Source: a virus (lineage: Duplodnaviria > Caudoviricetes). Taken from it: DNA of 39,504 bases. The DNA is taken from positions 1-39,504 of IMG/VR virus record IMGVR_UViG_3300025312_000115, one strand, 5' to 3'. Both the position numbers and the translations under genes were made by a program. Below the pieces are notes generated by a model. That model was not told the origin of the DNA. It did no database searches and was given only the letters and a program-made list of their open reading frames with translations. The first letter of the stretch is position 1; each line of letters starts with the position of its first letter. Below are positions 1 through 39,504 of this stretch, piece by piece.

Positions 1-24
1 ACTGGGCGCGACAAAGCTCACTAG

Positions 25-53
25 TTGACGTACCAGTACTAGACTGGTATTCT
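25..53 (+). promoter_or_regulatory. Sigma70-type promoter with an overlapping palindromic operator
   Basis: TTGACG (25-30), 17 bp spacer, TG-G-TATTCT (-10 at 48-53). Inverted repeat TACCAGT-actag-ACTGGTA (31-49) fills the spacer. Confidence 0.65.
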
Positions 54-106
54 ACCCTGCAAGGTGGTGAACGGGAATACCTCTCCAGTCGCCAACCTTC
101 TCCTAC

Positions 107-152
107 GGCCCACTGGATTGATTCTTTGTCCTTTCGATCAATCCAGTGGGCC
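107..152 (+). terminator. Perfect 16-bp hairpin (terminator or processing stem)
   Basis: GGCCCACTGGATTGAT (107-122) is the exact reverse complement of ATCAATCCAGTGGGCC (137-152); 14-nt pyrimidine-rich loop; no strong U-tract. Confidence 0.5.
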
Positions 153-182
153 ATCACATTATTCTGGAGTACTAGAAATTGA

Positions 183-218
183 CTAACACATCTAGCACAA
201 CTAACACATCTAGGACAA
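183..218. repeat. 18-bp tandem direct repeat, 2 copies
   Basis: CTAACACATCTAGCACAA (183-200) and CTAACACATCTAGGACAA (201-218), one mismatch. Confidence 0.85.
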
Positions 219-240
219 GTATCTGATCCGCCGACATTCG

Positions 241-999
241 GTGAGCGAAAAGGTTGCTGGTAGCGCAGTAACTAAGTACGCAGCCCGAATAGTGGGGGTG
301 ATCGCTCTCTCTCTTTACGCCGCAGTTGTACCGGCATCCCACTACGCCGTTGCTAACCTAACAGTTTCTCCGCCCCATTTCCCCTCAACCCCTCCGCCCC
401 CTCCCCTTACGCTCACTCTCATCACTGAGATACCCGAAGTCATTGTTGAGACTATTGAGGTGGAGACTAAGACTGATGAGGTGGAGATTGTGGTGGTCGA
501 AGTGGTGGAGCCGGTAATCGAAACCACGACCATCACTACCACTACTACTGATGATTTGGTAGTGGAGGCTACTAGACTAGCGGAACCATCAACCGTTAGT
601 CTATCTCAGCAGGATACACAGATTACTCCCCTCCCGCCCCCTCCGCCCCCACCTTCCACTATTTCACTGGAGCAACTTGATCAAGCGGCAATTGAAGCCG
701 GGTGGCCCCAAGAAGAGGGTTGGTGGCCTCAGATGCGGAGAATCATTACCGAGTGTGAGAATAAATCCCTAAACCCTCACGCCCATAATACCAGCGATCC
801 CTATGGGGGAAGTGCCGGACTAGCACAATTAAACGTTGGCTGGTTCAGCTATCTCGGAGAAGATCCCTCTATGATGTTCGACCCCGTAGTCAATCTCCGT
901 ACCGCTCTCACTCTAAGAAAGCGAATCGGTGGGTTCGGTACGGGAGCAGGATGGTCATGCTTCTACAAACTCGGATTGGACTTGCGATGGGAGAAATAA
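241..999 (+). CDS. Lytic transglycosylase (SLT/lysozyme-like) with N-terminal hydrophobic anchor and Pro/Thr/Glu-rich linker
   Basis: N-terminal hydrophobic helix; PPPP and TTTT linker; C-terminal 'ECE...NPHAHN...SAGLAQLN...FDPVVNLRTA...W' matches the SLT E / GLxQ / DPxxN pattern. Confidence 0.72.
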   Translation: MSEKVAGSAVTKYAARIVGVIALSLYAAVVPASHYAVANLTVSPPHFPSTPPPPPLTLTLITEIPEVIVETIEVETKTDEVEIVVVEVVEPVIETTTITTTTTDDLVVEATRLAEPSTVSLSQQDTQITPLPPPPPPPSTISLEQLDQAAIEAGWPQEEGWWPQMRRIITECENKSLNPHAHNTSDPYGGSAGLAQLNVGWFSYLGEDPSMMFDPVVNLRTALTLRKRIGGFGTGAGWSCFYKLGLDLRWEK

Positions 1000-1017
1000 A
1001 TCGCTAAACTGGGGAGC

Positions 1018-1944
1018 ATGTCAACTCCCGACATTTCCTCTAAGAACATTGAGCCCAGTGACCAAATATCACTGGGCTCTTTGCTGCCCAATCTCGGGCA
1101 GTTTACACTCAACAACGAAGAACAATCTTGGGTAGCTGATTTCGCTAGTAAGCTCAGTGATCAAGTCCAAGGACTGAAGGGGAATGAGAAGGCCGCGTAC
1201 GACGACCTTGAATTCTATTCTCGATTCGTAATGGGCGAGGATAACATAGAATACACACGTAATTCCTCGTTTCTCCGCAACATTTACTGGGACTGGCAGT
1301 ATACTAACGACGATATGCTGGTTCTCGGCCCGCGAGGCTCAGCAAAGTCCACCGCAGTCACAATCACATCAACTACTTGGGAGATTGGACGTAACCCTGC
1401 CGTCCGCGCCCTCCTAGCATTCGCATCGATGGAAGCCCAAGGTCTTGCGTTTGCTAGGCAGCTTGACCACATTATTACCAAGAACGAACGATACATCTCG
1501 ATCTTCGGGGAGCTAAAACCTCAGAAGCCTGAGAAATGGGATGAGAGCGAGAAAATCGTTCGTCGCTCCACCCCTCCCTCTGGATTAAAAGACCCTACCA
1601 TTGCAGTTGTCGGACTCGGCTCCGCTGTCCCCTCTAAACGTGCTGATATCGTAGTCTGCGATGACCTAGTCACTATGGAGAACGCTTATAGTGATATTCA
1701 GCGCGCAAAAGTCATCCGCTTCGTCTTTCAAACTCTCTTCCCGATTCTTGTACCGGGCGGACGGCGCGTGATTATCGGAAGTCGGTGGGATGAGCGAGAT
1801 CTCTACGCGCACACCGCTACTCAATGGGGACTTCAATTCCCCGAACCCGTCCAAATTGACCTCGGTGAGATTATCTCTCACGCTGTTACCAACGATCTAG
1901 TGAAGTATGATGACAAGAAATTCGTTGAAAGGCCCATACAATGA
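1018..1944 (+). CDS. terL: Terminase large subunit, N-terminal ATPase fragment
   Basis: Walker A 'GPRGSAKST', Walker B 'IVVCDD', coupling motif 'IIGSRW..RDLY'; the ORF stops before the lid and nuclease region. Confidence 0.88.
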   Translation: MSTPDISSKNIEPSDQISLGSLLPNLGQFTLNNEEQSWVADFASKLSDQVQGLKGNEKAAYDDLEFYSRFVMGEDNIEYTRNSSFLRNIYWDWQYTNDDMLVLGPRGSAKSTAVTITSTTWEIGRNPAVRALLAFASMEAQGLAFARQLDHIITKNERYISIFGELKPQKPEKWDESEKIVRRSTPPSGLKDPTIAVVGLGSAVPSKRADIVVCDDLVTMENAYSDIQRAKVIRFVFQTLFPILVPGGRRVIIGSRWDERDLYAHTATQWGLQFPEPVQIDLGEIISHAVTNDLVKYDDKKFVERPIQ

Positions 1945-2912
1945 CGCTGATTCAGCCCTATCGAGTTATTACGCATGTAGATCTCTTTGCTGGGATAGGT
2001 GGAATGCGCCTTGGAGTCGAGGGAGCGGCACGGATTCTTGGCTACGAATCTGAAATTCTTGTGTCTTGTGATATCAATAAGGACGCCCAACGTACCTACA
2101 GCCGATATTTTGGGGGAGATTATACCCACCACGATATCAGAAATACCCACTTAGAGGGATTAAAAGGTAAGGTGGATGTCCTGACCGCTGGATTCCCGTG
2201 TCAGCCGTTCAGCAAGGCTAATTCCACCTCTGTGAAGGGGGATAATCATCGTAGTGGCCTTCTATTCCTTGATATGCTCCGAATCATAGGGGAAACTCTC
2301 CCGAGGGTGCTGGTGTTAGAGAATGTTCCCCAGTTCGCCTCTATAGACGATGAAGTTCAACTCGACACCATAATCGCTTCTCTCAGCGATCTCGGCTACT
2401 TCCTCTGGTGGGATATCTACTCCCCAGAATCTTTTGTCCCGCAACGTCGTAATCGATTCTTCCTTGGAGCAGTTCTTGGGAGTGAACTACCCCGGATGTG
2501 GAATCCCCCACTCAACAGTTGGCGTCCAACACTAGGAGATATTCTCGACCCTGTTGAAGAAGTCAACCCCACTCTTCATCTAGCAAAACACAACTGGTAC
2601 AATCTGCTTACTAAGAGGACTCACCGCCCCGTCTATATTCCGCGTGAAGAAGCAGATTATCATCAAACAGTTACAGGCCCACTATTGGCGAATGGGCACA
2701 AGGGATCACAGGATATCCTGATAATGGAGCCCTATAGCGCGATTCCGCGAGTCCTCTCCGTATGTGAGATGACCAAACTCATGGGCTTCCCCTACGATAT
2801 ATTCAAGTGGAACATCCCTAAAACTACGGCACATCAGCAACTCGGCAACTCTGTAGTGCCTGAGCTAATCACCAACCTCCTACTTCCGATGCTAGAGCAG
2901 ACACTTGGCTAA
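1941..2912 (+). CDS. DNA (cytosine-5)-methyltransferase
   Basis: Motif I 'DLFAGIGG', IV 'GFPCQPFS', VI 'LENV', VIII 'QRRNRFF', X 'QLGNSV'; ATGA overlap with the terL-N stop. Confidence 0.95.
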   Translation: MTLIQPYRVITHVDLFAGIGGMRLGVEGAARILGYESEILVSCDINKDAQRTYSRYFGGDYTHHDIRNTHLEGLKGKVDVLTAGFPCQPFSKANSTSVKGDNHRSGLLFLDMLRIIGETLPRVLVLENVPQFASIDDEVQLDTIIASLSDLGYFLWWDIYSPESFVPQRRNRFFLGAVLGSELPRMWNPPLNSWRPTLGDILDPVEEVNPTLHLAKHNWYNLLTKRTHRPVYIPREEADYHQTVTGPLLANGHKGSQDILIMEPYSAIPRVLSVCEMTKLMGFPYDIFKWNIPKTTAHQQLGNSVVPELITNLLLPMLEQTLG

Positions 2913-3210
2913 GCCCCCTATCTACTCCTTCTGGTCGCTGGTGGATCGTAAATCCTATCACCCAAAAGGCTGTTGGCTCTGGACAGGTAAGGTAAATCGT
3001 AGTGGCTACGGATACTTCACCATATTTGGGCGGAAGATGTACGCCCATCGAGTCGCCTACACCATAGTAAAGGGGCAAATCCGTAGAGGATGGGAAATTG
3101 ACCACCGCTGTACAACTAGACTATGCTGTAACCCTAGACATCTGGAGCAAGTGACCCCCAGCGAGAATAAACGGCGAATAACGGATCGGAAACCGCATCA
3201 AGGAATTTAG
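2905..3210 (+). CDS. HNH endonuclease (homing-endonuclease type)
   Basis: 'CWLWTG...GYG...AHRVAY...IDHRC..RLCCNPRHLE.VT..EN'. Confidence 0.9.
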   Translation: MAKPPIYSFWSLVDRKSYHPKGCWLWTGKVNRSGYGYFTIFGRKMYAHRVAYTIVKGQIRRGWEIDHRCTTRLCCNPRHLEQVTPSENKRRITDRKPHQGI

Positions 3211-3213
3211 AGA

Positions 3214-3447
3214 ATGTGCCAATCGTGCCGCCCAACGTACGTTGATTTTACACAGCGACCGAACTATGCTGTACACTTTAATCCGTTAAGTATCGGTATC
3301 GATATGTGGGATATCCGTGTCGTTATTGCCTGTCCCTTTTGTTTTATCGCTACCGATGTCATTCTAACAACTGGGAAGCGTAAAGCCACTAATCTTCCTC
3401 ACGAGTTTGAGTGCTGCATCGCCCATATCATGTTTAGGGATGTGTAA
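3214..3447 (+). CDS. Small Cys-rich hypothetical protein (possible Zn-binding)
   Basis: CxxC twice plus HxxxCC; fills the gap between the HNH gene and terL-C exactly. Confidence 0.55.
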   Translation: MCQSCRPTYVDFTQRPNYAVHFNPLSIGIDMWDIRVVIACPFCFIATDVILTTGKRKATNLPHEFECCIAHIMFRDV

Positions 3448-3450
3448 ACA

Positions 3451-4503
3451 TTGCCGCGATTAATCTACGAACGCGCCCTCCATGTTGATGAAGCTACTGG
3501 GCGCATAACATCATACTGGCCTGAGCGATGGCCCCTCCATCTTCTAGCCAAAGAGCTAATCGGGATGGGCAGCGCGTTCTTCGCAGCAGCCTACCAGAAT
3601 GATCCATCCGCCCTCGAAGGTTCCCTACTAAAAGCTAACTGGCTACATCCCTATCTTGGGAGTGAGCTTGAAGCACACCGACGATCTCTTGGAGTTGAGC
3701 ATGGAACCATACATTGTGGAATCGACCCCACCCAAGGAGGCATCGACGGAGATCCCGACTTTTGCGCCGGTATTGCAGTTGAGGTACTTGAACATCGAGG
3801 CTACCTTATCGATTTCTTCCTCAAGAAACTCCGAATCGAGGATCAGGCCCAATACTTTGAAGATTGGCTAACTTTCCAGTCACCGTCATTCACAATCATA
3901 GAAGATACTACTAGTAAAGGATATGTGTACAATGCGCTTGCCCATCAAGTCAACAGCGGTACAGGTACTAAACATGCTATTACCATTGAGAAGCCGCAAG
4001 GTCGAAACGCAATCGGTAACAAACAAGTGCGCTTTATGTCTATGGCCCCTAGATTCGAGAATGCACAAGTTCGGGTGCCGGGCCTCCAAGTTGGTAGTGA
4101 AATCATACTTGATCCCCGCTGGGAGCCGTGGTTTACCCAGTGGCGAAGCTTCCCAAGCGGTCATGATGATGGATTGGACGCTGCCTACTGGGCAATCTTC
4201 TCAGGCTTCCGAATTGATCCCGGTGCGAGTGCGAGTAAGCTTCCCACAGGCACAGACACCCCCGCTAGAGTTGATTCAACTAATCCAAAACTTGTTGGAA
4301 TCTTATGCGAACGAGAAGCACACCTAGCGTTTGGTAAGTCTATATCAGAGTGTATAAGGTGTATGTTGACACTTGAAGACACTTTCATGTATGATGAGCA
4401 AACGGTGGGGACTCCGGGACGGTCGGGACTAGTTCGCACCCTTGATACTCGCTCAATAGGTCAACCGCGTAATCGGCCTAATAGAATCAGGATGATGAGG
4501 TAA
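3451..4503 (+). CDS. terL: Terminase large subunit, C-terminal fragment (ATPase lid plus RNase H-like nuclease)
   Basis: 'YWPERW...FAAAYQNDP', 'GIDP', 'IIED', 'FPSGHDDGLDA'; TTG start preceded by AGGGA; ~100-aa C-terminal extension. Confidence 0.88.
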   Translation: MPRLIYERALHVDEATGRITSYWPERWPLHLLAKELIGMGSAFFAAAYQNDPSALEGSLLKANWLHPYLGSELEAHRRSLGVEHGTIHCGIDPTQGGIDGDPDFCAGIAVEVLEHRGYLIDFFLKKLRIEDQAQYFEDWLTFQSPSFTIIEDTTSKGYVYNALAHQVNSGTGTKHAITIEKPQGRNAIGNKQVRFMSMAPRFENAQVRVPGLQVGSEIILDPRWEPWFTQWRSFPSGHDDGLDAAYWAIFSGFRIDPGASASKLPTGTDTPARVDSTNPKLVGILCEREAHLAFGKSISECIRCMLTLEDTFMYDEQTVGTPGRSGLVRTLDTRSIGQPRNRPNRIRMMR

Positions 4504-4513
4504 CCCACAACCC

Positions 4514-5080
4514 ATGAAGAATCCACTCTCAATTACTACGGATAAGCGTAAAGCGCGCGAAACTATTACGCGGAATGGGTTTGATGAGTTCTTTAGAGAT
4601 CCCGCCAATCCTGGCAAGCCGCTCCAAGTACTCCCATCTGCATCTGGTTACAATCCCGAACAGGAATGGATTAGCTTTGCTTGTGAAGTCTCGCCCAATA
4701 ACGGGAGCGGTGGGGAGAACAGTTATCAATGGCAGCCTCTCATCACCCAACTAACCCCTTGGAGGGCCTACATTGATCTTACTGGGATCGAATACTCCGA
4801 TCACTTCATTATCCAGACCGAAATTCGAGTTCATTCCCCCAACTCTATTCCTCGGTACCCTAAAGATGCTAGAGGATACATTTGGGTACTTGATGACCGA
4901 CTTGCTATCACACTTAGAAAAGCAAATAGCGGAGAGCCTGATTCCATCCACGTCAATGGTTCACCGCTCAGCTTCAACAAGATCCTGTCCGTAGAGCCGT
5001 TAAGCGGGCCGTGGGAAGCGAGACTATCAATTGCCCAAGTCCAAGGGATTAGTAAGAAGCTTCGGGTACTGACGTTGTAG
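4514..5080 (+). CDS. Hypothetical protein
   Basis: 188-aa ORF packed between terL-C and portal; no motif recognised. Confidence 0.65.
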   Translation: MKNPLSITTDKRKARETITRNGFDEFFRDPANPGKPLQVLPSASGYNPEQEWISFACEVSPNNGSGGENSYQWQPLITQLTPWRAYIDLTGIEYSDHFIIQTEIRVHSPNSIPRYPKDARGYIWVLDDRLAITLRKANSGEPDSIHVNGSPLSFNKILSVEPLSGPWEARLSIAQVQGISKKLRVLTL

Positions 5081-5132
5081 CTCCGGCGTTATTGTGGTAG
5101 AGTCACCACGTAGCCCATTGTAGTCACTGTAT

Positions 5133-5146
5133 AGTCTTGCGGACTT
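5133..5146 (-). promoter_or_regulatory. Palindromic motif AAGTC-CGCAA-GACT, copy 1 (inverted)
   Basis: AGTCTTGCGGACTT is the reverse complement of the core found at 13308 and 28026; it lies 21 nt upstream of the portal start. Confidence 0.55.
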
Positions 5147-5167
5147 ACCGCGCCGGGGAGAGCCATC

Positions 5168-6727
5168 GTGCTAGTCAATGGTACCAACGCCCAGAAGCCT
5201 TCCCGTGCGTACTCGGAAGCGACGATAATCTCCTACCCTACCGGACGCACTGAAGATTCAAACTATCGTTCTACAGGCATTGGAGGACGCAAATCCCTCA
5301 AAGATGCTCTCGGTAGGGAGCTTCCCCCGTACTTGCATGATAAGCACATCGCCGTCTCCTTTCTTGCTTATCGTGTTAACCCGATGGCCCACCGGCTCAT
5401 CGAGATGCAGGTCAACTTCGTCCTTGGTAATGGGATCACCGTAACGTGCTTTGATTCTCCAGAGGCTCTTGCAATCATTAGCAGCTTCTGGAGTGACCCC
5501 TATAACAACTGGCCCCGACGCATCGCTGCTCGACTCCGTGATCTCTACCTTTATGGGGAGTGGTTGCATCGCCCCCTTGTGAACCCGAACTCCGGGTTTG
5601 TGTTCATGCGCGATGTGCAGCCTGATAACATCGACCATCTTCTCCCTGACCCGTACGACCACTCCCAAGTCGATAGGATCGTCCTCAAGCAGAAAGAATC
5701 AGGTACCGATTACTCCGCTCCCAACATTTGGGCGTATAATATTCGGGAGAGACTAGACGAGAAGCTTGCAATCGTTAGTGAGCCATCCGGTGAACTGTTC
5801 CATTTTGGAATCAACGACACCACCGACTCACTTCGTGGTGTTGGTGAACTGTTCCCTCTGATTGACTACATTGACCTATACGACGGCATGATCTTCGCTC
5901 GTGCTGAAAAGATCGAGAACATGGGCCATATGTACTACGATCTCACGTTGGAGGGGATGAGCGAACAGGAGATGCGGAACTATCTCACCCAAGAGACTAA
6001 TGTTCCTCCGCGTCCCGGTTCGGTGTTCGCTCATAACCCACAAGCAATCCTCACAACCGTTACTGCGGACTTGAAAGCTGATGATCATGCTGTTGATGTC
6101 GGCGTAATGAAGTCCAACATCGTCTCGTGGGCAGGGTGGCCGGGAACTTGGTTCGATGAACCCGGTTCGGCTGGTCGTGCTGTTGGTGCTGAGATGGCTG
6201 AAGGTACCCTCAAGAACATCACTCAGCTTCAAGCAACCATCGCCCAACTCCTACGTACTGAGATTGACTACGCCATCTTCCAAGCTATCCTTGCTGGTAA
6301 GCTCAATCCCAAGAGTGCCAAGGTTAATAGATTGGGCATCCCCAACTACACTATTAGCTTTAGTCGGCCTACAGCAAAAGATATTCAGCGCATGGGGCCA
6401 TCACTTGCGAGATACGCATCTTTCATTGAGACAGTAACATCAAAGGTACCGCTTCTCACTCAGGAAGAGGGCCGACAGCTTGTTGTTGCTCAGATTCAAC
6501 AGTTGGGGTTGAATGATGTTCCGATAAGCATGGTACTGCCTACTACACTTCCTAAGATCCCCGAGCCGAAAGACCCCAATAAGGTTCCGCCACCATCATT
6601 TGGTAGTAATGGTAATGGCAACGGCGGTAGTCCTGCTACCAATCCAAAGGTTGCTGCTAAGGTAGCCGAAAACGCCCAGATTATTGAGGGAACACATATC
6701 TCTCAATTGTTTGAGAAACTATACTAG
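5168..6727 (+). CDS. Portal protein
   Basis: Position after terminase, 519 aa, 'NPMAHRLIE...FVLGNGI', 'LYLYGE', 'RGVGEL' portal-like motifs, Pro-rich tail. Confidence 0.85.
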   Translation: MLVNGTNAQKPSRAYSEATIISYPTGRTEDSNYRSTGIGGRKSLKDALGRELPPYLHDKHIAVSFLAYRVNPMAHRLIEMQVNFVLGNGITVTCFDSPEALAIISSFWSDPYNNWPRRIAARLRDLYLYGEWLHRPLVNPNSGFVFMRDVQPDNIDHLLPDPYDHSQVDRIVLKQKESGTDYSAPNIWAYNIRERLDEKLAIVSEPSGELFHFGINDTTDSLRGVGELFPLIDYIDLYDGMIFARAEKIENMGHMYYDLTLEGMSEQEMRNYLTQETNVPPRPGSVFAHNPQAILTTVTADLKADDHAVDVGVMKSNIVSWAGWPGTWFDEPGSAGRAVGAEMAEGTLKNITQLQATIAQLLRTEIDYAIFQAILAGKLNPKSAKVNRLGIPNYTISFSRPTAKDIQRMGPSLARYASFIETVTSKVPLLTQEEGRQLVVAQIQQLGLNDVPISMVLPTTLPKIPEPKDPNKVPPPSFGSNGNGNGGSPATNPKVAAKVAENAQIIEGTHISQLFEKLY

Positions 6728-6764
6728 CCTCATCGACCCACTACACCCACTTAGGAGAACGATT

Positions 6765-7157
6765 GTGCCCACTGTTGATCTCGGAATTCGAGTACGCCTA
6801 GACCCCAATAAGGTAACGGATGGTCGTCCACATTCTGATATGGCTAACGCCATTCATGATAAGATCATCTCGTCCATCCTAAATGACGTAAACCAGTACA
6901 CCAAGTCTGATGGCAGTAGAATCACCGACCCTCGTGTCCGCATTCAACTTGCCCCGACACACATCATCTTCGATCTCATTGGAGATCTCCAAGAAAACGA
7001 ACCGGCAATCCGCTGGTTCACGAACAACTACAACGGGGCGCAGTTTCGCTCAAAGCTATCCGAGGCGATTCACAAATGTCTACTCGCGTGGGCACGTAAG
7101 AATTACAAGGATATCACATTCGTCGATCAGACCCACATCTGGACACAATCGGAGTAA
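6765..7157 (+). CDS. Hypothetical protein
   Basis: GTG at 6765 preceded by AGGAG; in frame with the 6684-7157 ORF. Confidence 0.6.
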   Translation: MPTVDLGIRVRLDPNKVTDGRPHSDMANAIHDKIISSILNDVNQYTKSDGSRITDPRVRIQLAPTHIIFDLIGDLQENEPAIRWFTNNYNGAQFRSKLSEAIHKCLLAWARKNYKDITFVDQTHIWTQSE

Positions 7158-7173
7158 GAGTGAGGATGGGCTA

Positions 7174-7464
7174 GTGCCAGTGTTAGGCTTGGAACTGTTT
7201 GCCACTACGGACATTGTGTCGGATGGAACTGCTACAAACGCTGTGGCAATAGCCGCCTTAGCTTTATGTGGCGCTATGCTTAAGGTAGTGCAGTCTAGTA
7301 TCAATGGAGATCGTGAAGATCGTCGTCTTGAAAACGAAGTACGCTTGGAAGAGGCCAAAGCACAAGTACGAATCCAAGAAACCCTTAACTCTCACACTCT
7401 CGCTGTTCGGGAGCTAACATCTTGGGTTCGACAACTGCACCATCTAGTAGATAAAGCCAGTTAA
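7174..7464 (+). CDS. Small membrane protein with C-terminal coiled coil (holin-like)
   Basis: GTG start after GAGG; one hydrophobic helix 'AVAIAALALCGAMLKVV' followed by a charged helix. Confidence 0.55.
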   Translation: MPVLGLELFATTDIVSDGTATNAVAIAALALCGAMLKVVQSSINGDREDRRLENEVRLEEAKAQVRIQETLNSHTLAVRELTSWVRQLHHLVDKAS

Positions 7465-7502
7465 CCCAGTACACCCACCACCCACAGTGATTGGGGACAA
7501 CG

Positions 7503-7718
7503 ATGCTCAGAATCTTAACTAGACCAACAAAACTTCTAAAAGGTACAATGATGTTGTTTAAGGGACAAGCAACCAAACGGGCCGAGTACAATGCGACCTT
7601 GCAAATCCGTAAAGCAGTTGCTATACGTACACAACAGGTCGCGGAAAAAGCCAAGCAGGAAACCGACGAGCTAGTACAAAAGATACAGGAGTCTCGACGG
7701 AATGAATTTCCTTACTAA
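7503..7718 (+). CDS. Small basic hypothetical protein
   Basis: ATG after GGGGA; overlaps the start of the next gene. Confidence 0.5.
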   Translation: MLRILTRPTKLLKGTMMLFKGQATKRAEYNATLQIRKAVAIRTQQVAEKAKQETDELVQKIQESRRNEFPY

Positions 7719-8001
7719 CAACGTACAGTGGTTCGATTTGCTTGTTCTTGCCCTCTACATTGTAGTAATCGCTTATACTGTACCGATCTGGTTTCGTGCG
7801 AACGGTACACGTCCGAGCGTGACATTCGTGTTAGGGATCACAGCAATCCTCGGTGCAGGTGCCGGAGTCGGTACAGCGCGGATTGAGGATGCGATCTACC
7901 CCGTTATTAGGGGTGTAGCCCTGTTGTGGATTCTCGTGTATGTCGTACGGCTTGCGCGATGGCATCCTAGTCCCAGAATTACCATCGATAAGGAGAGTTA
8001 G
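7702..8001 (+). CDS. Membrane protein with 3 predicted TM helices (holin-like)
   Basis: Three hydrophobic segments in 99 aa and a charged C-terminus. Confidence 0.6.
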   Translation: MNFLTNNVQWFDLLVLALYIVVIAYTVPIWFRANGTRPSVTFVLGITAILGAGAGVGTARIEDAIYPVIRGVALLWILVYVVRLARWHPSPRITIDKES

Positions 8002-8005
8002 GTCT

Positions 8006-8284
8006 ATGGATATTGCGTTCAATTTCGCTCTGGCAGGCCCGTTCATCGCTCTGCTGATTGGCTTCGTAAAGGGACTGGTCGATATTCCTACGAAGCTAAT
8101 TCCACTGGTAGCTCTTATCCTTGCGTACGCTTGGGGAGCCGTCCTGTGGAAAGCGGGCTACACCGATGGCGGATTCGATCTCGCACAGTTTGTAGTTACT
8201 GGGTTCTTTACCGCAGCAATTGCATCTGGTGCTAGGGAGATTACCGCTTCAACCATTGGCAAGACGGATACTAACACTCCGTAA
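8006..8284 (+). CDS. Holin-like membrane protein
   Basis: AAGGAG then ATG at 8006; 'LIGFVKG...PTKLIPLVALIL...VVTGF..AAIASG' resembles small 3-TM phage holins. Confidence 0.7.
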   Translation: MDIAFNFALAGPFIALLIGFVKGLVDIPTKLIPLVALILAYAWGAVLWKAGYTDGGFDLAQFVVTGFFTAAIASGAREITASTIGKTDTNTP

Positions 8285-8314
8285 CACTACAATCTCTCAG
8301 TTAAGAACAATAGT

Positions 8315-8368
8315 GGCCCGTTGACACCTTTAATCTAGAAAAGGTGTTGACGGGCCTCTTGCTATACT
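8315..8368 (+). promoter_or_regulatory. Hairpin followed by an extended -10 promoter upstream of the capsid gene
   Basis: GGCCCGTTGACACCTT / AAGGTGTTGACGGGCC stem (8315-8356, two G-U pairs), then TGCTATACT (8360-8368). Confidence 0.5.
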
Positions 8369-8418
8369 GCATTCTCGCAATGGAGTCCCCTTTCATTCAT
8401 ACGGAGAGTGTAAACTTA

Positions 8419-11043
8419 ATGGACAACCTACAGCCTCTACGTGACGCCCTGAAAGCCCTTATGCTGGCTAAAGGCGCACGTAATGTAGAAGAGGATAAGT
8501 ACGAAGGACTCACATACGCTATCGACTGTGTTAAGCGTATTCTAGTTAACGATTGGTCATTCGCAAAAGCTATGGCGGAGGGTTCGTTTGAATCCTTCTT
8601 CGCTATTGAAGCTGGTGCGAAGATCTCTAACGCGACCCGTGAAGTCCTCGATGGTATCATTAGTGCCCTCACCACTCTCTCTAGTGTGGCGAAGGTAACG
8701 GCGGCTGATGACGCTCCCGCAGCCGATGCACTAGTACAGGAAGCTCGGGACATCATCGCGGCTACCATGATGGAGATTGAGAAAGCCGCTCCCTCCACTC
8801 CACCGGCTGCTCCCGGCTACCCCAAATTCTCTAAGGTAGTAGAAGATCACAAGGTTCCTGCCGGACTCGAAATTATGCCGACCGAGCCGATCTTCATCTT
8901 TGAAGAGGCCGAAGGTTCCACCCCCACCGCCCCGCGATTCCGCACACTTGTTATCAAAGAAGGTGTGAGTAAGAACCGAGTCAAGTACAGCGGTAAGGTT
9001 CTGAAGGAATCCATCGATAAGCTGGAAGGTCGCGGCATGTACGTCGATCATCCAGCAGGTGCGCGTAGTGGCGATTCTAGTCGCTCCCTTGCTACTAAGG
9101 GCGGTTGGTGGGCAAACGTTGAGTACCATGAGGGGATTAAGCTTCCTGATGGCTCAACAATCAACGGCATCATTGGAGAGCTTAATCTACTCTCCCCAGA
9201 GAACTCTCCGGTGCCTTGGCTTCCGGGGATGATTAAGGAATCTATCGAGCGCGGGCGACCCGAACTCGTAGGTATCTCAATTCTTGCTGCTGGCAAGACC
9301 CAAATTATCAAGGAGAATGGCGTATTCGTTAAGGAAGCACTCAGCATTGATTACTACGCATCAGCGGATGCAGTCGCAGAACCGGGAGCCGGTGGACAGC
9401 CACTTTCCCTCATCGCAAATAATGGAGTCGATGTAGACGTGAAGAAAATCGAAGAGATGACTCTGGATGAGCTGAAAGAGGCACGTCCAGACCTGTACGA
9501 AGCCGCTGTTGCGGAAATCAAGGCTAAGGCTGCTGGCGATCCGCCCGCGCCCACCCCTGCGCCTAAGATTGAAGCTAACGCCGAATTTACCAAGCTGATT
9601 GAAGATACTAAGACTCTTCAGGATCAGCTTGCGGAAGCCGTTAAGAGTGGGCACATCGCTGCTACTCATAACGCGCTTCTCCTTCGCCTTACCAAGTCTC
9701 GGCTTCCACAGGCCGTTAAGACTGATCTGCTGGCGGAAGCCGATGGTAAGATCCTCTCGACTGAAGAAATCGAAGCTCTTGTTAGCAAGAGTGAGAAACA
9801 CGCTCTGTCGGTGATGACCGAAAGTGATGCTCCCGGTCGCCTTCAACCGAACATGCCGATCCGCTACGGTAGCCTTATCGAAGGCGCCATCTCCCCACTC
9901 GATCAGGCTCGTGCCGCCCTCGATCTCTTCTTCGGCGCTCCCGTCGAGAAAGAGATGGAAGGTAAGTTCCCGAAGATTCGGAGCTTCTCCGAGTTCTATC
10001 GGAACATTACCGGCGACTACGAGTTTAGCGGGTACTACGGCCCCGGTGGTGCGCTTGCCGAGTACTGGGATCAGCCTGCTAACAACTTCGTCGAAGCACT
10101 TCCGGGGGCAACGCACATCATTGGTGGTGGTACCATCACGATGTCGAACCTCCTGAACAACTCGATGAACAAGTCGCTCGTTGCTCAGTATCAGGTGCAG
10201 AACAAGTGGTGGGAGCCAATCGTTAGTAAGACGGATCTTGCTAACTTCAAGGCTCAACAGCGTGTTCGGTTGCAGAACTTCGGTTCCCTCACCGAGCGTA
10301 CTGTTGATGGTGCTGAGTACACCGAAATGGACTGGGGAGAAGTCAGCGAGACGTACACCCCGACCGGATTCGGTAACGTTGTGACGGTTGGCCGTCGTGC
10401 CATCATCAACGACGATCAGCGGGGTATTCAGCGGATTCCTCAGCTTATGTCGGCATCAGCAGTGTTTACTATCAACGAGTACGCTGCTAACACCTTCTTC
10501 CTCGCCAACTCCGGTAACGGCCCGACCCTTACCGATGGGGTACAGATCTTCAACCTCGCTTCGCATCAGGGCAACCGTGTAACCACGGCGCTTGATCGCG
10601 CAGCCGTTAACGCCATTCGCCACATCATCATGAAGATGACGAACGATGCTGGTAAGGTCATTGGCCTTTCCGGTCGTGGCTATCTTCTCACCGGCATCGA
10701 TCTTGAAGATGTCGCCTACGAGCTGATCAAGTCGGTCAATGTGCCTGAGAGCGCAAACAACGCTCCCAACATCCTTGCTGACTCCAGCCGTGGCCTTCTC
10801 GGTAACATCGTTGTTCCTCAGTTCACTGATACGAACAACTGGTACTTCATGCTTGCACCTAGCGAGCTTGCTTGTATCGAGATGGGCTTTGTTCTTGGAC
10901 AGGAGAACCCAGCGTCCTTCGTTCAGGATCAGCCGACCGTCGGCATGGCATTCACCCACGATGCTATGGCGTTCAAGATTCGCCACGAGTACGGTGGTGA
11001 CTGGATCGACTACCGTGGTGCGGCAGCGTCCATCGTCGCCTAA
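8419..11043 (+). CDS. Prohead protease-scaffold-major capsid fusion protein (HK97 fold, Mu gpT-like capsid domain)
   Basis: One open frame (8344-11043; likely start ATG 8419 after GGAGAG). Protease-like 'SKNRVKY..YVDHP...GISI...DAVAEPGAGG', coiled-coil scaffold, capsid domain 'RRAIINDD...FKIRHEYGGDWIDYRG'. Confidence 0.85.
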   Translation: MDNLQPLRDALKALMLAKGARNVEEDKYEGLTYAIDCVKRILVNDWSFAKAMAEGSFESFFAIEAGAKISNATREVLDGIISALTTLSSVAKVTAADDAPAADALVQEARDIIAATMMEIEKAAPSTPPAAPGYPKFSKVVEDHKVPAGLEIMPTEPIFIFEEAEGSTPTAPRFRTLVIKEGVSKNRVKYSGKVLKESIDKLEGRGMYVDHPAGARSGDSSRSLATKGGWWANVEYHEGIKLPDGSTINGIIGELNLLSPENSPVPWLPGMIKESIERGRPELVGISILAAGKTQIIKENGVFVKEALSIDYYASADAVAEPGAGGQPLSLIANNGVDVDVKKIEEMTLDELKEARPDLYEAAVAEIKAKAAGDPPAPTPAPKIEANAEFTKLIEDTKTLQDQLAEAVKSGHIAATHNALLLRLTKSRLPQAVKTDLLAEADGKILSTEEIEALVSKSEKHALSVMTESDAPGRLQPNMPIRYGSLIEGAISPLDQARAALDLFFGAPVEKEMEGKFPKIRSFSEFYRNITGDYEFSGYYGPGGALAEYWDQPANNFVEALPGATHIIGGGTITMSNLLNNSMNKSLVAQYQVQNKWWEPIVSKTDLANFKAQQRVRLQNFGSLTERTVDGAEYTEMDWGEVSETYTPTGFGNVVTVGRRAIINDDQRGIQRIPQLMSASAVFTINEYAANTFFLANSGNGPTLTDGVQIFNLASHQGNRVTTALDRAAVNAIRHIIMKMTNDAGKVIGLSGRGYLLTGIDLEDVAYELIKSVNVPESANNAPNILADSSRGLLGNIVVPQFTDTNNWYFMLAPSELACIEMGFVLGQENPASFVQDQPTVGMAFTHDAMAFKIRHEYGGDWIDYRGAAASIVA

Positions 11044-11095
11044 ACCTTCACAGGGAAGGGGTAGGGGGAACCTGAAAATTCCCCCGACACCCCCC

Positions 11096-11125
11096 TTGAC
11101 AACTACTACGTACGCACTTTAGTCT
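11096..11125 (+). promoter_or_regulatory. Sigma70-type promoter downstream of the capsid gene
   Basis: TTGACA (11096-11101), 18 bp spacer, TAGTCT (11120-11125); preceded by a GC-rich hairpin at 11056-11097. Confidence 0.5.
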
Positions 11126-11127
11126 AA

Positions 11128-11260
11128 TTGGGAGCTTAGGTTGGGATGGGGTGGCGGTACTACAAAGGTTCGGTAGAGTGTAAGGCAGCGTAGGCCCGAA
11201 GCTCCGAACTGGTACCGCCCTCATCCCAACACCAACTCCCACACTTGCTGGGAGTTTTTC
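11128..11260 (+). ncRNA. Structured leader or small RNA candidate ending in a terminator-like hairpin
   Basis: Nested stems 11140-11148/11222-11230, 11153-11160/11212-11219 and 11168-11173/11204-11209; then AACTCCCA/TGGGAGTT followed by a T-run. Confidence 0.5.
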
Positions 11261-11261
11261 T

Positions 11262-12182
11262 ATGTCCGGTCAAACTAAATTCCCTAACGGTATCGATCTC
11301 GGGAACAATGCAGTTGTTAATGCTGCTCAGTTCGGTGGTCAGGTGCCGATGGGTGTCTTGCGGATAGCCGCTGATGTTGTGGACGATCAGACAGTCACTA
11401 TAGGGAGTGATGTCTATCGTTTCGCAGCCGTCGCTACCGACTCCACATCGAATACCGCCAATGGTACGGTTAACAACACTAGGGAAGTGGTGCAGGACTT
11501 CTACATGCCTGCCCACGGCTTGATTGTTGGTGACATTCTCCGTATCGAAAACGAGTACATGCGGGTGACAGGGCTTCGTGGAGCCGATTATCTGCATCTG
11601 AAGCGCGGAGTCTCAGGCTCTACGATTGCTGCTCACGCCGATGCTGTCGATATCTTTGTCGAGTCCGCTCTCGGTGCTGGTAGTATCGCTGTGGGGCTGA
11701 ATGCTACCCTTACTCCTGTTGTTGCATCGGCGGCTCTCACTGCTGATATCAACGATCCCACTCGCGGTGTCGAGAAGGTTGTTGCTGTCAACAGTGATGC
11801 GAACACCATCCTTGTGATGGGGGCAGCTTCTAAGGGTGGGACGCCTATCGCATCCGCCCTCGCAACTGCTACCACTGAGACTCTTGGTGGGGCCGGTAAT
11901 GCGTGGGATGCTGCTACACTTACTGGGGGCCGTGCTCCCGGTATTGTTGTTTCAGCTTTCCGAGTGCCAATCGCGGCGGAAGTAACTAAGGGTGAGATGT
12001 GGTTCGCCTTCCCCTTCACGCCGGTCATCCAAGATGTTCGCGTCCGTACTACAGCTACGGGTGCTAACATTGCTTGGGATGGTGGCGCATCCGTTGTAGG
12101 TACAAGGGTTAAGCTTACTAACGCTGGTGCAACTGACTGGGCAACTACCGATACCGTCGAGGTCGTCGTTAGCGACTCGTAA
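11262..12182 (+). CDS. Capsid decoration or minor structural protein
   Basis: Follows the capsid gene; 'TKFPNG' N-terminus; Ala/Gly/Thr/Val-rich; 'IENEYMRVT...KRGVSGS.IAAH' beta module common in virion proteins. Confidence 0.65.
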   Translation: MSGQTKFPNGIDLGNNAVVNAAQFGGQVPMGVLRIAADVVDDQTVTIGSDVYRFAAVATDSTSNTANGTVNNTREVVQDFYMPAHGLIVGDILRIENEYMRVTGLRGADYLHLKRGVSGSTIAAHADAVDIFVESALGAGSIAVGLNATLTPVVASAALTADINDPTRGVEKVVAVNSDANTILVMGAASKGGTPIASALATATTETLGGAGNAWDAATLTGGRAPGIVVSAFRVPIAAEVTKGEMWFAFPFTPVIQDVRVRTTATGANIAWDGGASVVGTRVKLTNAGATDWATTDTVEVVVSDS

Positions 12183-12275
12183 GCCACTCCCGCTTCCCGA
12201 GTGTAGGGGGTGATTACGCCACTCCCTACACTCCCATTACCCATTACTCGTTTTGAAGGATTGAGGATTAATCCA

Positions 12276-12755
12276 ATGGCTAAGCCCAAGCTCAAGACTA
12301 TTGAAGAGATCGAAGCTCAAGTAGAGGCCGAACTTGAAGCTGAAGAGGCTGCTGAGGCTGCGATCGCGGATGAAACGATTGAGGCTGCTGAAGCTGACAT
12401 CGCAAGCGAAAGTGACAGCGATCCTGAGCTTGACGCGATTGCTGAACTTTCTCAGGCTGCAATTGACGCTGTGGAAGCTTACGACGAAAAGTTTGAATCG
12501 CGTTTCGGTGATCAGAACAATGAGGGAGCATCTGCGGCTGGCTTCCTCTTCACGATCTTCCCTAAGTGGGAAACTTGGACACGCGCTCAGCTACTCCAAG
12601 ACATCAACACTTGGAAGAAACTCATTCCCCCGGTGGCTGATACGTGGGAGTACTCCAACGCCGATTACATCCGCTATCTTGCCTACCTCAACCATTGTGG
12701 TGCCCAGTCGAGTAAGCCGCTCAATCTTGATGACTTCCTCGCTGAGTACTGCTAA
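12276..12755 (+). CDS. Acidic hypothetical protein (head module)
   Basis: ATG at 12276 after GAGG; Glu/Ala-rich N-terminus. Confidence 0.6.
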   Translation: MAKPKLKTIEEIEAQVEAELEAEEAAEAAIADETIEAAEADIASESDSDPELDAIAELSQAAIDAVEAYDEKFESRFGDQNNEGASAAGFLFTIFPKWETWTRAQLLQDINTWKKLIPPVADTWEYSNADYIRYLAYLNHCGAQSSKPLNLDDFLAEYC

Positions 12756-12815
12756 CTCATCCACTCCCATTATCCCAACCTAAGCTCAAAACTCCCGTAC
12801 TCTAAGGACGTTAAC

Positions 12816-13205
12816 ATGCGTAAGTGGATTGATGTAATTACTGGGGCTGCTGCTGGTGGTGCTGGTGTTGCTACTGCTACTGGAACATCTCAACAGTCGA
12901 TGGATCTTGGCGAGATCGAAGCAGTAGCGTTTACGTTTAGCGGGACTGCTCCAGCTACTACTGATCTCACACTTACGCTTCTTGGAAGTGGCGGTCAGCC
13001 AGATCAAACGGTAGTAGTGCGCTCCAACAGCGGTACACCCGATACCCTCTATCCCCGTGTCTCAGCCAAGCTAGTTGATGCTGCCAGTGCTGCAATCACA
13101 GGCGCGTGGGATAAGATCATCGGTAGTGGCCGTCTCAAACTCGATGTTGCCCAGTGCGATAACGACGTTGTTACTACGGCACGGGTGTACTTTAAGAAAG
13201 ATTAA
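12816..13205 (+). CDS. Small virion structural protein (putative)
   Basis: 129 aa, Gly/Ala/Thr-rich and beta-rich; located in the head module; AAGGA upstream. Confidence 0.6.
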   Translation: MRKWIDVITGAAAGGAGVATATGTSQQSMDLGEIEAVAFTFSGTAPATTDLTLTLLGSGGQPDQTVVVRSNSGTPDTLYPRVSAKLVDAASAAITGAWDKIIGSGRLKLDVAQCDNDVVTTARVYFKKD

Positions 13206-13282
13206 CACGGGCTTAGGCTCTGTTAATCTTGATTGACTGGTAGGGTTAGGAGTATGTGGGCGCTCGCTAACCCTACCAGTCA
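13198..13282 (+). other. Two adjacent perfect hairpins
   Basis: AAGATTAACA/TGTTAATCTT (13198-13207/13221-13230) and TGACTGGTAGGGTTAG/CTAACCCTACCAGTCA (13234-13249/13267-13282). Confidence 0.7.
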
Positions 13283-13304
13283 CCTGACCCCGCCTTTCGG
13301 TCAC

Positions 13305-13322
13305 TACAAGTCCGCAAGACTT
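13305..13322 (+). promoter_or_regulatory. Palindromic motif copy 2 (TACAAGTCCGCAAGACTT)
   Basis: Identical 18-mer at 28023-28040; lies 20 nt upstream of ATG 13343. Confidence 0.55.
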
Positions 13323-13342
13323 CCCCCACCGGAGAATCTGAG

Positions 13343-14053
13343 ATGCCGTACACCAAACTTACGCTCCGCACCGCCGTCCGCTCGATGCTACAGAACGTCG
13401 GTTCGGCATCTCTTGATGACGCTAAACTTGACGTACTACTTGCACAGGCTAAGCGCCGACTTGATCGTGATAAGCCTAACGTAGCAACCACCACGATTGC
13501 TGGTACCGGCAAGAAGTTCTATCAACTCACAACGACTGTGGTGGGATGGATGAATCAGTTTTCAACCATCCAGATTATCCAGAACCCCAAAGTTGTTATC
13601 GCGAACGATGATGTTGTACAACTTTCTGACCCCAAAGACATTGAGATCGTTGAGCAGGACTCACTAGAGTATTTGAGGTTGGATACTGGAATCGCCTCCG
13701 GTACCAACGCCCTCGTGAAGTTCACGACCCCGTGGCTACTCGATGGTATCGACGGGGCGACATCCACCACGATCCCCTCCACTCTCTACAATGCGCTGGA
13801 GTTTATCTCCGCATCGGTAGTATGCCTGTCGCTGTCCGCAAAGAGTGCTGGGCAGTTGGACGATCAGATTGAGGCCGATCTCATCAACTGGAGAGGCAAA
13901 CAAGCAGAGTACAAGTTTGCGGCGAGGGACTTTGAAGAGAACTACCTTCAGGAAATCGGTCTAGACAAGAGTAAGGTGCGCGCAGTTATGTTGCGTATGG
14001 ACTACGACCGTGATCCCCAACGTATCAGCTACCTTACGCATGGGGGACGTTAA
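13343..14053 (+). CDS. Head-to-tail adaptor
   Basis: Position; helical N-terminus 'LRTAVRSML...LDVLLAQA', beta insert, 'STTIP...ALEF' pattern. Confidence 0.7.
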   Translation: MPYTKLTLRTAVRSMLQNVGSASLDDAKLDVLLAQAKRRLDRDKPNVATTTIAGTGKKFYQLTTTVVGWMNQFSTIQIIQNPKVVIANDDVVQLSDPKDIEIVEQDSLEYLRLDTGIASGTNALVKFTTPWLLDGIDGATSTTIPSTLYNALEFISASVVCLSLSAKSAGQLDDQIEADLINWRGKQAEYKFAARDFEENYLQEIGLDKSKVRAVMLRMDYDRDPQRISYLTHGGR

Positions 14054-14056
14054 CAC

Positions 14057-14542
14057 TTGCCCGCTACACTAATTCGCTCCACTATCCAAGCTACTATCAA
14101 ATCCACTCTACAGGGCGTGACGGGTGTAGAGAATGTGTATGAGGATTTTCCTCGTGCTAATGATGTAGACGAATTCATTGCTAAGTTCATGGAGAGTGAT
14201 GAAACTAATCTTCAGTTCTGGGTAATTACTAGGATTGCTTCACCACCTAATACTTCTGAGAACGCCTCCCGCATACCAGTGAGATCAGTCTGGTACAACC
14301 ACCAATTCGATATCAGCTTATGGTATGGGATCAAGACTGACGATTCTGAGACTAAGTTCCAAGCACTCATTGACGTAGTGCTGGGAGTGTTTGCTGATAA
14401 GCGTACTCTTAGCGGATGCTACGTTCCTGTACCACTAGGACTCTATAGTGTGAGGAATGATGTCAAGAATCAAGTGCAATGCAGAGTGGCGAGTTTTAGT
14501 GTGGTTGTAGTGGAGCAACAGAATGGTTTGACACCTACCTAG
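14057..14542 (+). CDS. Tail terminator / tail completion protein
   Basis: 161 aa; 'IRSTIQATI...V.NVY'; position before the tail tube gene. Confidence 0.6.
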   Translation: MPATLIRSTIQATIKSTLQGVTGVENVYEDFPRANDVDEFIAKFMESDETNLQFWVITRIASPPNTSENASRIPVRSVWYNHQFDISLWYGIKTDDSETKFQALIDVVLGVFADKRTLSGCYVPVPLGLYSVRNDVKNQVQCRVASFSVVVVEQQNGLTPT

Positions 14543-14616
14543 TTTTCTGTTTAACTCCACTGTAACGGTACCGTAATGGTGACCGCTTTAGCGCCCAAAT
14601 GTGAGGTTACTAGACT

Positions 14617-14955
14617 ATGCAAATCGATACAGTTCGTGTGTACTGTAAGCAATCTGATTGTGGTATGTCGTTCGCGTACAACGAATTCGTTGTACACAAT
14701 CATATTGTAGATCTGCCGGAAGATCTTGCCAACGACGTAGTCTTTAGTATGCCTAACAGGTTTGGGTTTGCACCGTGGCCTGACGATCAGAAGGAAGAAA
14801 CTGAGTATAGCATTCCAGAGGGATATGAGATGCGGGACTCAGACTTCGCAATTCCATCGGCGGAACGCGAGGCTTTCCTAGCTGAAGTCGAGAAGCATAC
14901 AGTTGAGATTGCTGAAGCTGAAGCTGCTGAAGCTCTCCTAACTCCGACCGAATAG
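14617..14955 (+). CDS. Acidic hypothetical protein
   Basis: GAGG upstream; 112 aa immediately before the tail tube gene. Confidence 0.6.
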   Translation: MQIDTVRVYCKQSDCGMSFAYNEFVVHNHIVDLPEDLANDVVFSMPNRFGFAPWPDDQKEETEYSIPEGYEMRDSDFAIPSAEREAFLAEVEKHTVEIAEAEAAEALLTPTE

Positions 14956-15023
14956 CATTCCTAGCCCACCACACAATCTCCAAACTTAGAAAGTAACCTC
15001 TCAGGATTTTAAGGAGCTAGGAA

Positions 15024-15974
15024 ATGACTCAGGCACAAGCATTTGAGCAGATCATTGCGGTTGCAAAAGAAACGGTCTACGGTACAGGTGTTGCCCCCAC
15101 CGTCTGTATTCCTGTAGTATCGGGTGGCGGTAGTGCTCAGTTCGATGTTGTTTGGGACGAAGGTAAGCGTGGCCTTCCATCGGCTGACTTCGGAGCATGT
15201 GTTGGTAATGGGCATGGGGAATTCCAGATGGAATCTCTCGTGTACCCAGTTGAGATCGGCCAAGTGCTTATGGCGATCTTCGGTACCGATACTATTACTG
15301 GTGCTGGCGATCCCTACACCCACACTCTAACAGCCGCTGTACTTCTCCCGTCCTACACCGTTGAGGATCAGATCATCGGTGGTGCTAATGGTGGGCTTAG
15401 GTTCGTAGGAGCCAAACCCACTAGTGTCGGATTTACGTGGGAAGCTGAGTCGGGAGCGGTAGCGGCCAACAGCCAATGGATGACCCGCACCCCCACTAAA
15501 GTAACGGCGACTAACCCGGCGGTGTCCGCGACTTTGGGATGTGGCTACGGCGGTTGGCAGACAACCGTAACGAGTACCGGGATCACTGGTCGTGTAGTTG
15601 GCGGAGAGATCAATCTTACTCGCGAACTTCAGATGGTGTACACGGGTGCTAACGTAGCAAGCCCGAACTTTGTGAACAATGGCCCACTCAGGTACGAAGG
15701 TTCGCTTACCGTTATAGCTGACTCGCTTGCTGACTTTGACCGGATCATTGCTGATACTCGGCAATCGCTTAGTATCAAGTTCAGCTACGAGAGTACCCCG
15801 GCGAAATCGTTGGAATTCCTCTCAACTAGTACGTTCTTTGCAGCGGCACCCCTCGAATATGATCGTGGCGGGATCGGTGTACTTGTAAAGGTTGGGTTCC
15901 GTGGTCTCCACAACACTACCGATAGTGGTGTTGTTCAGGCGATCCTCAAGAATCCTAAGACCCCGGCCTACTAG
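15024..15974 (+). CDS. Major tail (tube) protein
   Basis: AAGGAG RBS; 'AKETVYGT', 'YTHT', 'LPSYTVE' typical of siphovirus tail tube proteins. Confidence 0.85.
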   Translation: MTQAQAFEQIIAVAKETVYGTGVAPTVCIPVVSGGGSAQFDVVWDEGKRGLPSADFGACVGNGHGEFQMESLVYPVEIGQVLMAIFGTDTITGAGDPYTHTLTAAVLLPSYTVEDQIIGGANGGLRFVGAKPTSVGFTWEAESGAVAANSQWMTRTPTKVTATNPAVSATLGCGYGGWQTTVTSTGITGRVVGGEINLTRELQMVYTGANVASPNFVNNGPLRYEGSLTVIADSLADFDRIIADTRQSLSIKFSYESTPAKSLEFLSTSTFFAAAPLEYDRGGIGVLVKVGFRGLHNTTDSGVVQAILKNPKTPAY

Positions 15975-16021
15975 GCTGCTAGCTTAGGCCACCAGCCCAT
16001 TAAGGAGATTGGCCCACACCC

Positions 16022-16549
16022 ATGTACAAAACCGTTAAACTAGATCTTACTGCTAAGTTCGATCTCAATCGCGAGTTCTGGGTAGAGATTGTTCCGTCCG
16101 CGTGGCTCCCTAAAAGTGTCACACAGCAGATGGGCAATCTCTACACCGATAGTGCAGTAAGTGAGACTACGCCTGAAGAGATGGAGCTTCTGGAAAAGAA
16201 TGATCCAGAAGCTATCAAGCGTGCTGTCGATCAGATGGACGATCAGTTCGCCTTCCTTGCAAAGTCCCTCACCTTTCTGGTAGTGGACTGGAACCTTATT
16301 GACAAAGATGATCACAAGCTCGACATTCCCAAGGTTCTTCAGCAAGATGGTGATGAGCTTCTTATCAAGAAACTCGCTGAAGTACCGATGGCACTACTTC
16401 AGTACATCTTTGAATCAGCCCAAGCCGAGGATTACTCAGCGATCCCTTTAGTGAAATCGAAGCAGCAAGTGCCGCCATCGCCCGCGCCAATGCTGCTTCA
16501 TCCAGTGGAAGCGGCACTGGAACCAGAAGCGCAGCCGCTACAAAGTTAG
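16022..16549 (+). CDS. Tail assembly chaperone (gpG-like)
   Basis: Follows the tail tube gene; 'LVVDWNL.D' motif; contains the slippery heptamer. Confidence 0.85.
   Translation: MYKTVKLDLTAKFDLNREFWVEIVPSAWLPKSVTQQMGNLYTDSAVSETTPEEMELLEKNDPEAIKRAVDQMDDQFAFLAKSLTFLVVDWNLIDKDDHKLDIPKVLQQDGDELLIKKLAEVPMALLQYIFESAQAEDYSAIPLVKSKQQVPPSPAPMLLHPVEAALEPEAQPLQS
16444..16450 (+). promoter_or_regulatory. Programmed -1 frameshift site C CCT TTA
   Basis: X XXY YYZ heptamer in the chaperone frame; the -1 frame is stop-free from 16414 to 16881. Confidence 0.85.
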
Positions 16550-16881
16550 CACAGTTCAAAGCGGCTGGGGGTGTGATTCGTGGTCAATCCCCAGCCTCTC
16601 TTGTTAACCCTGAAACTGTTGAGCGCCTTATCGCCCCACCTGATTGGCTTCTTACTTGCCGTCTTATGCTTCTTCTTCACAAAACGGAGAAAGAGATATA
16701 TGATGGTATGAGTCAAGCTATGATCAATCGACTAGCGTGGGTGTTACAGCAGGACGCTGATCGTGAGGCACTTCAGCAGGCTGAGCAAGAGGCTAAGATG
16801 AAGGTGACTCAGCAAATGAATAATCGGGGTGGTGTACCTCCCACAGCTTCCTCCCCATCACCAGCTATGATAAGGCGATAA
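16450..16881 (+). CDS. Frameshift extension of the tail chaperone (gpGT-like)
   Basis: The -1 frame reads SEIEAASAAIARANAASSSGSG... directly into the listed 16573-16881 ORF. Confidence 0.8.
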   Translation, partial: SEIEAASAAIARANAASSSGSGTGTRSAAATKLAQFKAAGGVIRGQSPASLVNPETVERLIAPPDWLLTCRLMLLLHKTEKEIYDGMSQAMINRLAWVLQQDADREALQQAEQEAKMKVTQQMNNRGGVPPTASSPSPAMIRR

Positions 16882-16882
16882 C

Positions 16883-17485
16883 ATGGCTACTACAGCACGA
16901 GTGGACTTCGGTGGATGGGAGAATCTTCACAAGCGATACCGGGACGCGAGTGAAGCTTGGCCCACTGAGCTTTCTAGTATGTTAGGCGAGATTGGTCAGA
17001 TCGCCAAGATCGAAGCAATCCGCATCTACACTTCAGAACCAAACACTGATGTTGGGGATAAGCTTCCCTCAATCGATAGTGGTAAGTTCGGTAAGAACAT
17101 GCGAATCGCTAGAGGGGGCGGTAAGATACGTCCGTGGATCTCTATCTACTCTAGTGCGGAGTACGCGAGGTACGTTGAGCTAGGCGGCTATCTTGATGTA
17201 GGGCGGGTAACTAATCGGGCGCGTCCTAAAACTGGAGAGGCTGGGCGGAAGCACTACGGACAGTTTGCTGACGAGATTCATGCATGGGCTAAGCGAAAGT
17301 TCCCCGGTAGAGGGGTCAAGTTCGCGGATAACACTATTGAGAAGATCATTCGTGAGGGGGTGGAGGGACGAAGAGTGTTGAGACGTGCAATCTCTCCCAC
17401 CAATTCTCGATGGGTCAATGCTTTCCATTTTACCATCTCGAATCGTGTAAGCGAATTCATTACTATGTTTCTTGTCAAACGCTAG
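16883..17485 (+). CDS. HK97 gp10-like neck / tail-completion protein
   Basis: Basic protein with 'AEYARYVELG', 'IHAWAKRK' and 'IIREG' motifs. Confidence 0.6.
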   Translation: MATTARVDFGGWENLHKRYRDASEAWPTELSSMLGEIGQIAKIEAIRIYTSEPNTDVGDKLPSIDSGKFGKNMRIARGGGKIRPWISIYSSAEYARYVELGGYLDVGRVTNRARPKTGEAGRKHYGQFADEIHAWAKRKFPGRGVKFADNTIEKIIREGVEGRRVLRRAISPTNSRWVNAFHFTISNRVSEFITMFLVKR

Positions 17486-17547
17486 ATTTCGTGGTAAAAC
17501 CTAACTGCCCCACCCCCTCCCCTAATACGTAAAGGCTCCCCTCTCAT

Positions 17548-20500
17548 ATGACGCAGGATGCTTATAGCGCGCGAATCACTCTTGATGGTTCACAGGTTGA
17601 AGCTGAGTTTCTAAAGCTGGCTCAAGCGAGCGGTCGATGGAATCAAGTAATGGCTGCGGCTGTTACTAGCGGATTGAAGCCCCTCGCCGCTAACATGGAC
17701 ATCGCTGCTCAGAAGCTGAATCTCGGGCGGGTTAGACTTGCTGGGGTATCGGTAGCGGTTGGGCAACTTACTGATAAGACAGCCGCCTCACTTAAGCCTC
17801 AACAGCGACTAAGGTACGAAGCTTCTAAACTGTTCGATCAGTTTAAGAAGCTGAGTGTTAGTGCGGTTAAGCCTACCAGTGCAAGTCTGTTGAAGCTTGC
17901 TGCGGCTTTTGATGCTGCTCAGCAACCAAAGGGGTTGCCGAAGGGATTGTTTACTGCGGCGGCTCAGCAGCTTCGTCAGATGGAAGCATTGCCGGGGGCT
18001 GCGCGTACATCGCTTCGAGAATTGCTTGCTACCGAGCGTCAGTCAGCACAAGAACGAGTTGCAGCGCGTAGAGCTTTACACGATCAACTATTTAGAACAG
18101 ATAGTGCTCAGTCTAGACTTCGTGTTGATCTTCAGCGGAAGGAAGCTAACGAGGAACGAAGGATCTGGCACGAGAATGATTCGTGGCGTCGTAGCACTAA
18201 TCGCGAAGATGCTGGTCTTGGTAGTGCATTTGCATTAGCTGCTAAGCGTCGAGATGCTGCTAGGGAGCGGATGCTTGGGTCAGCTAGTGGATTGGAGAAT
18301 CGGCTTGTAGGGAGTCCACAAGCTACTACACTTTCCCCTCTAGTTGCACAAGCGAGGGAGCTTGCCAGTAATGTAGAAGCAGCACGTTGGCAGTTCGATG
18401 AGATGCGTAAGAGGATCATCGAAGGCGGGCGCTCCCTCACGTACAATAACAATCAAAGTAGAGTAGCGGCGGCAGCAGCGAGGGAGCAAGCACGTCAACA
18501 GCGTGAGGCTGCTCGATCCGCCGTACTGCTTGCTAGAAGTGCTGAGAAAGTTAAGACTAATGAGGAAGCTGCTGTTAGGGCGGCTGAGCGTAAAGCTGTT
18601 GCTGATGCCAACAAACTAGAAGCAGCGCGTAAGCTTGAACATGCGATGTCATCGCAGGCCCAGCACAACACTAAGACTGAGAAGTCGCTACTCCGCGTAA
18701 GTTCGGCTGCTCAAGGTGTGATGTTGGGGCAATCTCTACTCCAACGTCAGGTCATTGGTGTGGGGTTTTCGCTGATCTTCGCTCGATGGGCCATCCTCAA
18801 ATATATGGCTGCTGCTGCTGCCCTCACTATTGTGATCGGTGGGGCTGCCGGTCTAACCCGTGCGTTTATCGGTCTTGCGAGTGCTGCTGAAAAGAGCTAC
18901 ATCGAGCTAGAGAAGTCGGGGCAGAAGCTTGCTAACTTCTTCCAGTCCGCTGACGTAGCTGCTAAGATTAAGAAGCAAGCTGCTGAGATGTCTAGAGCTT
19001 ACAACATCCCGAGGGAGAATGCTGAGAAGCTACTCGCAACTCTTGAGAGTATTGGGCTCAATCAAGACGTTTATCGGATGGCTGATGTCAACGCCGCTGC
19101 TGCCGGTGTAGGTAGTGAGGGTGACTTTGCTCAGCGGTTGAAGGATATCACCAAGGCGGATGCTAGTTCTCGCGGTGAGATGACTCGTCAGCTTGCTAAA
19201 GACTATGAAATTCCTATCAAGAAGTACATGACGAGTCTGGAGATTGCGAACGCTGTTAACAAGCGATTCGCCAACTCTGCTGAGCAAAACGGTAAGACTA
19301 CCAGTGCGGCCATTAACCAAATGACCCAATCATGGCTTGACTTCAAGATCATGGTCGGGGCCGTTGTTAACAACTTCCTACTCCCACTTTTCGGCCCTAT
19401 CATGGGGTTCCTGAACGGAATCAATGCTGGATTCGCAGCGGCCCTGCAAACCGGAAAAGATACCGGCACCTTAGACAAGAATACTCAGGCTTTCGCCCAG
19501 ACCATGCGGAAGCTTATCCCCTTCATGACGCAGTTCGGTTACATACTGGGTACGGTAATCTATAAGGTTATCATTCGTACGGCTCAGATCATTAAGGTAC
19601 TAGCCGACACCCTTATTCGGTTGTGGAACAAGATGAAGCCTGTAGTGGACTTCATGCGAACGTTTATCAAGATTGCTAAGGAATTCCTTGATAAGATGCT
19701 AGCATGGATGCTTCGTAACAAAGACATCATTACTACATTGGGTGTGTTGGCGTTCCTGTTGTTTGGGCTCCCTCGCCTCTTCACCCTTGTAGTGGATGCC
19801 ATCACATCACTGATTGGCGGTCTTGTCAGTCTCGGTAAGGCGATCTTGGGACTTCCCAAAGCGACTGTTGACTTCTTGGTCAAGGGATTCAAGGAAGCAA
19901 AAGAAGCTGTTGAGAATCTGTTGAGGCAGCTTGGACTCCTAAAGGATAAAAGTGTTAAGGTCAGTACTGACACTGGTGGCATTGATCTTGATAAGATTCG
20001 TAACTACAACGACCAACTTGCTAAGATCCCCGAAACTATCCATACTAAGGTGACGCAGGATCTCCCTACTGGTACTGTAGCTCCGGGACTGCCCCCCACC
20101 GATGGTAAAGCGGAAAAGTCGTGGAATCTGTTTGGCGTAAAGATTAGCATGAGCTTCCTCAAAGGTATGGCCGGAAGTCTCGCTACTGGTTTAGGTGTAG
20201 CAATCGGTGGTGCCCTTCTAGGTATCTCTGTTGGCACATTGCTGATCGCAGCAGGTGTAGTGGCTGCGGTCATCGCATTGGCCTTGATAGTTGCCTTCCC
20301 ACGAGAATCAGGTCAGATCGCTGGTGCAATCGCTGGTATGTTAGTCAATGCACTTGCGCTAGTACCGGGCCTTATTGTTTGGGGACTTATTGCAGCCGTC
20401 AGTGTTGTTATAGGACTAATGGCAGCACAGTTCAGTTTAGGTCTCAGTGTAATGATAGGGGTATTCCGTATCCCATTCGATACCCTAGTCAACATGGTTC

Positions 20501-21375
20501 GTAACGTTGCGAGTGATGTTAAAGATATCGGGTCATCTCTATTCTCAGGTGACTGGCTTGGGGCACTTCAAGCTAGTGGCGACCTCCTAAAACACATCTT
20601 TCTTACCCCTTGGGAAGATATGGGTATTGGGATCAAGAACTTCGGTATCGATCTCAAGACCAACATCATTCCTAAGTTCTTTGATGATACTTGGTTCGCC
20701 ATTTCAGGCCCGACAGGTATAGGGAAGCTGATTGAGAATATCAAAGAGCCAGTTAAGCATTGGGCCGAAGAGTTTGGTAGGGGCTTCGGTGAAGGTTGGG
20801 AAGAACACGTCAACCCTTCCCTTATGGGATTCTTCTCAAAGGCTTGGAATGGAATCAATGATGGGTTTGGTACCGGCGACAACTACGGGTTAGTTAATGC
20901 CATGCGTGTAGGGTTCCGAAACCTTGCCCTTATCGGAGATAACATTGGTGATCCATTCAGAAGGTTCAAGCACTTCCTCTCTAGTGTTGGGGATGCTATA
21001 ACGCGCTTCATTGATTGGCTTAGGGATAACGCCCACAACCTGAACCCTGCTAACTGGATCGGTGGAGCAATCTCGCGAATCGGTGTACCTAGTTTTGGTG
21101 ACTACGCTATGGGCGGTGTGGTACCGGGCGCACGGGGTACTAAGCAACTTGTAATGGCTGAAGCTGGTGAAGTATTCCTCGGTGCCCCTGCTGTTGCTGC
21201 TAGTAGCGGACGACTAGGTGGATTAGGCGGCGGTGGCACCACCAACATCTACGTCTCGGTTGCTGATAGCGTAATCACTAACGACGCCTCCATTACTGAT
21301 CTCACTGATCAGATCGCTGGCAAGCTAGTGCAGCGACTGGGTGTAGCTCGTAACCTAACATTCCACAGGATCTAG
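17548..21375 (+). CDS. Tape measure protein
   Basis: 1275 aa, Ala-rich helical with hydrophobic segments; C-terminal 'YAMGGVVPG...AEAGEVFL'. Confidence 0.93.
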   Translation: MTQDAYSARITLDGSQVEAEFLKLAQASGRWNQVMAAAVTSGLKPLAANMDIAAQKLNLGRVRLAGVSVAVGQLTDKTAASLKPQQRLRYEASKLFDQFKKLSVSAVKPTSASLLKLAAAFDAAQQPKGLPKGLFTAAAQQLRQMEALPGAARTSLRELLATERQSAQERVAARRALHDQLFRTDSAQSRLRVDLQRKEANEERRIWHENDSWRRSTNREDAGLGSAFALAAKRRDAARERMLGSASGLENRLVGSPQATTLSPLVAQARELASNVEAARWQFDEMRKRIIEGGRSLTYNNNQSRVAAAAAREQARQQREAARSAVLLARSAEKVKTNEEAAVRAAERKAVADANKLEAARKLEHAMSSQAQHNTKTEKSLLRVSSAAQGVMLGQSLLQRQVIGVGFSLIFARWAILKYMAAAAALTIVIGGAAGLTRAFIGLASAAEKSYIELEKSGQKLANFFQSADVAAKIKKQAAEMSRAYNIPRENAEKLLATLESIGLNQDVYRMADVNAAAAGVGSEGDFAQRLKDITKADASSRGEMTRQLAKDYEIPIKKYMTSLEIANAVNKRFANSAEQNGKTTSAAINQMTQSWLDFKIMVGAVVNNFLLPLFGPIMGFLNGINAGFAAALQTGKDTGTLDKNTQAFAQTMRKLIPFMTQFGYILGTVIYKVIIRTAQIIKVLADTLIRLWNKMKPVVDFMRTFIKIAKEFLDKMLAWMLRNKDIITTLGVLAFLLFGLPRLFTLVVDAITSLIGGLVSLGKAILGLPKATVDFLVKGFKEAKEAVENLLRQLGLLKDKSVKVSTDTGGIDLDKIRNYNDQLAKIPETIHTKVTQDLPTGTVAPGLPPTDGKAEKSWNLFGVKISMSFLKGMAGSLATGLGVAIGGALLGISVGTLLIAAGVVAAVIALALIVAFPRESGQIAGAIAGMLVNALALVPGLIVWGLIAAVSVVIGLMAAQFSLGLSVMIGVFRIPFDTLVNMVRNVASDVKDIGSSLFSGDWLGALQASGDLLKHIFLTPWEDMGIGIKNFGIDLKTNIIPKFFDDTWFAISGPTGIGKLIENIKEPVKHWAEEFGRGFGEGWEEHVNPSLMGFFSKAWNGINDGFGTGDNYGLVNAMRVGFRNLALIGDNIGDPFRRFKHFLSSVGDAITRFIDWLRDNAHNLNPANWIGGAISRIGVPSFGDYAMGGVVPGARGTKQLVMAEAGEVFLGAPAVAASSGRLGGLGGGGTTNIYVSVADSVITNDASITDLTDQIAGKLVQRLGVARNLTFHRI

Positions 21376-21381
21376 TGCTTC

Positions 21382-22704
21382 ATGGCTTTTCAGCTTCTAA
21401 TCAACGAAGTAGACTACACCGATAACTTCGTGTTGTCCTCCGTACGGATAAACGAGGGGCTTCAGGCTAATGGACAAAGTATGTCGGGGATTGTACAGCT
21501 TAGTGGCGCGTTGGCTCGTCCAATCGGTGGCAACACAATACGCTTATTTCGGGATTCTACTTTGGAGTTTGCAGGACGTATTGTAGTATCAGAACAGACA
21601 CAGCCTACCAGTGCCCATGCCCTACTGTTTCACTATCAGCTTGAATGTGTTGACTGGACAGCAGATCTAGATCAGACGTTTCAGCAGGTGCAGTACGATC
21701 CTGGACAGTACGCCGGGGATATAGTCAAAGCACTAGTAGCTCTTGTCGGACGCGGCTTCACCACCACCAATGTAGTTAACGGCCCACAGATTGACGGTAT
21801 TAAGGCGGATATCGAGCCCCTTAGTGGGATCATTACACGTATCGCAGAGGCTATTGAGCACCAGTGGTACGTCGATTACAACCGAGACATTAACTTCTTC
21901 TACATACTTGATCGCCCAGCACCAATCACTAGTATCGACTTTGACACCGATATCACTAACTACTTTGATCTTACTGTTGCTGAGCATGTGGAGCATGTTA
22001 AGAATGCTATATACTTGACTGGGGCAACGGTTAAGTCCCAGACACAGGATCAGATCATTAACTACGCTGATGGCGACACTCGCTTTTGGCCGCTCAACTA
22101 TCAGCCGTGGAGCCAGACGGACATCACCGTCAAAGTGAATGATGTTCCCCAAACCGTTCTACTAGATGGTGTGGACGGCTCGGCTGGAGATGATCAAGCA
22201 CCAACCTCTAGTGTATACGTCTGTATCGATAACTGGGGAATCCGCTTCCCAGATACTATGCCACCGACTCTCAACGATAAAATCGAAGTCCTATACAACT
22301 ACGCATTCTCCCCAGTTATTTTAGTAGAAGATCCAATTTCCATTGCTAATATGATGGCGCGTGAGAATACTGCAATTGCCCCATCTAACGGACGACACGA
22401 GTTCAAGTTCGATGTACCAGATCTCCGCGTCGAGACAGAAGATACCATTCTTGACTACGGAACACTTCTACTAGCCCGTTATAGTGCGCCAAGCTACACT
22501 CTTAACTTCAAAAGCTGGACGCAGGGATGGCAAGCTGGACAAACCTTTACAGGAGTGTCAACAACTAGAAGCTTGCCAAGCACTCAGTTCTATGTTATAA
22601 GTGTGACTAAGGCAATTCTAGCTAAGAAAAAAGATGGCCCGGCAACAGATACTCCAGCGTTTGAGTACAACATTGTTGCTTCCTCCGTACCGTTTCCTCA
22701 ATAA
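21382..22704 (+). CDS. Tail-tip hub (Tal/gp27-like) protein
   Basis: Directly after the tape measure gene; 'FAGRI', 'WYVDY...F', 'VKNAIY' pattern. Confidence 0.65.
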   Translation: MAFQLLINEVDYTDNFVLSSVRINEGLQANGQSMSGIVQLSGALARPIGGNTIRLFRDSTLEFAGRIVVSEQTQPTSAHALLFHYQLECVDWTADLDQTFQQVQYDPGQYAGDIVKALVALVGRGFTTTNVVNGPQIDGIKADIEPLSGIITRIAEAIEHQWYVDYNRDINFFYILDRPAPITSIDFDTDITNYFDLTVAEHVEHVKNAIYLTGATVKSQTQDQIINYADGDTRFWPLNYQPWSQTDITVKVNDVPQTVLLDGVDGSAGDDQAPTSSVYVCIDNWGIRFPDTMPPTLNDKIEVLYNYAFSPVILVEDPISIANMMARENTAIAPSNGRHEFKFDVPDLRVETEDTILDYGTLLLARYSAPSYTLNFKSWTQGWQAGQTFTGVSTTRSLPSTQFYVISVTKAILAKKKDGPATDTPAFEYNIVASSVPFPQ

Positions 22705-22724
22705 CCCTTGTTTAGTTTAAGGAC

Positions 22725-24263
22725 GTGGTTGTGGCATCTTCAAACATCGATCGTTTCAGTCGTATGGTTAACAACCTGTATACGCGCGCGTTCGAGAAAG
22801 ATGCCCAGAAGTTCAATACGCTATTTAATAAGACTTCTAATCTTCTCGATACTAGTTTAGACGCTCACGGACTTCGTAGTCTTAGTAGCTTGATAATGCG
22901 CGACTTGCCAATTAGCTACACCCACTTGGACACGCTAATACCGGCTGGTACACCGGCCTACAACCTTCCTATCAAAGATCGTATTGATACGGTAAATTCT
23001 TGGTACGCAGCGGACGCTACTAAGCTTACTAGAGTAGCTAGCTTACTTGGTGGTAACCTTCAAGACTACGCTTATCAGTTTGCGGCTACGTACATGAACA
23101 AAGCGGATGCTGCTGAGTACGATGTTACTAGCTGGACGTGTGAGGCGCTAGTAAAGTTCACCAGTACCGCGACTATGAAGTTAGTGGGGCAGGGGACTAC
23201 GGCTACGGGTTGGGGCATGTGGCTTACTAACAAGAAGCTTACGCTTGTGAGCGCACTTGACTCAGTGAATACCAGTAATGGTGCCGACCTCAATGATGGA
23301 TTAGTTCACCACGTTGCAGTTACTAGAAACGCTGGTAACACACTTAAGTGGTTCGTTGATGGTGTTGAGGTTGCTAGTAGTACCATTACCAATGTTAGCA
23401 CCACTGCCCTAAGCGGCTCGCTAGAAATTGGCAGTAGTGCTAACCCCTTTACCGGAACGATTGATGAGGTTGCGACCTACAACTACGCGCTTACCCCAAC
23501 ACAGATCGCGGAACACTACGCTACTATTAACGTAGTAACTGCGGCAGCAACTAATTCAGTTGGCAATGTAGGATGGTACGTACCGCCACTATCTCGCGCC
23601 TACGCTGATATGACGGCTTCTGGTAGTGATCAGTCTACTGAGCCTAGTGCCTACGGCTTTAGCGGAACCGTAAATCTGCAATACCCTGCGGCTATGTTTC
23701 TGGGTAATCCGGGTTGGGGCTGGCTTGTAGTACGAATACGTCCAACGTGGAGTAATACCGCTGGCGTATTGCATCCTATCTTTACTCATAATGACGCGGA
23801 TCGTACCTTTGAGTTAGTCTATAAAGCTACAAACGTTTGGGCATTACGTATAGGTAATCCCGGTGTTAGCGTTGGCGAGGTTACTATTGCAGCTACCCAC
23901 ATTGCGAATCAAGACATTACATTGGCTGCACAATGGGTGGGTTCTGGCAGCGGTATTAAGTTAAGTCTTGATGGAGCAGCATTTGTATCTGGTACATCAC
24001 AGTCTCCCGGTGCTGGCCCAACTAACTTTATGTTTGGCTACGATGGTGCTAATAGTTTAGCAGGCGCAATTCATTGGGCTGTAATGGGCGGACTCGCAGC
24101 GACAGATGAACAGTTATCAGATGCCGATGTTGCTGTCTACCACGCACACGGAAACCGTGATCCTATTTGGGATACAATTCCTAATATCCGAACTACCAAA
24201 CCAGCATTCTTGTGGGATGGTAGAACTAACGCTCATACTTCACTAGCAGTCTTTGGGGAGTAG
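22725..24263 (+). CDS. Minor tail protein with LamG/concanavalin-like domain(s)
   Basis: 'WTCEALVK...DGLVHHVAVTR...FVDG...FTGTIDEVATYNYALT..QI..HY' LamG signature; a second lectin-like domain follows. Confidence 0.8.
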   Translation: MVVASSNIDRFSRMVNNLYTRAFEKDAQKFNTLFNKTSNLLDTSLDAHGLRSLSSLIMRDLPISYTHLDTLIPAGTPAYNLPIKDRIDTVNSWYAADATKLTRVASLLGGNLQDYAYQFAATYMNKADAAEYDVTSWTCEALVKFTSTATMKLVGQGTTATGWGMWLTNKKLTLVSALDSVNTSNGADLNDGLVHHVAVTRNAGNTLKWFVDGVEVASSTITNVSTTALSGSLEIGSSANPFTGTIDEVATYNYALTPTQIAEHYATINVVTAAATNSVGNVGWYVPPLSRAYADMTASGSDQSTEPSAYGFSGTVNLQYPAAMFLGNPGWGWLVVRIRPTWSNTAGVLHPIFTHNDADRTFELVYKATNVWALRIGNPGVSVGEVTIAATHIANQDITLAAQWVGSGSGIKLSLDGAAFVSGTSQSPGAGPTNFMFGYDGANSLAGAIHWAVMGGLAATDEQLSDADVAVYHAHGNRDPIWDTIPNIRTTKPAFLWDGRTNAHTSLAVFGE

Positions 24264-24268
24264 CAATT

Positions 24269-25216
24269 ATGCTCAAAACGACATTGGACTTAAACATTAA
24301 GGGTAGTCTACTCCTAGAGTTTATAGACGAAGATACTGGAAAGATCAAGTACGAGCACGTTTTTAATAACGTGACCGATAATCTTCGGTCAGCAGTTGCC
24401 AGCGCACTGGCTCAACAGACCGCCGGTTCACCATCGCACATTGCGCTGGGGACTGGTGCGATTAGCGAGAACGCGCTCTCTAATGAGAGTAGTTACGCCT
24501 ATCTTAATGGTACAGGCAGCGCCACACAACAGCTTGCAACCCTATGGACGGTTCCTGCAACCTACGACTCCTACTACATTGCTAAGATCCTACTTCCAAT
24601 GGTACGTACTACCACCGATGCTAGCAACTTTACAGTAGAGTTACAAACTAACAGTGCAGGTGTTCCCAGCGGTACACCTGTAACTAATGGGGTAAGTAGC
24701 GCAGTAGCATTTAACTCATTACAGTTAACTACACCCTACACGTACGTAGATTTCTCGTTCCCAACCCCGCCGACAATCCTCTATGGTACCACTTACCACA
24801 TCGTACTTAAGACAGACGCAGTTACTTTGGCTGATGCTATACACCGATGGGCAACCGACTGGACTTCACCGACCGGGCCGTTCGATACACTCAAATACTA
24901 CAATGGTAGTGCTTGGGGAGCTTGGTCAGGTAACCCCAAACCAATAGGTCGTGTTATCCCAACAGCTAATCCTAACTTTACTTCTATCGTTGGGCAGCTA
25001 GGAACGCGAGCGGCAATTACGAGTCGTTCTAAGTCTAGCAACAATATTGTAAGGTTACTTGGATCATTCAATGCCGGGGTTGCTACCGACTTCATTGGTA
25101 TGGCAGCACTCTACGATGCTTCGACATCTGGAAATCTACTTGCGCTTGCTAACATTGGATATAATAAGTTGGCGAACGTTCGGCTTAACGTCTACTGGTT
25201 GTTGGAGCTTAACTAG
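24269..25216 (+). CDS. Minor tail / baseplate protein with an inserted beta-sandwich domain
   Basis: 'SHIALGTG' and 'ALYDASTSGNLLA' halves of a common tail domain flank an insert ('GVPSGT...FSFPTP...GTTYHIVL'). Confidence 0.65.
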   Translation: MLKTTLDLNIKGSLLLEFIDEDTGKIKYEHVFNNVTDNLRSAVASALAQQTAGSPSHIALGTGAISENALSNESSYAYLNGTGSATQQLATLWTVPATYDSYYIAKILLPMVRTTTDASNFTVELQTNSAGVPSGTPVTNGVSSAVAFNSLQLTTPYTYVDFSFPTPPTILYGTTYHIVLKTDAVTLADAIHRWATDWTSPTGPFDTLKYYNGSAWGAWSGNPKPIGRVIPTANPNFTSIVGQLGTRAAITSRSKSSNNIVRLLGSFNAGVATDFIGMAALYDASTSGNLLALANIGYNKLANVRLNVYWLLELN

Positions 25217-25218
25217 TT

Positions 25219-25881
25219 ATGGCTAATACAGAAGTTGTTTGGGGCACAAAAGTTACGGCGGCTAAATCTGGGGAAGTTCTTGCTGGAAGTAGTGCGCCTC
25301 CCGGTCAGGCATTAGGAGACTTGTGGGTTAACACAGCACCTACTAATGAGAATCGTCCCCGCTTCCAAAACGATGCCAGTGGTGCTCGTAAGTGGGAACA
25401 AGATATTGGTGTAAGGTGTATCTGGCAAGACCGTGCCTACGGAAGCGTTAGCAGTGCGGTTGCGGACAGCACCGTCTACACCGTTAGTGGTATTAGTCTA
25501 ACTCTTGGATCACTATCGTACATTGTAAAGTTTCAGGTTAAAACTAAGGATTCCAATAGTAGTAACAATAACGACTTCGGCTTAAAGCTGAATGCTACAA
25601 TTGTGAACTCGACTACGACTAACTACATTTATCGTGCTGTAGGTGCCTACTACGATGAGATCGAACTCTGGCTGCCTTATCACGGTGCGCTTGCAGGACA
25701 GTTTGGACACGCCATTGCAGCGCAAAATGGTGACTCTAGTATTGGGATTAGAAATCAAAAGTTGTTAGGGCTTAATGCTAACCTTCCTGATACCATTACT
25801 AGTATTACGGTGCTTGGCGTTAGTCCCGGAGCTACAGGTACGCTGTACGCTGGGTTTATGGAAATCTGGGAGATCTTCTAA
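25219..25881 (+). CDS. Tail fibre / receptor-binding-like protein, paralogue 1
   Basis: 'SSAP...GDLWVNT' linker; C-terminal 'ITSI...YAG..EIWE'. Confidence 0.6.
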   Translation: MANTEVVWGTKVTAAKSGEVLAGSSAPPGQALGDLWVNTAPTNENRPRFQNDASGARKWEQDIGVRCIWQDRAYGSVSSAVADSTVYTVSGISLTLGSLSYIVKFQVKTKDSNSSNNNDFGLKLNATIVNSTTTNYIYRAVGAYYDEIELWLPYHGALAGQFGHAIAAQNGDSSIGIRNQKLLGLNANLPDTITSITVLGVSPGATGTLYAGFMEIWEIF

Positions 25882-25884
25882 GCT

Positions 25885-27057
25885 ATGAGTACTGAATTCG
25901 TTACAGGTCAGAAACTTGACACACGCTGGAATCGTATAGCTTCAGGCAGTGAACGTCCATTGGAGTACGAAGCGCCACAACAAATCTGGGTAAGCGACAA
26001 GGTACCTACTAGTCTTGATGGGCCAAACCTTATAGCTAATCCTAACTTTGAAGTAGACACTGCTGGGTGGGCAGCCTTAGCGGGTGGTTCGATTGCTAGA
26101 ACTACAACCTACAAGTACTCGGGCGTTGCCGGGGCCACAGTAACTAGTAGTGCCATAGGTGATGGCACTAAGTACGCACTAGACTTAGAGCCTAACCAAT
26201 ACTACGTGTTTGGGGCTAAGATCGCGCGCGCTTATAACATCATTCTTGAAATGAGCGATTTGGTTGATATTACAGCCGCTGTGAATACTGGAATTACTAA
26301 CGGTGGTTTTGATTGGGTAACAGTACGTGGAACCTTCTTCATTGACAGTACGCATACATCGTGTGAACTTCGCGCTAAGAACAACACAGCAACAGTAGGA
26401 CAAACATTCCAACTCGATAATGTGTACGTTCGGCGCGCTCAGCTAAATTCTACGTTAAATGCTAGCTTAGACCTGCCGTGGCCTGAATGGTTTGCTTACG
26501 ATGGACGGGATTGGTCACGCGCTGTTCGTGGAATGCGTCTACTTGCAGCCTCTGGAAACATTGCACTGAATAAAGTTATTACCCCAAACTATCAGCGCAC
26601 GTACTATCAGGACGGATTCCAGATTCCCCCCACAAGTGGTGTACTAATTCGACAACGCTTCCGGCAGGCCGCAGGCGGTAGTGGCACTCCGGCTAATGCA
26701 GTTGCTGTATATCTAAACGGTAGTAGCCAGTATAGTGTTTCTATAAATCATGGGTCGGATGCTCTTACAGTAGAATATGGTGGAGAGGTAGAGTTTTACC
26801 TTTCTCCACGATATCAATACATTGAAACGTTATCTGGGGCTATAAACACTAAAAGTGTATCGCGTTCTCAAAATAGTTACGGATATACTGCCGCAGCCGG
26901 AGCTTACGGACAGCTACGATCCTATGGTGGTGGGGTAACTACTATACCAGAAGTAATTACCTCCATAGACTTACGCGCTAGGGTAAATGCTTCTAACTCA
27001 AACCAAACACAATATTTTGGGCCGACTCAAATCTTTGAAGTGCTGGGAGCAAACTAA
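25885..27057 (+). CDS. Tail fibre-like protein with carbohydrate-binding module, paralogue 2
   Basis: 'NLIANPNFEVDTAGW...LDNV' CBM-like insert; C-terminal 'ITSI...YFG..QIFE'. Confidence 0.65.
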   Translation: MSTEFVTGQKLDTRWNRIASGSERPLEYEAPQQIWVSDKVPTSLDGPNLIANPNFEVDTAGWAALAGGSIARTTTYKYSGVAGATVTSSAIGDGTKYALDLEPNQYYVFGAKIARAYNIILEMSDLVDITAAVNTGITNGGFDWVTVRGTFFIDSTHTSCELRAKNNTATVGQTFQLDNVYVRRAQLNSTLNASLDLPWPEWFAYDGRDWSRAVRGMRLLAASGNIALNKVITPNYQRTYYQDGFQIPPTSGVLIRQRFRQAAGGSGTPANAVAVYLNGSSQYSVSINHGSDALTVEYGGEVEFYLSPRYQYIETLSGAINTKSVSRSQNSYGYTAAAGAYGQLRSYGGGVTTIPEVITSIDLRARVNASNSNQTQYFGPTQIFEVLGAN

Positions 27058-27059
27058 CA

Positions 27060-27821
27060 ATGACTGTTCCAACTATACTACCGATAAAAGGCCCAGATAC
27101 CTATCTTGTAAGTGGTGGATCAATTGATCAGCCCCAACAGAATGGGCCGATCTTAGTCGAAGCCGGGAATATCTACACGGTAGGGACTACGGCTCCGACT
27201 GCGCCAATTGAGGGAGCGGTATGGGCTGATACCAGCACTGGCTCTAGTGTTATAAAGTTCTATCGTGGTGGCTTGTGGGTAGACGCTAAGAATACGGTAG
27301 CATATCGAAAGGTGGGGAGTAGCGTAAGCTTTAGCAGCGCAGCTAATCCAGCAGCAGCTGTAGATGTTAAGACAATTAGTGGGCTTAACATTGCTACTAG
27401 TAAGGGCATCGAGATCCGTGGAAACTGCTACATGACTAGTAGTGTAGCGGCGGCAAGTAAGAAGCTAGCAATTGGCTTGAAGATCAATTCGACAATTGTT
27501 AATGAGGCCGATCATGCGAACCCTGATGCTAACGTATGCTGGGGCGGTAAGGTAGCAAATGATACAGGGACAATCTATGGATCGTTTGTTATTAGGATTC
27601 CAAGGCGTGATGTTGGAGTTCCCACTTACGCAAGCATTGGCGGATCTCAGTGGTGCGCGTCTGAGTACACTCTTACGCAAAACTGGGGAGCACTAGGCTA
27701 CACGGCTGGCGTTCCAGTAGTTGCGATTACCAGTATAGCATTGCGGGCTAAAGCATCACCGGGAACCAACTGTATAGCGTACGTTGGCCCAGTGTACGTA
27801 TTTGAAATAGACGAGAGCTAA
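27060..27821 (+). CDS. Tail fibre / receptor-binding-like protein, paralogue 3
   Basis: 'GTTAPTAP.EGAVWADT...KFY.GG.W' linker; C-terminal 'ITSI...YVG..YVFE'. Confidence 0.62.
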   Translation: MTVPTILPIKGPDTYLVSGGSIDQPQQNGPILVEAGNIYTVGTTAPTAPIEGAVWADTSTGSSVIKFYRGGLWVDAKNTVAYRKVGSSVSFSSAANPAAAVDVKTISGLNIATSKGIEIRGNCYMTSSVAAASKKLAIGLKINSTIVNEADHANPDANVCWGGKVANDTGTIYGSFVIRIPRRDVGVPTYASIGGSQWCASEYTLTQNWGALGYTAGVPVVAITSIALRAKASPGTNCIAYVGPVYVFEIDES

Positions 27822-27830
27822 CTTTAGGGA

Positions 27831-28283
27831 CTAGCTTTCGCTCCCACCCTCAATACTTTCGCCCGGTTGGGTTGATAATCTCAGGTGATATCTACGTCGG
27901 CAGAGTACACAGGATGCTAACATATCGGTTGTGGTGATTGGGTCGTTGGCTGGGCCGGTCACCCCGTAGGCCGCTTTGTAGGGGGTGCGTAGAAGGGCTT
28001 GGAGTCGGGCGGTACCGGGCGTTACAAGTCCGCAAGACTTGCCCGTAGCGACCGCTGGCGAACCCGTGGCCCCCAAAACGGACACGTCCACCGCACCGCA
28101 GTCCCAACACGCCATATCTTGTACGATCATCGCTTTTAGAAACTTAGCAACCTGAAACCGCTCAACTCGTCTAAGAGCATCACTACAGGTGTAGTCCTCT
28201 TGATAGGAGCAGAAGATCTGATCGTTGCGATGAGGGGTGAAGGTTTTGAGACAAACAATGCAGGTGCGGGGCGGATAATCCAT
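27831..28283 (-). CDS. Cys-rich protein, possible degenerate HNH or Zn-finger
   Basis: CxxC..FCS...C, then CWDC and CVLCRRRYH. Confidence 0.5.
   Translation of the reverse strand: MDYPPRTCIVCLKTFTPHRNDQIFCSYQEDYTCSDALRRVERFQVAKFLKAMIVQDMACWDCGAVDVSVLGATGSPAVATGKSCGLVTPGTARLQALLRTPYKAAYGVTGPANDPITTTDMLASCVLCRRRYHLRLSTQPGESIEGGSES
28023..28040 (+). repeat. Palindromic motif copy 3 (TACAAGTCCGCAAGACTT)
   Basis: Exact match to 13305-13322; sits at the apex of a larger GC-rich inverted repeat (28009-28055). Confidence 0.7.
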
Positions 28284-28287
28284 AACT

Positions 28288-28470
28288 TTATATATCTCCT
28301 TCGTGCGGCCACGTCACGATTACGCCATCTCGATCTTTGAAGATTCGTACTATTGCGGGGCGTCCAGCGGATTGGCAGATTGGGCATAGTGCGCGTTTGT
28401 GCTCCCAATCTATAGAGGATGGGATAGGTTCGCTTTTACTACCGGAGCAGTCGGAGTGTATGATTGGCAC
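28288..28470 (-). CDS. Small Zn-ribbon-like protein
   Basis: HxxC...CPIC...H; abuts its neighbours. Confidence 0.5.
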   Translation of the reverse strand: MPIIHSDCSGSKSEPIPSSIDWEHKRALCPICQSAGRPAIVRIFKDRDGVIVTWPHEGDI

Positions 28471-28791
28471 TTAACTTTTCCCCTGTCCATTGATAGCAGC
28501 GCGATACGCATCCATATCGGCATTCTTCAGTGCCTCAATTGCTGGCTTGCCACCACCTTCTGTATCGCCATTATCATAGGTCTCTGCAAGGCGGCTGAGC
28601 CATAAGCAAGCTGTTTCTAGCGCCATCGCTTTACGCTCTAGTTCGTCTAGCAACTCGGGCAGAGCGTTCACAGCACGAAGGATGAGGGCGGTTGGCAAAG
28701 TCCTGCTGCCACTTACAGGGTCACGCGGCGGTATGCCAGCCAGCAGCTTCCGCAGCCTCGCGATTGTCTCGGGGGTTGTCTCGGGGGTCAT
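28471..28791 (-). CDS. Hypothetical protein (Ead/Ea22-like 'AVNALPELLDELE' helix)
   Basis: Start ATG 28791 is coupled by an ATGA overlap to the upstream micro-ORF. Confidence 0.6.
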   Translation of the reverse strand: MTPETTPETIARLRKLLAGIPPRDPVSGSRTLPTALILRAVNALPELLDELERKAMALETACLWLSRLAETYDNGDTEGGGKPAIEALKNADMDAYRAAINGQGKS

Positions 28792-28874
28792 GACAGCGCT
28801 TCCGCAATCACGATGAGAGCCATCCCTATAAGAGCGCATCCAAAAAGCCATTCAGCCCAATTATCGTAGTTCAT
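28788..28874 (-). CDS. 28-aa hydrophobic micro-protein (absent from the ORF track)
   Basis: MNYDNWAEWLFGCALIGMALIVIAEALS*; ATGA overlaps at both ends; GGGAGG upstream. Confidence 0.6.
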   Translation of the reverse strand: MNYDNWAEWLFGCALIGMALIVIAEALS

Positions 28875-29047
28875 GACTTCTTTTCCTCCCACGACAACGA
28901 CACACTGCCCTTGTCATTCCCGTACACCGAGTTCTTGAAGTCCGTTAGACGCGCTTCGTCTCTCTCGACAAAGTCGGCTAATTGCCGAAGCAGGGCGGCT
29001 GCGAATGCCGCGTTAGGGATTCCACGCATTTCATCAGCGAGGGTCAT
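28871..29047 (-). CDS. Small hypothetical protein
   Basis: MTLADEMRG...; AGGAG RBS; ATGA overlaps. Confidence 0.55.
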   Translation of the reverse strand: MTLADEMRGIPNAAFAAALLRQLADFVERDEARLTDFKNSVYGNDKGSVSLSWEEKKS

Positions 29048-29217
29048 TCGGTCTCTCCTATCAGCCGGTCGGCCTCTGGCGGGTAGAGCGTTGCAATAAC
29101 GAAGAAGCACACAGAACACTGTAGGTCAGTGCCTTCCTCCAACTCATCAAGCAGTAACCGCTGGATGGTCGCGCAGTTATCACAATAGATGCGCTGGCCT
29201 TCTACTGGTTGCTTCAT
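29044..29217 (-). CDS. Small Zn-ribbon protein
   Basis: MKQPVEGQRIYCDNC...CSVC; AGGAG RBS; ATGA overlaps. Confidence 0.6.
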   Translation of the reverse strand: MKQPVEGQRIYCDNCATIQRLLLDELEEGTDLQCSVCFFVIATLYPPEADRLIGETE

Positions 29218-29248
29218 GACCCCTCTCCTGTCAGCCGGTCGGCCTCTG
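29053..29248. repeat. 26-bp direct repeat, 2 copies 170 bp apart
   Basis: CTCTCCT(A/G)TCAGCCGGTCGGCCTCTG at 29053-29078 and 29223-29248. Confidence 0.9.
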
Positions 29249-29570
29249 CGATGGAGGCTCCGAGTTCTTTGAAGTTCCATCCATAAAACTCAGCCTCCAT
29301 CTCCTTTTTTGTCGCGTCCCTGAGCCGCTTGAGGGCAGCGGTGAGATCGGCGTTACGCTTCTGACTAGATCGTAACCATCCCCACCATTCATCATGCGTC
29401 GGCCCTTCTTCCAGACACTGAACATCTCTGCTTAGTACGAGATTGAATATCTCTAATTGGGTGTTACGCTCACGGAGATCCTTGTAGTGTTCGACTAGAT
29501 CTAGAAACGTTTTGGTAGTCGCCCGTTCCCACATTGCGGCTAGTTCGATGTCCGTAAACGGCTCAGTCAT
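29214..29570 (-). CDS. Hypothetical coiled-coil protein
   Basis: 118 aa, overlaps its neighbours. Confidence 0.6.
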   Translation of the reverse strand: MTEPFTDIELAAMWERATTKTFLDLVEHYKDLRERNTQLEIFNLVLSRDVQCLEEGPTHDEWWGWLRSSQKRNADLTAALKRLRDATKKEMEAEFYGWNFKELGASIAEADRLTGEGS

Positions 29571-29754
29571 CTTGCGTCTCTAGAGCCTCTAGAATTTCGT
29601 AGGACGGTTCAGGATGACTACGCATCTCATGTTCGTAGATGCTCCACCAGACTCGTGAGAATGCGGGGCAGTAGTGACACTTGAAGATTAGCTCGCCCGG
29701 CTTCGGATAATATCGTGGATCATTTGAGACTGTTACTGGTGGATGTACGGCCAT
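29563..29754 (-). CDS. Small C2H2-type zinc-finger protein
   Basis: 'FKCHYCPAFSRVWWSIYEHEMRSH' = C-x2-C-x12-H-x4-H. Confidence 0.65.
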   Translation of the reverse strand: MAVHPPVTVSNDPRYYPKPGELIFKCHYCPAFSRVWWSIYEHEMRSHPEPSYEILEALETQDD

Positions 29755-29939
29755 TAACCTCTCCCCTTATACGTAGCGATGACAGTTACTGCTAGAAAAG
29801 TAAGAACCAAGATCGGTGTAGTAATTAGCGGCCAGCGAGTTATGGCCTCAACTATTACAGTGAGTGTGCCTATCAAAGCACATCCAGCAATGATAATCCA
29901 GCACAGCATGGATACAACAAACCATTCGTTCTTACCCAT
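29754..29939 (-). CDS. Small 2-TM membrane protein
   Basis: MGKNEWF...; two hydrophobic helices. Confidence 0.55.
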   Translation of the reverse strand: MGKNEWFVVSMLCWIIIAGCALIGTLTVIVEAITRWPLITTPILVLTFLAVTVIATYKGRG

Positions 29940-30144
29940 AACTTTCCATCTCCGCTTCTTGTTGTACCTTACGTGCGAGTAGCCAGTAGCAGTCATCACA
30001 TACTGGATACGGAAGAACATCTACTGGGATCATGCACATCTCTTTGCAGACCTCACAGCGTTGAAGTTCCTCCTTCACCGGCTCACCTTCGTACTTGCTT
30101 AGTGTAAACTTCATCACTACACTCGCACTCACACTCACACTCAC
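29932..30144 (-). CDS. Small Cys-rich protein
   Basis: CEVC...CDDC; the start may instead be ATG 30114. Confidence 0.5.
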   Translation of the reverse strand: MSVSVSASVVMKFTLSKYEGEPVKEELQRCEVCKEMCMIPVDVLPYPVCDDCYWLLARKVQQEAEMESYG

Positions 30145-30150
30145 ACTACA

Positions 30151-31020
30151 CTACACTTTATGGTACTTGAATGTTGCTACGTTTAGTTGGAGGGGATCAT
30201 CCTCGATTGCTGGTAAGTCAATCGACATATCAGCAAAGGCTTTGGGGAAACGATTTTGGCACTCCACTGCGATGTAGCCAAATACTTGACGCATCTCAGC
30301 CTCCGCTCCTATTGCTGTCCGCATCTCGATAACATGACGTAGCTCTCGGAGGTTGGTAGTCCAGACGATATCGGTTGCTACACCGTGAGGGGCTAGACGC
30401 CTGAAGTCCGATGTCAATAATTTCTTAGTGTGGAAGTCCTTGATCTTATCGATCTCCCAGAGAGCAGCGAGTTCTTCTTGCCACTGTGAGAGGATTGCCA
30501 TCTTATGACCGAACCAATCAGCCATACCGTTCCACCACTCTTGCTGTTCAATCAGCAGCGCGTTCTCCATGCTGGGGGGAAGGAGTGAACCGAAGGACGT
30601 AGGGATGGTGTAGTTGATATCTTCAAGACGGACGTAGCGCATCGACTGTTGCGAGAATGCACCGTGGCGATGTCTTACCAATTCGTGCGTGAACACCCTA
30701 CTGACGTTACGGAGGGTAAACTGAACCGACACATGCTCTAGTACTGAGCCATGACCTGACTCTATGATGTTAGCAATGTAAGCTGCGGGATCTCCACGTA
30801 CCTTTGAGATATTGGGATTGAGTCCGGCACCGAAGCTCTTGTAGCAGACTCGTCCGGCGAACTCGATTAGCTTCTCGACATCATCATGCCAGTTGTAAAG
30901 GTCATCGTTGAAATGCCATTCATGAGCACCGATGTCGTCGAGGTAGCTTTCGATTGCCCCAATACTAGGGAGAGTCATCGCGGTGATGTAGACGTAAGGA
31001 CGTACAGGTGTGGCGGTCAC
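30151..31020 (-). CDS. thyX: Flavin-dependent thymidylate synthase
   Basis: 'GHGSVLEH', 'SRVFTHELVRHR..AFSQQSMRYV', 'NLRELRH...R'. Confidence 0.95.
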   Translation of the reverse strand: MTATPVRPYVYITAMTLPSIGAIESYLDDIGAHEWHFNDDLYNWHDDVEKLIEFAGRVCYKSFGAGLNPNISKVRGDPAAYIANIIESGHGSVLEHVSVQFTLRNVSRVFTHELVRHRHGAFSQQSMRYVRLEDINYTIPTSFGSLLPPSMENALLIEQQEWWNGMADWFGHKMAILSQWQEELAALWEIDKIKDFHTKKLLTSDFRRLAPHGVATDIVWTTNLRELRHVIEMRTAIGAEAEMRQVFGYIAVECQNRFPKAFADMSIDLPAIEDDPLQLNVATFKYHKV

Positions 31021-31199
31021 GAGAGATCACCTTCCCCATCGCTACTAGTAGGAAAGGGTGGAGTGATTCCCATTGCTTCACGCTGCATGATCAGCTTAAG
31101 ACGAAGCATATCAAGTCGGTAGCTCCACCACCCCGCCAACGTCGCCGCTCCTATCACTGTGACTATAATGATTGTAGCTGCCCAGAGTGCAGTATCCAT
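31017..31199 (-). CDS. Small membrane protein
   Basis: MDTALWAATIIIVTVIG...; GTGA overlap with thyX. Confidence 0.55.
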   Translation of the reverse strand: MDTALWAATIIIVTVIGAATLAGWWSYRLDMLRLKLIMQREAMGITPPFPTSSDGEGDLS

Positions 31200-31207
31200 A
31201 GAGGTTG

Positions 31208-31963
31208 TTAGAACTTCTTTCCGTGTTTGTAGGGGCGACCAACGTTGTAGTTGTGCTTCATCCGAGTAAGAGTGTTGATATATGCGGGGTTGATTCCTAT
31301 GAGTCCGAAGAGATCCCAAATGCGGATCATAGCGTCGATGAGTTCGATAAGTGGGCCGTCAGGTTTCCACTCACCGCGCTCGTCACGAACTAGCCACCAA
31401 GAATCTTCCGGGTGACCGTTACGAAGATGCTCGTGGAGTTCGCTTAGCTCCCCGATAATAAGGAGAATGGACTTGTGCATGTTTATTCTATCTTCATGGA
31501 AGCCATGTGCTTTGGCGTTTTGGTGTACGGCTTCTATCCATTCGGGAAGGGTATCGATTAGTTGCCCGCGATATTCAGCAGCAGCGATTAGATCACGGGC
31601 TTCTGCTGAATGACTTAGAGCTACGACTACGTTTGAAACTGTTGAGTGGGGTGGAGGCGTCTCGACTACAGCTATAGATTCATCAATAAGCGCATCGATA
31701 TGATAGCGTTTTGCACGACCACATACATAACACATATCATCTTTGATATCCCCTAACAGATAGCTTGCGCTTTCAGGATAGTGCGTCCACGGATGAGGCT
31801 TTGGCTCAAGCCGCTGCTTGATCTCTTCCCTTACCTTATTGGCGGCACAGCCGGGACAGTCAGCGTCGTGATCCTTTGGATCATAATCGAGGGAGACTCG
31901 CTGTCCACTAATTGTGTGCATGTTCTTAAGTTCACCCATAGATGTAGAGCGTTGATCAGACAT
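31208..31963 (-). CDS. MazG-like nucleotide pyrophosphohydrolase with a Cys/His-rich N-terminal extension
   Basis: 'AKAHGFHE...LIIGELSELHEHLR...ELIDAMIRIWD...KHNYNVGRPYKHGKKF'; start taken at ATG 31963 (uncertain). Confidence 0.75.
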   Translation of the reverse strand: MSDQRSTSMGELKNMHTISGQRVSLDYDPKDHDADCPGCAANKVREEIKQRLEPKPHPWTHYPESASYLLGDIKDDMCYVCGRAKRYHIDALIDESIAVVETPPPHSTVSNVVVALSHSAEARDLIAAAEYRGQLIDTLPEWIEAVHQNAKAHGFHEDRINMHKSILLIIGELSELHEHLRNGHPEDSWWLVRDERGEWKPDGPLIELIDAMIRIWDLFGLIGINPAYINTLTRMKHNYNVGRPYKHGKKF

Positions 31964-32396
31964 CGAATTTGTTACCTTCCCAGTCCCACGGCCCCACCCA
32001 TAGGGTGTTGTTGCGCCACTCTTCTTCGGATTTAACTTGGCTAGCAGCAACCGCAAACTGAACTTCTTTGACGGGCTTCTCGTACATTGCAGCGTAGGCG
32101 AGTTCGGCCTTGATCCCCTTACTGGTACGCCAACCGAACATGGTGAACACCCAGATTTCATCACAGGCATCGATCATTCGATAGTCGAACTTCTCCCAGT
32201 AGTCCCATCCTCCATCGAAGGGGCCATGCACTGCGATGTTGTGAGAGTGAGCAATGGGGGAGAATACCATTACGTTGTGCTTGGTGGAGTTCATGATAGT
32301 CGCACTCATACGCACGGCTTCCATATAACGGTATTCCCGAATCTCGGGTTGAGCATGGTTGTAGGGGGTGGCGAGATAAATGAGTGGCTTTGTCAC
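31956..32396 (-). CDS. DUF1937 / nucleoside 2'-deoxyribosyltransferase-like protein
   Basis: 'IYLATPY', 'FSPIAHSH', 'MIDACDEIWV', 'SKGIKAEL..A'. Confidence 0.75.
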   Translation of the reverse strand: MTKPLIYLATPYNHAQPEIREYRYMEAVRMSATIMNSTKHNVMVFSPIAHSHNIAVHGPFDGGWDYWEKFDYRMIDACDEIWVFTMFGWRTSKGIKAELAYAAMYEKPVKEVQFAVAASQVKSEEEWRNNTLWVGPWDWEGNKFDV

Positions 32397-32773
32397 TGAA
32401 CGGGCTCCGACTTAACAGTGTAGGGGGTGTTGAGGCTTTTTTCGGCGATCTCTGCGCTCACTATGGCATCGAGTAGAACGAGGTAAGCAATTGCGTCACC
32501 GATCTTCTCGTTCCACTGAGCGTAACTGTAGTCGTTTGGTGATGAGGCATCAACCATATCGGATAGGGAAGTTAGATGCTTGATCTGCATTCCCCAAAGT
32601 GTATCGGTGAGGGTACGACCACGAGCAGCGGCAGCACGTCGGAAGTTGTGTAGACGATCATCTTCCACACCAGCGGGTACGTACTCAGCACCCTTGACGT
32701 TAAGCCGCTCCTTCAAGTCATGGATGCGAAAGTTTACCACTCGATTGAATGCTTCAGAATTCATTATAGACAT
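32393..32773 (-). CDS. All-alpha NTP-pyrophosphohydrolase-like (nucleotide-modification-associated) protein
   Basis: 'KGAEY...DRLHNF...KH...EKIGDAIAYLVLL'. Confidence 0.6.
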   Translation of the reverse strand: MSIMNSEAFNRVVNFRIHDLKERLNVKGAEYVPAGVEDDRLHNFRRAAAARGRTLTDTLWGMQIKHLTSLSDMVDASSPNDYSYAQWNEKIGDAIAYLVLLDAIVSAEIAEKSLNTPYTVKSEPVQ

Positions 32774-32776
32774 GGG

Positions 32777-33193
32777 TTAGCTGATCCCCCTTGGCTCATC
32801 CCGAACGGGCTTCCTAACACTGTTGATGTTAGTAGGCGTACTATCGATGTGTGTAGAGGGGGAGGCTGGAGTGACTTGTACCGATTCTCGCGGGTCACCA
32901 TTCTCACCGACCTGATCAGCAGCAGTCATACAACTCATCGAGAGGGCTACAAGGGCCTTAGCCTTTTCAAGAAAGATGTTGGTCACGGCAAAGTGAATAC
33001 CGGGGTTGAAGTTTGGTGGCAGGATACCGCCCGGCCCCATCATCTTCAGAACACTGTTAAAGTTAGCGTCCGCGTTGGTAATTGCATTGAACGCATCGAT
33101 ACGGAGTACATGGGCCTGTACTCGATAGGGTAGGTCTAGTATTCCCATCTGGGGAGTGGGAGTAGTGGGAGTGGGAGTGGGTTGATCAGTCAT
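32777..33193 (-). CDS. Hypothetical protein
   Basis: AGGAG RBS; Pro/Thr-rich N-terminus. Confidence 0.6.
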   Translation of the reverse strand: MTDQPTPTPTTPTPQMGILDLPYRVQAHVLRIDAFNAITNADANFNSVLKMMGPGGILPPNFNPGIHFAVTNIFLEKAKALVALSMSCMTAADQVGENGDPRESVQVTPASPSTHIDSTPTNINSVRKPVRDEPRGIS

Positions 33194-33228
33194 TTCTTGT
33201 TATCTCCTTAGAGCTTAGAGTGGGGGTG

Positions 33229-34515
33229 TTAGTCTCGGTCGTCGTCTTTGAACGTTGGGCCGTAGATAGGTTCAATATACAGTCGTTCGTAGCCACTCCC
33301 TTGCTTGTATGGAATCTCGAAGCCAAGACTATCAGCTAGTTCCTCTAGAGCATCAGCGTCGATACTCTTACGACCCGATACACTTACCTTCTTGATACGA
33401 TGGCTGTCGGTAACAATCTTCTGCCCACTAATGGTGCGGTCACGGAACAACTCACGAAGTTCCTTAGCGCGCCGTGACATAGCCTTGATGTCGGTACGCA
33501 GAGAGACGTACTCGACAGCGAGGTTATCGAGTTCACCGAGATCCTCCCTATCACCCATATCGGGAGCGGTGAGATCAAGAAGATCGAACCCCTCGGCTGT
33601 CTTGATCTTCAGTACAGCAGGACAAATGTGGGTGAAGGGACAGAAATAGCAAGATTGAGCGTGTCCATCAAACGATGGTGGAGGAAGCTCTCCTATGTGG
33701 AGGTACTGAGCTACCTTCTCCATCTCGTCGGAGCGATTCGCGAAAAACACTGGATCGAAGCGGATGACCTCAAAGGCGTATTGCTTTGTGGCGGTGTTGA
33801 ATCCAGTGACTAGGCAGTAGGAAGGGCGGTCACACCCACGGGCCTGTAGTAAGCGCCTAAACGACTTGCTGCCAAGTATGAATTCGCGCTCTCCGGTAAG
33901 AGGATTAACTCTTGAATAATCAGACCAAAGTTCATCGTTGCTAGGATCATCGAATACTCCAAGGTAGCCGTGGATCTGGTCGAGATACTTTACGAGGAAG
34001 GGGTGAGACTTCAATCCTCCCTTTACGAAAGCTGTCCATGATTCGTCGTTCATGGTCTTGATCTCGCTAAGAAGCATCTCACCATCAGCTAGAAGTTCTT
34101 GTGCAAACTTCGGAAGATTGAAACGCGCCCACTCACTAAGCTGAGAGAGAGAATCGAGGGTGATCAGGCCGTCAGGGTGCCCCATAGTGTAGGGGTCTTG
34201 ATGAGCTACTTCAAGCTGTTCGTATCCAGTGAAGTGGAGTTGAAGCCCTTGATCAGTGAGGAAGTCATTGATCTGTGGCTCCAGTGCTGATCCCATACGA
34301 AGGGGCATCGGTGTACCACGGGGAGTCCACGAACCACTCTTGATTTGCTCCGGTAGACCAACGATCCTCGCGCCAATTACGAAGTCACAAGCACCACGCT
34401 CGCTAACTCTAAAGTAATCACGCGTACCAATGCCGGGAGCGAGATAATCGACTCCCGATTGGACTGTTGTGACTAGGGAAGTTGCTTTTGGTGACGGGTG
34501 GGACGGTACACTCAC
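33229..34515 (-). CDS. Cas4/RecB-like PD-(D/E)XK exonuclease
   Basis: 'GHPDG', 'EIKT', 'QIHGY'; N-terminal Cys plus C-terminal 'CYFCPFTHIC' (Fe-S ligand pattern). Confidence 0.8.
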   Translation of the reverse strand: MSVPSHPSPKATSLVTTVQSGVDYLAPGIGTRDYFRVSERGACDFVIGARIVGLPEQIKSGSWTPRGTPMPLRMGSALEPQINDFLTDQGLQLHFTGYEQLEVAHQDPYTMGHPDGLITLDSLSQLSEWARFNLPKFAQELLADGEMLLSEIKTMNDESWTAFVKGGLKSHPFLVKYLDQIHGYLGVFDDPSNDELWSDYSRVNPLTGEREFILGSKSFRRLLQARGCDRPSYCLVTGFNTATKQYAFEVIRFDPVFFANRSDEMEKVAQYLHIGELPPPSFDGHAQSCYFCPFTHICPAVLKIKTAEGFDLLDLTAPDMGDREDLGELDNLAVEYVSLRTDIKAMSRRAKELRELFRDRTISGQKIVTDSHRIKKVSVSGRKSIDADALEELADSLGFEIPYKQGSGYERLYIEPIYGPTFKDDDRD

Positions 34516-34520
34516 TTAGC

Positions 34521-34691
34521 TTAGACCCTCGCTTCATTGTGCTGCAAGATCGAATGTTCAATACAGTACCAGTTACAGTACGTCCTAATCTTTTCAGTGC
34601 GTAACTCACGTAAGATTAGGATCTTCCACGGTTCTAAAATGTTCTTCTTACAGTGAAAGCAAACTGGTGGGCCTTCTGGTAACTTACACAA
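34521..34691 (-). CDS. 56-aa Zn-finger (TRASH-like) micro-protein (absent from the ORF track)
   Basis: TTG start; MCKLPEGPPVCFHCKKN...RTYCNWYCIEH...; fills the gap between its neighbours with 5-nt spacers. Confidence 0.55.
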   Translation of the reverse strand: MCKLPEGPPVCFHCKKNILEPWKILILRELRTEKIRTYCNWYCIEHSILQHNEARV

Positions 34692-34696
34692 TTTAG

Positions 34697-35023
34697 CTAG
34701 TCCTGTTCGTTAAGAATAAGTCTTGTGTTAAGCTGCTCTATCACTCTATCTTTTGCCGCAAGCTGATCCCTCACACCATTGTAGAGCTTTCCTGTTGCGG
34801 TGTAAGTTGCGTGATCATAGCCAATCTCTCGATCAATTATAACATCAACCACACCCGCGCGAATTGCAGATGATTCTAACAGCTTAATGACCTTAGGTTC
34901 CCACTCGTCTAGATTATCGTAGGCCGGTGGTCTAACCTCACTCCGCGTTGTCCACCGTTCGTACTCGGCAGTAGCGTCAAGTAGCTCGGGAAATTCATGT
35001 TCTCCTAGCACGATGTGGGCCAT
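34697..35023 (-). CDS. Hypothetical protein
   Basis: 108 aa; first ORF downstream of the structured RNA. Confidence 0.6.
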   Translation of the reverse strand: MAHIVLGEHEFPELLDATAEYERWTTRSEVRPPAYDNLDEWEPKVIKLLESSAIRAGVVDVIIDREIGYDHATYTATGKLYNGVRDQLAAKDRVIEQLNTRLILNEQD

Positions 35024-35036
35024 CCTTTCCGTTGTT

Positions 35037-35189
35037 GTTGAAGGCCGGTGTGGACACCTTGAGATTATCAGTCTCTCCCGCCACTCCGTTTATCCGCAAA
35101 GCTCACGGCACTTACAGCTTTTGTCGATAACAATCACTGTACATTCCGAATAGGACTCCCTTCCCACTAGGTCTGCTCCTACCTTCAAC
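35037..35189 (-). ncRNA. Unclassified ~153-nt structured RNA (ncRNA or riboswitch-like leader)
   Basis: 5' GTTGAAGG(T) pairs with 3' (G)CCTTCAAC; five internal helices; begins 6 nt after a consensus -10; no ORF in the interval. Confidence 0.6.
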
Positions 35190-35195
35190 TACGCT

Positions 35196-35224
35196 AGTCT
35201 ACCATACCCCTATTAAAGTGTCAA
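35196..35224 (-). promoter_or_regulatory. Near-consensus sigma70 promoter
   Basis: TTGACA (35224-35219), 17 bp spacer, TG-G-TAGACT (-10 at 35201-35196). Confidence 0.8.
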
Positions 35225-35691
35225 CTTCTAGCTTTCATTCTAATGATAGGGTAGTCTAGTACTAGGAAGCGGTCGTCAAGCCTTTCCGCTAAGAATGGAC
35301 GGACTGATCCCCAAAGTAAGTTCCCCGTTCCAACGCCTGCACCCGGTCGGGGCATAACAATCTTGTTGAACTTATGGGAGTTAACGATATGGAGAAGTTC
35401 ATCAGTGGAGCGATGAATCAGCCGTAGGTCGGCGGTGGGATCAGTCCATAGATGTTTAGTGGGGAAAGTTATGAGGTTGTAGCCTGCGAAGTAGTGAGCG
35501 TGGTTACCGTAGGTTCGTAGTAGGGTACCGAGTGCGTTAGAGAGTCGAGGATAGCGTTCAGCAGCCTCACCAGCGCACCCTCGCCCCATTATAGCCTCAC
35601 CATTAGCCTTCAACGATCCGTTAGTCGTAATGACACGTACGTCGGCGTCATTCAACTTCTCATCCCACAGATCTATTCTAGCTTCTAGCAT
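35221..35691 (-). CDS. Macrodomain protein (ADP-ribose hydrolase-like; Poa1p/DarG/TARG1-type)
   Basis: 'DLWD...VITTNG...IMGRGCA.EAAERYP', 'LITFPTK..W', 'IVMPRPGAG.G.L.W'; likely start ATG 35691. Confidence 0.82.
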   Translation of the reverse strand: MLEARIDLWDEKLNDADVRVITTNGSLKANGEAIMGRGCAGEAAERYPRLSNALGTLLRTYGNHAHYFAGYNLITFPTKHLWTDPTADLRLIHRSTDELLHIVNSHKFNKIVMPRPGAGVGTGNLLWGSVRPFLAERLDDRFLVLDYPIIRMKARS

Positions 35692-35947
35692 GATTGTAGA
35701 CCTCGCTAAACGCTCTAGTTGCAGCATGAAATGTGGGTTCGGTTGATATAAACTCACCGTCAGGACTGTAAAGGTCGTACCTCCATACTATTCCTCTACG
35801 GAGAGCGATTCGTACGTGCCGAATCTCCCAGCCCAGATTATTCCGATATATTCGTGGGCCTCGTGAATCCTCCAGTGTGTACTTACGGAATGAGCGACCG
35901 TGGAAGTCGCGTTCGGTAAACGATAATACACTTGTAGGAATGCTCAC
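35678..35947 (-). CDS. Hypothetical protein
   Basis: GTG start overlapping the polymerase stop (GTGA). Confidence 0.5.
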   Translation of the reverse strand: MSIPTSVLSFTERDFHGRSFRKYTLEDSRGPRIYRNNLGWEIRHVRIALRRGIVWRYDLYSPDGEFISTEPTFHAATRAFSEVYNHARS

Positions 35948-38457
35948 GATGCAAACGGTATCCCCTCTTTGTATTTCTTGTATGAGATAAGAGAGCCCCA
36001 CGAACGGCCAGCTTCTACATCAATCTTAACTGGTACCTTGAGAGGGTAGACTTGGGTCATGATAGGGAATACTTCGGTTGCGAGAACATCATATTCACTC
36101 TCTGGGCCTTCCAGTACAATCTCGTCATGGACTTGAAGAATGATCTTAGTACGTAGGTTCATTTGTTGAAGTAGAGAGTGTACCGATAGTATGCAGAGTT
36201 TGAAGTAATCAGCCGCTGAGCCCTGAACCGGGACGTTAATAGCTGCCCGCTCAGCCTCTCCACGGATTGCGCGGTCGCTTGCGGTAATGTTAGGGAGGTA
36301 GCGGCGGCGTCCAAGGATCGTTTCAGCGTAGCCGTTTCGTCGGGTGAAAGCTCGGACAGCCTCTTGCCATGCCAAGATACCGGGGTAGGCTCCGTAGAAT
36401 CCATCGATGAACCTCCTAGCTTGATCTAGGGTAAGCTTGAGGGTAGGGGTACGCATCAGGACGCCCTGTTCACCGATCCCATAAAGGGTGCCGAAGCCAA
36501 CAGTTTTAGCAATAAACCGGGCGTTCTTCCACTCCAATGGTAGCATTTCATCTTCGGTCTTTCCAGTTATGAAGGTGGTGGTGTTATCGTGGATATCCAT
36601 ACCTTCGGTGATGAGCCGGATCATGTTCTCATCATCGCTAAGGTGAGCAGCCATACGCATCTCGATCTGTGAAAGGTCGGGAGCGTAGAGAAGGTGGTCG
36701 GGGCGGGATGCTACGAATCCCTTACGGATCGTGGCCCCCTCCAAATCTACTGAAACATCATCTCGCTTTCGTGCTGGTATGTTCTGGAGATTCGGATTCG
36801 CGTAGCTAACGCGCCCAGTCTCGGTACCTGTCTGTTTGCATTCGGGGTGAATGCGTCCATCGAGAGGGTCGATCCAAGTAGGAAGGCCATCGATGTAGGT
36901 GCTAAGCATCTTACGTATTCCGCGAATAGTAAAGATGTTTCGGACGAGCGGATTGTCAATGTGTTCTCCTAGAGAGACTCGATCTGTCGGGTACTCGGGG
37001 TGTCCCCTACGCTTCTTTGGCTTCGGAATAACATAGGGATGATCCCCAAAATACAGGGTGTCTCGGACTTGTAGGTAGGCGTTAACGTTGATGACTTTGC
37101 CGATCAGCTTAGCCTGCTCAACAGTTTGCTCGACCTGAGCCTGCTCTAGGTTAGCCTTAGCCTCAGCCAGTTTAGAGGGATCGAATGCGATTCCCGCCCT
37201 CTCAGTTGCTACAATGATCTCAGTGAAGGGAAGCTCTACATCGGTGTAGAGGTGGGATAGGTCGAGGGAGCGTTCAGCTAGTTTAGGGGCTTGATAGAGA
37301 TGTAGTCGAAGTGAAGCATCTGGGTCTTGGGCTGCGTACTCCACCACCTCATCCTCGATGGTATCTTGGGCTGCTCGCATATCGAGTTGATTCTCACCTC
37401 TCCAGTCCTTAGACTTGAAGCGTTTGAACTTATCGATGCGGATCATCTCGATACCATAAGCGTGGTGGATTCCATCCTTCAAGGAGAGTGGATGATCCCC
37501 CAGCAGCCACGCTTCGACCATCGTGTCTCGATAGTTCTTTATCGTAATACCGATGGACTCACAGATGTGCCTCTCGAACTTCGCATTCGAGACGATCTTA
37601 ATACGCTTGGGATCTTCCAATCCCATCTTGAGATCCTGCATTAGCTCGATGGCTTCTTCTTTCACCTGAAAGGGATAGTAGAGGCCGTTGCCGATCTCAT
37701 TACACACTCCCACTCCCACAATACCGGCAGCGCGTCCTAGTCTATCGGTTTCAAGGTCGAAGCCGAATGGGAGATTGTCAGGGGCGTACACCACGTCCAT
37801 GATCTCATCCCATGATGCCTTAGTCTTACGAAAGGGGATGCTCTCAGGAAGCTTAGGGGCTTTCCCCTCCAACGTTAGTCGTACGTTCTTAAGTTCCGCT
37901 ACGTACCCAGCCATTAACCCTACGACGTTGCGAAGTACGAATGCTGGGTGGACGGTAGGCATGATCATCCGCTCCCGTCCCAACACCTCCCGCTTATAGA
38001 TGTTCCCCCGCACCTGCGTAATCGAAGATTTCTCTTCTGGCATGAACCATCGAAAGGCGGAATCACCTAGACATATGATTAGGTCAGGGTCTACTTTAGC
38101 GATTTCTATGGTGAGCCACTGCCGACACGCCTTAATCTCGGGGCCCGTAGCTTTACGGTTTTCGGGTGGGTGACAATGATTCACATTAGTCTTATAGAGA
38201 TCATTGAGATCCCACCCCGCTTGCTTACAAGCGTTGGTTAGCAGTTGTCCACTTCTCCCAACAAGTGGCTTACCATCACGATCTTCCTCTTCGCCGGGGG
38301 ATTGTGCGACGAACATTACTCGGGAGGGGTAGGTGCCGAATCCCGGTACTACTCGACGGCGAGTCGATGAGAGAGTGCAATCCCTACACGATAGGAGTCC
38401 GGGGAGAATCATGAGTCCAAAACTAGGGTCGATGGGATCGGGTGAGAGATCAGTCAC
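35944..38457 (-). CDS. Family A DNA polymerase with an N-terminal uracil-DNA glycosylase (family 4-like) domain and 3'-5' exonuclease
   Basis: UDG: 'CRDC', 'VAQSPG', 'PLVGRSG', 'CHPPENR', 'HPAFVLR'. Exo: 'FDLET', 'YAAQD'. Pol: 'DLSQIEMR', 'RFIAKTVGFGTLYG', 'VHDEI'. Confidence 0.95.
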   Translation of the reverse strand: MTDLSPDPIDPSFGLMILPGLLSCRDCTLSSTRRRVVPGFGTYPSRVMFVAQSPGEEEDRDGKPLVGRSGQLLTNACKQAGWDLNDLYKTNVNHCHPPENRKATGPEIKACRQWLTIEIAKVDPDLIICLGDSAFRWFMPEEKSSITQVRGNIYKREVLGRERMIMPTVHPAFVLRNVVGLMAGYVAELKNVRLTLEGKAPKLPESIPFRKTKASWDEIMDVVYAPDNLPFGFDLETDRLGRAAGIVGVGVCNEIGNGLYYPFQVKEEAIELMQDLKMGLEDPKRIKIVSNAKFERHICESIGITIKNYRDTMVEAWLLGDHPLSLKDGIHHAYGIEMIRIDKFKRFKSKDWRGENQLDMRAAQDTIEDEVVEYAAQDPDASLRLHLYQAPKLAERSLDLSHLYTDVELPFTEIIVATERAGIAFDPSKLAEAKANLEQAQVEQTVEQAKLIGKVINVNAYLQVRDTLYFGDHPYVIPKPKKRRGHPEYPTDRVSLGEHIDNPLVRNIFTIRGIRKMLSTYIDGLPTWIDPLDGRIHPECKQTGTETGRVSYANPNLQNIPARKRDDVSVDLEGATIRKGFVASRPDHLLYAPDLSQIEMRMAAHLSDDENMIRLITEGMDIHDNTTTFITGKTEDEMLPLEWKNARFIAKTVGFGTLYGIGEQGVLMRTPTLKLTLDQARRFIDGFYGAYPGILAWQEAVRAFTRRNGYAETILGRRRYLPNITASDRAIRGEAERAAINVPVQGSAADYFKLCILSVHSLLQQMNLRTKIILQVHDEIVLEGPESEYDVLATEVFPIMTQVYPLKVPVKIDVEAGRSWGSLISYKKYKEGIPFAS

Positions 38458-38621
38458 TTAAGCAGCCTATCCTTAAGTTGAGATGCGCTGTAACTATACG
38501 GTGCTAACCACATACCAGTAAGGTTGGCCCAGCGCCGAAACTCTTGCGGCGAAAGCTTTTTGGACATCTCAATATAGGTATCCATCATGGGATTAGTTGG
38601 TTCTAGTTCATTCTTCGTCAT
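38454..38621 (-). CDS. Small hypothetical protein
   Basis: MTKNELEPT...; overlaps the MTase stop and the polymerase start. Confidence 0.45.
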   Translation of the reverse strand: MTKNELEPTNPMMDTYIEMSKKLSPQEFRRWANLTGMWLAPYSYSASQLKDRLLK

Positions 38622-39318
38622 TGATTTGCTCCAACTCGTCGCCCATCTCAACAGTACCGAGTAGCTGTCGGCCCTTACGAAGTATGGTAAGATATTCGTG
38701 CGCGAACGGTATCCCAGTGTTGTTGACCCCGTTGCTAACAGTGTTGTGTTGGACTTTGATTATCCTAAGCTCCTTGTGGAGAGCAAGGAGCAATAGCTTG
38801 TCTGCTTCAGTGATGTCATCCGTTAGAAAGTAGGTACGTCCACTGTTGCGGGTGCGTAAGTCCGCCAGTAGCAGTGCAATACGCCCATTCTCACTAAGTA
38901 CCATACGTAGGAACTTAAGAGTCAACCGCATCCTATTAAGGTACTGGGCGTAGGTACCGTTGCTAAAGTCGTTGGGGTTCTCACTGTAGCGGATCATGCT
39001 CCAGTAAGGAGGATGCAAGAATATGAGGTCGGCACCTTTACCATCGGTGACTGCACTTACCTCATCTACAATCTTCCACTGAGTCTTGTGGCTAAGGATA
39101 TCATCCCCATTCTTAAGATCATAGCCCAAGTATGGGGTACCTAACGTGTGACAAACATCTTGGGAGGTTCCACTACCCTCCATCGGATCTAGTACAAGAG
39201 TGGGAGAGAATGACTCGATCAGGTCTTTGACTAGATAGCCGGAACAGTTACCACGCCATCCCCCATTTCCCCACGGCCCTCTACTGGGGTAGCTTGCGAT
39301 TGTTGATGTGAAAGCCAT
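38608..39318 (-). CDS. DNA amino-methyltransferase (N6-A or N4-C)
   Basis: SAM-binding 'LDPMEGSGTS' followed by catalytic 'HPPY'. Confidence 0.85.
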   Translation of the reverse strand: MAFTSTIASYPSRGPWGNGGWRGNCSGYLVKDLIESFSPTLVLDPMEGSGTSQDVCHTLGTPYLGYDLKNGDDILSHKTQWKIVDEVSAVTDGKGADLIFLHPPYWSMIRYSENPNDFSNGTYAQYLNRMRLTLKFLRMVLSENGRIALLLADLRTRNSGRTYFLTDDITEADKLLLLALHKELRIIKVQHNTVSNGVNNTGIPFAHEYLTILRKGRQLLGTVEMGDELEQINDEE

Positions 39319-39324
39319 TTAGGA

Positions 39325-39504
39325 TTAGTGCTCCATCCCGGTAATTGTAGTGACTCTAGGTGTCACTTTATGGTATTCCGCTTGAAAGCGCAAGTCAGTA
39401 ATGATGTAGGTACGTGAATCAGGATGCACAATGATCCAATCACCAGCATGGAGGTACTGGATACCGTGGAAGCCAAGCATGTAGATCTCAGCACGACGAC
39501 CTTC
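39325..39504 (-). CDS. Partial CDS (3' end) of a phage hypothetical protein with a 'GDWII' motif
   Basis: Open from the window edge: EGRRAEIYMLGFHGIQYLHAGDWIIVHPD...MEH*. Confidence 0.6.
   Translation of the reverse strand, partial: EGRRAEIYMLGFHGIQYLHAGDWIIVHPDSRTYIITDLRFQAEYHKVTPRVTTITGMEH

Follow-up and report, generated by a model that had tools for sequence, protein, structure and literature searches.

A large terminase encoded by two genes cut within the ATPase domain, a likely two-chain packaging motor in a clade of tailed phages

Organization of the split terL locus

In the window, i.e. the whole stretch of 39,504 nucleotides of phage DNA that we analysed, the large terminase (TerL) is encoded by two separate ORFs (Table 1), as described in the first-pass annotation. 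Both halves matched, end to end, the PHROG TerL profile phrog_38 (positions 259-463, E 2.5e-30, for the N half; positions 485-700, E 1.5e-30, for the C half). No single ORF at 1018-4503 combines the two domains of a canonical one-chain TerL. Instead, two conserved ORFs jointly span the protein, with no intact copy in these 39.5 kb of a possibly incomplete genome, and a six-frame search of the contig revealed no further TerL piece. No terminal repeat is present on the contig, which is possibly incomplete. A protein identical to the window's occurs on a 58,875-nt contig, so that about 19 kb may lie outside the full search for a second terL.

The split terL sits in the head module next to the portal and capsid genes, i.e. 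where a TerL is expected. The genes from the N half to the C half overlap or are spaced by 3-nt gaps, the methylase start (1941) overlapping the N-chain stop. Terminator-like sites (seven, versus 3.3 in shuffled sequences) occur at neither junction, and promoter-like sites were not above the shuffles (two versus 4.7). No target-site duplication was found, the repeats present being short and chance-like only. At the place of the 188-aa gene that precedes the portal gene, relatives carry a gene of 142-177 aa (matched by position only).

Table 1. Coordinates of the two terL halves, their motifs and the neighbouring genes in the window
Feature	Position	Strand	Remarks
TerL N chain, 308 aa, ATG start	1018..1944	+	ATPase core through coupling motif, then tail; phrog_38
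Walker A, P105-R106-G-S108-A-K110-S111	1330..1350	+	P105, R106, S108, K110, S111 invariant in 47/47 aligned
Walker B / catalytic acids, I211-D216	1648..1665	+	D215, D216 invariant in 47/47
Coupling motif G254-Y263 (GSRW..DLY)	1777..1806	+	G254, Y263 in 47/47; W257, D261 in 46/47
Clade-specific tail past the break, W270 to stop	1825..1944	+	Opens W-x-x-x-[FIL]-P, rest variable
C5 cytosine DNA methyltransferase (cargo 1)	1941..2912	+	PF00145, E 1.7e-50; TIGR00675 above cut-off
Free-standing HNH endonuclease (cargo 2)	2905..3210	+	PF13392, E 7.4e-13
77-aa Cys-rich ORF, no family (cargo 3)	3214..3447	+	No Pfam or PHROG match
TerL C chain, 350 aa, TTG start	3451..4503	+	Lid/hinge, RNase H-like nuclease, variable basic tail; phrog_38
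C-chain head, residues 1-55	3451..3615	+	ATPase-domain part in one-chain TerL; E7, A9 in 32/33
188-aa gene, no family, TerL-C/portal interval	4514..5080	+	No Pfam, PHROG, NCBIfam or ESM Atlas match
Portal protein	5168..6727	+	phrog_10963, E 2.3e-18
Capsid gene	8344-11043		Head module

The N chain holds all three hallmarks of the ASCE ATPase of a TerL, namely the Walker A motif (1330..1350), Walker B and the coupling motif. Its AF2 model, folded alone (pLDDT 87, pTM 0.77), has five core strands and aligns with residues 8-220 of the PhiV-1 TerL (Z 23.6, rmsd 2.2, 210 residues aligned) and with residues 99-305 of T4 gp17 (Z 16.6), the half ending at T4 305. The C chain has the fold and the acidic catalytic residues of the RNase H-like TerL nuclease: D92, E151, D239, D240 and D243 are invariant in the 33 aligned members, PF17289 was found in 20 of these, and the best Foldseek match of the model is 8dgc_E (E 1.2e-07). 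The catalytic motifs are thus intact in both halves (47 N and 33 C members), as first read from the window. For both halves the best structural and profile match is the one-chain T7-type TerL (T7 gp19; PhiV-1 TerL, PDB 8DGC chain E; NF033889), a single chain of 586 aa, on which the window N half scores 60.7 bits versus a cut-off of 150. None of the 47 N halves has a Pfam match, so that such phages are easily missed, or called fragmented, in TerL-based surveys.

Conservation of the split and position of the break

The same split recurs in related genomes. First, all 20 clade loci carrying both halves (13 distinct) have them as separate ORFs; six further clade loci stop short of the C half and stand outside this count. 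Second, 61 of the 63 N-half homologues are 175-343 aa long, the other two being long and 40-43% identical; longer homologues show at most 40% identity (seven matches), and in an exhaustive HMMER search six short proteins of 188-330 aa scored 294-418 bits, the next match reaching 195. Full-length TerL is absent among close homologues of the N half. Third, the 25 clade members sampled for the tree are all N-only, and the clade is monophyletic (support 1.0, stem 0.62). Fourth, both halves evolve under purifying selection, with dN/dS values of 0.096 (N) and 0.101 (C) for the pair L002/L003, and of 0.131 (N) and 0.077 (C) for L092/L005.

Other branches of the tree also contain N-only proteins that end at the same loop. 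Two distant sequences stopping elsewhere (L052, L081) were excluded from the count of this split. A tblastn search of 50,697 phage records yielded no close cultured relative (best about 25-30%), and Bacillus BSP7 has an intact TerL. The GTDB scan returned two loci, a clade member in a Porticoccaceae MAG (L106, which shares its contig with L095) and a distant gene that is intact; scanning with the C half contributed only L114, a fragment beginning at the C head, and the P0107 scan found nothing.

A misassembly, or the decaying gene of a defective phage, is hardly credible as a cause of the split. The clade contig L100 carries a frameshift close to Walker B and the window contig is possibly incomplete, but four other contigs (L001, L083-L085) share the window layout, with 5-8 base differences over positions 900-5200, and the contigs of the four runs (whose samples may come from one campaign) show the same layout and contain no joint skipping the gap, which makes the junction chimera considered in the first-pass annotation unlikely. 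Decay beside an intact terL located elsewhere is opposed by the search of the 39.5 kb, the dN/dS of about 0.1, the invariant catalytic residues and the clade-wide pattern. Misassembly and decay are largely refuted by the replicate contigs, the low dN/dS and the clade-wide split. The strain SNPs within the N tail are all synonymous (4/4), and L084, one copy of the window, has a non-synonymous change at 4339, in the C tail.

When aligned to a profile built from 36 intact relatives, the two halves span positions 29-248 (N) and 256-487 (C), so that no TerL sequence is missing at the break. The position is fixed: 59 of the 60 N homologues terminate within positions 243-251 of this profile, and 29 of the 33 C homologues begin within positions 255-258, the C start codon varying (ATG, GTG or TTG) while its place stays the same. 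In the models, the nuclease begins at C-chain residue 53-58 (about 56), equivalent to residue 361 of T4 gp17 and 258 of P74-26, and the break maps about 55 residues upstream of the ATPase/nuclease hinge, i.e. within the ATPase domain, as proposed from the start. In the available part of PMC3074133, subdomain I of T4 gp17 is six-stranded and subdomain II includes residues 314-353. From the sequence and this mapping of residue ranges, the sixth strand would fall to the C chain, the opening of which is presumably the last ATPase strand, and the second chain likely supplies this last core strand together with the lid.

We regard as very improbable that the halves are rejoined as one chain through RNA splicing, trans-splicing, a split intein, a frameshift or ribosome bypass. 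There are precedents: splicing of terL was proven in phage ICP1 (PMC10448857, in the part available), and terL genes with an intron or an intein were described for other phages. The ICP1 terL intron and the split-intein "fractured genes" likewise distribute the terL coding sequence over two ORFs, and an HNH gene is present in the window gap. These other systems rejoin to one chain, whereas the window clade has no intron or intein signature, on the following lines of evidence. First, the stretch to be removed measures only 80-95 nt in 4 of the 11 loci measured (L095 and L097 being left out), and in the window it consists of 1,623 nt of wall-to-wall ORFs, while group I/II intron cores need some hundreds of nucleotides. 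Second, this stretch is protein-coding and under amino-acid constraint. Third, Rfam gave no match over positions 1-5400 of the window (E<=1) or in 12 related loci, bearing in mind that divergent introns can escape Rfam. Fourth, no intein domain was detected by Pfam in the 80 members (47 N and 33 C), and the N tails of all 47 members lack cysteine. Fifth, among adjacent N/C pairs each of the three possible frame offsets is represented, and the C chain begins about three residues or less from its TerL match. Splicing, inteins and frameshifting fit these data poorly, and the early statements that the junctions carry no intein signature and leave no room for an intron core are borne out.

Gap genes and origin of the split

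The gene content of the gap varies: seven to eight of the 13 distinct loci have no gene there, and an HNH gene was found in only two (the window and L089). These two HNHs belong to one PHROG group and are 42% identical over 91 aa, the methylase of the window shows no significant similarity to that in the gap of L097, and the loci L090 and L097, the DNA of which is 99% identical, are distinguished by a 632-nt methylase at this place. The gap is a hotspot for gene insertion and, since most relatives have nothing in it and since L090 and L097 differ by the methylase only, the HNH is dispensable for the split.

The first-pass annotation had compared the locus with nrdA of phage Aeh1, which is reportedly fractured by an endonuclease (mobE). 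In both cases an essential enzyme is cut within a domain, its halves are separate genes and an HNH lies in the gap. The analogy fails for the present state of terL: the endonuclease fills the gap of nrdA, whereas the terL gap is empty or occupied by other genes in 11 of the 13 distinct loci, and no homing endonuclease is fixed in the break. As to the origin, which would be compatible with two chains, it is conceivable though doubtful that a homing HNH broke the ancestral terL of the clade, as mobE did nrdA, and was then mostly lost. In line with this, the HNHs of one PHROG group occupy two gaps, the host loci of which form one weakly supported branch (0.72), and the available part of PMC10448857 cites an endonuclease-split reductase working as two peptides. 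Against it, the 11 other distinct loci have no gap HNH, the 42% identity may be the background level for the family, the HNH of the window adjoins neither terL half, and the same-loop N-only proteins on other branches favour a break-tolerant loop over a single insertion.

A two-chain TerL and its counterparts

TerL being normally one chain, as stated in the first-pass annotation, holds for the T7-type enzymes; the rule has exceptions, as two-gene TerLs were already annotated in cultured phages, which make plaques. The portions consulted of PMC8472413, PMC3322345, PMC7689252, PMC11564622, PMC12210895, PMC7824862 and PMC7156551 do not describe an unspliced two-gene TerL. The two cultured examples that we compared are cut at other points. 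In the Arthrobacter phage KellEzio (cluster AT, Kelleziovirus, KU647626), with which Kitkat, BeatusComedenti and DanielleIgnace are grouped as two-gene TerL phages, gp4 and gp10 (260 and 328 aa; "ATPase domain" and "nuclease domain" in GenBank) are separated by five genes, one of which encodes a nuclease. The break likewise precedes the hinge and places the lid, with WPERW, on the second chain, and the halves are distant from those of the clade (30 and 7 bits versus the clade profiles). Past the coupling motif, gp4 keeps the aromatic..A strand motif (YRFRRYAA) that lies on the second chain in the window clade, so that in KellEzio the break, which would follow the last core strand and precede the lid, falls about one strand later. 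In BillyTP (cluster AY Arthrobacter phages, PP978841), gp2 and gp3 (359 and 198 aa, no cargo) belong to another TerL family, with no match to the profile of intact relatives. The second gene opens just upstream of the first nuclease strand, i.e. the break is at the hinge, whereas that of the window lies about 55 residues earlier.

As the split is clade-wide and position-fixed, with both genes conserved under purifying selection, the motor is likely made of two chains, the best reading of the locus both at first and now; their being separate is deduced from the gene sequences. We think it probable that the products of the two genes, cut at a fixed point of the ATPase domain, rejoin non-covalently as one working subunit. 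The N chain would provide five core strands along with the two Walker motifs and the coupling motif, and the first nine or so residues of the C chain would insert as the sixth strand, carrying along the lid, the hinge and the nuclease, so that the halves may lock via strand complementation. The split would have originated once, on the clade stem, and the new gene boundary would then have been tolerated as a place where methylases, HNH genes and small ORFs can land, these passengers being gained and lost.

The N tail (17-88 aa) is conserved at its opening, with W270 in 44 and P275 in 46 of the 47 members, and this confidently modelled W..[FIL]P segment could itself cover the strand groove. Along this line, it is possible, but unlikely, that the two chains form no locked pair: the N tail would replace the strand, the ATPase ring would fold by itself, and the lid-nuclease would dock transiently or via the portal, perhaps with fewer than five copies present. 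The quality of the N model folded alone, in which residues 271-280 reach a pLDDT of about 92, agrees with such a scheme, as does, in the available part of PMC5389665, the DNA binding of the isolated P74-26 ATPase domain (which may or may not include the lid), similar to that of the full protein. However, DSSP assigned no strand past residue 254 of the N model, and the C head retains its strand-like pattern (L-[IV]-[YF]-E-x-A) in about 30-32 of 33 members, its residues 1-7 being of low confidence when the C chain is folded alone. Furthermore, the lid residue R235 of P74-26 is, in the part of the source available, required for ATP hydrolysis and ring contacts.

Returning to the locked pair, a more elaborate proposal, which we consider improbable, is that the sheet is completed in trans, the second chain contributing its sixth strand as well as the nuclease and the lid that transmits force, and that the cut separating strand 5 from strand 6, having arisen more than once at this loop, is kept because it spoils recognition by terminase-sensing defences (Avs3, or Upx, for which threading of strands 1, 4, 5 and 6 is predicted) or because it allows the nuclease-lid chain to be dosed separately.

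Packaging-motor models, as presented in the available parts of PMC3074133 and PMC5389665, rely on a covalent connection that runs from the ATPase site through the lid and the hinge to the nuclease. The present clade severs this connection inside the ATPase fold, yet both halves stay under selection. Together with KellEzio and BillyTP, it offers three natural break points along one enzyme. The split TerL is a natural split-protein experiment, in which mixes of active and dead N and C chains could assign grip, force and cutting, and could also tell whether the copy numbers of the two chains must match.

Two TerL genes as a trait of the clade

Both halves of the large terminase (TerL) lie where the first-pass annotation had placed them, as ORFs encoding 308 aa (TerL-N, the ATPase side) and 350 aa (TerL-C, the nuclease side), and they match consecutive parts of the PHROG 38 profile. 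On a profile of intact TerL from 36 relatives, TerL-N covers positions 29-248 and TerL-C positions 256-487. Searched in six frames along its full 39.5 kb, the contig showed no TerL piece besides these halves and no separate intact terL, in a genome which is probably incomplete since the contig has no terminal repeat and a protein identical to the window's also occurs on a 58,875-nt contig. Nor was an assembly chimera seen: the layout is repeated in four other contigs (5-8 base differences over 900-5200), and contigs of all four runs examined cover the region, none with a joint skipping the gap between the halves. At least 16 DNA runs contain the region; they come from soil or sediment, all date from a single year and may belong to one campaign.

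The split is a trait of the whole clade, as the following lines of evidence show. First, 61 of the 63 proteins matching TerL-N are 175-343 aa long and 50-100% identical where near full length, the two long ones being only 40-43% identical; a search for longer forms gave seven, among the matches listed, at identities of 40% or less, in itself weak evidence. Stronger evidence comes from the exhaustive HMMER search, in which the top six representatives (294-418 bits) are all 188-330 aa long and the next-best match scores 195 bits. Second, the 34 matches to TerL-C are 246-417 aa long; on the intact profile, N homologues end at 243-251 in 59/60 cases and C homologues start at 255-258 in 29/33 (of the other four, two have no head and are possible fragments). 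Third, the same split was found in related genomes: among 26 DNA loci with an N half at 53% identity or more, 20 (13 distinct ones, window included) hold both halves, always as separate ORFs, and in the remaining six the DNA ends before the C half. Fourth, in a FastTree phylogeny built on the ATPase region, all 25 clade members sampled, each of them N-only (ending at the break), group together (support 1.0, stem 0.62). The 102 sequences used were the window, 21 clade N-only proteins drawn at random, every N-only protein from elsewhere and 64 of the 146 full-length proteins; truncated proteins were excluded.

About a dozen more N-only proteins stop in the same loop on other branches, among full-length ones, and may be independent splits or fragments (P0107, P0119, P0122, P0125, P0126, P0153, P0160, P0161, P0183, P0196, P0206 and P0212). 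Because deep supports are low and DNA context comes from locus L102 alone, repeated origin of the split at this loop is no more than a lead.

Both halves are maintained. The dN/dS values (Nei-Gojobori), for N and C respectively, are 0.096 and 0.101 between the related loci L002 and L003, 0.073 and 0 (70 codons) between L090 and L097, and 0.131 and 0.077 between L092 and L005; silent sites are saturated in window-versus-relative pairs. The catalytic motifs, annotated as intact, are invariant or nearly so, both for Walker A, Walker B and coupling (47 N sequences, from the 61 short matches) and for the nuclease residues (33 C sequences, i.e., 32 of 34 matches plus the window). Among the strain differences in the examined runs, all those falling in the N tail (four) or in the C half are synonymous. 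Against maintenance stand L084, with one non-synonymous change in the variable C tail (4339), and L100, a clade N half with a single frameshift near Walker B (near 2470-2493; error or decay).

The gap and the neighbouring genes

The gap is an insertion hotspot, not the cause of the split. The window genes within it are as tightly packed as annotated, either overlapping or 3 nt apart. In 7/12 relatives the two halves overlap or are separated by no more than 18 nt, and L095, with an extended start, is probably one more such case. L090 and L097, with 99% identity in the N gene and 97% at the start of the C gene, form a clean filled/empty pair differing by a 632-nt methylase, which has no significant similarity to the window methylase. 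The annotation had likened the split to endonuclease-fractured genes such as nrdA. The gaps of the window and L089 each hold an HNH gene, the two products being 42% identical; an ancestral homing event is conceivable on this basis but unsupported.

Throughout the clade, a gene of no known family (142-188 aa), recognised by its position, lies between TerL-C and portal; it is a possible motor or portal accessory. In run X6, a low-depth contig skips or replaces 77 nt inside the window's copy (4574-4652). The pattern C-x3-(A)H...C-x2-C, possibly a zinc site, is present in many C-chain tails (window 4300-4400) but not in all. Directly upstream of TerL-N, no small terminase was recognisable in the window (241-999) or its relatives; L002, L005, L090 and L092 have there what we take, by eye, to be a DUF559-like nuclease.

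Features of the window and of related loci
Locus	Feature	Position	Strand	Remark
Window	TerL-N	1018-1944		
Window	TerL-C	3451-4503		
Window	C5 methylase, HNH gene, 77-aa ORF	gap		1,506 nt
L004	98-aa ORF	gap		
L092	90-aa ORF	gap		
L089	HNH alone	gap		
L097	Methylase alone	gap		
L102	TerL pieces	3-332, 917-1192		outside clade; separate C half ~640 nt downstream on DNA
Window	Gene between TerL-C and portal	4514-5080		188 aa
L002	same	3080-3526		
L004	same	8321-8854		
L005	same	7966-8409		
L090	same	5530-5988		
L092	same	8157-8585		
L094	same	1884-2327		
L006	same	4505-4948		
Window	Pro/Thr-rich secreted-looking protein, lytic-transglycosylase-like end	241-999		by eye
L089	ORF similar to the preceding	66-407		by eye
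Window	Head protease, scaffold-like region and major capsid	8344-11043		899-aa fusion
Window	Thy1 thymidylate synthase	30151-31020	-	
Window	Family A DNA polymerase fused to N-terminal uracil-DNA-glycosylase-like domain	35944-38457	-	
Window	Second DNA methylase (N6/N4)	38608-39318	-	

Position of the break and the proposed two-chain motor

The break falls inside the ATPase domain, as had been proposed. For the N half, AF2 gives a model (pLDDT 87) whose core comprises five strands and whose fifth strand ends at residue 254; it aligns to residues 8-220 of PhiV-1 TerL (Z 23.6) and 99-305 of T4 gp17 (Z 16.6). The nuclease of the C model starts at residue 53-58, equivalent to T4 361 and P74-26 258. 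The T4 enzyme has a six-stranded sheet as its subdomain I; residues 314-353 belong to subdomain II and 354-364 form the hinge (available text of PMC3074133). From the mapping of both halves and these limits, C residues 1-55 correspond to T4 about 306-360 and would comprise the sixth strand, lid and hinge. This C head is similar to a strand seen in intact relatives, W-x-x-[IV]-x-Q-x-A; folded alone, it gives a low-confidence model. Knowing that in P74-26 a lid caps the active site and that its residue R235 is important both for hydrolysis and for contacts within the ring (PMC5389665, in the part available), we propose that the N and C chains would reassemble non-covalently by strand complementation. 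Alternatively, the N tail may cover the strand groove instead of the C head.

Rejoining of the halves into one chain, by splicing, an intein or frameshifting, appears very improbable. The removable stretch is only 80-95 nt in 4/11 loci measured (1,623 nt in the window), and all three frame offsets are seen among adjacent N/C pairs. Rfam gave no match in the window region and none at gathering score in 12 related loci. In line with the annotation, a Pfam search of 47 N and 33 C members found no intein domain, and no N tail has any Cys. The slight chance that we leave to rejoining reflects the spliced terL of ICP1 (PMC10448857, as far as its available text goes).

Why the break lies before strand 6 might be sought in phage defence. 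As far as the accessible part of a preprint goes (bioRxiv 10.64898/2026.04.30.721860), the prediction for Upx is that it threads strands 1, 4, 5 and 6 of the ATPase, and SeAvs3 binds both terminase domains, but the ATPase domain alone activates EcAvs2 and Upx. The cut is a candidate escape from these three systems, which we consider unlikely.

Two-gene TerL is already known from cultured phages, and the break point here is unusual. The SEA-PHAGES function list reportedly also names a Gordonia cluster. In the Arthrobacter phage KellEzio (cluster AT) the strand motif stays on the first chain, and in BillyTP (cluster AY) the break is at the hinge; most cluster AY phages encode the TerL domains as consecutive genes (PMC11920828, available text). 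The full-text literature covered, with subscription journals mostly outside its scope, yielded neither a paper about this clade nor any experiment with a natural two-chain motor. The two-gene TerL described here is real and conserved and is probably functional.
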